From Thecamonas trahens ATCC 50062 (Eukaryota > Protista > Apusomonadida): DNA of 64,000 nt. The DNA lies in NCBI RefSeq assembly GCF_000142905.1, contig NW_013657674.1, forward strand, positions 90,393-154,392, written 5' to 3'. Made by a program: the position numbers and the translations under genes. The notes under the pieces were generated by a model. It worked only from the letters and a program-made list of their open reading frames with translations. It was not told the origin of the DNA and searched no databases. Positions 1 through 64,000 of the stretch are shown here, piece after piece; within the stretch, counting starts at the first letter, position 1; each line of letters opens with the position of its first letter.

Positions 1-126
1 ACGCCTTCTATGCAGACGTGTAAGGCAACTTTATCCCATTACGGAGTGGACACGCCCTTTGTCACCAGGCGACCTCGGGTGTATGCCACAGTTGTGCAAC
101 CTGGCGCGGTGCGAGAAATCGTACCG

Positions 127-2602
127 TTAAGGGTTTGAGCTCCGCTTGGACTTCCAGAACTCGTTAAAGTCGATGCGGAACGAGAGGTTGCGGAGCGCCG
201 AGGCCGACTGGGCGTTGAGCATGTCGATGAGCTGGGTGACCAGCTCGTCGTACTTGACGTTGAAGGCGCCAAGCTGCGCACGGGCCTGCGGCGTTAGCTG
301 GTAGTACGAGCTCGCTGACGCGTCCGACTCCTTGTCGGTCGTACCCCACTCGCCAGCAAGGACCCGCTCGTAGGCGCGAGCCTCGGCGGCGGCCCGGCGA
401 GCGACCTCGCCCATGGCAGAGTCGTAGAAAACGTCCTGGGTGGTGCGGAACTTGGAGATGAGGGCAAAAATCTGGGTGATGAGCGAGAGCAGCTCCTCGG
501 CCGAGCCGTCGAGCAGGACCCGCTCCAGGATGCGGTCGATGTACGCCTCGTGAGCACCGTAGATGGCGTCCAGGTCAAGGTGAGTGCGGTCAGAGGTAAG
601 GAGCTCGACGAGCTCGGTCCATGCGCCTTCGATTTCAAACATGATGTAGTACTGGAGGTTGAAGACAAAGTGGGCCATCTCATTGCGCAGGATGTGACAC
701 TTGCGGACGACGAGGTCGAGCTCCGGCAGCTGCCGCAGAGCAGACGCCGAGTTGACGTGCCGCTGCCAGGTAGACGACAGGTGCCGCTCCACCCGCTTCA
801 GCCGCCAAAGGAACGAGAAGAGCTGCAGGTACTTGGCCCGCACGTCGTTGGTAAAGATGGTAGTGAGCGGCCCGGTGAAGACGTAGTCGAGCGAGAACAC
901 GTCCCATCCGATGTCGCCCGGCGACGCCTCCAGCAGCATGACATCCAGCTTGTCCGCCAGCTCGGCATCGGCAATCGGCGTTGTCGACTTGAGCGCCGTT
1001 TCCAAAATACCCAGCAGGTTGTGGCGGAAGACCTGCGAGGCCGGCCGCGCCAGCTCGTCGTCGAGCAGCTCCATGAGGTACCCGACAAAGTCGCCCTGGC
1101 CCAGCAGCAGGTAGCGGCGGCAAATGTCGAGGACCGGCATGAGCTTAAACTGGCCCAAGAGCGTGGATCGGACCGCGGCGTTGACTGCGTCTGACGCTGC
1201 CGCCACAAGTCCGGCAAGCTGGCTGCTCGCCGATGCGTACGTCACCGCCTCCCACGCGCCGACGAGGGCACCGTCAAAGGCAAAGTCGGTCACCCCGCAC
1301 GCACGCCGCAGAAAAGCCACAGACTTTCCGATGCGCAGAATGTCCGAGGCCAGGTCCGGACCAACAAACGACGGCACGAGCCCATCTACGAGCTCGTACT
1401 TGCCGTGCCACGCCTCGTCGGCGCTAGCTGCTCCATTGGGCACCACAAAGAACTCGCCAAAAGGGTCAGCAAGCTCGCCGTCAAACATCCACCGCGACGT
1501 CATGGCAAAGAACGGAACACAGACCTGCTCCAGCAGCGACTCGACAAACGCCGCCACAAACGGGTCGCCGTGCTTGGCAAATGCGTGGATGGTCGACACG
1601 AGCTCGCCACCCTGCAGCCCGCGCGCCGCGTCTGCTACCATGGCCACGGCCTTCATCCGCACCAGCGGGTCCTGCACCCACACCACCAGCCGCCGCAGCG
1701 TCAGCGCCTGTCCATGCGCACCCGGCCCGGCCGCCACCTGCGCTTCGAGCACCGCCAGCAGCTTAAAGTACTCGGCGAGCTCGCCCTGCAACGCGCCGAC
1801 GAGCGCCTGCCCGACAAGGCCCAGCGACGGGGCCGCCGACGCCTGAACCACAAACGCCTTGACCCGCATGTACAACCACCCGAGCTCCGCCACCCGTCGC
1901 ACAAGATTCGCCTGTCCGGCCTTGACTCGTGCCCGCGGATCGACGGCAAACGCCTGCGCCCGCTTGTCGAACGCCACCACTCGCCCGTCTATGCCTTGCA
2001 GCGCGTAGATGACGTCTCGCAGCAGCTCGTTCTCGCTCACACCGCCATCGTTTCCAGACCCCGCACGCACAGCACCCTCTCCGGCGCCACGACGGACCAT
2101 CTCCACCTCTTTGGCCGCCGCCGCCGAGAGGCCCACGGCGGCCGACGGAAGGGTCGACGACGCCGCGCCAGCCGACGTCGGCATCAGCAGCCTCGGTAGC
2201 GGCTTTGCCGGCAGCGGAACATCGCCAGTCTCGGCCAGCGCCGCCAAAACATGCACCACTGACCACTTGCGGGTGACGACGGCCATGCTCTCCAGCCTGC
2301 GGACCAGATCAGCAAAGGCCACGGCATGGCTCTGGCGGCCAGCCCTGGCGACTGCACGCGAGTGAGTGAGGGGAGAGGAAGCAGAGAGGGGCAGAGAGGG
2401 GCAGAGAGGGGAGACTGTCCAACATGAGCTACGTACGGCTTCGTTGGACGGCTTCCGAGGTGTGGAACAGGTCGGGAATGGGTGCTGCCGAGAGGCGCGA
2501 GGTCAGGAGGGTGTGGCAGAGTGAGACCAGCTGGCTACGACCTGCCGGTCCCGTGGCCGACGGCACGAACGTCCCCACCAGCTGCTCCAGGAGCTCGTTC
2601 AT
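127..2602 (-). CDS. TUBGCP3: Gamma-tubulin complex component 3 (Spc98/GCP3); exons 2602-2437 and 2351-127
   Basis: GRIP motifs (ENELLRDVIYALQGIDG, ELGWLY, RRYLLLGQGDF, GWDVFSLDY, LSFRIDFNEF). Intron 2436-2352 (GTACGT...TGCAG, phase 1) joins ATG 2602 in frame to the 731-aa ORF. Confidence 0.92.
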
Positions 2603-2980
2603 TGATGAGAGGTGGTGGACGTGGAGACGGTGGTGGAGGATGGAGGGTGGAGGGTGGAATGCGAGTCGCCAACGGGTGTTACCTTGCCTGGGGGTGAGGT
2701 CAGCCTCGGTCTGCCCGACGCCCTCGTCGCTACGACTGGCGACGGTGGTGATCGATCGGTCCACATTTGGCGCCAAAGGCCTTCGTGTGGCGCGAAAATG
2801 GCCAATGGCCAAGCCAAACTCCATTCCATGGCGTGTCATCCGATTCGGAACATTCGTAGGAGGGATGATGGCACAGATGTGAGTCGGTGCGAGAGGGTTG
2901 GGGTTGGGGGGGGGGGGGGGGGGGAGGGGGGACACGGGGGGACGGGCAGGCGGGGCGGGAGCACACGTCGCGTTTTGAGC

Positions 2981-4717
2981 ATGTCTCTACGACGGTCGTG
3001 TGACGCTTGCCGCTTCTTCCACAGACGGTGCTCGGGTGAGCGTAGTGGCTGCCAGGACTGTCTTCGCCGTGGGGAGGCCTGTGTCTACTCGCCTCGCAAG
3101 CGGCGGCGAGCAAGGTCAGAAGCCAGCCCGGCGTCGTCGACGAGCACCACGCCGGGCGAGAGTTGCAACACGGGCGACAGAAGCAGCGCAAGTGGTGGTC
3201 AAGGAAGTAGTGGAGCGAGCGTCAATGTCAACGGCGATGATGAGGAGCGCAAGAAGCGCATCAAGCGCGTGTGTACCCTGAATCGCGCTCCGAGCACACG
3301 CGTCGCCGAGCTGGAACAGGTCTTGTGGCTCTTCTCTCGGTTCGTCAATCCTGCCCTCGGCGCTGCACGGCTGAGCGATGCGATGCTCGCGCGTCTGAGG
3401 CGTGTGGGTGGAACGCCAGATGCGGGCCCGGAAGAGGCGATGGTCGTCCACAGCATGGTCGGCTATGTGCGACGGAGCACCGGCGCCGAGTGCCACAGCG
3501 CCATTGCGGCGGCACGGAGCGTCATGCCGTCGACTGCCGCCTCGCCGCAGGCGGGATCGTCAGCCGAGCGATTTGGCGCGTTGGCCCATCTCATTCTTGC
3601 GGGCCTGCACATTGGCGAGAACCCAGTCGAGGTTCGGCGCCACGTCTCGCTCGGATGGGCTGCGATCGATGTCGCCTTTGTCAAGGACGGTAAGCCAACC
3701 CGCATTATGGACCGCGCCACGGCGGCGTCGGACATGGGCGCACTCATCCGTGCCTTCGCCGCTTTGGATGGCCTGAACACAATCGGCCTGCAGCTGATGG
3801 AGCTTGGGCCGGGTGATGCCCATATGGCGCGCTGCCTCTTCGGCTGCACGTTCATTCCGTCGTTTGGTACCTGGAGCCCGATGCCACCGCTGTGGTGGAC
3901 CGCCTTTCAGACTGTCTACTTTCCCATTGTCGAAAAGTACATTGGCTCGGCAGCGTTTTTGGACAACTTGTCGCCGCTTGCCGTCCCGCTCGGCCGCAAG
4001 CTCCAGGCTATTATGAGTTCTGGGCTTGCGGCTCCCTGTAGCGACGGCGACGCGGACATTGTTCGTGCACTGCACAACGCCGTTCCTGGCATGACGCTAG
4101 CGCTTGATCTGCTCAACGCTGACCTCGGCTCCAACTCACCGCTGGAAGCTCTCGCCTGCGGCGTCCCTACCGCTACCGAAGCCGGGTTTCTCTCGTGCAT
4201 ACTGGACCACATTGCAGTAGCCGAGTCGCCCTGGGCGCCAACGCGAGTAGATGAGGCCGTGGCCATGGTCAACTCGCTCGATAACGACATCGTTTTCCTC
4301 TCGAGTTTCGTGTCTCTCTTTGCCATCGGTGCTTCCATTGTCGCCCTCTCGTCGGCCATTGTGTCACACTCTGTGCTTACTGGCATTCAGACCATGCTGT
4401 CGCGAATCCCCCACGACCCCCTCGCAAGTGTTGTGACGCGCCTTGTCGAGGACGCGTGTCGCAAGGCCGCTGCGCCAAACACGACCGAAGACCCAGCGCT
4501 CTCTGGCATGACGACCTCCTCGTTTGTTGAAAGCGAGAATCTCTTGTTGGCTCCGCATGATGACGGAAGCTCGGCCCCTGCCGACCAATTGCATCTCGAG
4601 CCTGTCGTCGACATCAACCCGGCGGAGGAGGCGGGGTCTGTTGACAACCTCCTTGCCATGCTGCGGTTGGAAGCCATGCAAGACGACGATTTCTTGCTCC
4701 AAATTCCCCAAAGTTGA
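2981..4717 (+). CDS. Zn(II)2Cys6 binuclear-cluster transcription factor
   Basis: ATG 2981 gives MSLRRSCDACRFFHRRCSGERSGCQDCLRRGEACVY, which is C-x2-C-x6-C-x6-C-x2-C-x6-C. It is followed by a basic NLS (RKRRR) and ends in an acidic C-terminus. Confidence 0.85.
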   Translation: MSLRRSCDACRFFHRRCSGERSGCQDCLRRGEACVYSPRKRRRARSEASPASSTSTTPGESCNTGDRSSASGGQGSSGASVNVNGDDEERKKRIKRVCTLNRAPSTRVAELEQVLWLFSRFVNPALGAARLSDAMLARLRRVGGTPDAGPEEAMVVHSMVGYVRRSTGAECHSAIAAARSVMPSTAASPQAGSSAERFGALAHLILAGLHIGENPVEVRRHVSLGWAAIDVAFVKDGKPTRIMDRATAASDMGALIRAFAALDGLNTIGLQLMELGPGDAHMARCLFGCTFIPSFGTWSPMPPLWWTAFQTVYFPIVEKYIGSAAFLDNLSPLAVPLGRKLQAIMSSGLAAPCSDGDADIVRALHNAVPGMTLALDLLNADLGSNSPLEALACGVPTATEAGFLSCILDHIAVAESPWAPTRVDEAVAMVNSLDNDIVFLSSFVSLFAIGASIVALSSAIVSHSVLTGIQTMLSRIPHDPLASVVTRLVEDACRKAAAPNTTEDPALSGMTTSSFVESENLLLAPHDDGSSAPADQLHLEPVVDINPAEEAGSVDNLLAMLRLEAMQDDDFLLQIPQS

Positions 4718-4749
4718 GGATAGCTTGCGCTACTCTTGCGTCTGCGCTT

Positions 4750-6029
4750 CTACTCGGAGCCTTGCCGGATGTTGAGCATGACAACAAAGACCGAGACATA
4801 GACCGAGAGCGCCTCAATGAGCGCTACGGGTGTGATGAGAAGGCCGCAGAGTCGAAAGCCGAACCGCCGACTGCGGATCCGGAGCAAGGCCCGGTCGACC
4901 GCCGCGTGCTCTTCTGCTGAAGAGCACGAGTACAGCGCGACGGTCTTGAGCATGCGAGTGGTGCCGATGGAAAACATCGCGATGCCGCGATGAGGATGGG
5001 TGCGAGGGTGGACATGGCTGTCAGGATGGCAAAAAACTGCAGTGCCACAAGATCGTTCGATGAGTAGTCCTCGATAACGACCAGGGCGACGGAGAACATG
5101 GCGATGGTGACTAGCTTCAGGAGACAGATAAGGATGAACATCGGCTGAAGAATGCGCATGGCGCGAGAGAGATCGTGGCAAATCTCTGTATGGCGGGCAA
5201 GGATGGTAAACGGCTCGAGCGTCCTCAACGTGGCCTTGACTCGTGCGCCAAACGCGAGCAGCGCCCCGATGACCAAGGCCGCTGACCCGATCCATGGCAG
5301 CATGATGAACGAGAGCGCAACAAGGTAGCCAGCCCGGACGAACGGGTTCGACTTGACGCCATCGAGAATAAAGTCGACAACCCGCGAGTGGTGCGCGTCG
5401 TCGTCCCAAGCTGTTGCCCACGCGCTCATCACATTGATGGTGCACACAACTGCGGTGCCAATGAGCGCCCACTTGAAGATCCGATCAACTCGCGCCCGCG
5501 CCTCGGCTGCCGATGTCGTGGCCAGCATCAAGGCCACTAGCTCGGTGTACCAGTCGACCGGCAAGCTCCAGGCCGAGGCCAGGAGGAGGAGGGCAGTGTA
5601 GCCAAAGAGCAGCGCATTGACGCCCACAATGGCTGCGTACTCGCCGGCCCGGGCCACCATCGCCTCCCACGCCGCGCATGAGATGCCGGCAAAGACAACG
5701 GCGCCCACGCACGCGCCACCCTTGCGCCACTTGCTCCGCATGCCAACAAGTCCGGCAAAGCGCAGAACGGCTCCAAACCGAGCCGTCCACACCATCAACC
5801 GGTCGTGACTCGGATGCCCCTCGTCCGAACCGCCGGCCTCGAGCCCATCGACATCGACATCGACACTATTGTGGCCACTGTGGGCGAGCTCCCGGCTCGG
5901 CGCCACCGGGCTGGTCGGAAATATCCCCCTCAACGGCGGTAGGCTGGCCGGTAGTTCCCGCATCCGCACCACCGGTGGGGAGCTACCCGGCTCGGGTTCT
6001 GTACTCAAACCTCGGCTCAGGGTCACCAT
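4750..6029 (-). CDS. Gustatory-receptor-like 7TM ion channel (GRL/7TMIC), split by a 1-nt frameshift near 4971-4986
   Basis: ORF 4824-6179 has six hydrophobic helices. The seventh, GR-like segment GFRLCGLLITPVALIEALSVYVSVFVVMLNI lies in the overlapping frame ending at 4750. One inserted base joins the two frames. Confidence 0.7.
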
Positions 6030-6428
6030 GAACGAGAGTGGCAACTGCTCCACGAGCGCGACAGTAGAGGACGAGGACGAGCAGGTTGCACAAGAGGCCT
6101 GACAAGGACTGGACGACAGGTGTGTGTAAAAGGCACATCCATGCACAGGTACTGTAAGCATACGAGCGATTCGAAACACGTTGCCTTGCTTGGGTGACTT
6201 GTGGAGTGGGCATCACAAATTGGCAAAAACAGAAGTAAAGCACCCCCCCCTCCTCTCCCTCCCTCCCCACTCCCTCCTTTCCCCTCCCCTCAATTGTCGG
6301 TCTGTTGTTGGATGCCGGTCGGTCGTGTGGCGGAGGGTGCGAATGAAAAAGTGAAAAACATGACGAGCGAGCGAGTGGCGATTTGCGCGAGCTGAATTGG
6401 TATTCACTATCCCTCTCCATTTCCAAGC

Positions 6429-7311
6429 ATGACTGTCAAGCGTCGGAACCATGGCAAGAACCGCAAGGGCCGCGGCTCCGTCCCCTTTGTGCGCTGCACC
6501 AACTGCTCGCGCGCCGTCCCCAAGGTACGCACTCTATCTGTCTCTTGCTGGTCCTGAGGTGTCTGCCCATCTCCTTACCTCCGCCCTGCGCCGTGTCTGT
6601 GCGCTGGCGGCTTTGGCCGACTGGCCGAGATGCTTGAGCATTTTTGGTTGCTGCCGTCGAGTCCAAGGCAGGCCACGGCGGCCAACGCCTGCAGCTGCGA
6701 CTGCGGGTGCTACGGGCAGGTAGCTGTAGTTCCGGCTGCGCCTGGCTGAGCCTGTGGGCTGTGGCGCTGGGTTGTCGCGCGCGTGTGGGCGCGGTATGAG
6801 GCGGGGTGCTGGCTATGGGCATCGATGGTATTTTTGTGTGTGAGTGGGCGAGGAGGACGCACCGGGGGGTATGGGCAAGGCACTCACCTTTTGACGACCG
6901 GATGTGGCTGGCTGGATGCCCCTGTAGGACAAGTGCGTCCGCCGTATGCTTGTGCGCAACATGATCGAGTCTGCTGGCCAGCGTGACATCATCGAGGCCT
7001 CGGTCTACGACGTCTTTGTCATCCCCAAGATGTACATCAAGCTGACGTACTGCATCTCGTGCGCCCTGCACGCCCGCGTTGTCCGCGCCCGCCCGGCCAA
7101 GGACCGCAAGAACCGCGAGCCGCCGCGCCGCCCGCGCCGCCGCCGTGACGACGACAACAAGAAGAAGCCGTACGGCACCCAGAACAACGAGGCTGCCGAG
7201 TCGGCCATCGCCGCCGCTCTCGCCGCCAAGGCCGCCGCCGCCACCGCCACCGAGGGTGCTGCCGAGGCCGTCACCGAGACTGCTGCTGCCGAGGCCCCTG
7301 TTGAGGCGTAA
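6429..7311 (+). CDS. RPS26: 40S ribosomal protein eS26; exons 6429-6524 and 6928-7311
   Basis: [32 protein letters not shown]|DKCVRR...[13 protein letters not shown]. Intron GTACGC...TGTAG is phase 0. Confidence 0.96.
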
Positions 7312-7494
7312 ACCCCAAAGACACCAAGCTTGCGCTCTTTGCTGTCTCCCTTCCCCCCTGCCTCGTCCCTGTTGCCCTGGCGTGTGTGGCGAGTGCCCGC
7401 CCCGGCTTGATCCCTCCTCCAGCCCCAGCCACAGTACTGCCTGCCGTTTTAGCGCTACAGCTTGGCCTCGAGCATAGCACGCTGAGCGATGCGT

Positions 7495-10400
7495 TTACTC
7501 GTCCGAGTCCGAGTCGTCGGAATCAGCCTCGATGTCGGGCATGGTGAGGGATGCGAGGACGGTGCGGAGGGCATTGGTCTCGCGACGGAGCTCGGCAGCC
7601 TCGCTGGCTCCGTCCGCTTCGGCGGCGGCGATCCAGTTCTCGCACGTGGCGAGGATGATGTGCTGCTTGAGGAAAAGTGGGCACGGATGATAGTCTCAAA
7701 ACCGCGAGGCGGCGACTCGATCTGTTCGCGCATAGCGTAGCGGATGGTGGCGACCTGGCGGAGCCGCGAGTAGGAAGCCGACGCGCGATCGCCTTCCGGC
7801 GTGCCCATCGACCGCTCGTAGCCGGGCTCGTTGAAGTACGGGTGCGGGACAAGAATGAGCGACTGGATGGAGATGAGGACCTGGAGAAAGGTTGACGTCT
7901 CAGCGTTCCAGTTCTCGCCTTCAGCGCCCGACCATGTGCCTAGCAGCGAGAGGCAAACCTTGCCGCAGTTGTACAGGTTGGGGTTGAACCTCACCGAGCC
8001 CGCGCCAGTCGTCTGCAGGTTGACGAGCGGATTGCTTGAAGGATACGAGGCCGGGAAGGCGATGTCGAAGAGGAACGCTCCCGAGGCGTACGGCGTGTCC
8101 TCAGGTCCCATAATAAGCGCCTGCATGCAGTCGGTCCGGTCCTCCGAGACGAGGACAAAGACCGACGACGAGAGGGTGAGCGGGAGCGAGGTGGCGAGCG
8201 ACGACTGCTCCTGCGCCAGCCGCAGGATCTTGGGCGCCGACGGCGGCGGCATCGAAAGGACCATCTTCTGGTAGTGGTGCTTGGTCATGTCCATCTCGCC
8301 CTCGCGGAACTGGAGTTCGCCGAGTGCGTGGGCGTAGAGTGACTCTGCTTCAGCGTCCTGCGCGTCGGCGGCTAGCGGGCGGAACTCGCTCGCGGACGAC
8401 GGAAGCGCGGCGGACGACTCGTCGTCGGTCTTTCCCTTGGCGCTCGAGCCTGCGCCACCCTCAATGTCCATAGCAACGCGGGTCGCGGCGCGTACAGCCT
8501 TGGTTGCCTCCACTGCCGCCTCGTACACGGCAAGGATGGCGCGCGCAAGGCCGGCCTGCTTGTCAGACGACGGCTCGTCGGACGACGGCGCAGTGTGCCC
8601 GGCTGCGGACGCGGTGTTGTAGGCGCGGACGGCGAAGGCGTACGAAGCCGCAGTTTGCGTCGGTGACGCTACGCTACCCACGATGCGGAGAAAGGCCTTG
8701 GCCATGGTTGCGAGCTTGGTGAGCTGGCTAAAGATGGAGCTTGTCTGATTGTCAGCAAGATCGAGGAGAGGGGCGAGGTCGGGCGAGGACGCGATGGCCG
8801 CCACAATGTCGAAGACCACGGTGTAGAGCTTGTCGTGGCGTGCAATGTCGAGGAGAGCATCGTTGCGGAGCTGCAGCACAATGAACGGGACGAGCGCAGA
8901 CTCAGTGACAGCGCGGACGTGCTCGGCCGGAAGGTCAGGGACGGCGATGGCGTCGCGAACGGCGTCGAGAATGCGGACCATGCGGATGTCTTTCTCCTGT
9001 TGAGCAGCAAGATACGCGTTGACATCCCACGACGCGCTCAGGCCCGAGCCGTGGCCATAGCCGGTACCTTTGGCCCAGTACTGCTGTTTGGTGGCTTCAG
9101 GCTGCATCTCGCTTTCGCCTGGCGAAGCAAGAGGCGGTTCGGCAGCAAGAGGCGACTCGCCGACCGGCATGGTTTCGCGCTTTTTGACAGGCGTGCCATC
9201 GTCGCGCGAGGTGATAGTGACCGACGGCGGGCCGGCGATGTCGGGCGGGGCGACTTGCGGCGCAAGCGCAGCGGCACCAAATTCGGCGAGCTGGTCGGCG
9301 TAGATGATGTTTGCGCGGGCCTCGACTTCCGAGGTGGTCTCGAGCTTGAGCAAATTGCGCTCGAGTTCCGAGTAGGCGCCCTCGGGGTAGCCGATGGGGT
9401 CGTTGCGCGGGTCATCAACTTCGAGGCGACCGAGCGACGCGAGCAAGTTCTTGATCTGGGTGAGGACGGCCTTCATCGAGACCACCGGGTTCCAGTTGGA
9501 GAACTTGAGCGCGTCCATGCACGTGACCTTGGACATCATAAAGGCCTGGAAGCGCGGGCGGACAAGCGAGACGGTCGGCGGGTAGAACGGATGGAGGTCC
9601 ATGACAAACGAGACCCTCAGCTCGGCATAGTCGTAGTCGTGGGCAGCCGAGATAGCGCGGAGGCCGGCCGCCATGTCCGACGACTCATCAAACTGGGAGA
9701 CTTTGACCGACCACTCGTAAATGTTGTCGTCGATGGGGGTGACAACAATGCCTGACGCAGCCTCTTCCTTCATCAGCTCAAGCAGGTCGTTGGTGAGAAT
9801 GCCCGAGGCCGCCGACGACGTAAAGACCTGCTTGGCCTCCTCTTGCATCTTCTCGCGCGAGGTGCGCCGAGCGCGGAAGCGGCGGCGCTCGGCCTCCTCC
9901 TCGCGCTCCTTGGCGGCGCGGAGCTCGTCCTCCTTGACACGCCACCGCTTCTTCAGCTTGAGCACCCGCAGCTCTTGCTCGAGATACGCCTCGGACGTAA
10001 CGTCAAGATCGCCGCCGAGCCCGAGCTCGCCGTCGGACGAGTAGCCGGACATCTCGATGACTGATGACGAACCGTAACCGTCGTCGTCAAACTCGTAATC
10101 GTCGCTGTCGTCGCTGAAGACCTCGCTCTTGCCGGCGGCTGGGGAGTGCGCACGCTTCGACCGGAGCGCGTACGAGGCGACCATGCGCTCAACAAGCCCG
10201 GCCACCGAGAGGGAGGCCGGCGGCTGGGCCATGGTCGACGAGTTGATATCCGACGCCCAGGCGGCTGCCGGCGAAGGAGCCTCAGCCTTGAGCGAGACAA
10301 ACAGATACTCATCGTCCGCATGCGGGTACGCAGCAGGAATCAAGACATCCACACTGATCGATGCCAGAACCGTCGCGTCCGAGTCCGGAACCAACACCAG

Positions 10401-10535
10401 CGAGAGGGTCCACGGCGAAGAGTCACCGTCGCGGGAGCACGACACATCGGTCACGCCTGCAGCATGGTTATTCGCTTTTGCCATCCCTGCATGCACCTCT
10501 TGCACAATGCTCTCTGCCGTGGAGAGTTCCGACAT
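7495..10535 (-). CDS. Multi-domain ubiquitin-conjugating enzyme: RWD-like + UBE2Q-like UBC + BIRC6/BRUCE-type C-terminal UBC; frameshift at 7673-7676
   Basis: PPTVSLVRPRF...KVTCMDAL (UBE2Q-like). YWAKGTGYGHG...WDV and RFNPNLYNCGKVCLSLLGTW (BIRC6-like). Adding one T restores IIRAHFFLKQHIILATCENWI, with stop at 7497-7495. Confidence 0.85.
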
Positions 10536-10633
10536 TGTTGGTGTGTGTGTCGGGGTGGGGGGGGTGTAGTGTGCGGAGGAGGGGAGGGGGGGGTGGAGGG
10601 AGGGGGGGTGAGGTGGTGAGTTGGAAGAAGAAC

Positions 10634-11030
10634 GAAGGGGAGTAACGATTATTGAACGAGACAATCATTGAAGGGGAGTACTGATTATTGAACGAGACAA
10701 TCATTGAAGGGGAGTACTGATTATCGTACGAGACAATCATTGAAGGGGAGTAACGATTATTGAACGAGACAATGATTGAAGGGGAGTACTGATTATTGAA
10801 CGAGACAATGATTGAAGGGGAGTACTGATTATTGAACGAGACAATCATTGAAGGGGAGTAACGATTATTGAACGAGACAATCATTGAAGGGGAGTACTGA
10901 TTATTGAACGAGACAATGATTGAAGGGGAGTAACGATTATTGAACGAGACAATGATTGAAGGGGAGTACTGATTATTGAACGAGACAATCATTGAAAGCG
11001 AGTCTAACGATTATTCAACGAACAATGAAT
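10634..11030. repeat. AT-rich tandem array: 10 x 36 bp plus one degenerate copy
   Basis: Unit GAAGGGGAGTA(AC/CT)GATTATTGAACGAGACAAT(C/G)ATT repeated head-to-tail over 10634-10993, with no spacers. Confidence 0.97.
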
Positions 11031-11354
11031 CGATAAGCAGTACAAACAAGTCCCTCCGGGACCAAGACACTACCGCCAACCATTACAGCTCCCAGGCTTG
11101 CTACGAAGACCAGCTTTCCACCACATCAGCCGCTCGCAGCACGTCATGCGTGGCAGCCCGCCGTGATCAGATCAATCCAGTCCAGACATACGTGTGGGCG
11201 GAGATCAAGCCCCCCATCAGCTCCGCCGAGGACACAGGTGACGGCGGCGGGTCGGCCAGTTTGCCGTCCGTTGGCGTGCGCCACCAGCGGCAGGCCTCTA
11301 AGCGAAGCAGACGGTCGAGAGGCGAGAGCACCCAACAAGGCGGCAGCAGAGACG

Positions 11355-12437
11355 ATGGCGGCAAACCGGTCGTGGGTTGATGAGTACCGGGCACGTGACC
11401 CGCTGCGGGTGAGGAACAGCCCAGCGCTGGAGAGCTACACCTACTCGTACGAGGTCGAGTACTCGGAGGAGGACGACAACGAGTACGGACGATACGCTGG
11501 CGGCGGCGGTGGCCAAGACGGACGGGCAGCTCGGGGCGAGAGGGTCGAGGACGATGGGTCGGATATCTCTTTCTACTCGGACTCGCTCTACTACACAACA
11601 GGCGTGCGGGGCATCTCGCTCGAGCCGTTTGATGAGACCCTGGACAAGGCGGCCCGCCAAGCAAGGGCAGCGTTCGAGGGCCGGAGCGATGGCGATAGCG
11701 ATGGCGATGGCGATGAGCGGCGTGGGACGGGTGGCGGACGTGACCGGAGACTGAGCCTGGAGGCTGACGGTAGCGGGCGAATGGAGGCGGTGTATGTTGT
11801 CCGCCACGGAGAGAGCACGTTCAACGCGTGGCGGACCGACTGGAAGACGTACGCCATGTGCGGCTGCTTCTCCGATCCGCATCTGATCGATGCGCGGCTC
11901 TCAGCCAACGGCGAGAAGCAAGTTGCCGAGCTTCGCAAGGCCGTCTTTGCCTCGGCGCCGTCGGCGGCGGGATGGGGTACCGTCCGCGCCCTGGCGACTG
12001 TCGATGTGGTCGTGGTCTCGCCGCTCACCCGGGCTCTGGCCACCGCCGCCGCGCTCTTTGCCGAGACCTCGATCCGGGTCCTCGTCTCGCCGCTTGTCAC
12101 CGAGGCCATGGACACCGAGTGCGACATCGGGCGGCCGCTCGATGTGCTCGCCGACGAGTTTCCGCACTTTGACTGGAGCGTCGCTGCCGAGCACGCCGCC
12201 GCGCTCGGCGCGCGGCCCGACGCCTGGTGGCCGGCGCCCGAGCACAAGGAGAGCGCTGCCGCCGTCGCCGACCGAGCCTCGCTCGCCCACGCATGGATGC
12301 AAGGGCTCGGTGCGCCCCGCATCGCCCTCGTCTCGCACTCCAACTTTCTCAAGGCCTTTACCAAGACGACGTCCAAGCTGCCCAACGCCGCTGCGGGCGT
12401 GCTTACGGTCGCCGGCTTTGCGCGGCTGCAGCAATAG
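11355..12437 (+). CDS. Histidine phosphatase / phosphoglycerate mutase family protein
   Basis: VYVVRHGESTFN, VVVSPLTRALAT and ALVSHSNFL motifs. The ATG at 11355 is in frame. Confidence 0.85.
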   Translation: MAANRSWVDEYRARDPLRVRNSPALESYTYSYEVEYSEEDDNEYGRYAGGGGGQDGRAARGERVEDDGSDISFYSDSLYYTTGVRGISLEPFDETLDKAARQARAAFEGRSDGDSDGDGDERRGTGGGRDRRLSLEADGSGRMEAVYVVRHGESTFNAWRTDWKTYAMCGCFSDPHLIDARLSANGEKQVAELRKAVFASAPSAAGWGTVRALATVDVVVVSPLTRALATAAALFAETSIRVLVSPLVTEAMDTECDIGRPLDVLADEFPHFDWSVAAEHAAALGARPDAWWPAPEHKESAAAVADRASLAHAWMQGLGAPRIALVSHSNFLKAFTKTTSKLPNAAAGVLTVAGFARLQQ

Positions 12438-12458
12438 CACGGAGCATAAAACAAGTCG

Positions 12459-13418
12459 TTACAGCTTGGACGGCAGCTGGAGTGAGGCCTTACGGGAATC
12501 GCCCTTGCGCGACCGCGTCTTCTCGCCCGTCGGATCGGCCATTTCGGCGGCGGTGGGCGGACGGAGGTCGTCGTCGTTGAGGAAAAAGTCCGGGAGGAAC
12601 GAGGTCGTGCCCGGGACGCACGCGTACTTGTCAAACTGAGTCACGCCGACCATGCGGAGGACGGTCTCGTCGACGAAAAAGTTGCCCGAGCACTTCTCCG
12701 GTGGCTGGGCGAGGATGACGGCAGCGGCGTCGGCCATGATGTCGACGTTGCGGCAGTGCGCCCGCGACGACTCGCCCGAGATCATGGCAACGGCGGCGGT
12801 GTAGATGGCGGTGTTGGGCCAGAGGGCGTTGAAGGCGATGCCGGCGTCTGCAAACTCGGCGGCCATGCCCAGCACGCACATCGACATGCCGTACTTGGCC
12901 ATCGTATACGCGGTGTGCGGGGCAAACCACTTGGCGTCCATGTTGAGCGGCGGCGAGATGTTGAGCACGTGCCCGCCGCCGGCCGCCAGCAGATGCGGGA
13001 GGCAGGCCCGGGTGGTCACATACGTCCCGCGAGTGTTGACCTGGTACATCAAATCGACCTTTTTGAGCGGCGTCTCGAGAGTGCCGAAGAGATGGATGGC
13101 CGAGGCGTTGTTGATGACCACGTCGAGGCCGCCAAAGGCCGCCACTGCCGCATCCACCGCAGCCTGCACAGCCTTCTCATCGCGGATATCGCACACCAGC
13201 GGAAGCGCCTCGCCGCCTGCTGCCTCAATCTCGGCGGCTGCTGTGTAGATGGTGCCCGGCAGCTTGGGATGCGGCGCAGCCGTCTTGGCCGCAATGGCCA
13301 CCCGTCCGCCGTGCGAGGCCAGGACCTTGGCAATGGCCAGACCGATACCACGCGAGCCGCCCGTCATGAACACACGCGCCCCGTGGAGCCGGCTGAAGTC
13401 GGTGGAGAGGGAAGACAT
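12459..13418 (-). CDS. HSDL2: Hydroxysteroid dehydrogenase-like 2 (SDR), peroxisomal, lacking the SCP2 domain
   Basis: TGGSRGIG, AAKTAAPHPKLPGTIYTAA, NNASAI and YTMAKYGMS motifs; C-terminal SKL. Confidence 0.92.
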   Translation of the reverse strand: MSSLSTDFSRLHGARVFMTGGSRGIGLAIAKVLASHGGRVAIAAKTAAPHPKLPGTIYTAAAEIEAAGGEALPLVCDIRDEKAVQAAVDAAVAAFGGLDVVINNASAIHLFGTLETPLKKVDLMYQVNTRGTYVTTRACLPHLLAAGGGHVLNISPPLNMDAKWFAPHTAYTMAKYGMSMCVLGMAAEFADAGIAFNALWPNTAIYTAAVAMISGESSRAHCRNVDIMADAAAVILAQPPEKCSGNFFVDETVLRMVGVTQFDKYACVPGTTSFLPDFFLNDDDLRPPTAAEMADPTGEKTRSRKGDSRKASLQLPSKL

Positions 13419-13615
13419 GGTGGAGGCCGTTGGAGTGGAGTACCCGCCGTGGTGTGAGTGCGACCGCTCCCGTCGCCTGTGGGGTCTGCGGGGGCACAGG
13501 TGCCGCCCCGACGGCGGTGGTGCGGGGGCACAGGCGCCGCACCGACGACGCTGCTTTGGATCGGTTCATTAGGGACGCTGGCGAGGTAGACCATGCCGAC
13601 GGCTGCAACCTACGG

Positions 13616-14596
13616 CTACAGAAGCTTGAACTCCTCAACAACCTCCCACGCATAGCCATAGGCCTCGCGGAAGCGGACAACTCCGGCGAGGATCACGGCG
13701 CAGAGAACAAGAAAGGCGGCCGAGTTGGCGGCAAACGCAATCCAACGCCACTCGGCATCAGAGCAGAGCGGCGGCGAGTGTGTGGCGTCGTCACCATCGT
13801 CCAGAAGCTGGGCGAGACTGATGCGCTTGGTGGCCGAGAGCGGCGACGCAGCGCCACGCGCTGCGGAAAGTGCTTGCGGCACGTTGCGCGCCGCAGCTTG
13901 TTGCAAGGCGTCGATGGCGTGAAGCGCGTAAAGCGAAATGAGATATGCCCGCGCCGCTGCACGCAACGGGGCCGCAGGGAGGAGCGCCTGTGACGCGTCG
14001 ACGACAGAAGCCTCAGCGGCTCCGTCGAGGAGCGAGAGCAGGCTTTGTGGGTCCTCGGCGGAATATGGGGCCAGCAACAGCTCTGGCAGCGCCATGACAT
14101 GCCTCCGCGCCAGCAGGTCAAAGACCATAGCGTGCGGCAGCCGCTGCGCCGCCGCCGCCGCCGCGTCGGCCTGTATCCTGCCCGCCATCACCAGCCGATC
14201 AGTCGGCGGCAGTGCGGACCAGAACGGCGCCAGCATCTCCCGCACCGCTAGCCAGCTGCTTGCCACCGCCCGTCCCGCATCGTCAGCCAACGCAAGCAAC
14301 AGGGCCTCGCCCGGCACGCCACCGCCGCCGGTGCCGCCTGTCGCCACATTGTCCCGAGTCTGTCCACTGCCACCATCAACAGCATCAGCATCGTTGCCCA
14401 GCACAGGCAGGCTGGACGACATATCACCAGCAGCAAGTCCGATCACTGGTGCACTACCTACACCTGCCGCCTGTCGAGTCGCTACATCGGAACCAGCATG
14501 CCCGGCCGTGTCGGACTCGTTCTCGCCAAGGCGTTCCCTGTCTGGAAGCGGGGTGGAAGGCCCGCCGGCAGGTCCGAGGCCACCCAAGCCAGCCAT
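13616..14596 (-). CDS. Hypothetical protein with a C-terminal transmembrane helix
   Basis: ATG-started 326-aa ORF filling the gap between genes; hydrophobic segment WIAFAANSAAFLVLCAVILAGVV; no family recognised. Confidence 0.5.
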   Translation of the reverse strand: MAGLGGLGPAGGPSTPLPDRERLGENESDTAGHAGSDVATRQAAGVGSAPVIGLAAGDMSSSLPVLGNDADAVDGGSGQTRDNVATGGTGGGGVPGEALLLALADDAGRAVASSWLAVREMLAPFWSALPPTDRLVMAGRIQADAAAAAAQRLPHAMVFDLLARRHVMALPELLLAPYSAEDPQSLLSLLDGAAEASVVDASQALLPAAPLRAAARAYLISLYALHAIDALQQAAARNVPQALSAARGAASPLSATKRISLAQLLDDGDDATHSPPLCSDAEWRWIAFAANSAAFLVLCAVILAGVVRFREAYGYAWEVVEEFKLL

Positions 14597-15157
14597 GGCC
14601 GGAACCGCCTGATTGACACGGGGAAACCGGGTTGGGTGTGAGGTTATCTCTCTTTGTGTCCTGTGGGTGGTGGCAGGTGGCGTGGGAGAGTGGGGTGTGT
14701 CCCGCAGTGGTCTCTGTGCAAGGGGGTGAGGGGCGCGCGCGCGTTGGCAGGCCGCGAGCAGTCAAAGTGGCGGAGGACAGAGGGAGAGAGAGGCTGATCG
14801 GAGCGGGCGGCGGGAGATTTGGGGAGAGATCAAGGGTGGGAGGGGGGGGGGGGGGGGGGGGGGGGGGTACATCATCGGGGGGCGGTGAGTTCACTCTGGC
14901 AACGGCACGCGATGTGTGGAAAGAGCTACGATCTGGAGGCACATCGGCATGTCGTACATCTCAGCAGCAGCACAGGCGAGTCGAGTCTTCTGGCCGCCTG
15001 TCATTGCCCCCCCCCCCCCCTGCCCCTGCCCCTTGCCTGCCCTGCCCTACCCTGCCATAAGCCACAATCGGGTGTCGGTCGCCGGTCAGGTGTTGACGAT
15101 AGGCGGCACGGCACGATAGAGAGGGGCACAGGCGACGCGGGGGTGAGCAGACTCGAC

Positions 15158-15226
15158 GCAGCAGCCGCAGCAGCAGCAACAACAGCAACAACAGCAACAA
15201 CAGCAACAACAGCAACAACAACAACA
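15158..15226 (+). repeat. (GCA/ACA) compound microsatellite upstream of the PH gene
   Basis: gcagcagcaacaacagcaacaacagcaacaaca tract. Confidence 0.85.
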
Positions 15227-15298
15227 AGTGGAGGTAGCGGCAGCGAGGAAGGGCACACGAGACACGAGACCGAGACCGAGCGACTGGAGGAGGCAGAC

Positions 15299-16657
15299 AT
15301 GAGCAGCGGACGTGGGCCGAGCATGCAGGGCTACCTGCTGAAGCACCCGGGCAAGGGCTTTATGCGCAAGTACAAGAAGCGGTGGTTTGTGCTGGAAGAC
15401 CTGAATGTCTCCTACGCCAAGGACGACAAGACGCCTCCGATCAAGAGCATTCGCTGTAGAGACATCATTTCCGTCACAGGCGTGCCGGGCGTACCCATCA
15501 AGGCAAAGCGCAAGTACAACGGCTGTGGCTTTGCTCTTCACTACGAGTCGCGAGCTATCGTTCTTCTCGCAGAATCGCCTGTTGAGCGCGAGCAGTGGCT
15601 CCAGGCGCTCGGCATGGCCCAGCAGATTGACAACGGCGAGCTCCCGGCCGCGTCTGCTGGGGCAAGTCCAGACGCCGTGGGTGCATCTGCCGCACCGAGC
15701 TCGTCTGGCTCCACTCCCACCACAAGCTCGCCTGCTACTGATGCGAGCGGTGGGACCAGTGGAACCGCGCCGGCGAGCGAGCAGGGTGCAAGCGGTGGGG
15801 CTGACAATGGTGACGATGTGGCGGCGGCGGCGGCAGGGATGCGCGGCCGGGCAGCTACAACCAAGTCGGGCGTGTCCAAGGGCGCTGTCGGGAAGCAGGC
15901 GGGCGACGTCGTCGAGGATGAGGCCGCGCCGGGCCAGTCCAAAGTGGCTGCGATGCAGGCGGCTCTGCTGCAGGCCAGCAATTCGTCGAGCCGGGCCCGG
16001 CGGCCGTCGCGGTACTCGACGCGGATGTCAACGCTGGTCTCGGACGGCTCGTCGGCGCTCGGCGCCCCGAACCAGGATGAGATCTTTGCCTCGATCGAAG
16101 CGACGCTCGGGCGGACGATGGATCTCATTCGGGTCCAGCTCGGGTTTAAGGGCAACCTCGATCCGTTTTTTAAGGCCGCTGGCGCCATGCGCGACGCCAT
16201 GCTCGAGACGACAACGCTCATCGACACGCTTCTATTCGCCGCCATCGACGACGACGACCACCCATCGCTTGACAGCGACAACGACGACGGGTACGAGTAC
16301 GATTCGGCCGGCGACGGCAACGACGCCGCTACCGGTGACGACGATGTCGCAGACACTGCGGCTGCTTGCCCTGCAAACGCGCCTGCGGAATACACGCCCG
16401 ACGAGCTCAAGAAGCTCGACGAGGCGTACGAGGCCATCCTCTCATCAGGTCAGCAGCTCATTCTCTCATCGCGTGACACGTTCCGCACCGATCCGCCCGT
16501 TCCGGACTCGTGGAACCGCCGCAAGGCTGTCCTGAACACCCTCCGCGACGCGTTGCTCGTCATTGTCACCGACGCCAACCGGCAGGACTCCATCCGCACC
16601 ACCATCGCTTCCCTAGTTGCGGCGTCCGAGGCAGCCAAGGCCAAGGCTAAGGCATAA
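15299..16657 (+). CDS. PH-domain protein with a C-terminal helical bundle
   Basis: MQGYLLKHPGKGFMRKYKKRWFVL...LAESPVEREQWLQAL is a canonical PH domain. The ATG at 15299 is in frame. Confidence 0.85.
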   Translation: MSSGRGPSMQGYLLKHPGKGFMRKYKKRWFVLEDLNVSYAKDDKTPPIKSIRCRDIISVTGVPGVPIKAKRKYNGCGFALHYESRAIVLLAESPVEREQWLQALGMAQQIDNGELPAASAGASPDAVGASAAPSSSGSTPTTSSPATDASGGTSGTAPASEQGASGGADNGDDVAAAAAGMRGRAATTKSGVSKGAVGKQAGDVVEDEAAPGQSKVAAMQAALLQASNSSSRARRPSRYSTRMSTLVSDGSSALGAPNQDEIFASIEATLGRTMDLIRVQLGFKGNLDPFFKAAGAMRDAMLETTTLIDTLLFAAIDDDDHPSLDSDNDDGYEYDSAGDGNDAATGDDDVADTAAACPANAPAEYTPDELKKLDEAYEAILSSGQQLILSSRDTFRTDPPVPDSWNRRKAVLNTLRDALLVIVTDANRQDSIRTTIASLVAASEAAKAKAKA

Positions 16658-16668
16658 ACACGGTACAC

Positions 16669-17394
16669 TCAGCGGTAGAGCGGGAGTGTGTTGGTGACGC
16701 CATCGAACCACGACTCGGGCGCAGGGCCGAAAGCGATGACCGTCGTCGAGCCGGCGGCTACCTGCGTTCGCCCGGCATCCTCAAACTGGAACACTGTCAG
16801 CTCGACCTCGGCCGCCTCGGCCTTGGCCACGGTCTCTGCCAGTACACTCTCATCGACAGCGCGGAGGACAACCACCTTTTCGCCATCGTCCTCCCATTCG
16901 TGGACAATGGCCTCGGGCGCCTCCCGGGCCGCGCCCAGCGCCGCATGCACGCACTGTGCCGCCACCTTGCCCGGCTTCATCTTGAGGGACGCGTTGACGA
17001 CCAGCACCATCTTGTGCTCTTCGGCGTACTCGGATCCGTACTCGTCGTCGTCATACTCTTCATCGTCCTCTTCATCGTCTTCGATCTCGGTCTCGGCCTC
17101 GGTCTCGGTCTCGGTCTCCGCCTCGATCTCGGCCGCTGTCTCGGCCGCAGTCTCGACCACAGTCTCAATCATGGCATCACTCGAACCTGCAACGTCTCCA
17201 TCAAACGCCACTGCTCCGACACCAGGCCCTGCGCCAGCGCCATCACCGCCGTCACCGCCATCGCCGCCAGCGGCGCCCTTTGCTGTCCGCCGCTTGAGCT
17301 CGAAATTGGTGACGAGCCACGTGAGTCCAGCCGCCACCACCGACACTGAAGCCGTAGCTAGTGCCACACCAGGCACAACACCAAGACGGTCCAT
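16669..17394 (-). CDS. PTRH2: Peptidyl-tRNA hydrolase 2 (PTH2/Bit1) with N-terminal membrane anchor
   Basis: KMVLVVNASLKMKPGKVAAQCVHAA and EDAGRTQVAAGSTTVIAFGPAP motifs. Confidence 0.9.
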   Translation of the reverse strand: MDRLGVVPGVALATASVSVVAAGLTWLVTNFELKRRTAKGAAGGDGGDGGDGAGAGPGVGAVAFDGDVAGSSDAMIETVVETAAETAAEIEAETETETEAETEIEDDEEDDEEYDDDEYGSEYAEEHKMVLVVNASLKMKPGKVAAQCVHAALGAAREAPEAIVHEWEDDGEKVVVLRAVDESVLAETVAKAEAAEVELTVFQFEDAGRTQVAAGSTTVIAFGPAPESWFDGVTNTLPLYR

Positions 17395-18032
17395 AAGTTT
17401 GTCGAGATAGAGTTGAGTGCGGTGTGCGCGGTTGTGTGCGCGGTTGTGTATGTACCCCCTCGCTCCCTCGGTGCCGCACTGATCGGTGCCACACTGATGG
17501 GCGCGCAACAGACACACACACACAGCATGCGCACATCATGCACACGCAATCTGATCAATGCTGCCCATACGGCCTAAAGACATCATCATGCGTGTTGTGT
17601 CTCTTCCATATCCACATGCCCTTCTCACATCACCCGATACGCTCGCGGGCTTGGCGGGGACATTCGACGGGCTTCGGTGGGCAGTCGGAGGGAGAGACCG
17701 GGATGGCCATGCAGCTCTCCGCAGGGGACGACTCAGTCACATTCGGGCGTACACTTGACCATCGCACACGGTGGTGAGGTTGTAGTTGGCGAGGAGCTGG
17801 TTGACTGGCTGGCTGTGGTGTGCAAGAGCTGGTGCTGGTGGGCATGCAAGTGGACGAGGCCGTGAGTGGAGGGATGGCTGGGCAGGGGGATGGCGGTGAT
17901 GGCCATGGCGACCAAGGGCTGGAGAGGATGCTGCGGGATGGTGATGGGGATGGTGGCGGCGACGGTGGGCTGGGGATGGTGCGGCTTGCTGATGGTGTCA
18001 CTGGCCTGGGCTGGGCCGACGACGCAACAGAG

Positions 18033-19580
18033 ATGGCTGCAGACATCGAGGACCTGGTGATGGGCGATGGGCGGGGCGATGATGGCGTTGAGGGGCATGG
18101 TGGGCACGACGGGTACGACAGGCACGATGGGCACAGTCGCGAGGAAGTGGCGGTCGAGGTGGTAGTCCGGCGTGGGCAGCGCAAAAAGGTGTTTGTGCAG
18201 ACGTACGGGTGTGGCCACAACGCGTCCGACTCTGAGTACATGGCTGGGCTGCTGGAGGCCGGAGGGTACGAGGTGGGGCGGGAAGCCGAGAGCGCAGATG
18301 TGGTGGTCATCAACTCGTGCACGGTGAAGAACCCGTCGCAACAGACGTTTGCCAATCAGGTCACCGCGCTAGCGTCTGCCGGGCTGCCGGTGGTGGTGGC
18401 GGGGTGCGTGCCGCAGGCGGATCCAGACGGCGGCGTGTGGTCGGGGCACTCTGCGGTGGGGGTGGAGCAGATTGACGCTATTGTCGACGTTGTAGACGCC
18501 ACGCTAGCCGGCAAGGTTGTGCGCCGGCTGGGGCGGCGGTCGGGTCCTGCCGGCGACTCGCGCCCGCGGCTGGCGCTGCCCAAGATTCGGCGCAACGCGC
18601 TCATCGAGATTGTGCCCATCAACACCGGGTGCCTCAACGCATGCACTTACTGCAAGACCAAGGGAGCACGGGGGCGGCTGGCATCGTACCATCCGCTGGA
18701 CATCATCGATCGAGTCCGGCACGTGGTCGAGGCTGAGGGCGTGAAGGAGATCCGGCTGACGTCCGAAGACACCGGAGCGTACGGACGCGACATCGGGACG
18801 TCACTGCCGGAGCTGCTCCGCGGCGTGCTTGCAGCCGTCGAGGACCACGACGATGTCATGGTCAAGCTTGGCATGACCAACCCGCCATACATCCTTGACC
18901 ATCTGGAGGCGATGGGTGAGATCTTTGGCCACAAGAACATGTACCAGTTCATCCACGTTCCGGTGCAGGCCGGCGCGAACCGGGTCCTTGACGCCATGAA
19001 GCGCGAGTACACGGTGGAGCAGTTTGAGCACGTCTGCCGCACGCTGCGGGCGGCGGCGCCAGACATCATGATCGCCACCGACGTCATCTGCGGCTTTCCA
19101 ACCGAGACCGAGGCCGAGTTTGACGCCACCTGTGCCCTCGTTGACGGCTTTCGTTTCCCAGTCGTCAACATCTCGCAGTTCTACCCGCGCCCGGGCACGC
19201 CTGCTGCCAAGATGCGCAAGGTCCGGAGTCAGGAGGTCAAGGCGCGGTCGCGCAAGATCTCGGCCCTCTTCCGCTCGTACGCCACCTTTGACGAGCTGGT
19301 CGGCGAGGAAGTCGACGTGTGGATTACCGAGATGGCTGCTGACGGCCATTCGCTTGTTGGCCACACCCGAGCCTACGTCCAAGTCCTCCTCTCACCCGAT
19401 GACTACCAGCTCGGCACCCGTGACGTTGCCCGCATCGTCTCGGCCTCCAAGTGGTCGGTCTGCGGCGAGCGTCCGGCGCCGGCCCCAGCACACGTTGCGA
19501 CCCGCACAGTCTGGCAGGTAGTCTGGCTTGCTGTTGCGCTGTTGGTCGCGGCCCTTGCCTGGCTTCTTGGCCGCGATTGA
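18033..19580 (+). CDS. CDKAL1: tRNA t6A37 methylthiotransferase (radical SAM, e-MtaB)
   Basis: DIEDL N-terminus; TYGCGHNASDSEYMAGLL; NSCTVKNPS; CxxxCxxC (CLNACTYC); ISQFYPRPGTPAA; TRAM domain; C-terminal TM anchor. The start codon is approximate. Confidence 0.93.
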   Translation: MAADIEDLVMGDGRGDDGVEGHGGHDGYDRHDGHSREEVAVEVVVRRGQRKKVFVQTYGCGHNASDSEYMAGLLEAGGYEVGREAESADVVVINSCTVKNPSQQTFANQVTALASAGLPVVVAGCVPQADPDGGVWSGHSAVGVEQIDAIVDVVDATLAGKVVRRLGRRSGPAGDSRPRLALPKIRRNALIEIVPINTGCLNACTYCKTKGARGRLASYHPLDIIDRVRHVVEAEGVKEIRLTSEDTGAYGRDIGTSLPELLRGVLAAVEDHDDVMVKLGMTNPPYILDHLEAMGEIFGHKNMYQFIHVPVQAGANRVLDAMKREYTVEQFEHVCRTLRAAAPDIMIATDVICGFPTETEAEFDATCALVDGFRFPVVNISQFYPRPGTPAAKMRKVRSQEVKARSRKISALFRSYATFDELVGEEVDVWITEMAADGHSLVGHTRAYVQVLLSPDDYQLGTRDVARIVSASKWSVCGERPAPAPAHVATRTVWQVVWLAVALLVAALAWLLGRD

Positions 19581-19991
19581 GCGCCAAGCTCGCCTGGCTT
19601 GCTTGCGGGAGTGGCCAGGCGCAACACACCGATTGCAAAGTGCATTACCAAGAGATGCACATTCTCGAGTAGCCGCGCATAAGCATGCGACACTGACGAG
19701 CCGCCGTCGGTGGTAAACTTGAGTCCCGCGGGCTTTTGGTGGGTGGGCGATGACGAACAGTTGCGCCCGTACTTGCGTTGCTTCTTGTGCGGGAGGCTCT
19801 TGCGGGTGTTGGGTGACTGAGAGGTGGAAGTTCACTTTTTTTGGGCCGATCACGTGCTCTGCAGCCCGTCCAGCGCGTCTTTTCCCCCCTCCAAATTGGG
19901 GCAACGGGCCCACCACCCACACGTGACAGAGCAAGCACGGGACGGCCAACAGAGATGCACACCTCACGCCAACGCAGCAGAAAGGGAGAGA

Positions 19992-20678
19992 ATGATAGCA
20001 AGAATGGGCACGGGCCTGGTGGTGGTGGTGCTGTTGGCGCTGGTGGCGGGAGCAGCAGGGCGGAGCGTGGGCGAGCCGTTGCATCCCTCGTGGCCGAGCG
20101 TCGGCTTTTCAGCGCCGTACACATACACTGTGACAGGCAAGGACGGGACGAATGCGACGACCGAGGGCTTTATGCAGTATGCCTTTGCGGCCGGTTCGAA
20201 CGGTTGGGCCATGCGGATGAAGACGGCAGAAGTCGGCGTGTGCGCCGTCTATGCTGGCGCGTTGGACATGGATCCGGCTACGGCCGACTGCACCCTGCTC
20301 ATGCTCGGCTCGCACGCCTTCCCGGTTCCCAACGCGGTCTTCCTCATGGTGGACTCGCACTGCTGCCTGATCAACAACACCGGTAATGTGGCCAACACGT
20401 GGCTGGATGGCTTTGACTACGCCGGGTCGCAGGAGTGGGACGGGGTGCCGGCCGATGTGTGGACCATGCAGGCCAACCAGCTCAACTACTATGTCATGGC
20501 CGCCAACGCCACCTCGATAGAGGACTCGATCGCTGTCGGCATCTTCCAGCCCTTCCACATGATGGAGTTCCACGACTTTACCGTCGGACCGCAGCCTGCC
20601 GATGCCTTTTCCACGCCTGACATGTGCACTCTGCGCAAGTGCCCGGGCGGCATCATGTCGCCGTTTGACCGCCATTGA
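19992..20678 (+). CDS. Secreted ependymin-related (LolA-fold-like) protein
   Basis: Signal peptide; PSWPSVGF; CC; YAGSQEWDGVPADVW; FTVGPQPADAFSTPDMC, matching the ependymin-like F-x-x-P-x-x-C ending. Confidence 0.6.
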   Translation: MIARMGTGLVVVVLLALVAGAAGRSVGEPLHPSWPSVGFSAPYTYTVTGKDGTNATTEGFMQYAFAAGSNGWAMRMKTAEVGVCAVYAGALDMDPATADCTLLMLGSHAFPVPNAVFLMVDSHCCLINNTGNVANTWLDGFDYAGSQEWDGVPADVWTMQANQLNYYVMAANATSIEDSIAVGIFQPFHMMEFHDFTVGPQPADAFSTPDMCTLRKCPGGIMSPFDRH

Positions 20679-20721
20679 GCGGCGTTGTAGCTTGCAGCAA
20701 ACGATCAAACGTCCTCTGGAC

Positions 20722-21483
20722 TCACGCCGGCAGCCGAGCAGTCGAGATAGCCAGCTCGTCTGCCGAGACAGCTGTCCACACCCGCCCGTACTCGGTCTCG
20801 ACGTATGAGCCGCGCTGCCGGATGCCGGGGATCGGGATCACGAAGGTAATCAAGAGGACCAGTGCCGAAACGATCCAGATGCTGCCGCGGACTTGGCCCT
20901 CGTCGCCTTTGCCCAGATCGCACGTCCACCACAGACACGGCACAAAGTGCAGAGCCATGCTCGCCACCACAGCCTCGGCCACCGCGTGGCTCGCCAGCCC
21001 GCACGACATCGGCTCAAACACACTCGCCACGTCGTGTCGACGGTTGGCGACAAGCGCATGCCGGCGTAGTCCGCCACAAGCGCCAGCCGATGAGATTGTG
21101 AGCACATGCTCGCTCCTCGATCCTGAGCTTGAGTTCGTAACCGACGACTCGAGCTCGTCCGGCCGAGGAGAAGCAGACGCCGTTTCGGACGAGTACGAGC
21201 CCGACGACAAGCCCGAGCCTGACCGAGCGTGATTACGGGCAGCTATCGCGCCGTATGTCCGCCTCGCCGAGCTCCTCGCCAAGCGCCCGTCATGAACAAC
21301 ATGGACGGCCCAGGGAAGAAGCCCGAATCGGCGATGGACGGCGGCGATGTCGCCCGTGCGCCGAGCGGCTGCCGCCTCGCCCCGCAACCGGCGCCAGCCG
21401 AGCACCACATACAGCAGGCGGTAGCCAAAGTAAAGCGCAGCAACCACGACGCCGCCAACCCGAGTCCCCGGCCACTCGCCCAT
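20722..21483 (-). CDS. Hypothetical membrane protein
   Basis: ATG 21483 ORF with about 3 hydrophobic segments, converging on the neighbouring gene. Confidence 0.5.
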   Translation of the reverse strand: MGEWPGTRVGGVVVAALYFGYRLLYVVLGWRRLRGEAAAARRTGDIAAVHRRFGLLPWAVHVVHDGRLARSSARRTYGAIAARNHARSGSGLSSGSYSSETASASPRPDELESSVTNSSSGSRSEHVLTISSAGACGGLRRHALVANRRHDVASVFEPMSCGLASHAVAEAVVASMALHFVPCLWWTCDLGKGDEGQVRGSIWIVSALVLLITFVIPIPGIRQRGSYVETEYGRVWTAVSADELAISTARLPA

Positions 21484-21908
21484 ACTCTCTCCTACCAACT
21501 GAGCGCAGTGCTCCGGCGGGCAAAGCCGCTTGCGCCGTCGTTGTTCGGCTTGTGACGACGCGTCCGATTTGCGGCGAGAACACCATGTGCGAAGGAGGGC
21601 CAAAGGAGGGAGGAAAGCACAGAATGCAGTTGTGCAGCTTGTCCTGATCAGCCGCTGTGCTGGGCGTCAGCAGTTGGAGTTAGTCCCAAGTCGGTAGAAG
21701 GGTTGAACGCCTGCCCTGCCCTCGGCGAGGTGCAATCGCGGCAGCTCTGCGCTCCTTCCCCCCCTCCCTTGGTCGCGACAGACGCGGCAAGTGCGACGTC
21801 GCCAACTTTCTTTTTAGGTGCGGCAGCGACAAAACCCGAGCAAGAAGGTTGTCGACAGCGGCAAACGCAAGTCAGAGCACAGTACAGTTGCAGGACAGTG
21901 AGACAAGA

Positions 21909-22847
21909 ATGGCGATGAACAGTGAGAGCGAGAGTGAGAGCTATCCCAAGTTGCGGGCGTTGATGGCGACGGCCGACGAGGCGACGCTGCAGCGGATGAT
22001 GGCAAGCAAGAGCAGGGCGGTCAACCGCGCTGTCGATGCAGGCTTTGACCCGCGGGTGGTGCATCTGGAGGCCCAGCTTGAGCTCATCGACGCCGAGCTG
22101 CAGAAGCGGCGGGCCGAGCACGAGCGTGCGTCGCCGCCGGCGGAGCGGACTCTCTATCCGACCCGGCGGGTGAAGATGCAGTGCACTGTCGAGCCGTTTA
22201 TGGCACGCATCCAGCGCGCCTGCCCGTTCCGGCTGGAGCGAATGGCGCAGGGGCTCAAGCTCAAGCTTGGCAACGCTACCGACCGCGGAAATGCCTCGCA
22301 GGCGGCGGCGTTGGCGAGCCGGCTGGAGATGGTCAAGACCGAGCTGGCGAGCCGTCGTCGCGAGGCGGGCGACGGCTCGCTCGCTGCGCGAGGCAAGCAG
22401 CGGCGAATTCAGCGGCTCCACATCAAGATCGAAAAGCGCCCGGCTAGCACCGAGGGACACAAGGCCCCGCTCCGCATCCAGCTAGCGGGCCTCAACAAGC
22501 TTCCATTCTTCCGGATGCACCGCATCGTGCGAGAGGTGCCGACGCCCGAGGAGACACCCAAGCTCTGCGGCGAGGAACTCACGACTGCCGTAGCCGCGCG
22601 AGTTGCCGCCGACGAGAACGTGCCTTGCGTTTGGGCGGAGCAGCTCCTGATCGAGCGGGCCGAGGCCGCGCGGGAGCTGGAAAAGGTCCGGAAAAGGCTC
22701 ACTGCCGCGCAGGACAAGCTCGCCGCCGCGCAGAGTCAGACCAAGCCAAAGCCGCGCGCAACGTCAAAGCCGGGCCGACGGCTGCCGCGGCGACTGTTTG
22801 ATGCGCCGCTGATGATGTGGGCCGGGCCAGACCGGACGTTGGTGTGA
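21909..22847 (+). CDS. Hypothetical coiled-coil, basic protein
   Basis: About 312-aa ORF with GC3-biased codons and heptad-like helices; stops 27 bp from the convergent gene. Confidence 0.6.
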   Translation: MAMNSESESESYPKLRALMATADEATLQRMMASKSRAVNRAVDAGFDPRVVHLEAQLELIDAELQKRRAEHERASPPAERTLYPTRRVKMQCTVEPFMARIQRACPFRLERMAQGLKLKLGNATDRGNASQAAALASRLEMVKTELASRRREAGDGSLAARGKQRRIQRLHIKIEKRPASTEGHKAPLRIQLAGLNKLPFFRMHRIVREVPTPEETPKLCGEELTTAVAARVAADENVPCVWAEQLLIERAEAARELEKVRKRLTAAQDKLAAAQSQTKPKPRATSKPGRRLPRRLFDAPLMMWAGPDRTLV

Positions 22848-22874
22848 ACGCACGCGCAAGACGCGGCTGGCCGG

Positions 22875-23498
22875 TTAAAGATCCAGATGGTGGAGCGAGT
22901 CGATGGTGGCAGCCATGTGCGGGTCGAGCGGTGACCACGGATCAGCCGCGATGAGGTCGTCGACCTTTGCGCGCTGGCTCAGGGAGAGCGGCGGGTCGGG
23001 ACAGACATCGATGCAGAGGGCGCGGGTCATGGCCGAGAGCTGAGCGCGGAGCGCGTACGAGCTGGACGACCAAAGCTTTGTGCCCAGCTCGGGATCGTCA
23101 AGAACCTCTTCAACAACGTGGTTGCAGGCGCGGAGCAGCATCTCGCACACCGGCCCGCACATGGACTCCTCCTCAGGATGGACGATGAGGTCGAGGAGCG
23201 GGCCGGCATCCTCCTGCGAGTCGTCGATGACGAGCTCGGTCTGGCGGGCCCAACGAGAGGCAGCCGAGTCTGGCGCGCACGCCTCCTCAAACATGGCCAT
23301 GAACAAGTACTCGGGCTGCCTGTAGCTGGTCGAGTCGTGCAGATCGGCCGCAGAGGTCATGGCTGTCTGCACCACCAGCCCGCACACCGCACACCGCGCC
23401 GACCGGTCCACCGACCACCGCCCGGCCTCCGTCCCCGCCAGCAGCACCACCGCCACCACCAGCACTGCATACATCCCAGTCCGCCACATACCCATCAT
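22875..23498 (-). CDS. Secretory saposin-like / canopy (CNPY-like) protein
   Basis: Signal peptide; RCAVCGLVV, EEACAP, LLRACNHVVEE and LCIDVC cysteine pattern; C-terminal HLDL resembles an ER-retrieval signal. Confidence 0.65.
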   Translation of the reverse strand: MMGMWRTGMYAVLVVAVVLLAGTEAGRWSVDRSARCAVCGLVVQTAMTSAADLHDSTSYRQPEYLFMAMFEEACAPDSAASRWARQTELVIDDSQEDAGPLLDLIVHPEEESMCGPVCEMLLRACNHVVEEVLDDPELGTKLWSSSSYALRAQLSAMTRALCIDVCPDPPLSLSQRAKVDDLIAADPWSPLDPHMAATIDSLHHLDL

Positions 23499-24316
23499 GA
23501 TGTACCTTTGTGTTGTGTCTACGTGTCTCTGTAGAGTCGACTGTGTACTGCATACTGGCCTCCACCACTGCCGTCCCGCGCCGTGTCGCGAGTGGCACAC
23601 GCGACCGATCAGCGGTGGCTGCTCCAGGAGAGAAACGGCCTCTCGGCCACCATCGGAACGGATATTCGAGTCACGGGTGCAGCATAGAGATAGATGGCCC
23701 ACTGGAGAGGTGAAGAGTGCGGATGGCGGGTGAAGGGGCGGCAGGAGAGGTGGGATCGTGACCTGAGAGGTGGCCATAGTTTGGCAGACGGTAGATCGCC
23801 TGATCAGCAAGAAGCAAAGATGATGTTCCATGGGACATCATCTCGGGAGATGGGTAAGATCGAGAGTGCGATGGCTGCGTTTGCCTGGCGGTGCCTGTGG
23901 CTCTATCTATGTATGGTTGTACTTGATGCAGGATGGTATGGTAGCGACTGGATGGTGTTTGACCGTGAGCTTGCATCGCTGTTTGGTCGACTTGCTGACG
24001 GACACGCTCTCCACCATGATGGTGATGGCATGTGGCTTGTGATCCATGGCGCGATGATGACCACTGGCGGAGCACAACCGGGTTTGTTGAGATACATGCG
24101 CGGCATGCGTGATGGTCATGGCACCGCCAGACTGGCCGTGTCCGCCTGTAGCTCGTAACTTTTGTCGGGACGATGATGTGGCCTCCAAGAATAGGTCATT
24201 CTTTGCCGACGTGGTAGTGGAGCGGAGACCGGCGACGACAGCAGACAGCGATGGCGACGAGTCGGCGGCGGCGACGGCGACGGTCACCCGTCTCGCGTAG
24301 GCATCACTGAAGAAGC

Positions 24317-25173
24317 ATGTCGTCTCGGCAGAGCAAGGTCCAGTCTGGCCAGCTTGTGGCCATCATTGGTGACGAAGTACGCTATGTCCACATGCCCCCC
24401 TCCTCCCCCTCCCCTCCCCCCCATGCCCATACCCATGCCCCCCTCCCCAGGAAGGAGGGTACCCTGCCATGTCACGCGCACTCACCACATTCCCTCCTCT
24501 CCCCACCCCCCCCACCCCCCCTACCCCCCCCACCCCCCCCGACACACAGGATACCATCACGGGCTTCCTGCTTGCTGGTGTGGGTGAGGTGACNNNNNNN
24601 NNNNNNNNNNNNNNNNNNNNNNNNNNNNNNNNNNNNNNNNNNNNNNNNNNNNNNNNNNNNNNNNNNNNNNNNNNNNNNNNNNNNNNNNNNNNNNNNNNNN
24701 NNNNNNNNNNNNNNNNNNNNNNNNNNNNNNNNNNNNNNNNNNNNNNNNNNNNNNNNNNNNNNNNNNNNNNNNNNNNNNNNNNNNNNNNNNNNNNNNNNNN
24801 NNNNNNNNNTGGTATCCTGGTAGCGCACCCACCCCCGTCCACTACCCACCCCACCCCTCGACCCCACGCCCCCGCCCTAACCCCACCGCCCACCCCCCCC
24901 CCCCACCTCACCGCCCTCCTCTCCCTTTGCCCGCCTGTAGAGACCACCGTGCAGATGCTCGAGGACGCCTTCAAGCGATTCACTTCGCGTGACGACATTG
25001 CTGTGCTTCTCATCAACCAGCACATTGCCCACGACATCCGTCATCTCCTCGACGCCTACTTTGAGCCCATCCCGGCCATCCTTGAGATCCCCTCCAAGGA
25101 GCACCCGTACTCGGTTGAGCATGACTCGATCATGCAGCGCGTTGCTCTCGTCACCGGTGAGCGCGATGCTTAG
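24317..25173 (+). CDS. ATP6V1F: V-type ATPase subunit F; exons 24317-24376, 24550-(gap), 24941-25173
   Basis: LVAIIGDE|DTITGFLLAGVG and RDDIAVLLINQHIA...ILEIPSKEHPY. Introns are GT-AG; part of the gene lies in an N gap. Confidence 0.93.
24594..24809. other. Assembly gap
   Basis: N run. Confidence 0.99.
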
Positions 25174-25457
25174 CCCCAGCAGCCAGGCCCCCCCCAGCAG
25201 CCAGGCCCCAACAACCAGGCCTGGCACCAATCCGCGGCCCTCCCCATCCTCGCCGCTCGCCCGCCCCCCCCCTCTATCGCTCACACCACCATCACCACCT
25301 CCACCCCCTATCGCTGGGCAGATGCAGCCCCCCCTCATACCCACAAACCAATGCCCCTCCCCTCCCCTCCCCCCCTTCCCCCCCCCCTCCCAACACAATG
25401 TGCCCCTCCTGTCACACCAGCCCAACTCTTCTCCTCTCCCCCTCCCCCCCCTCCCCC

Positions 25458-27328
25458 ATGCCCGCCCCCCGAAGCCACCTATCCACCCACTCGTCGGGGA
25501 CAGTCTCCAACACCACCGCCACCTTGTCCTCGGACTCGGACTCGTCAGCCTCCGCTGCCTCAGCCTCGGCCGGCGCAGCCCACCACTCGCCGTTCTCGGC
25601 CTCGCCCACCCGCTCCTGCTCCTCCTCTTGCTCCTCCTCCTCATGCTCCTCCTCCTCGTCTCCGGGCTTATCATCGCCACACTCGCCGCTCGCCACCCGC
25701 TCGACGCCACCGGCCCATGACCGCCCGCCGGGCTTTGCCCTCCCGCCGCCTGCGCTCACCTTTGTCTCGACTCTCCCGGAGATCACCCACGAGCCGCAGC
25801 CGGCCGATGTGGTAGCGCTCGCGGCGCTGACTCTGCCGCCGGGCGACGTTGAGGTTGTCATCTTCCATCGTGGCTGCCCCGATGGCATTGGCTCGGCCTT
25901 TGCCGCCCACTGCGTCCTCGGCGGGAATGCAGAATACATCGCCATAGGCCACGGCGAGCGCCCCCGCTGGAGCGCATCCGCGGCAAGTGCGTGGCCATCT
26001 TTGACTTTTGCTTCCCGCCCGACGACATGCGCGACGTCGCCGCGGTCTCCGCCAACTTTGTCGTCCTTGATCACCACACCTCGGCCGCTGTGGCCATGGC
26101 CGGCCGCTTTGAGCGCACCTTTTTCGACTTTGATCGCTCCGGCGCCATGCTGGCGTGGCAGTACTTTCACCCTGGCGTGGCCGAGGCCGACGCCCCGCTC
26201 CTCATCCAGTACATCCAGGACACCGATCTGTGGCGCTTTGCCCTGCCCAACGCCGCAGACTTTTCCGCCGCCCTCAAGGCCCAGCCGCGCCTCTCGCTCC
26301 AGTTCCTCTCAACCCTGCTCGACCACGACGAGCTCGACCGATTCATTGCCCGCGGCTCAGCCATCCGCTCGTACATTGACGCTGCCGTTGCCCGCCAGCT
26401 TCCCACCGCCGGCTTCCGCGCCTTTCACGGCTACGAGACGCTCATCCTCAACGCCTCGGCAAACATGTCTGAGCTCGGCAACGAGCTTGCTCGCCTCGCA
26501 CCCATCGGCCTCGTGTACTACACCAACCACGCCGCCGCCGGCCGGATTAAGGTGTCGCTGAGAACCGTCGACCCGGCCATCGACGTCTCTGCCCTCGCCG
26601 CCCTCCACGGCGGCGGCGGACACGCCAAAGCCGCCGCCTTTGTCCACCACGGTTCGTCCATCGACGAACTCTTCGACAACGCCGCGGGATCGGCCTACGC
26701 TGCGGCCGCGGCCGCTGTTGTTTCCTCGGCCTCGGCTGCCGCGGCTGCCACCCGAGCCACCCCCCCGGCCACTCGCCCAGCTTCCGACGCCCGCGCGCCG
26801 TCCGGGTCGGATCCGCGCACTGGCGCGCGGGCCGCTCCGCCGGCACCAACTCCTACGTCGGCCCCGCTTTATCCCCGCCCGCCGCCCGGCCCGCCACCGG
26901 GCGTCCAGTCAAAGTCAAAGCCGACACCGTCGTCGGCGCCGATTACTCCGCTTCTGCCATCAATGTCGACGATGGCGTCGATGCTCTCCAACCGCGCCGG
27001 GACCTCGCCGCCGCCGACGGCACCCTCGCCGCCGCCACCGGCCTCGCCGCACGAGGCTGCCCGCATCCAGGCCAAGATCATCGAGCACATGCTTGTCCCG
27101 CACCACCTCGTCGGCTTTATTCTAGGCCGCGGCGGTTCCGCCATCCGCTCCATCCGCACCGCCTCGGGCGCCTTTATCAAGATCCAGAACCGCTCAGAGG
27201 TTGCGCCCGACGCTTCGGGCCGCCGCGTCACCTTTTCCGGCACCCAGCAGCAGGTCTCGGCTGCCCGCGAGCTCATCAAGGCCCGCATGGTCGAAGCCGA
27301 GCTTAACTTTCATCGCCGTCGCCTCTGA
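25458..27328 (+). CDS. DHH/DHHA1 phosphoesterase (NrnB/nanoRNase-like) fused to a C-terminal KH domain; frameshift at C5 run 25961-25965
   Basis: IFHRGCPDGIGSAFAA, IFDFCF, VLDHH, IQDTDLW, KVSLR and GGGGHAKAA motifs; KH VPHHLVGFILGRGGSAIRSIRTASGAFIKI. The start codon is uncertain. Confidence 0.8.
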
Positions 27329-27486
27329 GCCTTTTCTCACCTCGAGCCGCCGTCATGCGATACCGATCGGCCGGCGCGTGGCGGCTGCCACGCGCGGTGA
27401 TAGGACTTGCGTCAAACTGTGTATTGTGTTTGCGTTGTTCACTTTGAGATGCGCGTCACAGCGCCTGCATGATCGCTCGCGGCTAG

Positions 27487-30400
27487 TTAGTAGTTGAGCG
27501 CACAGAACATGGCGACACCCTTCTTGACCCACTCGGCCCCACCGCCAACAAGCTCGTCGTCGCCATCGTCGGCCTCGCCCTGGCTGGCGACCTTGATCGG
27601 GAGCTCAATCGAGGTGATGTAGTTAGTCGAGTGGCCGGTGGTGGAGAGCTCACCGGCACGGGCAAGCGTCTTGTACACCGGGCAGACGTAGACTGAGTTC
27701 GACGGCTTGGGCTTGTCCGGCACCGGCTTGAGCCAGATGACCGGCATGAGGGTGTAAAGCTCCTTAGAGCGCGAGTCGACAATGGCGCCGGCGTCCTGCG
27801 ACCACCGCGCGCCTTCCATGTACAGGCCCGAGATGTAGCAACCGTCCTCGGGTGGTCCGGCGGCCTCCAGCTCGGCCTTGGTCTCGGTCATGACCACGTG
27901 CTCGAACGAGAGCGTGTCGACCGAGACCAGGTACTTGCGCGCATAGTTTTGCAGCGTTCCGGTGAGGAAGGCCTGCGGGAAGAAGAAGCCCGAGATCCAG
28001 TACACCGTCGGGTTGCCCTCGCGCGCTGCCCAACCCGCGATGAACTCCATTCGCGCCACGAGGTCGACCACCCACGCCGAGAGCGGCTTGAGCGACGGGT
28101 ACGCCATCGTCTCCCACATCTTGGGCACCTGGTTGTGGTACAGTGAGTTGCCCATCTCCTCCAGCTCGAGCGACATGACCACCAGCCCGTCGAGCGCGTC
28201 GAGCAGGTCGCCGAGCGACTGCTTGACCACACGCAGCAGCGCGTTGTACCGCATCACCTCCTGAATGAGCACCGTCGACATCGACTCCTTCGGATCCAGC
28301 GGGTGTTGCGCAGAGACAAGGCTCTCGTCAAGCGGCCCCGGTACACGCTCCAGCACCTCCACCGCGGTTGCCTTGACCTTGTCCTCCACCGAAAGACTGG
28401 CACCGGCGCTGGCGCTCTTGGCCGCATCAGCGCCCTTGGTCGCACCGGCCTCTGTGCTCTCGTTGAGGTCAGCCGAGCTCGCCGATGCCACCGCCGCCGT
28501 TGCCGTCGCCGCCGGCTGCAGCTTGACCATTGCCGCAAACATGGCAGCGACCTCGTTCTGCACAAACGTGATGTCTGCGTTCTCGTGCATGCCAAACAGA
28601 TGTGGCGGGTCGTTGTGCGGGAGCGCCTCGACAAAGTCCATCACACCCTTGACCGTGTCAGCCTCTGGGTTGGCGTAAACGTCGTCGCCCGCGTAGCGGA
28701 ACTGCGAGTCGAGGACCTCGGGCGTGTAAAAGTCGCCCAGGATGGTCATCAGCGTCCGCCGGTCGATGTCGTCCGTCACGCGGCCACCGTAGTTGATGTG
28801 CCCGGCGAGGAACTTGAGGACCCGGTACGGCGGTGCAGGGTACGCCTCGAGGAACATGTGCAGCTGCCGGATGCAGATGGCCAGGTCGCCGCGAGTGTAC
28901 TCGTACGGGATGTTCCACCCGAGTGGGCCAAACTTGCGGCGCTCCTGGATGACCGCGTGGAACATGGCGAGCGAGTAGAGGAGCTTGCGCCACACCCGCG
29001 GGTTCTTCGAGTCGTCGAGCGCACCCTCCTCCAGCGACGCGTACGTCCGCAGCAGGTTCGATCGCACACCCTTGGGCGGCTCGTTGGTCATCTTGACAGA
29101 CTCCTGCAGGACGACAACCGGAAACTCAGGCGACGGCATCGAGGTAAGCCACAGCCGGAAGTCGCGGTGGATCTTCTCTGGCTGCCACGAGACCACGATG
29201 CGCTCGAGGTCCGGCATCCACGACGTCGCGAGGTGGCAGTTCTCCAGCAGCACCCACGTCCCGCGCTCCATCGCCTCGGCAATCATCTCCTCGGCACGCA
29301 CGCCCTGTCCACGGCCAAGCGAAATAGTCGCCAGCTTCTTCGAGAACCGCATTTCCACCGCAAACTTGTACAAGTCTGCTCCGGGATCCGCGCCCGGCGA
29401 GAGGACAAAGATTAGCGGCGTCGTTGGCGACGAGTCGCGGTAGACAGAGGCGAGATCAAACGTCGGCGGAATGATAAACTCCTTGCCCAGCTCCTCCGCG
29501 ATAAAGTCCTCCACCGCGCCGGCGACCTTGTCCAGCCGCAGGCACCGCAGCAGCGCAATCCTCTGCACCGCGTTCAGCCGCTCCTGCCACAGGCCCGGGA
29601 GTTCGAGCTTGTGCGGTGCGCTCGAGTTAAAGTACTTGGCAAAGAACTCAATGTGGCGCACAAAGTACGCGGTGAAGCCCGAGAACCGCGGGAGCACAAG
29701 CTCGAGCTTCTGCACAGCCTCCCACGCAACCTGCGTCAGCCACTCGGGCGCAGGGTTGCTCTTCGACTCCTCCAGAATGAGCGACGAGCCGCCGAGCAGG
29801 AACCGCCACTCGTCGGCATCGACGTAGTCCGGCTGCGCTCCGCGAAGGATCCGCGTGCAGAGCAGGAACGAGAAGAGCACCTTGTGCCGCTCAAACAGAG
29901 AGCGGCAGACGTTGCGGTAGAGCGAGTACGTAAAATACTCGGAAATGTTGTTGAGCCGCACCCCGAGCTCGTCGTCGGGCTCAGAGTTGGCCAGCCCGGC
30001 CGAGAACAGGCCCATGAACCAGTTGAGTGAGTACTGGTACATCGGGTCGACTGCGGCCAGGTCGGTGATGCAGAAGAACAGAATGCGCGCGCGGACCGCC
30101 ACAGGCTGGTACTGCCGCCGCGTGGCGTCGATCTCCACTTCGGTCTCTTCCTGCTCCACCACCTTTTGCTTGATCTCCAGCGAGACCTTCTTCGAGTTGG
30201 CGAGCTCGTCGATGAGCACCTCGTCCTCGAGCGGGTTGCCCTTGGCTGACGAGAGGAGGAACAGAATCCGGTCCTCGATCTCGGCAAGCTCCTGCCGCAT
30301 CTTGGCGTTTGAGGAGACCAGGTGGTTCTTGGTATCCTCCAGATCCGGCCGCTCTTTGGCCACCACCACGCCGAGCAGTTGCTCCTCCAGACCCTCAGGC

Positions 30401-33400
30401 GAGAGGGTAAAGTTGAGCAGCGTCACCTTGGTCGACGTCTCCGGCTTGTAGTGTGGGTTCGGGAGCTTGGTCGTGATGTACAACCTAAAGTCGTCGCGGT
30501 ACGGGATCTCCTGGTCGCCGACCTTGATGCATGGCCCGGTCTCGCGCTCCACCACTTGCTTGAGGAGGACAGGCTCGAGCGCAGGGTCCAGGCTCTCTGG
30601 CACGTTCTCGAGTAGGACCGGCTTGCCGAACCGGATGGCGTTACCCAGCGTCCGCAAGTAGTCCTTCTCTGACAGCTTGATGACGTCGAGCCCGTTCTCG
30701 GCCTCCATGTTGCGGATCCACTTGTTCGCCTGGCCCTGCGGGTCAATCATGAGCGCCCACCGGCGCGAGTACTTGACGATAACGCCGTTCTCGGTCGAGA
30801 GCGTGTCGTTCGGCAGGCCCGCGAGGTTCCACGCCCGCAGCTCAATGGCAGAGCCAAGGACCGTCCGGATCGAGAACGACGGCGTGTGCGGAATGTCCAG
30901 CTCGCCCATCTTGGCCAGCCACCCCGCCACCAGCTCCTCGCGAAATGGTGTCGTGAACGCGCCTAGGTACCCAATGACAGCTGCGGCAAGGAGGGCGTCG
31001 CCCACCAACGCGTGCAGCGAGCCCTCGATGTCGGCAATGCCCTCCTTCCACCGGTCCTTCTCGTCGGCAAGGCCGCCGATGAGCTTGTGCGCCCGCGCGA
31101 GGTGCTGCTTCGTCTTCTCTACCTGCGCCTGCAGGTCCTCCTTCCGCTTCACCGAGTCCTCATACTGCTGCTCGAGCTCCAGAATGGAGCCCTCCAGCTC
31201 GGCGAGCTTGTCCTGTGACTCCTTGAGCGAGAGGAGCGTGGCATCGAGCGAGGCCTTGGCCTCGGCATGCGCCTGTCGCTTCGGCGCCACCACCTTGGAG
31301 ATCTGGTGGTACTTTTCCATTGCGCGGACCCACATGCAGATCGACTTGCACGCCACCGAGACGCGGACCACCTTCTCCGGCTCAAAGTCCGGATCCTCAA
31401 TGTACGGCTGGATCTTGGCAATCGTCGCCTCGGGAATGTTGTCCTTCGGAAAGTCGTACATCGAGTTGAGCAGCTGCATCGGGTTCGAGAGGAGCTGGCG
31501 CGCCACCGGCCAGTAGTCGTCCTGCTTCTTGCCGATGGCTCCAGGCACATCCACTTTTTGTGGCCGCTTGCCAAACATGATGCACGTGGCGGACATGACC
31601 ATCTTGACGCCTGCTGGCGGGTTCTGCATCGCCTTGATCTCAACAAGATCCGTCCGGTCGAGCTCTGAGAGCGCAACGAGCGCGGCGTCGAGCGCCGGCA
31701 GCGCCTCGTCGAGGTCACGCTTGGCCGACGCCGCAATGTCCTCGCACTCGCGCGCCTTCTTCCGCGCCTCCTCCTCCTCTTGCATGACCACCACCCGCGA
31801 CTTGGCGGCAGACTCCTTGTCGCCGTTGATCCGGATCATAGTCGACTCAACCTCCTTCTGGAGCTGCACAAGGCCCGGCTGCATGGCCTCGAGGTCCTCC
31901 TGGAGCACCTCGACGTCGGCCCGGGTCTTGACCAGCCGCTGCAAGCCTACCTCCAGCCGCGCCTTGCGCGTCTCAAACGCCTCGGCCTTGGTCTTCTTCA
32001 CACTCTCGTACACGTTGAGCAGCTCGAGGTACGAGGCAGGCGTCACGTAGTTGAACCGCCCGGCCTGCACAAGGAACTTGGCCGACGCGCCGACCACAGA
32101 CTCGTGCATCGTCGCCGCGCAGTCGACCATTGCCGCGTGGACCGCCGGCGAGTACTCGGCAGCCACCGGCGCGAGGAACTTGTTCGCCACAGACTCGAGC
32201 GCGTCGAGCGGCCAGCGCGAGAACCAGTCGATGGTGGTGCACGCAATGAGCGAGGGGAACATCCGGATCCGGGTCCGGAACTCGTTGCCAATGGGCGACA
32301 TGGCGAGGACGCAGTGAATGTTCGCCCGGAGCCGCTTGACAAAGTGGTCGAAAATGGTGGTCTTGGTCACCTTGATCCCCAAGTTCTGCACCACCGGCCG
32401 CATCGTCTCCAGAATGGCCTCCTCCTCCTCGGGTCCGAAAATGTTGGGCACCACGCCGGCGTTGAGAATGTTCGAAATGTCCTCCAGGAACGACTCGTGC
32501 ACAATCTGCGAGTCGGCAAAGAGGAAGACCAGGCTCTTGCCCTCCACACCGGCAAGCATAAACATCCTCCGCAGGTCCTCGTGCCACTCGGCCACACCGT
32601 AGCTCTTGGAAATCTCGATCGAGAACACCTCGTAGCCGGCAATAAACGCCGCAAGCCGCGCCAGCGACCGCCGCCCACTCCCGCCCATGCCCAGCAGCAG
32701 GCAGTTGCCCTGCGGCTGGCGGATGGTCCGCACAATGCGTGAAATGTGGGCAATGGCGTCGTTGAACATGACCAGGTTCATCGGATTCTCCTGCGTCGCG
32801 TTGTACTCCTCAAGATACTCTTCCACCACCCGGAGAAGCACGCTCATGTCCTCCACCCGCGCGTACACCTTGGGATCGGCGTTGGGCACCAAAAGTCGGC
32901 AAAGACCACGTCGTCGAGCTCTGCGCCGCTCACGGCTCCGGCCGCCGAGCTGCTGCTCCGTGCGGCAAGGCCGAGATCCTTGGCCACGTCCAGCCACCGC
33001 ATGCCAAACTGCGAGGCCATAATCTTCTTAAGCTCTCCCTTGAACCACTCGCGATCGTGCGCGTCGACGAGACGGTCATGGAAGACCCGGGTGCACTCGT
33101 GGGCCCAGAGCGCCACCAGCTCGGCCCGGCTCTGCACCGCCTCACGCGATGCCTGTACCACGCCTTCGACCACCTTGGACAGGTCGCGGAGGTTGTACGT
33201 GTAGTGCGACCGCGACGGTGTCGGCCGCAGCTCGGCCTGGATCGAGGCGTAGACTGAGATGGTGCCCTCGACCACCGACTTTGTCAAGCTCGCCACCTCG
33301 GGCACAAACGAGCCAAAGAACGAGTCCATGATGGTGGTAAAGACACGACTCATCGACTCGCGTGAGAGCTCAGTGAATGAGAGCAGGTTAAAGTGCCGCT

Positions 33401-36400
33401 TAAACCGCGGCGTCATTGCTGACCGCCCGCCACCCGGCGGGCCGAGCGCGCCAACAAACACAATGTCTACAATCTCTAGGAAGGTCAGCGACGACCGGTC
33501 GTACCATCCGCCATGGTCCATCCACTGCCGCAGCAGCTCGATCGGGCCCTGCGAGCCGTACTCATCCTTGGCCGGCATGTTGAGGTCGTCGACAAAAATG
33601 ACAAACCGCTTGCCGGCCGGCGGCCCGTACTGGGTACGCCGGCGACGAGTAAACTTGGAGTCGAGGATGTCCTGGGTCATGTTCTCGGACGTCTGAGCCG
33701 AGAACGTCACCACAATCGACTCAAAGTTCTTGTCCATGTGCTTGATCACCTTGTCGCCCACAATAGACGACTTGCCGGTCCCGGTCGGCCCGACGCAGAG
33801 CACGTGCGAGCCGGCCTGCAGCAGGACGTCAAGCATGTACGTGTAACGGACCGAGTCGATGGTCGGCACAATGATGTCGGCAAAGGCTGTCCGCCGCTTG
33901 ATGGCATACGGCGGAATGGTGTCCATCCACGGGACCCATGAGACACGGCTTGAGCCCGAGCCCTCACTCTCGCCGCCAGCCGCGGCGGCTGCCGCGTGCG
34001 TCTCGGCGAGCGCAGAGCCGCTCGCGGCGCCACCGGCTGACACCTTGAGTCCGGCCGCAAAGTCGAGGAACCAGTCGTAGACAAGGCCAGCGCCCGGGAG
34101 CTGAACCGAGGCTGCGAGCGGACCGGCAGCCACGAGCGCATCACGGAGGTGAGCGTCAAAGGCCGAACGCCCTGCGGCGTCCGACGTGGCGCCGATCGAC
34201 CACACAAGCGCAAAGACAAAGAGCGCCGGCGCAAGGGCGACGATGCGGTCAACGGCAGCCTGCGGGAGCGCGCCGCCCTCGGGCGGAACGAGCGAGGCCA
34301 TAAACGCGTCGAGCAGCCGCATGAGTGACTGCAAGAGGTTGTTGTCGACGGTCGGAACAGGCTCGACGAGCGACGATCGCACAAAGGCGAGGGCAGGGAG
34401 GGCGAGTGCGTTGAAGAGCTCGGCAAAGACCGGCGCCACGCTCTCAGCGAGCGACGCAGGGCTCAGCTTGGCCAGCCACGAGTCGATGAGCGGCTGGAGA
34501 CCGAGGCCCGACGGCTCCATGTACACCATGCCGCACCGCGAGACCGTAGCTGGCGAAGCAACGGCAAGGTCCTCGACCTCAAACATCATGGTCTGCGCGT
34601 CCGAGAGGCGAATGATCTTGCCGGACGAGAGGCAGAGCTTCTTGTTGTCGTCGAGCACAGTGTTCATGTTCTCGATCCACAGCGCGTCGACTGGCCCATC
34701 AAACACGGTCCACCGCTTCTCGCCGGTCTCACTCTCGGCGCCTTCGCGGATGATGTTGGCGAGGACGCCTTCGGTCCACTCGTGGGTGTTCGGGTCAAAG
34801 AACCCGTACAGCTGCTCCATGGTAATGGACTTGGGGTTGATCACATCGTAGTGGACCTTGGTGAACGGGCCCTGCCCAGCGAGCGCCGTCATGGCCCGAG
34901 CCAGTGTCCGGTACGTGACGGTCTTGCCGCCGCCGGTCGGCCCGACGAGCATCAGCCCGTGGCGTACCACAGTCGTCTCGTACAGCTGGATGCACTTGTG
35001 GATCGACTGCGCCGCAGGCTGCAGGCCCTGGGCCTTGAGCGCGGCAACGAGCTCTGACTCGAGCGCACCGTACGAGTCCTGAGGCTGGACCACGCCCGGA
35101 AAGAGGTCTGAAATAATGCCGTTGAACAGGACGAGGTCCTCGGCGAGGAACTTGGGCACGTTGCAGTCCTTGAGCGCCTTGAGCAGAATGATCTCCTCCG
35201 ACTTGGACGGATCGGCGCGCTTGAGGTTACCGGCGGCAGAAATGACGGTCTTGACGGCACGCATGCCAAAGTCGTAGTGCGACTGCGACGAGAGCTGCTC
35301 CGAAGAGAGCCGGAAGGTGGCGGTCATCTTGCGCGAAAGCTGCGAGGCCTCGGAAAAGCCAAACGAGAAAAGCATGATCTCGGCAATCATGGCGTAGTCG
35401 GGCACCATCATGGCGACAGGGCGGAAGAGGGCCTTGAGGTTGTCTGGCAGCTCTGCGCGCCCGGCGTACCCGGGGTTCATGGTGATAAAAATGGCGCACG
35501 TTGGGTCGAGCGCAATCTGGGCGCCCTCAAACAGGAACCGCTTCTGCTTGGTCTGGATAGCCCGCTGGATCTGCAGGATCTGGGTAGCAATGACGGAGAG
35601 GACCTCGAGCTCGATACGGTTGAACTCGTCAAAGCAGGCCCAGGCGCCTGCCGAGGCGAGGCCCTTGAAGAACTTACCCATGGCAATGTGGTCGAGGGTG
35701 CCCTGGCAGTTGAAGACGACACACTGCTTGGCGAGCGCCTTGGCGAGGTCCTTGGTCGTCTCGGTCTTGCCGGTACCGGCCGGGCCCTGCGGCGCACCAC
35801 CCATCTGCAGGTGGAGCGCGCCGGTGAGGGTGAGGTAGCACCGGTCGGTGAGCGGGGTGATGACGAGGCGGCCGGTGTTGCCGAGGTACTCGTAGCCGTA
35901 GACAAACGAGGTGTTGACCATCTTGATGACCGCGTTCGAGTCCTCCCAGTACTGGCGCATTTGTGACATCCACTCAAAGTCGGTGACTGAGTCGACGTGG
36001 GCCTCGGCGAGGCGGGCGGTGACGTCACGAGCGTGGACGTCGAGGATGATGAGCGGCGAAATGGTTTTGCGGACGAGTTTGGGCAGCTCGGAGCGGACCA
36101 TCATGGTGAGCTCGTCAATTTGCTGGACGAGCATGGCATGGAGCTTGGGCAAGGTGCCGGTCCGGATGGCGGCAGTCACTTGCTGCGTCCAGTAGATCTG
36201 CGCCACGACGAGGACGGCCTGGGCCGGCCACTGGGCGACCCACTCGGTCCGCGCCATCTTGGGGTAAGCGCCGACGGCCTTCTTGATGACGTCGCGGACC
36301 GAGAGCTTCATGACGCGCTCGACCTCGAGCAGCCAGTTCTCGACATTGCCCTTGGGATAAAAGTGCTCGATGAACGGCACGGTCTCGCCCTCGCCCGACG

Positions 36401-39400
36401 ACATGGCGGTGATGATGTTGTCCTCGCCAAAGGTGAGCGAGCCGATGTTCTCAAAGCACTTGGAGAGGTGCTTCTGGACAGCGGTCGGATCGCGGGTCTG
36501 CGAGAGAATCTCGAGCATCTCGTCGTCGGAGAGAAAGTAGAAGCGCGGAAAGATGGCGCGCTTGGTCTCAAGGTACTCGGTGAGACCCTTTTGGACGAGG
36601 TCGAGGAGCTTGATGCACTCGCGGAACGAGTCCAGCAGCTTGGCGTCCTTGCACACAGCGAGAACGCCTGGCGCGGCGGCGGCAGATCCAAGGTTCTTCC
36701 GCCACATGCGGTCCATGGTGGCAAAGCGCTTGCCCTCGACCACCATTTGGCGGTTGATGTCGTCTGACGAGAAAATGGGCTGCAGGTAGAGCCACTGCTT
36801 CTGGCAGAGGAGCCACTCCTCGATGGTCTCCTGAATGAGCTCGAGCTTCTTCTCCCACTTGCCGATGCGGTCCTCAAACGGCTCGCGGTAGGCCGAGAAG
36901 CTCATGGCCTGGGTCATGACAATGTGGTCGTCGAGGAGCTGGATGATGGGCTCGGTCCCGCGGAGAATGTACGTCTCGGTCTCGCCGTACTCGACAATCT
37001 CAAAGACTGTCGACTCCCAAGTGGCGAGCATCGAGTCAAGCTCCGACTCGATGCCATACTCGCGCGACGCGACGCCGGCGACCTCCTCGATGGCCTCGAG
37101 ATGGGCCTCCAACCCGAGCGTGGCGACCTCGGCAAACGAGGCGTCGTCGGTCGGGCGGACCGACATCCCGAGGTTGTCCTCGAGTGTTTCCCAGTGCCGG
37201 TCGCGCATGCCGCGGTTCCGCAGCGCCATGATGAGCGGGACGTGCGGCTTGAAGGCATCCATTTGGCCCTTGACGCTTGTCGCCACGGCGAGGCAGCCTG
37301 GCGCGTCCTTGAAGACCTTGACCAGCTTGAACATTGACGACCAGGCTGCAGTCAGCTTGGCCTGCATGTCCTTGGCGTCAAGCTCTGAGAACGGGCCGTG
37401 CATCCACGACTGGTGCCACTCGAGCCACGAGGCCGTTGTCGTCCACAGCTTCTGGTACGGCTCAAACTGCTTGACCACACCCGAGACCTCGTCGTAGTCT
37501 GTCAGCTCGCGCTCAAACAGCACTTCGCGCGAGTGGAAGAGCTGGACCTTGTCGAGCGCGTACGCAATCTGCTTCTCGAGCTTGGCTACATCGGCGGCGG
37601 CGTCGTCGACCTCGTCGAGCTTGGTGTACTTGGTGAGCGATGCGACGGCTCGGGCGAGCTCTTCCAGCCGCTCGGCGAATGCCTCCTGATCGCTCACCAG
37701 GTCCTTCTCGAACCTCGCACGGTCCTTCTCCAGCACCCGCGTCGTCGTCTCGCCCATCTCGAGCGCAGACTTGGGCCACCCGGCGGCAGCCCACTTGCGG
37801 TTAAAGTCGTCCGGCGGCAGGTTGTAGCGGAACTCCTCGAGCACGGCGTAGTCCGAGTTGAGCTCCTCGAGCGCCGAGAGGTGCTCGTCGACAAAGAGCG
37901 GGACCGAGGAAAGGAACTTTTCCATGTCAACAAGCTCCTCAATCTTGGTCGGCCGGACCTGGAGCCTCGCCGCAACGGCCTCAAACTCTTCGCAAAAGGT
38001 GTCGGCCTTGGCCCGGGTCCGGCGGGCGAGGAGGTCGAGGAGGAGCCGGCCGAGGTCGCGCCGCTTGCGGATGAGCATGTTGCGGACAAGCTCGCACGAG
38101 ACTCGGAACATGCCAATGTTGATCGAGCGCGGGACGAGCTCCTCGAGCTCGGCCTGCTTGACGCGGTGGTCCTGGATGAGCTCGGCAAGGTAGGCTGTTG
38201 TGAGCGGGCGCCCGGCACCGGACGCCGCGTCGTCTTCCAGCTGGCGAACGGCCTCGAGTGGGTCGAGCGCAATGAGGCCGGCGTACTCGTCGTACTGCGC
38301 AAGGTACGCGTCGAGCGGGCCAGTCGACCGCGCCACGGCGCCGACCATGGCAGCCCGGAGCTTGAGCACAACCGGATCGTGCCGCGAGACCGACTCGAGC
38401 ACCGGCTTCGTCGCCCAGAACAGTTCCTGCAGGACCTCGGGCTCGAGCTGTGGGAGGTCCTGGATGAGCGAGATGGCGCGCTCAAAGAGGAGAATAGGCA
38501 CTTCCTCAAAGGCGGACGGCTTGGTCGAGTACACCAGCTGGCCGTCACGGACAACAAGGTCGACCGCGAACAGCGGGTACTTGTGCGCAGCGAGGCCTGC
38601 GGCGGCAGCTGGCATGGGTGTCGAGCCAAAGACGACGTCGACCTCACCGGGCGAGGCAATGTCGACGTGGACCGGCGCCGAGCCAACAACCAGGTTGTGG
38701 AACGAGGTGAGCGAGTCGAGGGCAAGCGAGCGGAGCGTGTCCTGCATGACAAACTTGACCATGACCATAAACTTCTTGAGCTTGGAGATCTCGTAGACCT
38801 CGCGCGACTTTTCGTTGAGGTTGAACCAGCCCTTGCCGACGTCCTTGAGAGTGCCGCGAATGGCGTTCTTGAGATTAGTCTTCCAGTTGTCCTTGAGGTG
38901 GTTGAGCGTATGCACCGCCGCCTGGTTCTGCATTGTCTCAAACTCGTCGAGCCGCAGCGACTTGGTCACGTGGTTGTTGAACAAGTTGAGCTGCAGCACC
39001 TTGTTGCACTCGGTCCGCACCTTGGCCGTCGTCGCAATAACCTCCGACTTTGTAAGGAACGAGAGAAAGGTAAAGCCCGAGTATGCAGCCTCGTAGTCAA
39101 AGCCCGGAATGGTGATGGCGCCGGTGAGCGGGACAGGCGCTGGCTCAGGGTCTGGCGGGAGGGTGAGAAAGGCAAACTGGTCGTGCTGGGCAGGATCCTT
39201 CCGCGAAGTGTCAAAGATGATCTTGTTCATAGCCCGCGCGTAATCGACGCCGACCTGCGAGAGCAGCGACTCGAGCAGCGTCAGCTGTGACGCCGATGGC
39301 GCGGCGCCGGCCACCGAAAACTCGAGGATCCGATTGACTGTTCCCTGCGTCATCGACGGCAGCTCGGCTGTCGGCATCGAGTCGATGTACAGGTTGTACC

Positions 39401-40788
39401 GCAGAAGCGCCTCGGCGTCACGCCGCGACCGGTGCGCCGCGCCCACACGCGCCGCAAAGTTGGCTGGCGACTCGGCCACAAAGTAGAGATGGATGCGGTG
39501 TACGAGCGAGTACGCCGCCGACGCCGGCGTCGCTCCACGCGGGACGACGACGTACGCCTCGGCCTCGGCAGAGTAGTCGACCACGAGGACCGGCACCCAC
39601 GAGCCGCACCCGGCGCTGTCAAACACCACCGCCGCACCAGGCACGCCACACATGACCCCATTCTCCACGCCGAGCTCCAGCCATTCGCGCGGCGTACGGA
39701 CCTCAAACTCGGTGTCGTCAAACGGCTCGAGTGGGAGGTATGACGGAAACGCGGCAGACGCGTTGCGCTCAGCCTCGCTCAGCCGGTAGTCAACACCCTG
39801 CGCCGCAAGGAGCTCCTCCAGATCCTGAGCCGCATACTCGCGCTTCCGCCGCTCAATCTCGATCTTGCGCGGCGTCTTGCCCGGCGCAGTCTTAAACTGT
39901 GACATGACCTTGGGCTCGAGCGCAGACGCAGGCACGCCGACCATTGCCCCGGCCTGCGCCAGCACGTGCAGTGCGGCTGCGCCGCGGGTCCGCGACGCCG
40001 ACGGCGCAGTCACATACGCCGACGCGTCGACAGCAGCGGTCCCGAGTCCGGCGGCCTCACGCGTGCTTCGCGCTCGGCTAGCGGGCGCCACGTCGCCGCT
40101 GGCGGCACTGCTCAGCGTCACGCCGGACACGCCGCGGGTCGAGCGGAACGACGAGACCAACGGCGGGCGCTGGCGCCGGACGTGGGCCGAGTCGCTCGAC
40201 TCGGCACCCATGGGCCCGGACGTCGACTCGCGCAGCAGGTCGTCGGTCGGGAACGAGCCCAGATACTCTGAGTAGTAGCCGCGCTGCATGCTCCCGGCAT
40301 GCCGGTCGCGCGAGGCCCGGACTCGAGCCCCAGCCCGGACAGAAGGCGCCCCGCGCGCGATGGGCGGCAACGTCGGCGGCGTCGCTGGTAGCGCCACCTG
40401 TGCACCTGCTCCAGCCAGCGGCCGCAAAACTTGCTTCCTCGTAGGCGTGCGCCCAGAACTCCTCTGGGGCGTCCGCCTCTATGGTCAGGGAGAGGGGCAG
40501 GGGGGGGTGAGTGAGTGAGTGGGTGAAGGGGGGGGGTACGGGAGAAAGGGGAAGGGGTNNNNNNNNNNNNNNNNNNNNNNNNNNNNNNNNNNNNNNNNNN
40601 NNNNNNNNNNNNNNNNNNNNNNNNNNNNNNNNNNNNNNNNNNNNNNNNNNNNNNNNNNACCCCCCTTCTCGGGATAGGCTTCCTCCCCTTCGATCAAGCA
40701 CTTTGCTGCTGGCCAAGCTGGAAAATTTTAAAAACAGGGCTGGTTTGGGGGGGGTACAGAAAGGGGAGGGTAGTCTGGTCCGTACCAT
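27487..40788 (-). CDS. DNAH1: Axonemal inner-arm dynein heavy chain (DNAH1-like); ATG-only exon 40788-40786, intron 40785-40479, frameshift at 32891-32894
   Basis: P-loops GPAGTGKT, GPTGGGKT, GPTGTGKS and GMGGSGRR; stalk/MTBD; N-terminal TPRKIEIERRKREY typical of DNAH1. One extra T gives FADFLVPNADPKVY and joins the 2527-aa and 1836-aa ORFs. Confidence 0.92.
40559..40658. other. Assembly gap
   Basis: N run. Confidence 0.99.
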
Positions 40789-41109
40789 GTTTGTATGAGG
40801 AGAGCGGTCTGGTGAGGTGAGGTAGCAAGCGAGAGCGTGGGTGGGTGGTGGCTGTAGTACGAGGAGATCGAAGGAGACCGTCGTTGGTTGGCCTTGTTGT
40901 TTCGGCTATCTTCAGGCCGTTCGGTCGTTGGCCGTTGGCGCGCGCGCAAATTTCGCTGTGGCGTGATGCCGTGGGCCGGCGGATGTGCGGTGGTGGAAAA
41001 TTCGTCATATGTCAATGTGCCGCGACACGCGCCCCCCCCCTCACCCGCTCCCCCCCCCCTCCTCCACCGTACTCTATGTCACGGCCCTCGAGCACCTGAC
41101 GCAGCCAGT

Positions 41110-42411
41110 ATGGGGTGCTGCCTGGGCGCACATAGGGTACGCAAATGTGGGTGTTCTCGCTAAGTGGCTGCTACCATGGTTGCTTGCCCCCCCCCCCCCC
41201 CCTCCCTTCTTGTAGCTGACCTTGCCCATCACCTTTGCATCATTGGCCACGGTGGCTTTCCCCAATTGACGTCGGTCCAACCTTGCAACCCAATGGGATA
41301 GACGTCCCACGCATGCCGCGGTTCGGTGGTGGCTCACCCGTGACGCTCGCATCGAGGCAGACTAACTAAAGATGGTGATGACTTGGGTTTGGCCGGTGGG
41401 CGCGGGGAGATAGAGCGGCGGAGCTGTGGCACCAGCCTCGCCGAGGTCTGTCGCCACCACTGTAGCTCAGCCGCTCGAGTGGTCGGGCGACGATGGTCTG
41501 GTGGTCCCTGGCAGCCAAGGCACAGGACCAGGAATCATCGTCCACGCGCTCCCCAGTCCGGAACGGGTTGTGCCGGGCCAAACTCGAGGTCTCGGCTCCG
41601 AGTTGAGCAGCATGCGCGGAGCGGGCGACGAGATTATGACGGTAATGCCAGCGGCCGCTGATGGCCACGCTGCACCGCTCGTCCCGCCCATCAGCTTGAA
41701 CGGCGACGGCAAGGAGAGTGCGCTGCAGACGCCGACCTCGCATGATCAACAGTCTGCACTTTGTAAGAGTGCCAGCCAGACGGGGCTCCGGCTAATTTCT
41801 CAGGCGTCGTCGTCGCGCAATCTTTACGGCCTTCACCCCGTGCCGAACGAGTCTAGCGAAGAGTTTAGCCAGATGTCGGCGCGGCGGCTCTCGATCTCCA
41901 ACTCGCACGTACGGCGGGCATCGATTTCGTCCAAGTCGTGCGTCTCCCTCTCGTCGACGTGCTCAGGGTCACTGGCGACTCTCGAGGCGCGGCGAATGCG
42001 AAGGGCGGCGTCACAAAAGTACCCGCGCTCCAAGTCGGGTACCGTTGGCGAGCTGCCCTCGCTTTCGGGCACCCACACCCGAGCCAATCTCAGTACTTCG
42101 GCCCTCCGCGAGTCAACCTCGCACCTTTCCGACTCGATACCGGTCATCAAGGCTCCGCCAAGGGTGTTTAACCCGTCGGGCCTCTCGCGCTCGCACTCGG
42201 CATTGGCCACAAACCATGACGGCCGCAGGTCGCCAGTCGTCGGCCTGGCTCGACCTCCCTCGGCTGCAAACATGCGCATCGCATCCGTCGTTGAGGCTCG
42301 CAGCCCAAACCCAAACCCGCCGCCGACCGCTGCCCGCCCACCCCCGTCACCCTCGCATGCCACGTCTTCGGGCCAACGCGCTGAGACCACTAGCGAGCAA
42401 GCGGAAATACT

Positions 42412-42451
<40 letters not shown>

Positions 42452-42559
42452 GTTTCATCGTCGTCGTCGTCGTCGGCTTCATCGTCGTCATCGTCGTCGT
42501 CGTTGCTCGACTCTGTCACCCCGACGACAGCCTCGCTCCACTCGCAGGAGCGAATGTAG
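41110..42559 (+). CDS. Ser-rich disordered protein with N-terminal MGCC acylation motif; exons 41110-41136 and 41414-42559
   Basis: MGCCLGAHR|GTACGC donor, ACTAAC branch point at 41361 and TAG acceptor at 41413 join in frame to the 377-aa ORF. Confidence 0.7.
42412..42502 (+). repeat. (TCG)n poly-Ser tract
   Basis: Seen directly in the sequence. Confidence 0.9.
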
Positions 42560-42587
42560 TGGCGGGCGTCCTTGGTACATAAATCGG

Positions 42588-43232
42588 CTAGCGCTGCGAC
42601 TTGGGCGCGGCCGTCACAGAGTCTCGGAGGATAAAGAGCCACATCTCAACGAGCATGATGGCAATGGTAGCGGCGAGGCCAAGAAGATGCGGGCCCAGAA
42701 CGCCTCCCCAGCCCCAATTCCCGAGTGTGTAGCCGAACGCGTACATGACCGCCATCGAGACGATGATGTTGACGCCGATGGAGAGCTGGGAGCCGAGCGT
42801 CGCCACCTCGCCGGCCATCTCGCGCTCGGCCTCGCGCTGAACCTCTGGCAAGCGCGCCACCATCCTTGCATACTCTGCATCACCCGCCGCCGCCCGCAGC
42901 CGCTCCAGCCGCGACGCCAGATCCGGATGCGGCGGCGGAAGAGGTGGTGGCGATCCGGCAACCAGTGCCGTTGATCTGCCCCGCAGCGCTCGCGCCGCCG
43001 CACCGGGCGCCAGCCGGCCGTTGGCTACATCAGCCCGCAGTGCAGCCACCACGTCCTTGATCCGCACCGGCCGTTCCGCATCGGGCGCATCGGGCGCATC
43101 GGGTGCAGCTGGAGCATCGGGTGAGTCGACTTGGCTCACACTCTGGCTCTGGCTCGGCATGTCTGCTGCGTCGGAGAGTAGGTCCGTCAGAACGGGGCCA
43201 GGCGCGATCCAGCCCTGGAAGCGAGTGTCCAT
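42588..43232 (-). CDS. TMEM199: V-ATPase ER assembly factor Vma12/TMEM199
   Basis: LASRLERLRAAAGDAEYARMV followed by two TM helices (QLSIGVNIIVSM...FGY; LLGL...LVEMWLFI). Confidence 0.8.
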   Translation of the reverse strand: MDTRFQGWIAPGPVLTDLLSDAADMPSQSQSVSQVDSPDAPAAPDAPDAPDAERPVRIKDVVAALRADVANGRLAPGAAARALRGRSTALVAGSPPPLPPPHPDLASRLERLRAAAGDAEYARMVARLPEVQREAEREMAGEVATLGSQLSIGVNIIVSMAVMYAFGYTLGNWGWGGVLGPHLLGLAATIAIMLVEMWLFILRDSVTAAPKSQR

Positions 43233-43632
43233 GGTGACAGCGGTGGCAGTGGTGGCAGTGGGTGAGGTCTATGCTCACCACGTCGTCCACCGTCGCTGGC
43301 GTCGGCTTGGCCTAGCACGAGTGGCGTCACATGGGAGAACGGGGCTTAGAGCCAGCCCCGCTGTGGCCGTCATCCACGGCTACCAGGCGCATGCCTCTCC
43401 CGATGATTCTTCAAACCACTTTAGCATGTAGTTGGGCATGTTTCACACCACTAGATCTATGTGTTGTGTGGGGATCGTGCTCTGATCACCCACACGATTG
43501 CTGCGAGAGGGGAGGAAGGGGGGCTTGTCTGTGGTGACCAGTTGCGGCATGCCATCCACCGACGACAGCTTCCACCACAGGTGTGGAAGGGGGGGGGGGG
43601 GGGGAGGGCGGACCCAACGTACGTACGTAGGT

Positions 43633-43732
43633 NNNNNNNNNNNNNNNNNNNNNNNNNNNNNNNNNNNNNNNNNNNNNNNNNNNNNNNNNNNNNNNNNNNN
43701 NNNNNNNNNNNNNNNNNNNNNNNNNNNNNNNN
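43633..43732. other. Assembly gap
   Basis: N run. Confidence 0.99.
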
Positions 43733-43739
43733 CTCCACC

Positions 43740-45061
43740 ATGCCCATCTTCTACTCGCTTGTGGCACGGGACACCACTGTGCTTGCTGAGCATGTACGTG
43801 TGCAGGGGGGATGGGAAGAGAGGGAGGGGGTGAGGGGAAGGGGTGGGGGTAGTGGGGGTGGAGGGAAGACGAGGTGGTGGGTATGGCGGACATGACTCAT
43901 GGAATGCATGTATGTTTGGTCATGCGTGTGCTTGTTTGCACGTATGTGTATGTGTGTATGTGTATGTGTGTGTGTGTGTGTGTGTATGTGTGTGTCTGCT
44001 TCGATGTGGGCTGACCAATCGGCTCGGTCCGGCTGCTACACGGGGACGGTCTGGTTGCGCATGGCGTGATTGTGCTGCCGCTAACCTCTGTAATTTTCGA
44101 CGGTGATGGTGGCTTGCTTGCTCGACGGCTTGCTTGCTCGACGGCTTGCTTGCTCGACGGCTTGCTTGCTCGACGGCTTGCTTGCTCGACGGCTTGCTTG
44201 CTCGACGGCTTGCTTGCTCGACGGCTTGCTTGCTCGACGGCTTGCTTGCTCAACGGTGCGACGATGGCTCGATTGCGGAAACAGGCCGAGTCGGGCGCGC
44301 CGGCTGACGTCGCACGTACCGCTGGCGACATCCTCGCCGGAGTGGATGTGAGCCGTGGAAACTTGCAGTCGTACTCCAAGGGTGAGTTCATGTACCACTA
44401 CTCGCGGACCGAGGCGCTGACCTTCCTCTGCGCAGCGTCGGCGGACATGGATCGCCGCCTGGCCTTCGGCTTTCTCTCCGACATTGCCAAGCGCTGGGGC
44501 CAGGAATTTGGCCGCGAGGGCGACCGTGCGGCGCCTTACGGCATGAACGACCGCTTCCGCGGCGTCCTACGTCAGCGCATGGACTACTTTTCGTACGACC
44601 CCAACGCAGACTCGATCAAGCGCGTCAAGTCGCAGGTCGACGAGGTTCGCGGCATCATGGTCCAGAACATTGACAAGGTACTTGATCGTGGCCAGAAGAT
44701 CGAGGTGCTCGTCGACAAGACCGAGCGTCTCGACACCACCTCGTTCAAGTACAAAAAGTCGGCGGTTCAGCTCAAGCGCAAGATGTGGTGGCAGGACAAG
44801 AAGTGGTGCTGCATCCTCATCCTCCTCTGCTTTGTCATCGTTTACGTCATCCTCGCCTTTGCTTGCGGCGGTCCCGCGCTCAACAAGTGCGTCCACCACT
44901 CGTCAAAGGTTGTGCCCGCGCCCGCGCCCGCGCCCGCACCATCCCCACCGCCCACCCCCGCCCCGGCGCCTACCCCGGCGCCCACCCCTGCCCCAGCGCC
45001 AGTGCCCGCCCCAGCATCGCCGCCGCCACCGACTGCAAACGCGACGGCCGTCCTCGCATAA
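43740..45061 (+). CDS. VAMP7: Longin R-SNARE VAMP7; exons 43740-43793 and 44285-45061
   Basis: MPIFYSLVARDTTVLAEH longin start; RRLAFGFLSDI; VRGIMVQNIDKVLDRGQKIEVLVDKT; KRKMWWQ plus TM. Intron GTACGT...ACAG is in frame. Confidence 0.92.
43940..43996 (+). repeat. (TG)n/(TATG) microsatellite in the VAMP7 intron
   Basis: Seen directly in the sequence. Confidence 0.85.
44111..44254 (+). repeat. Minisatellite 9 x 16 bp (GGCTTGCTTGCTCGAC) in the VAMP7 intron
   Basis: Eight perfect copies plus one ending CAAC. Confidence 0.95.
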
Positions 45062-45155
45062 GTGTGGCGCGCCTCAAAGTGAACAACATGTGTGTGGATG
45101 CGCCGTGCGTTTCGTGGAAACCACGCCATCGCACCGGATGGGCTGAAGCGAGAGC

Positions 45156-46703
45156 TCAGAGCTGCAGCCCGCGGATCGAGAGCCCAACCCCGCTGGTCCC
45201 ATAGGCTCCTCCCTCGGCTCCGCCACTTCTCCGACCCACCGCTGCGTCCAGGTCTGCCCGCGCCCGCGCGAGCATGTTCCGCGCGCTTCGAGCAGAGTAC
45301 CCCGTTCGATGCCGCAGGTACGCATTTTGTGCGCGCGCCCGCCGCGCCCGACCAACAGCCTCGCCGGGCCGAGCCGATGCCGCCGCCGCTGCGCCATCGC
45401 CTGTTGTCGCAGCGCCGATGGCGGTTGCTGAGACTGCAAGCGGTGGAAGGTCGACCCGCGGCCGGACGGGCGGCGCTCGTCGCCGCGCCGCCGCCGCTCT
45501 CTCTCGCGCACGGCTCGCTCGTGCATTGCGCCGTCGCGCTGCAATGACACGTTCCAGCTCGCGGGCAGAGCTGCCTGAACTCGTGCCTGCTGCAGCATGC
45601 CCGGGTCTCTGCTCATCGAGCTGAAGCAAGAGATTGTAGTCCTCAGATGAAAGCTCGCGGCTCTGGAGATCGGCGACCAGCTCTGGATCGAGGGCTGGCG
45701 ATGGCGTTGCGCGGCGCGGCGGCGGCGCCCCGAGCCCGCGACGCATCGGTGCCCGGACAAACACATCACCCGGCTCGTGCTTGCAGTCAAAGACCGAGTG
45801 ATGTGGGTGGGCGCCGGCGTGAAAGCAGCCTGCGCACAGGTTTGTTGGCGTTGCGCACATGGCGCAGCGGAATCGCAGGCCACGGATCGGCGTCGACCGG
45901 CAGGCCGAGCAGCGGGTCCCGGCATGGACCGCCGGTGCGTCGTCGGCGGTCGCCACTACGACGCCGCCTTCGCCGAGTACACCCGGCGTTTGGTACAGCG
46001 GCCAGCTTTCGCGGCAGAACGGACAGTTGACCTGGCTCTCTGACGCGAGCTTGTACTCGGCCCACACCTTCATGCACTGTGCATGGACCGAGTTGCCGCA
46101 GCCAAAGGCGCAAAACACAACATGCGTGCCTTCAGCGTACTCGTCCTGGCAGATCGGGCACACTGCGCCGGCTTCGATCGCGCGATGGGACACACTCTCT
46201 ACAGCAGGCTCTACGCGGCGACTCGAACTCGCCGGCGCGCCGGCCTGGCCACTGTCGCTATCTGCGTCGGCACCAGCCACCACCCGCAACCTGCCCGCCG
46301 AGACCTTGTCGAGCTCGGCATCTACTAGCGCCAGCTGCCACAGCAGCGGCTCATCGGCATCAATCCCGCAGAGCTTGATGAGAACGTAGACAATGTGCAG
46401 ACAAGGCTCCGCCGCCGGCCCCGCCCTCCGCCGCGCCCGGCGTGCTCCCGGACACGAGCACATGTGGCTGTTGCCGAGCATGACCTTGACCCTTGCCGCT
46501 CCCTGCCTACGCGCACCACCACCCGCTCCAGCTCGATCACTGGCCCGATCGCCCTGCGGCTCCTCGCCCGCCTCGCGCGGCTGCAGCACAAACGAGGTCG
46601 GCCCGGGGGCGTCGACGAGGAAGAACCGCGCCGCACACGCCGCCTCGAGGGTGCGGGCAAACGAGGCCGGTGGCCGGACACGGTACGGCACCACCCGCGC
46701 CAT
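45156..46703 (-). CDS. ZSWIM2: SWIM-RING-ZZ E3 ligase (ZSWIM2/MEX-like)
   Basis: SWIM (CSC...CLHIVYVL); RING (CPICQ...CAFGCGNSVHAQCMKVW...CPFCR); ZZ (CSAC...CAMC...LCAGCF...HPHH); RELSSEDYNLLLQLD. Confidence 0.82.
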   Translation of the reverse strand: MARVVPYRVRPPASFARTLEAACAARFFLVDAPGPTSFVLQPREAGEEPQGDRASDRAGAGGGARRQGAARVKVMLGNSHMCSCPGARRARRRAGPAAEPCLHIVYVLIKLCGIDADEPLLWQLALVDAELDKVSAGRLRVVAGADADSDSGQAGAPASSSRRVEPAVESVSHRAIEAGAVCPICQDEYAEGTHVVFCAFGCGNSVHAQCMKVWAEYKLASESQVNCPFCRESWPLYQTPGVLGEGGVVVATADDAPAVHAGTRCSACRSTPIRGLRFRCAMCATPTNLCAGCFHAGAHPHHSVFDCKHEPGDVFVRAPMRRGLGAPPPRRATPSPALDPELVADLQSRELSSEDYNLLLQLDEQRPGHAAAGTSSGSSARELERVIAARRRNARASRARERAAAARRRAPPVRPRVDLPPLAVSATAIGAATTGDGAAAAASARPGEAVGRARRARAQNAYLRHRTGYSARSARNMLARARADLDAAVGRRSGGAEGGAYGTSGVGLSIRGLQL

Positions 46704-46912
46704 GCAGAGAGAGACAGAGACAGAGACGGTTTGGTGGAGTCAAGTGCCCCAGCCCCGTGGTCGTCGGCGGGGTGTCGCCGCGCGGCGGGTCTGCCGCCGT
46801 GGGCGCCAACGTGCGCCAGGCCGACATGTCATGATTACCGCCATCGCCCGCGCGCTTCTCCCGGCCACGTCAGATACTGGGCCCCGATGCAAGCGCGAGT
46901 GCAAGTAAAGGG

Positions 46913-46998
46913 GATGATGGCAGTGGCGGTGGTGATAGTGGTGATTATGGTGGTGGTGGTGGTGGTGGTGGTGGTGGTGGTGGTGGTGGTGGCGGTGG
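46913..46998 (+). repeat. (GGT)n intergenic microsatellite
   Basis: Seen directly in the sequence. Confidence 0.9.
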
Positions 46999-47196
46999 CA
47001 CTCATGTTTACGAGACCGCCGGGTGCGTGGCTGCAGCTCGACGGCCGCCAACAAGAAGACTCGAGAGATCAGCCTCTTTGGTCTTCATCCCCCCTTTCCT
47101 TTTCTCCATGATAGGTGACTTGTGGTCATTGCCTCACAGCTCCAACCTCCATGGCAACCGCGGCGCGAGCAATGCGCAGCAGACTGGAGAAGGCGG

Positions 47197-47793
47197 CTAG
47201 GCCTCGGAAGCGCGAAAGTACTGGAAGAGCGAGTAGAGGACAAAGAAGATGGCAACCATAAAGAGTGCGAGGTAGCAGATGTTGCGTGAGCCGCCAGTGG
47301 CGATCATGTCCGAGAGGCGGTTCATGGTCCTCCCCAGCATCGAGTTGGCCGACGTCATCGAGCCGTCCAGATCCTCGATGTCGTCGAGCTGCTGGCCGAG
47401 AATCGACCGCATCTCGATGGAGATGTGCTTGACCGTGGAGACCTTGGACGCAATGGCCTGGATCTCTGCGTCGTTCTGCTGGACCTGCATGTCCAGGTTG
47501 CGCGAGGCGAACGCCCGCTGCGCCTCATCATCACCCTCGCGCCGTGCCCCAAACAGCGCCGACCGCGCCGCACGCGCACCAGTGGCATCACTACCCTCTC
47601 ACCAACACCCCATAACCACCACCATTCCGCTGTGAGTCGCAGTCTGGTCTCTCCACCCGCCGCTCCTCCCCGGGCCATTCGCCACGCCGGCGGTGGAAGC
47701 CGGACTCGGTGCCTCGACACCACCACCACCTCCCCCCTCCCCCTTTCCATTCCTCCCCTCTGCACATATACAATACCCATACCGCAAAGACAT
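47197..47793 (-). CDS. BET1: Qc-SNARE BET1/BET1L; exons 47793-47783 and 47590-47197
   Basis: MSLR|DATGARAARSALFG...QNDAEIQAIASKVSTVKHISIEM SNARE motif plus C-terminal TM. Intron GTATGG...GTAG is phase 2 and in frame. Confidence 0.82.
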
Positions 47794-47983
47794 CTTTGAA
47801 GACGACGAGAGCATTCACTGCACCCAGAACAGCCGGGTCGAGGTCAACGGGTACGAGTCGGGTGTTCGTCTGTGCCGATCCCGCCCCCGCTCTCCGCAGC
47901 TCCCACCCCCTCCCTCCCACAATCCCAGGCCGACTCACTTTATGGACAACAACACGCTGCACGTCCCAAACTCCGGACCATGT

Positions 47984-50170
47984 TCAGAGCTCGACGTCAA
48001 GAGCAAGCGCCATAAAGGCGTACTTGTCGGCGGCCTCCTCGATGATCTTGGAGGTCGGCTTGCCGGCACCATGGCCAGCCTTCACCTCGACGCGGATCAT
48101 GAGCGGGGCGTCGAGGTGGCCGAGGGTGTGCTGGACCTGTGCGATAAACTTGAGCGAGTGAAGCGGGACGACGCGGTCGTCGTGATCGCCTGTGGTGAGA
48201 AGGAGGGCCGGGACGTAGCCAGAGGCCGGGGCACGCACGTTGTGGAGTGGCGAGTACGCGTGGAGGACGCGGAACTCGCGCTCGGTGGCCTCGGCGTTGC
48301 CGTAGTCGGAGCACCACGCCGAGCCGACGGAGAACTTGTGGAAGCGGAGCATGTCGAGGACGCCGACGTCAGCGACGGCGGCGCCAAAGAGGTGCGGGAA
48401 CTGGTTGAAGCACGCGGCGACGAGGAGGCCGCCGTTGGAGCCACCGTTGATAGCGAGGCGTGGGGCCGAGGTGTAGCCTGCGTCAAAGAGGTGGGTGGCA
48501 GCGGCGGCAAAGTCGTCGAAACAGTTGCGCTTGTTGCCAAGCGAGCCGGCCTTGTGCCACTCCTCGCCGTACTCGCCACCGCCGCGGATGTTGGCGATGG
48601 CGAGGACGCCCTTGAACTCAGAGACAAAGATGAGGCGGAAGACAGAAAAGTAGGGCGTGAGCGAGATGTTGAAGCCGCCGTAGCCGTAGAGGAGGGCGGG
48701 CGCCGAGCCATCGCGGACAAGGTCCTTGGGTGCAATGACAAACATGGGAATGCGAGTCCCGTCCTTGGAGTAGTAGAACTCCTGGGTGGCGGTGTACGCG
48801 TCGAGGTCAAAGCCAGGCACCTCGGTCGAGTCGATGAGGCGGGCCTCACCGGAAGAAAGGCTGTACTCGAACGACGAGCCCGGGTAGAGGAACGAGACAA
48901 ACTTAAAGGTAAAGGTCTCGTACTGGCGCGCGCCCGAGACCGACGCCACGGTCCCGACGCCCGGCAGTGGGACGTCGGCGATGCGGGTGCCCGACGCAAG
49001 CTCGAAAATCTCCAGGATCTCCTTGACGTCGCGCATCCACGAGACGACGAGCTTGTCAGCGCCGACAGCCATAGCAAACTGGAGCACGTCACCAGTAGTC
49101 GACTGCGGGACGAGCTCGGTGAACGCGTCCCGCGGCGTGGTGGCCGGCTCGGGAATGGCCACCGAGGTGTCGAGCGAGACGACCCGGTAGCGTGGCGCGT
49201 CGAGGTTGGTCTTAAAGTAAAAGACCGGCCCGTCGTTGGCGACAAAGTCGTAGCCGGCCTCAAAGTTGTCAACAAGCTTGTTCCACGCAATGTCTGCGGC
49301 CGATGGGGCGGCGAGGACGTCCGCAAGCGGGGCGATGTACACCTTGTTCACCGGGTCGCAGCCGGACGAGATGGAGAGGATGACGGTGAGTCCATCGTCG
49401 GAGAGGTTGACGCCGTAAAACTGGTCGGCGACGGTGGCGTCGTGATACACGAGCTTGTCATCGGCCTGCGGCGTGCCCATGGCGTGGTAGTAGACCTTCT
49501 GGAACTCGAGCTTGTCAGTCTCGGTGCCGGCGGCGTTGTCGGCCGAAGAGGCGACCGCGGCGCTAGTCAGCGAAGCCGGCGCGTCGTAGCGTGAGTAGAA
49601 CACGCCGGCGTTGTCGTGGGTAAAGGTGTAGCCGGAGAACTTGACCCACTCGAGCGAGTCGTCGAGCTCGGCGCCGGTGGCAGCGTCCTTGAAGGCCACG
49701 GTCTGCCAGTCGGAGCCGCCGCGCGAGATGCCGTAAGCAAAGAGCGAGCCGTCATGCGAGAAGGCCGATGCACGGAGGGCGGCCGTGCCATCGTCGGAGA
49801 GCGTGTTGACGTCGAGGAAGACGGACCAGTCGTTCGCGGGCGTGTCGAGCGCGTCGGCCTTGTACATGACGTACTGGTTCTGGAGGCCCGAGTTGCGGTG
49901 GCGGTAGTAGGCCGGGCCCTTGCGGAAGGGCACGCCGGCCTTGGGGTAGTCGTACGCTGCCGTCATCTTCTCCACCAGCCGCTCGCGTCCTGCGCACTGC
50001 TCCAGATACGCCGACGTTACCTTGTTCTGCTCCGCCACAAACGTCGCCGTCTCCTCGGCGTCAGGGTCCTCCAGGTGGCGGTAGGGGTCAGCCACCGGAG
50101 TCTCGAACAATGTCTCCACCACCTGTTCGTCTCTCCGACACGCCGGGTACGTGTACTTGCGGCTGGCCAT
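47984..50170 (-). CDS. PREP: Prolyl oligopeptidase (S9A)
   Basis: ADPYRHLEDPD, YGYGGF, GGSNGG, DHDDRVVPLHS and KAGHGAGK motifs. Confidence 0.96.
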   Translation of the reverse strand: MASRKYTYPACRRDEQVVETLFETPVADPYRHLEDPDAEETATFVAEQNKVTSAYLEQCAGRERLVEKMTAAYDYPKAGVPFRKGPAYYRHRNSGLQNQYVMYKADALDTPANDWSVFLDVNTLSDDGTAALRASAFSHDGSLFAYGISRGGSDWQTVAFKDAATGAELDDSLEWVKFSGYTFTHDNAGVFYSRYDAPASLTSAAVASSADNAAGTETDKLEFQKVYYHAMGTPQADDKLVYHDATVADQFYGVNLSDDGLTVILSISSGCDPVNKVYIAPLADVLAAPSAADIAWNKLVDNFEAGYDFVANDGPVFYFKTNLDAPRYRVVSLDTSVAIPEPATTPRDAFTELVPQSTTGDVLQFAMAVGADKLVVSWMRDVKEILEIFELASGTRIADVPLPGVGTVASVSGARQYETFTFKFVSFLYPGSSFEYSLSSGEARLIDSTEVPGFDLDAYTATQEFYYSKDGTRIPMFVIAPKDLVRDGSAPALLYGYGGFNISLTPYFSVFRLIFVSEFKGVLAIANIRGGGEYGEEWHKAGSLGNKRNCFDDFAAAATHLFDAGYTSAPRLAINGGSNGGLLVAACFNQFPHLFGAAVADVGVLDMLRFHKFSVGSAWCSDYGNAEATEREFRVLHAYSPLHNVRAPASGYVPALLLTTGDHDDRVVPLHSLKFIAQVQHTLGHLDAPLMIRVEVKAGHGAGKPTSKIIEEAADKYAFMALALDVEL

Positions 50171-50630
50171 TGCTTTGCTTCTCCGTCACTGAGTTGTGGA
50201 GATGTGTGTCAGAGTGGTGACTACGCCATAGTGCGACCTGTCCACCACTTCGGCTGCTGCTGCCTGTGATCATTTTGGAACAAGTTTGAATCACAGCAGC
50301 CACAGCCATGCCACCACCCCATCCACCACCATCCACACTAACTGCCGCTGTGTCCACCACCACCACCACCCTATCCCAACAGCCCATATCCCCCCAATCA
50401 CCCACCGCTGTATCATAGCCCATCCCCCCCCCCTCCCCAGCCCCCCCTTCCCCACCCAATCCCCCAAAAGCCAAATCACCTCCGTCCAATACTCGGACAC
50501 CTCAGCCCAGCGCGGCCCATCTCCGAAATCTTCCCATCCCTCCCACTCGGCGGCAGCAGCCAGCACCCGTCACCCCCTCTCACTCTCCACCTCCCCATCA
50601 ATCGGTGCAACACTCGACCCCCACCCTCCC

Positions 50631-53600
50631 ATGGCGTCCTCAAAGCACAAGGGCAAGAAGAAAAAGGCCAAGACCGGCAGCAAGCGCCGCCGTGAGGTTG
50701 AGGAGGCGCCTGCGTCGGTCGCTGCCTTCCCCCGGGCAGAGGATGGCGCAGATGTTTCATCCGCCGTCGGCGAGGGCCCTCCCCGGAAGCGCAAGAAGAA
50801 GAAGAAGGCCGCCACTGGCGCAGGCTCGTTTGTCCGTGGCACCACCGCCGTGCTGACCCCGCTCGAACGCCGCCTCATCCGCGAGCAGGCTGCCCGCGAT
50901 GCTGCTGCAGAGGCCGCTGGCGCCGTCCCGGCCGCCGTCCTCCGCGCTGGCAAGACCACTCTGCCCGTCGGCGCCGGTGGCTTTGTCCCAGGCTTCCTCC
51001 GCGACGACCTGCACGACGTCGAGGACACTGACGCTGCTGTCGAGGAGAACATCGCCGCCCTGCGCCCCTCGGCCGCCTCAGACTCGACTGAGAATGTCCA
51101 CATGGTCTCGCTGCGGAGCCGCGAGGGTCTCGCCGTCGGCACCACCGTCCTCGGCGTCGTCGTCTCGGTCTCCCCCATGCACATGTCTGTCTCGCTCCCC
51201 TCGGGTATCACCGCACGCGTCTCTATCACCGAAGTCTCTTCCGCCCTCACTGCCAAGCTCCAGCGCATCGCCGCCGCAGAGGAGGCTGGCGATGACGCCG
51301 CAGAGACCTGGGTCGACCTCACCGACCTCTACGCGCCCGGCACCTACGTTGCTGGTGTCATTTCCGAGGTCGACACCACCTCCAGCCGCCGTGTCGCCAT
51401 CACCCTCGAGCCGCGCCTCGTCAACGCCCGCCTCACCTCCTCCGCCATCGTCCCCGACTCGAACGTTTGGGGTGCCGTGACTTCGGTTGAGGACCACGGT
51501 TACGTCATCTCCTTTGGCATCCCGCACGTCTCGGGCTTCCTCCTCAAGTCCGACGCCAAGAACATCGAGTACGTCGAGGGCCAGGCTGCATACTTTTCCA
51601 TGATCAACCTCAACGAGACCTCCACCGCGGGCGTCATCCCGCTCCGCCCGCTCGCCCTCCGCACCATCACCGAGCCGCACGAAGACCTCACCCTCGACGC
51701 CGTCAACGTCGGTGCCCGCGTCAAGGCCACCATCGTCGCCGCAAACGATTATGGCCTCGTCGTCTCCATCCTCGGCTTCCTCAAGGCCACCCTCCATGTC
51801 GAGGAGATGGGCCTCGTCGACCCTGCCGCCTACTCGGTCGGCAAAACCATCAATGCCCGCGTCATCATCTTCAAGCAGGACGGTACTGGCATCGGCCTCT
51901 CCATTGCCAAGGCCGTCGTCAACTTTGAGCCGCCAGCCTCGCCCGACGCCATCACCCGCGGCGCTGTCTACGACGACGTCACCGTCGTCCGCGTCTCACC
52001 GCTTGGCCTCATCGTCGCCCTTCCTCTCCCTTCTGCCGCCGGCCCCGCCAGCGACGACGACGAAACCGACGACACACCCACCGCCGTCTCGCCCGCCCTC
52101 GTCCCCCCGACCTTCATCAACAACGATCGCTCCATCGCCAGCTACGCCGACTTGCAGGAGCGCTTTGGCCCGGGATCGACCGTCTCGGTCCGTGTCATTG
52201 CCTACTCGCACATCCAGGCCATCTTCAAGGTTGCCTGCGCGCCGGCTCTGGTCAAGGCTCCGTTCCTCTTTGCCTCGGAGCTCGAGATCGGCGCCCCGGT
52301 CACGGGAGAGGTCATCGTCGTCGAGCCCGAGTACGTCCAGGTTCGTCTCTCGCCGTTCTGTGTCGCGTCGGTCACCCGCGCCCACCTTGCCGACGTCTAT
52401 GTCTCGGACGCCACGGCTCGCCTCAAGGTTGGGGCTCACTTTTCCGGCGCCGTCCTCCGCATCTCTGGCCCGCGCGTTGCGCTCACCGCCAAGCCCTCGC
52501 TGCTCAAGGCTCAGTATCCGGTGCTCAAGTCGATTGACGAGGCCGCCTCCCTCATCAACTCGCTCGTCTCGGGTGTCATCACCAAGGTTGACAATCGCTC
52601 CGGCGTCTATGTTGCGTTTTACGGCGACGTCTTTGGCATCGTCCGCCCCTCGCATCTCGCCGCTTCGTACATCGAAATCCCGTCCGACATCTTCAACGTC
52701 GGCCAGGTTGTCTCGGCGCGCGTCCTCGCCTTTAACCCCGAAGACATCACGGCTGGCGTCCCCATCCCCATCTCGTTCCTCCGCACCGAGAGGCAGGAGA
52801 AGATGAAGCTCGAGGCGCGCGGCGCGTCGCGTGCCCCGCTTGCCGCCAAGCTCTACAAGACCCTCAAGACCTTCCACGCCGGCGAGCTCATCACCCCGGG
52901 TGTCCACTGCACCGTCGACGTTGTCGAGATCAAGCCGCGGACTGTCGTTGTCTCGATCACCCGCGACGACGGCGCCCCGCCCGTCATCGCCTCGATCGCC
53001 TCGTACCGCGTCACCGACTACCCGGAGATGTTTGAGGCTACCCGCTCGGCGCTGCAGGTCGGCCCGTGGCGCGCCGACATCTTCCCTGCCCTCCGCATCA
53101 TCAGCAACGTCATCGAGCAGTCGCGATACTCGCTCCAGCTCTCGATCAAGGAGTCGGACGTCGCTGGCCCGCTCCCGGCGTCGCTGGCCGACATGCAGAT
53201 TGGCGAGGTCTACACCGGAACCGTCTCTGGCTGCGCCACCTACGGTGCCTTTGTCACGCTCGCCAACGACGTCAACGTCCTCATTCCGATCAAGAACATC
53301 CTGTTTGGCGGCTATTATGTTGACGACATTGACTCGGTCGTCCCCACCCACAGCACCGTCGCCTTTGAGCTCACCGAGCTCGACCTCGAGACCCAGCGCG
53401 CGACCGGTTCCATGGCCACTGGCGCAGTCCTTGCCTCCTCGTCGCGCTGGATGCGTGGCCTCCTCGCCCGCCGCGCTGCGCTCTCCGCCGCCTCTGACAT
53501 CCCCAACCTGGTTCCCGGCCTCCCGCGAACCGCCACCGTCAAGCACATCCTTCCCACCGGCCTCATTACCTCGTTCGACGAGGCCCACGCATCCGACCCG

Positions 53601-56600
53601 ACGTCCACAACCACTATTTCCGGATTTACCAGTACCTCTCAGACCGGGTCGTCGGCGGTGGTCCCTGGCTCTGTTGTCGAGGGTCTCGTCCTCGACTTTG
53701 ACCCTACGTCGGCCATCGCCGACCTTTCGCTTGCCGACTCGCTTGAGGGCGCCGAGTTTGTTGCCGACTACGCCAGCCTTGCTGCCGCCCGCACCTCGAC
53801 CTCACGCAAGTCGAAGAAGGGCAAGGGCAAGGGCAAGGGCAAGGACAAGGCTGCTGCTTCCGTCGAGGGCGGAAGCGTGAAGGCCACTGTCCAGCTCATC
53901 AAGCCGTGCTATGCCGTGGTCACCACCTCTGACGCCATCGGCTACGTTCCGCTTGTCGGCTACAACGATGCGGTTCTGGTCAGCAAGGCTGCCGGCTCTC
54001 TCGACTCGGGTTCGGACGACAACGATGACGACGACGGCGACGAGGCGTCCGGCAAGACCCCGGCTGTGACCCATCTCGGTCGCCTGCGCACGCAGCGACT
54101 GGAGGCTCTCCCGGTCGCCGGTGCTTCCGGCACAGTCACACTCCAGGCTGGCGTCGGGAACAGCGCCATTGTCTTTGCCGCGCCCGAGATCGACGTCACG
54201 CGCGTGTCTTCGGCGCGCAAGTCCAGCGGCTCGTTCGGTGATGCCGGGAACAAGACGCTGACGCTCTCGACCGGTGCCGTTGCCTCGCCGACCGACGTGG
54301 TGACCGCAGCCGACCTTACCATCGGCGACCGTGTTGTCGGGCGGGTTCTCAAGAAGTTTGCCAACCAGATCGAGGTCCGGCTCGGGCGCAAGGTCAAGGC
54401 TCGTGTCCACTCGACCGAGGTCTTTGACGAGCTGCCAGACAAGGCGACGACGCTGGCGCCGTCGTTCCCGTTTGCCGACATTGAGCTTGGCTCGCTGGTC
54501 GAGGCCAAGGTCCTCGCCTTCAACGAGCGCATGGGCTCGGGCGGCCTCGCCGTGACTGGCCGCAGCAGGACCAAGAAGCGCCAGGCCATCGAGCTCACTA
54601 TGCGGCCGGCGGTGCTGGCCAAGCCTGACGGCAAGATCTCGACCAAGCACCTGGTCAAGGTTCACAAACTGAAGCGTGGCGACAAGCTGACCGGCTTTGT
54701 GCAGGGCTGCGACGAGGCGTGCATGTGGGTTGCTCTCGACTGCATGTCGCGCGGCCGGGTGGACATCCTGCAGATGCCCGCCGAGGACGTTGCCGACTCG
54801 TCGTTTGCTCGCAAGTACGCGCCGGGTTCGGCCGTCGACGTCTACGTCACCGACGTGACGGACAAGGTTGGTGTGAGCCTCTCGCTCCTCTCGCCAGCCG
54901 ATGCCGAGCTGCGCGAGGGCATGCTGGTGCCGGCACGGGTCATGGCGGTCACCTCCGTCTTTGTCTCGCTCGTCATCGGCTCGGGTGAGGTCGTTGTTGC
55001 TCCGCTTTCGCAGCTCTCTGACGTGTGGGGCGGCGAGGTCATCAAGTCGTTTACCACCGGCGAGGTCCGGATCGTGGCTATTGTCCGCGTCGGCCCACCC
55101 GAGAACATGGAGACGTCGTCGTTTGTGGCTCGCGTCTCGCTTCGCCCCTCGCGGCTGGAGAACCCGCTCGAGGGCCTCGTGCCGACGCAGGCGCGGTCGG
55201 CCAAGCTTGCGGAGCTCACCGCCAAGGAGGTGCTTACCACGCCCATGCCCGAGTACACCTCGGTCAACCAGCTTGTCAAGGGCCAGCTCGTCCATGCGTA
55301 CATTGAGGATGTGACCAACAAGGGTGCGTTCATTACGCTCGGCGACCGCCTCAACGGGCGGGTCCTCCTCCGTGACATGACCGACGCCTACATCAAGGAC
55401 CTCAAGTCGGCCTTTCCCAGAGGCATGCATGTCATTGGGCGTGTGTTGTCGATCGATCCTGTAGCGGGCTTTGTCAACGTCACGCTCAAGACGTCCGCAG
55501 TCGGCGCGACCGGCAACGAGCGTGAGATTACTATCCATACCCTCAAGGCCGGCAAGCGGGTCTCGGGCGTTGTCTCGCAGGTTGCGACCTACGGTGTCTT
55601 TATTCGCATCAACAACTCGTCGGTCTCGGGCATGGCCCACATTTCGGAGCTCTCCAACACTCGGGTCACCGACATTTCGGCGCTGTACTCGCCGGGCGAC
55701 CACGTGCGGGCGCTGGTGCTGAAGGTCGACCGCGAGCGCAACCGCGTCTCGCTTGGCCTCAAGCCGCAGTACTTTGTCAACGACGACGAGTCGGACTCGG
55801 ACTCGGACTCGGGTTCCGGCTCGGCCTCGGAGGTGATCGACATGGACGGCTCCGACTCGGACGGCTCGGGCTCGGACGGCTCCGGCTCGGACTCGGACGT
55901 CGCCGACATGGAGGTCCAGGGCGCTGTCAAGCTCCTCGACGCCGACGCTGACTCGTCGTCCGACGACATGGCCGCCCTCCGCTCGGGCCTTGCCGACATG
56001 GACGAGTCCGGCTCGGCCTCGGCCTCGTCCGACGACGCTTCGTCCGGCTCGGCGGCTTCAGACTCGCACTCGTCCGACTCGGCCTCGTTCATCGGCGCCG
56101 ACGGCTCGGATCTGTTTGCTGACGCTGATCTCGACCCGGCCTCAGACCCTAACCTGCTCACCCGCCTCCTGGCTGGTATGGGCACAAAGGCGGCGGTCAA
56201 GTCGAAGGCCAAGGCTAAGGCCAAGGCCAAGGCTAAGGCCAAGGCTAAGGCCAAGGCTAAGGCCAAGGCCAAGGCTAAGGCCAAGGCCAAGACGAAGAAG
56301 TCGAAGCGTGGTTCGTCAAGCTCAGGCTCGGCCTCCTCCTCGTCTGGCTCGGCCTCCTCCTCCTCCTCCTCCTCCTCCTCCTCCTCCTCCTCGTCCTCGT
56401 CGTCGTCGTCATCGTCGGTGGTGATGGAGGGCGAGATGGACGTTGCTGGTGGACGGAACGCGACGCGGCGCGAGAAGCGTGCGGCGGCCAAGAAGAAGCA
56501 GCGTGCCGAGGAGGCACAGACGCGGGCGCTCGAGGCTGCGCTTGTGGATGCGTCCAAGGCGCCCGAGTCTGTGGACGAGTTTGAGCGGCTGCTGTTGGCA

Positions 56601-57380
56601 TCGCCCAACTCGTCGATGCTGTGGATCCAGCTGATGGCGTTCCATCTCTCGCAGACGCAGATTGCCGAGGCGCGCGAGGTTGCTGAGAAGGCACTCAAGA
56701 CGATCTCGTTCAAGGAGGAGACCGATAAGCTCAACGTGTGGGTGGCGTACCTCAACCTCGAGAACATGCACGGCACGCAGGGCTCGCTCAACAAGGTCTT
56801 CAAGCGCGCAGTCAAATACAACGACGCGTTCACCATCCACGAGAAGCTGCTGGAGGTGTACGAGGCGTCGTCCAAGTGGGAGGAGGCCGACGCGCTGTGG
56901 GACATCACCGTCCGCCAGTTTGGCAAGGCCTACTCGCGGGCGTGGACCGGGTTCTTCATGTTCAAGCTCCGGCACGCCAGCGCCGACGAGGCGCGCTCTG
57001 TCTTGCAGCGCGCGATGCAGTCGGTGCCCAAGACCAAGCACACCAACCTGGTGACCAAGTGCGCGACGCTCGAGTTCAAGTTTGGCTCACCAGAGCGCGG
57101 ACGCACGCTGCTCGAGGACGTACTGGCGTCCAAGCCGAAGCGGCTCGACGTGTGGAACGTGTACGTCGACATGGAGACCAAGCACGGCTCGAAGAAGCGC
57201 ATCCGCAAGATCTTCGACCGCATGATCCTGCTCCCGCTCCCGCTTGCCAAGATGCGCAAGGTCTTTGCCCGCTACCTCGCCTTTGAGGCCGAGCACGGCG
57301 ACGAGCGCAAGCAGGCCGGCGTCCGCGAGAAGGCGCAGGCCTTTGTCGAGGCATGGAAGGCCAAGCACGACGAAGAGTAA
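50631..57380 (+). CDS. RRP5: rRNA biogenesis protein Rrp5 (S1 repeats + HAT repeats)
   Basis: Multiple S1 repeats (SVEDHGY, YGVFIRI...GMAHISELS); FERLLLASPNSSMLWIQLMAFHL; EFKFGSPERGRTLLE. Confidence 0.94.
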   Translation: MASSKHKGKKKKAKTGSKRRREVEEAPASVAAFPRAEDGADVSSAVGEGPPRKRKKKKKAATGAGSFVRGTTAVLTPLERRLIREQAARDAAAEAAGAVPAAVLRAGKTTLPVGAGGFVPGFLRDDLHDVEDTDAAVEENIAALRPSAASDSTENVHMVSLRSREGLAVGTTVLGVVVSVSPMHMSVSLPSGITARVSITEVSSALTAKLQRIAAAEEAGDDAAETWVDLTDLYAPGTYVAGVISEVDTTSSRRVAITLEPRLVNARLTSSAIVPDSNVWGAVTSVEDHGYVISFGIPHVSGFLLKSDAKNIEYVEGQAAYFSMINLNETSTAGVIPLRPLALRTITEPHEDLTLDAVNVGARVKATIVAANDYGLVVSILGFLKATLHVEEMGLVDPAAYSVGKTINARVIIFKQDGTGIGLSIAKAVVNFEPPASPDAITRGAVYDDVTVVRVSPLGLIVALPLPSAAGPASDDDETDDTPTAVSPALVPPTFINNDRSIASYADLQERFGPGSTVSVRVIAYSHIQAIFKVACAPALVKAPFLFASELEIGAPVTGEVIVVEPEYVQVRLSPFCVASVTRAHLADVYVSDATARLKVGAHFSGAVLRISGPRVALTAKPSLLKAQYPVLKSIDEAASLINSLVSGVITKVDNRSGVYVAFYGDVFGIVRPSHLAASYIEIPSDIFNVGQVVSARVLAFNPEDITAGVPIPISFLRTERQEKMKLEARGASRAPLAAKLYKTLKTFHAGELITPGVHCTVDVVEIKPRTVVVSITRDDGAPPVIASIASYRVTDYPEMFEATRSALQVGPWRADIFPALRIISNVIEQSRYSLQLSIKESDVAGPLPASLADMQIGEVYTGTVSGCATYGAFVTLANDVNVLIPIKNILFGGYYVDDIDSVVPTHSTVAFELTELDLETQRATGSMATGAVLASSSRWMRGLLARRAALSAASDIPNLVPGLPRTATVKHILPTGLITSFDEAHASDPTSTTTISGFTSTSQTGSSAVVPGSVVEGLVLDFDPTSAIADLSLADSLEGAEFVADYASLAAARTSTSRKSKKGKGKGKGKDKAAASVEGGSVKATVQLIKPCYAVVTTSDAIGYVPLVGYNDAVLVSKAAGSLDSGSDDNDDDDGDEASGKTPAVTHLGRLRTQRLEALPVAGASGTVTLQAGVGNSAIVFAAPEIDVTRVSSARKSSGSFGDAGNKTLTLSTGAVASPTDVVTAADLTIGDRVVGRVLKKFANQIEVRLGRKVKARVHSTEVFDELPDKATTLAPSFPFADIELGSLVEAKVLAFNERMGSGGLAVTGRSRTKKRQAIELTMRPAVLAKPDGKISTKHLVKVHKLKRGDKLTGFVQGCDEACMWVALDCMSRGRVDILQMPAEDVADSSFARKYAPGSAVDVYVTDVTDKVGVSLSLLSPADAELREGMLVPARVMAVTSVFVSLVIGSGEVVVAPLSQLSDVWGGEVIKSFTTGEVRIVAIVRVGPPENMETSSFVARVSLRPSRLENPLEGLVPTQARSAKLAELTAKEVLTTPMPEYTSVNQLVKGQLVHAYIEDVTNKGAFITLGDRLNGRVLLRDMTDAYIKDLKSAFPRGMHVIGRVLSIDPVAGFVNVTLKTSAVGATGNEREITIHTLKAGKRVSGVVSQVATYGVFIRINNSSVSGMAHISELSNTRVTDISALYSPGDHVRALVLKVDRERNRVSLGLKPQYFVNDDESDSDSDSGSGSASEVIDMDGSDSDGSGSDGSGSDSDVADMEVQGAVKLLDADADSSSDDMAALRSGLADMDESGSASASSDDASSGSAASDSHSSDSASFIGADGSDLFADADLDPASDPNLLTRLLAGMGTKAAVKSKAKAKAKAKAKAKAKAKAKAKAKAKAKAKTKKSKRGSSSSGSASSSSGSASSSSSSSSSSSSSSSSSSSSSVVMEGEMDVAGGRNATRREKRAAAKKKQRAEEAQTRALEAALVDASKAPESVDEFERLLLASPNSSMLWIQLMAFHLSQTQIAEAREVAEKALKTISFKEETDKLNVWVAYLNLENMHGTQGSLNKVFKRAVKYNDAFTIHEKLLEVYEASSKWEEADALWDITVRQFGKAYSRAWTGFFMFKLRHASADEARSVLQRAMQSVPKTKHTNLVTKCATLEFKFGSPERGRTLLEDVLASKPKRLDVWNVYVDMETKHGSKKRIRKIFDRMILLPLPLAKMRKVFARYLAFEAEHGDERKQAGVREKAQAFVEAWKAKHDEE
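56205..56416 (+). repeat. (AAGGC[C/T])n encoding (KA)n, followed by (TCC)n poly-Ser, within RRP5
   Basis: Seen directly; in frame. Confidence 0.9.
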
Positions 57381-57542
57381 ATCCCGTATTGGTGCAAAAT
57401 AATGTCTCGCGATGTGGTGTTCAACACACTATGGCGAGTGGACACGAGCACTTGAGCAACCACGCTCGACTTTGTTTGCAACGACGCTACAGGATGGGTG
57501 ATGCACACGCAAGAATGATATCCCTAGACCGGGAAGTGACTA

Positions 57543-60500
57543 CTACGAGGCAGCAGCCCACTTTTCGATGAGCCGCTGCGACGCCGAGTCCTCGGCTTGG
57601 CCGCGCGGCTCGCACAGCAGCGAGTACGAGTACAGTGGGCGGTCGTCGACAATGAGGCACGACTTGAGGTAGGTGGTGACGTCATCGTCGGCGACAAAGT
57701 CAAACTCCGAGTCCTGGAACTTGCAGATAGAGAGGATGGCGGTGGCGATCGTGCGCCACTTGTCAAAGTTGACGAGCGCAGTGCCGTCGATCCGCTTCGG
57801 GTTGCCATCATCGAGGAAGGTGAGGTCCTTGAGGAGCAGGCCAAAGAATGGCACAGCTGGTGAGGTATCGGAGAGCAGGTCGCGGTAGTGCGCGTAGTTG
57901 GACTTGGGCGACATGACGGCCTCCAGCTGGTGAAGCGTGGCGAGCGACTTGGAGGGGAGGCCGGCCCAGGTCTTTTTGAGCCGCTGGACTGACGCAAGGT
58001 TGAGGCCCGAGATGACGGCCATGAGGCCGTTAAAGTTGCGGTGGTCGTAGAACTCCTTTCCGAGCGTGATGATGTGCTTGAGAATGGCAACGCGCTTCTT
58101 GAGGTCGGGCATGAGGCAGATCTCCGACGCCACCCAGTACGAGACGTGGTTGAACGAGTCGACAAACGCAGAGAGGTTCTCCGAGTACACCCGGAGGAAG
58201 CCCTTGGACTTGTCGCCCCACATCTGGACGGTGAACTCTTCCGGGCGGACGGCCACAAACTTCTCCATCTCAAACAGCGTGTAGTTGCGAGCGAGTTCGA
58301 CGGCGTCGTACTCGACGAGCTTTCCCCACTCGTGGGCGATGCCGCCCGACGGGCCCTCGAGCTTGGCCTCCTTGTACCCGTCAAACTCTGTAATCTTGGC
58401 CTCGATGAGGGCATCGATCTGCTCGGCCCGTGCCCGGATGTCGTCCGAGTCACCGACCTCGCGGACGAGCGAGACAAAGTTCATGACGCCCATGACCATG
58501 ACCTCGTCGTCGTGAAAGTCGTACCAGTTGTTCTCCACCCAGTGCATGACAAAGTCGATGGCCCGTGTCTGGATGATCGGCCGCCACGTCGAGACGTACG
58601 CCAATTGCTGGCCGGTGGCTCCGGCCGGTGCCACGCAGTTGAACCGGCCCATCACTGTCTCGAGCACAAACTTGGGCTTGATCGCGTGCCGGAAGCATAG
58701 GAGGAAGACCGTCTCGTAGCCCGGCGGCGGGTCCGATTCGGACACCAGGAGCGAGATGAGCTTCTCGGGCGTCCCGGCCTCCACCTTGTTGTTGATGTAA
58801 ACCAGGACTTCAGTCTCGCCCTCGAGAATGGCCTTGCGCTTGACAAGCGTCGGCGCGCTGGCCAATCCTGCTGCCGCCAGCCCGGCTGCCAGCGAGAACG
58901 ACTTGCCCTTGCGGAGCGTCATCCGTGACTGCTTCTTGGTCACCGGCCGCATCAGCGCCTCATTGATGCACGAGGTCGGCATGGCCGCCACAGACTCGAG
59001 CGCGTTGACCCACCGTGACTTGTCGGCCGCGTCCTCAGCCCGGAAGACCACCACGTCGCCGCCCATCGCCTCGGGCGTCGTCAGCGAAAACGCGTGTGAG
59101 TGCGAGGTCTCGGGCGATCGCGAGATCGCACACCCGGGCACCGGCAGCCGGTCGATGACCGTCCGCCCGTTGAGCTTCATAAAGTAGAGCACGGCGTTTT
59201 CGAGTAGAAAGTGCCGCCGCTTCCACTTGTTGAACATGCCCCGTTTGAGCACCAGCTTGCCCGAGGTCGGCGGGTGGAGCTCGAGCTTTCCGTTGGCCGA
59301 GATCGACGGCGAGCGTGCAGTCCGCACCGCCGGCACCGTCTCTGGCAGGTACGCCGCGCCCGACGCCGCCGTGTCTTCGTCGACCAGCCGCTCTTCCACG
59401 TTCTCGCGCTTTGACCGCGGGAGGAGCACAACCTCACGTGCAGTGATGGCATCCGACGCCGACGCCGGCGAAGACGGGCCAGCCTTAGTCGGCGAGACGG
59501 TGACTGCCGTCGCCGCTGCGGCCGACACCGGCGTAGCCACCGCCACCCCGGTCTCGCCCGACTCGGACGAGACCTCGTCGAGCGACTCGGCCGTGTACGC
59601 CACCGCCGAGAGATCCTCCGACTCGAGAATGTCTCCGAGGTCGCCCATCAGCTTCTGGATGTCCAGCACCCGCGACCGCTCCTGCGTCTCCACTGTTGTC
59701 GCCGCTGCTGTTGGAAGCTCGAGCTCAAACGGCTGGATGCTCTCCTGGACCGATCCGATCGACGCCGAAAGCCGTGCCGTCGTCAGCAGCGACAACGACA
59801 TCGACACAGCGCGCCGCCGGTGCTGCTTGTTCCGCTTCGACGAGCCAGGCAAGTCGGCTTTGGCGCTCGGAAGCGGCCGGTCGCGGCCCTTGCGGACCGG
59901 AACCTTGCGCCCACTCCGCCCGCTCGCTTTGCTGCTCCCGCCGTTGGCAGCGCTGGCCGCCGTCATGGCGCCCACCGCTGCCTGACCCTCAGGCGAGTCA
60001 AAGTCGACATCGAGCGACGAGAGGTTGACCGTCGCCGCACGCCGTGAGTTGTGCTTCACCGCAGCCTTTGGTTCAAACTTGGACGCGTCTTGCCAGTCGG
60101 TGATGAATCGCGAGTGTGCGCCGTGAGAGGCCGTTCCGACGCCAAACGACTCAAGCCGGTGGTTGAGGCCCATCGGGCCCTTGACTTCGAGCTTGGAGTC
60201 GTCGTGCTCGTCTGCTGGGTCGAGGTACGGGCCGACAATCGAGGCAATCAGCTCGCGCAGCTCGTTGGCGCATCGCTGAACCGCCACTGCCCGCTCCGCC
60301 TCGGCCCGCACTGCCACCCGCCCAGCCTTGGCCGCCTCCACAAGTTTGGCCGCCAGCGACTGCGGGCCGGTCCAGTCCAGCTCGTCAAGCACTTCGGTTG
60401 TCGCTGCAATCGCTGTCATCGATCTCAGCATCCGCCGCACCAACAAAATGGCCTTGGGGTCTACGTCGCCACCGTCCGCCTCGTCGTCCGGCACCACGTC

Positions 60501-61969
60501 GTCGACGTCGGCGCCGGCCTGCGTCAAGTAGATGCAGAGCTCCGCGTTCTCCACAAGGAACGACCTCAACTGCTGGTCAAGCATAGACTTGACGCTTGGT
60601 GCCTCATCGAGCACTGCCGACGCCCGCTTTGGCGGCTCGGAACTCACGGCTTGTCCTCGAGCCGCGCTCTCACTCTCGCTCTCTCTCTCCTCGGCTGCAC
60701 TCGCACCAGGCGCGTTGGTCGCGGCCATCGACGAGACCACCGCGTTGACGTCCCCGGTCAACTTGACAAGGAGCTTCTTGAGCAGCGCTAGCGCAGGAAC
60801 AAGAGCCTCGCCCTTGGCAGAAAAAACGGCTTTGACGTGGGTCAGCAGCGCAGTAGCGTCAGTCTGCAGCGTTGACGCGTGCATCTCGGCATTGGCGGCG
60901 GTAGCCGCATCCTGGCGGAGTGTCCCGATGAGATCCTTGACCGGCTTGACGGCAGCTGCTATGTTCGACTTGATGGTGCCGACGTCCTCGGCCGTCACCG
61001 CCGTCAGCACCGTCCGCACCGTCCGCGCGTAGGCCTTGCCCAGGTCGCGGAGCTTGGCAACAACCTCGTCCGGCAGCCTAGCCGCCGGGGCCGGCCGAGC
61101 CGGCGAAGACGCCCGGATGTCATTGAGCGTCTCAATGATGCGCTGCGAGCGCTTGCGCGACACGGCGTTGGCACACGTCTTACACACGGCCTTGCCCTTG
61201 CGCGAGGCAAACAGCGTGCCGGTCAGATTTGACCCGCACGACGAGCAGTTGAAGCACTGCGCATGCCACGAGGCGCCGAGCGCCGACACATGGTTGTCCG
61301 TGATGACCTGCGAGCATGCTGTGCACCGCTGCCAACCTTGGAGTGGTAGTGCTCGCTGCAGTACGGCATGTTGTCGACTGTAAAGTACCGGCCCGACGCA
61401 AACGGCTGCCTGCACGTGGTGCACACAAAACAGTCTGTGTGCCAGTGCTGGTCGAGCGCCGTCAGATGCGCCCCAAACACAGACTCTTTGCATCCCGCAC
61501 ACCGATGCGCAAACGTGCCCATGAAATCGGCGTGGCAGTACGGCGAGCCCTCGTGCTCATGGTACTGCGTGCCCAACAGCGACGAGCCGCAGACCACGCA
61601 CACAAAGTGCTCCTTGTGCCTGTCGTCCTCTCCCGCCATCCCCACGCCCACCACACACCCGCACACCCACACACCCACCACACCCACCACACCCACCATC
61701 ACACACCCAATGAGTCTCACATGCCCTACATCCCGCACTCGCCGCCTCTCCACCCTCAACACGGTCACCTGTCCCCACCTGGGGTTGCTGAAAAATTGGC
61801 ACGCGTTGCCGCCTCAGCCGACTTCAGGCGTAGCAGCCACGCACGGCGAGCGAGTCGAAAGCCGTCCCACACACACGGAGCGCCTTTCCTTGCCACGTAC
61901 CACCTTTTTCCCCATAGCAGACACACGGGGCTCTGCAGGCTCTAGCCTTTGCTTGCAGCCTGCACACGA
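57543..61969 (-). CDS. LIM x3 + helical bundle + PH + REM + CDC25 RasGEF; 5' end lost in or beyond the gap; intron ~61900-61620; frameshift ~61332
   Basis: LIM motifs (WHTDCFVC, WHAQCFNC, HKEHFVC); PH (WKRRHFLL...KSRWVNAL); AGTPEKLI; FNHVSYWV; RNFNGLMAVISGL...RLKKTW; VPFFGLLLKDLTFLDDGN; VNFDK. Confidence 0.88.
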
Positions 61970-62333
61970 NNNNNNNNNNNNNNNNNNNNNNNNNNNNNNN
62001 NNNNNNNNNNNNNNNNNNNNNNNNNNNNNNNNNNNNNNNNNNNNNNNNNNNNNNNNNNNNNNNNNNNNNNNNNNNNNNNNNNNNNNNNNNNNNNNNNNNN
62101 NNNNNNNNNNNNNNNNNNNNNNNNNNNNNNNNNNNNNNNNNNNNNNNNNNNNNNNNNNNNNNNNNNNNNNNNNNNNNNNNNNNNNNNNNNNNNNNNNNNN
62201 NNNNNNNNNNNNNNNNNNNNNNNNNNNNNNNNNNNNNNNNNNNNNNNNNNNNNNNNNNNNNNNNNNNNNNNNNNNNNNNNNNNNNNNNNNNNNNNNNNNN
62301 NNNNNNNNNNNNNNNNNNNNNNNNNNNNNNNNN
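61970..62333. other. Assembly gap
   Basis: N run. Confidence 0.99.
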
Positions 62334-62724
62334 TCCCCCCTCCCCCTCCCTCCCCCCTCCCCTTCCCCCCTTCCCCCCTCCCCCTCGCCCCCCTCCCCCC
62401 CCCCCCCCTCCCCCCTCGCCCCCCCCCTCAACCTCACTTCCAACCACCCCATCTTCGTCTTCCTCTCGGGCTGCTTACTCGGTTTGTCCACAGGTCGCCA
62501 AACTCGAACGCCATGCCTCCACCGACCGCGTCTCCGAGTGCGGTGGCTGGAGTGTTGGAGGACCGGCGGTGGGCGGCTGGCCGGTCGGCTGCTGTCGCCT
62601 CGTCGTTTCGCCGGCCGCCGTCCCTGATCTTCCTCACAAGGGGGGAGGGGGGAGGGAAGGCCTATCCAGACCACTCCCTACGCTTCGACCTTTAGAGGTT
62701 GCTGGTGGACCAGACGGGGCTGGT

Positions 62725-63762
62725 ATGCGTGAGGCGAGCGGGTTTGTGAAGCGCCGGGTTTTTCCGTTGTGGTGGTGGGCGGTGGTGGCGGTGGTGGCGG
62801 TGGCTGGCTGCCTGGCGGTGGCGGTGGCGCTCGGCTGGCAGCAGCCGGCGGCCAATGCGCGGCGAACGGTGGGCGCGATTGGGCTGGACGAGGTGGGCGT
62901 GGACGGGGTGCTACATGGGGTGCGGCTGCCGTCGGGGTGGGTTATGCCGCGAATTGGGCTGGGAATGGCAGCGATAGGCCCGGGCGCGCCGTCGCGGGCG
63001 GCGATGGAGACAGCGCTGGAGCTCGGGTACCGGAGTTTTGACACAGCCGCGTTCAAGGCTGTGTGGTACGCCAACGAGGACGTGGTGGGCGAGGTGGTGG
63101 CGGAGGCGAAGAACGTGGTACGAAGCGAGCTGTTCATCACCACCAAGCTCCATCCAGCCGACCATGGCCCGGGTGCGGCGGCGGCGGCGATCGCGGCCTC
63201 GCTCCGCAACTTGAGGACTAGCTACATTGACCTCATGCTCATCCACTACCCCGAGTGCTGGAGCGATATCTGCGATGGCATGGGCACGCCCGACGGCGAC
63301 TGGCGCGACTCTTGGCGGGTTCTCGAGGCTGCAGTCGAGGCAGGCACCATCCGCTCGATCGGAGTCTGCAACTTTTCTCCGCGGGAACTGGCCGAGCTTG
63401 GAGCGCTGGCGCGGATCCCAGTCTCGGTCGTCCAGTCGCGTTACGATGTGCTTCAAGCGGGCGTGGACGACGCTGTAGTCGCTGCAGCCACGGGCATCGG
63501 TGCCGTGTTTACCGCTTACTCTCCGCTTGGCGGCCAGTACTGGAACGCAGCAGTCAACCCTGTCCTCTCCCATCCGACGGTGACCGCCATCGCTGCCGAG
63601 CTGGAGACTTCCCCCGCCCATGTTGTTCTCCGCTTCCTACTCCAGCGCGGCATGACTGCGGTGCCGCGCTCGACCTCGCGTGCGCACATGGCCGCCAATC
63701 TCGCGACCTTGTCGCCTCCCGGGCTGACTCCCTCCCACATGAGGGCTATGCGTGCGCTGTAG
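62725..63762 (+). CDS. Aldo-keto reductase with N-terminal signal anchor
   Basis: MPRIGLG, FDTA, Y(ANE), RSELFITTKL, YIDLMLIHYP, IRSIGVCNFS and AYSPLG motifs; hydrophobic N-terminus. Confidence 0.9.
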   Translation: MREASGFVKRRVFPLWWWAVVAVVAVAGCLAVAVALGWQQPAANARRTVGAIGLDEVGVDGVLHGVRLPSGWVMPRIGLGMAAIGPGAPSRAAMETALELGYRSFDTAAFKAVWYANEDVVGEVVAEAKNVVRSELFITTKLHPADHGPGAAAAAIAASLRNLRTSYIDLMLIHYPECWSDICDGMGTPDGDWRDSWRVLEAAVEAGTIRSIGVCNFSPRELAELGALARIPVSVVQSRYDVLQAGVDDAVVAAATGIGAVFTAYSPLGGQYWNAAVNPVLSHPTVTAIAAELETSPAHVVLRFLLQRGMTAVPRSTSRAHMAANLATLSPPGLTPSHMRAMRAL

Positions 63763-64000
63763 AGCCGTTGAGGACTTGATTTGGTTCCAGGTTGTGTAAC
63801 GTGCGAGGAAAAGCAGACGATCGGATTCATGATACAGCAATGATACAGCACCAGTAGAGGGCACTGGGAAGGGTGGCCGCCAGGGTGGAGGGGGGGGTGG
63901 GTGGGGAAGGCTGAGTCCATTGGGGGGTGACAGGATTTTTTGCCGTCAAAGAAGCAGGCCCCACGGCTTGCCACCTCCCGCCGAGGGAGGAGGGGAGGAG

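Follow-up and report, generated by a model that had tools for sequence, protein, structure and literature searches.

Can a relative of the insect chemoreceptors be concealed in the genome of Thecamonas trahens by a break in its reading frame, and what has the public annotation made of such a gene? The 7TMIC superfamily comprises the insect odorant and gustatory receptors, the GRLs and the plant DUF3537 proteins, of about 350-500 aa and with seven transmembrane (TM) helices. The window considered here, the whole stretch of 64,000 nt that was analysed, carries on its minus strand an ORF at 4824..6179 (451 aa under translation table 11, with a GTG start) that holds TM0 to TM6, and an overlapping ORF at 4750..5472 (240 aa) that ends in ...MFSIGTTRMLKTVALY...GFRLCGLLITPVALIEALSVYVSVFVVMLNIRQGSE and a stop codon. 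The original prediction took the two for parts of one GR/OR/GRL-like protein separated by a frameshift at either a T4 run or a GG pair, and inspection of the sequence finds both ORFs and both sites (4971-4974 and 4985-4986, respectively) exactly where it had placed them. When the 445-aa ORF was compared with the protein database by a word-index search, the sole match was AMSG_01476 (KNC54622.1, XP_013761529.1, UniProt A0A0L0DQR5), an uncharacterised 295-aa protein of Thecamonas trahens ATCC 50062, with 100% identity over 52% of the ORF; literature searches found no paper naming AMSG_01476 or A0A0L0DQR5. The window corresponds to 90,393-154,392 on contig 6 of that assembly. The neighbouring genes, encoding a gamma-tubulin complex protein, a Zn2Cys6 protein, eS26 and a double E2, are all ordinary eukaryotic genes. 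The Zn2Cys6 gene (plus strand, stop codon ending at 4717; Pfam Zn_clus, 2.5e-6) lies tail to tail with the GRL (minus strand, stop codon at 4750-4752), and a spacing of only 32 bp between the two genes implies 3' ends that either overlap or are very short.

The hydropathy profile has six hydrophobic helices in the upstream piece, or body, and one in the downstream piece, or tail, in agreement with the helix count first proposed. The body is read in what is called here frame A and the tail in frame B; they were analysed as separate sequences, the public model of AMSG_01476 (P0001) being the sole joined sequence used. The parts of the gene are as follows.

5802..5963, minus strand: probable polar N-terminal extension, from the frame A codon log-likelihood (LLR)
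4980..5801, minus strand: body, frame A, 274 aa, TM0 to TM6
about 5757-5792, minus strand: TM0
5652-5729, minus strand: TM1
5565-5636, minus strand: TM2
5409-5510, minus strand: TM3
5226-5345, minus strand: TM4
5076-5213, minus strand: TM5
4983-5057, minus strand: TM6
4945..5048, minus strand: 'intron' of the public model, 104 nt, GT..AG, across which P0001 reads ...SSNDL and then TVALY...
4971..5000, minus strand: putative frame-break zone, from frame A to frame B, one base short of an open frame, from codon usage and alignment
4750..4974, minus strand: tail, frame B, with IL3, TM7a and TM7b, 74 aa plus the stop at 4750-4752
4843..4860, minus strand: GFRLCG, the 'GF-x-h-x-G' motif at the TM7a/7b turn, aligned with paralogs and Pfam 7tm_7 proteins
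4771..4842, minus strand: TM7b, LLITPVALIEALSVYVSVFVVMLN, hydropathy peak 2.18

A codon of frame A starts at 4979 and one of frame B at 4977, so that one base added between both readings fuses the frames. From the ATG at 6029, the fused protein would count 350 + 2 + 74 = 426 aa, and the predicted read-through is about 404-426 aa long; frame B, from 4974 to the stop at 4750, provides the GFRLCG...SVYVSVFVVMLN tail. The public AMSG_01476 model starts at MRSKW (ATG 5741), runs to ...EDYSSNDL and jumps to TVALYSCSS..., skipping 104 nt of the GT..AG type from 5048 to 4945 on the minus strand, whose length of 3n+2 restores the frame. Automated annotation had been expected to lose the diagnostic tail; it keeps it by means of this intron, and TM6, TM0 and the N-terminus are lost instead, as the intron removes the helix VALQFFAILTAMSTLAPILIAAS (TM6), the model drops everything upstream of MRSKW, and the start at ATG 5741 trims the conserved M-x-W ... 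VL motif of TM0.

Is the skipped segment an intron or a coding sequence? A weak match of the public protein elsewhere in the genome (E 0.012) led to an uninterrupted ORF on contig 21, the C21 paralog: an intact 484-aa ORF on the minus strand (L003:1477-2931, the same as G000:C21:141959-143410), 28% identical to TtraGRL3 (E 5e-29) and with a full tail, GFRLFG...LSLYASLLAILYNMR. The C21 paralog is absent from the six published TtraGRLs and is probably another unlisted Thecamonas 7TMIC. In the database, a single entry was found for it, covering a 254-aa fragment of the C-terminus (P0003); a word-index search with the paralog gave no match, the length window of that search leaving out both this fragment and the 1014-aa TtraGRL3 entry. 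TtraGRL3 (AMSG_03829) and the C21 paralog come from the same species and have the same helix order as AMSG_01476, and the three have several features in common: M-x-W...VL precedes TM1 and P-x-x-W-[FY] follows TM2, TM4 contains an invariant P, the helix preceding TM5 carries an H, and the protein ends in G-F-R-L-x-G...L-I-T...S-h-h-x-S-h-h-h-h-L-x-N-h-R. They differ in that the body of AMSG_01476 is only 15-22% identical to the other two, with a shorter EL2 and IL1, and in that the nearly invariant H after TM6 is F in AMSG_01476.

In an alignment with the C21 paralog and TtraGRL3, where body (4980-5801) and tail (4750-4974) formed separate rows, the two pieces tile the paralogs colinearly with exactly two columns between them: the end of the body, ...ILIAAS, faces ...VIGGAA / ...ITFLAA, and the start of the tail, FSIG, faces HAQG / HSSG. 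Since a one-base insertion in the overlap supplies exactly two residues, the gap fits a single missing base, and the tiling itself indicates that the 'intron' encodes the TM6 of the family. The T4 run at 4971-4974 would be a slightly better indel site, as the R then stays aligned with the R/Y/K of the paralogs.

Codon usage points the same way. Trained with 11 long window ORFs, the codon LLR assigns the first part of the skipped segment (5048-4980) +0.91 bit/codon in frame A, compared with +0.72 for the exon body, and the second part (4979-4945) +1.07 bit/codon in frame B, compared with +0.54 for the tail exon, with the switch of frame falling between the scoring windows that start at 5015 and 4985, where GC3 switches likewise. 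As a non-coding control served the intron of the neighbouring eS26 gene, which is split on the plus strand at 6425-7311 of the window into exon 1, an intron of about 390 nt (GTACGC...CTGTAG) and exon 2; this genuine intron scores about -0.4 in all frames. It is thus improbable that the public model is correct, with 5048-4945 spliced out of a 295-aa protein made of TM1-5 and the TM7 tail: its intron would have exon-like codon usage in two successive frames and encode a helix aligned with TM6 of every paralog, its MRSKW start trims a conserved motif, and an in-phase GT..AG pair is in itself little to build on, as 17 of them, that of the public model included, occur in 250 nt. Other in-phase GT..AG introns (for example from donor 4975 to acceptors 4911-4917) were considered and rejected, the read-through already fitting the family length without a gap, and 4979-4945 being coding-like in frame B. 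The 104-nt 'intron' is most likely an artefact of annotation, by which the frame break is spanned and TM6 given up. At the border of TM6 and IL3, as predicted from sequence (around 4971-5000), either the assembly is short of one base or one nucleotide is truly deleted from the gene; frame arithmetic, paralog tiling and the codon switch all agree with the proposal that one extra base joins the frames.

Where does the protein begin? In-frame ATG candidates lie at 5963, 6029, 6161 and 5795, and the codon LLR of frame A, about zero or negative above 5940, is positive at about 5909 and below, making ATG 5963 the best start candidate, better than 6029. The polar N-terminal extension that had been read from the long ORF is probable; its start at 6029 is not confirmed, and codon usage favours ATG 5963. 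The first 70-odd residues of the 451-aa ORF are probably untranslated, or else there is an upstream exon. On the minus strand at 5940-6179, another frame is mildly coding-like at 5939-5969 and 6119, and the frame of the long ORF is not.

Assignment to the family rests on different evidence for the two pieces. Against a profile of 12 TtraGRL3-like sequences from which AMSG_01476 was left out, the tail is found at E 3.5e-7 when the 842 window ORFs are searched and at E 8.5e-5 in the 28.7-Mb genome, as fourth match, behind TtraGRL3, the unlisted C21 paralog and TtraGRL1. Over 39 aa it has 44% identity with the intact C21 paralog (E 3e-7), and its alignment to the C-terminal ends of the paralogs and of Pfam 7tm_7 proteins needs just one gap, of one residue. 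HMMER profiles built from 2 and from 12 relatives detect the tail, but not the body, among the window ORFs. By hhalign, the body matches the family with 94% probability (E 1.3e-7) over 250 colinear columns, from TM0 to TM6, while an unrelated multi-TM ORF reaches 0.6%. This control (L006:2049-3173, minus strand, 374 aa) adjoins TtraGRL1 and by hhalign shows no relation to the GRL3-like family. In hhalign score, the body exceeds 40/40 global shuffles and 40/40 hydrophobicity-preserving shuffles: at the same local settings, the reversed body and the global shuffles stay at or below 20.4, compared with 43.8 for the real sequence, and the hydrophobicity-preserving ones have a mean of 17.6 ± 5, one of them reaching 41.4. 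Language-model neighbours of the body include DUF3537 (0.94) and 7tm_7 (0.91) clusters.

A Pfam comparison had been suggested as a check, and gave nothing: 7tm_7, 7tm_6, Trehalose_recp and DUF3537 have zero matches at E up to 10 in either piece or in the 240-aa ORF. The same four models do not match the close relatives P0004-P0006 and P0013 either, and PF12056 finds no match across the whole T. trahens genome, a blank that is uninformative, the control genomes being equally silent. Could the locus then encode an unrelated multi-pass membrane protein, which imitates the family through its pattern of hydrophobic residues and a tail that matches by chance? This is very improbable, as the tail ranks fourth in the genome behind three GRLs, and the hhalign match of the body spans 250 colinear columns while the controls fail. 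Genome-wide tail match and body alignment together uphold the proposed GR/OR/GRL-like affinity, and with considerable confidence the AMSG_01476 locus can be assigned to a 7TMIC superfamily protein of about 400-430 aa, from the TtraGRL3-like subfamily, with a broken frame and a fake intron.

The relationship extends beyond Thecamonas when the four-row Thecamonas alignment, AMSG_01476 included, is searched against all 1.84 billion representatives. The 16 proteins found include a Manchomonas bermudensis apusomonad protein, marine-metagenome relatives and VbraGRL1, along with coral and hemichordate proteins and one of unrecorded source, with Pfam 7tm_7 at 3e-11 to 4e-18 (2e-15 to 4e-18 for the animal proteins); VbraGRL1 and the Pfam-positive 7tm_7 proteins have library-wide E-values of 4e-6 to 8e-4. 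Taken pairwise, the animal GRLs, Vitrella brassicaformis GRL1 and plant DUF3537 have no direct similarity to AMSG_01476. TtraGRL3-like proteins outside Thecamonas (P0004, P0005, P0006, P0008 and P0013) derive from Manchomonas bermudensis (EukProt), Lapot gusevi, marine metagenome and Tara assemblies, and none of them is Pfam 7tm_7-positive.

The tail, RRFGFRLCGLLITPVALIEALSVYVSVFVVMLNIR, aligns to TtraGRL3 with one one-residue gap, and also to the C21 paralog and P0004-P0006. Its GFRLCG faces GFRLFG in the C21 paralog, GFRLAK in TtraGRL3 and GFRVGG in TtraGRL1, as well as IGFTALG / IGFTMWG of the Pfam 7tm_7 proteins P0016 and P0015. AMSG_01476 carries the signature of its subfamily, R-R-x-x-G-F-R-h-x-x-x-L-I-T...K/E-x-h-S-h-h-x-S/T-h-h-x-h-L-x-N-h-R, and lacks the T-Y-h-h-h-h-h-Q-F of 7TMICs. 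In a column-by-column comparison of TM7b with STYFFLLVQY of P0016, the canonical T-Y-h5-Q-F stands in register with S-V-F-V-V-M-L-N-I, with none of the four residues T, Y, Q and F identical; two of the changes, T to S and Q to N, are conservative, and the upstream G-F-x-h-x-G is intact. The divergent TM7b announced by the original prediction is thus borne out. Published protist GRLs keep at most three TM7 motif residues (PMC7746228).

Does the predicted structure agree? The AF2 model of the body has a pLDDT of 81.8, and in Foldseek, a comparison that had been suggested as a check, its best 14 matches are all insect ORs/GRs (TM 0.5-0.63); a shape search of the ESM Atlas with the same model returned only unrelated prokaryotic clusters (TM 0.25-0.40). 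Since true 7tm_7 proteins were part of the AF2 alignment, the evidence from the fold is only partly independent of that from sequence. The TM0 helix is modelled at body residues 4-15, the alignment to MhOR5 beginning at residue 15 of the latter. Insect MhOR5 (7LIC), Orco (6C70), AaegOR10, DmGr64a, DmGr43a and BmGr9 are 9-13% identical to AMSG_01476, and differ from it in having T-Y-h5-Q-F where AMSG_01476 has S-V-h5-N-I; AMSG_01476 is also without a Pfam 7tm_6/7tm_7 match. Folded on a near-identical family alignment, the public model reaches a pLDDT of 69.5, compared with 81.8 for the body alone, and scores lower against the same solved structures; its tail maps to the C-terminal TM7 region of Orco (aligned range up to residue 474), with a confidence of 50-66 past the junction, TM7a/7b included. 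This drop directly past the junction speaks against splicing. Given as two chains to single-sequence ESMFold2, run without the alignments, body and tail have a complex score of 0.00, which tells neither way on whether the tail docks as TM7.

The distribution of charges also bears on the splicing model. The predicted N-terminus, IL1, IL2 and IL3 carry 24 K+R, compared with 4 on EL1-3 and the C-terminus, and this positive-inside count predicts an N-terminus inside and a C-terminus outside, an arrangement that works only with seven helices; the spliced protein would have an even number of helices and place the arginine-rich IL3 (8 K+R) on the wrong side. The read-through has seven helices and a length within 350-500 aa, while the 295-aa public model has neither. 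The intact protein would thus be inverted with respect to GPCRs, its N-terminus cytoplasmic and its C-terminus extracellular. Four subunits would join through a cytoplasmic anchor bundle of long TM4, TM5, TM6 and TM7a, TM7b would line the central cation pore, and the pore would open when a small ligand binds the TM1-6 pocket. What the analysis itself shows is the helix count, the fold and how the charges are distributed. The terms 'ion channel' and 'chemosensory', together with tetramer assembly, gating and ligand, are transferred by homology from the solved insect relatives, and we know of no unicellular GRL/7TMIC that has ever been functionally tested or shown to be a channel.

Is the missing base then absent from the gene or only from the assembly? 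Chemoreceptor families evolve by gene birth and death, and inactivated copies are common. That the break exists in the genome itself, the locus being a GRL pseudogene of recent origin, is a plausible reading that we hold with rather less than even confidence: the frame is broken in the assembly as given, the canonical TM7 residues are lost, the body is invisible to HMMER, and no member of the subfamily is more divergent than this gene, which is without a close ortholog. Indeed, a search for a close ortholog that would serve in a test of purifying selection found none, the best identity to any match being about 22%. A pseudogene sits less easily with a single lesion in about 1.2 kb, with codon bias that keeps its full strength on either side as far as the break (+0.9 and +1.07 bit/codon) and with a body that folds with high confidence; moreover, the gain or loss of one base, here possibly within a T4 run, is a classic fault of assemblies, and that this run lies where the aligned R is kept best was counted toward such an error. 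A sequencing or assembly error in an otherwise intact gene is accordingly the reading toward which we lean. A break of the same kind occurs in P0017 and P0020, metagenome variants of P0004 that lose the TM7 tail to another frame directly after 'RRQA'; as in AMSG_01476, the region affected is the most diagnostic one.

Six members of the family have been published for the species, TtraGRL1-6 (AMSG_02047, 10508, 03829, 02477, 05888 and 08306; Benton, Dessimoz & Moi 2020, eLife 9:e62507, PMC7746228), and the sequence file of that paper does not list AMSG_01476 among them. A structural paper of 2023 used the same six TtraGRLs. Himmel et al. 2023, screening the AlphaFold database, describe further 7TMICs in the thousands, and the defective 295-aa model may either have cleared or have failed their filters. 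Taken together, the claims made from the sequence at the outset stand for the family and for the frame break, and fall for what annotation does to the gene. AMSG_01476 adds one more member to a known family, which this species was already known to have, and is an annotation to be corrected.

The picture of the family is unchanged by AMSG_01476. Non-animal, non-plant 7TMICs are few and support an early-eukaryote origin of the insect chemoreceptors; Thecamonas, with six published members, is a key species in this respect, and AMSG_01476 and the C21 paralog raise the count. AMSG_01476 also supplies a natural variant of the pore helix, in which S-V-h5-N-I replaces T-Y-h5-Q-F. More generally, a frame break behind a fake intron can delete a helix, and screens for seven helices and 350-500 aa will then probably drop the gene. 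If the break is real, the small 7TMIC repertoire of a unicellular flagellate, with the intact C21 paralog beside an inactivated copy, would turn over by birth and death, and such turnover, if true, would mirror that of the insect chemoreceptor families.
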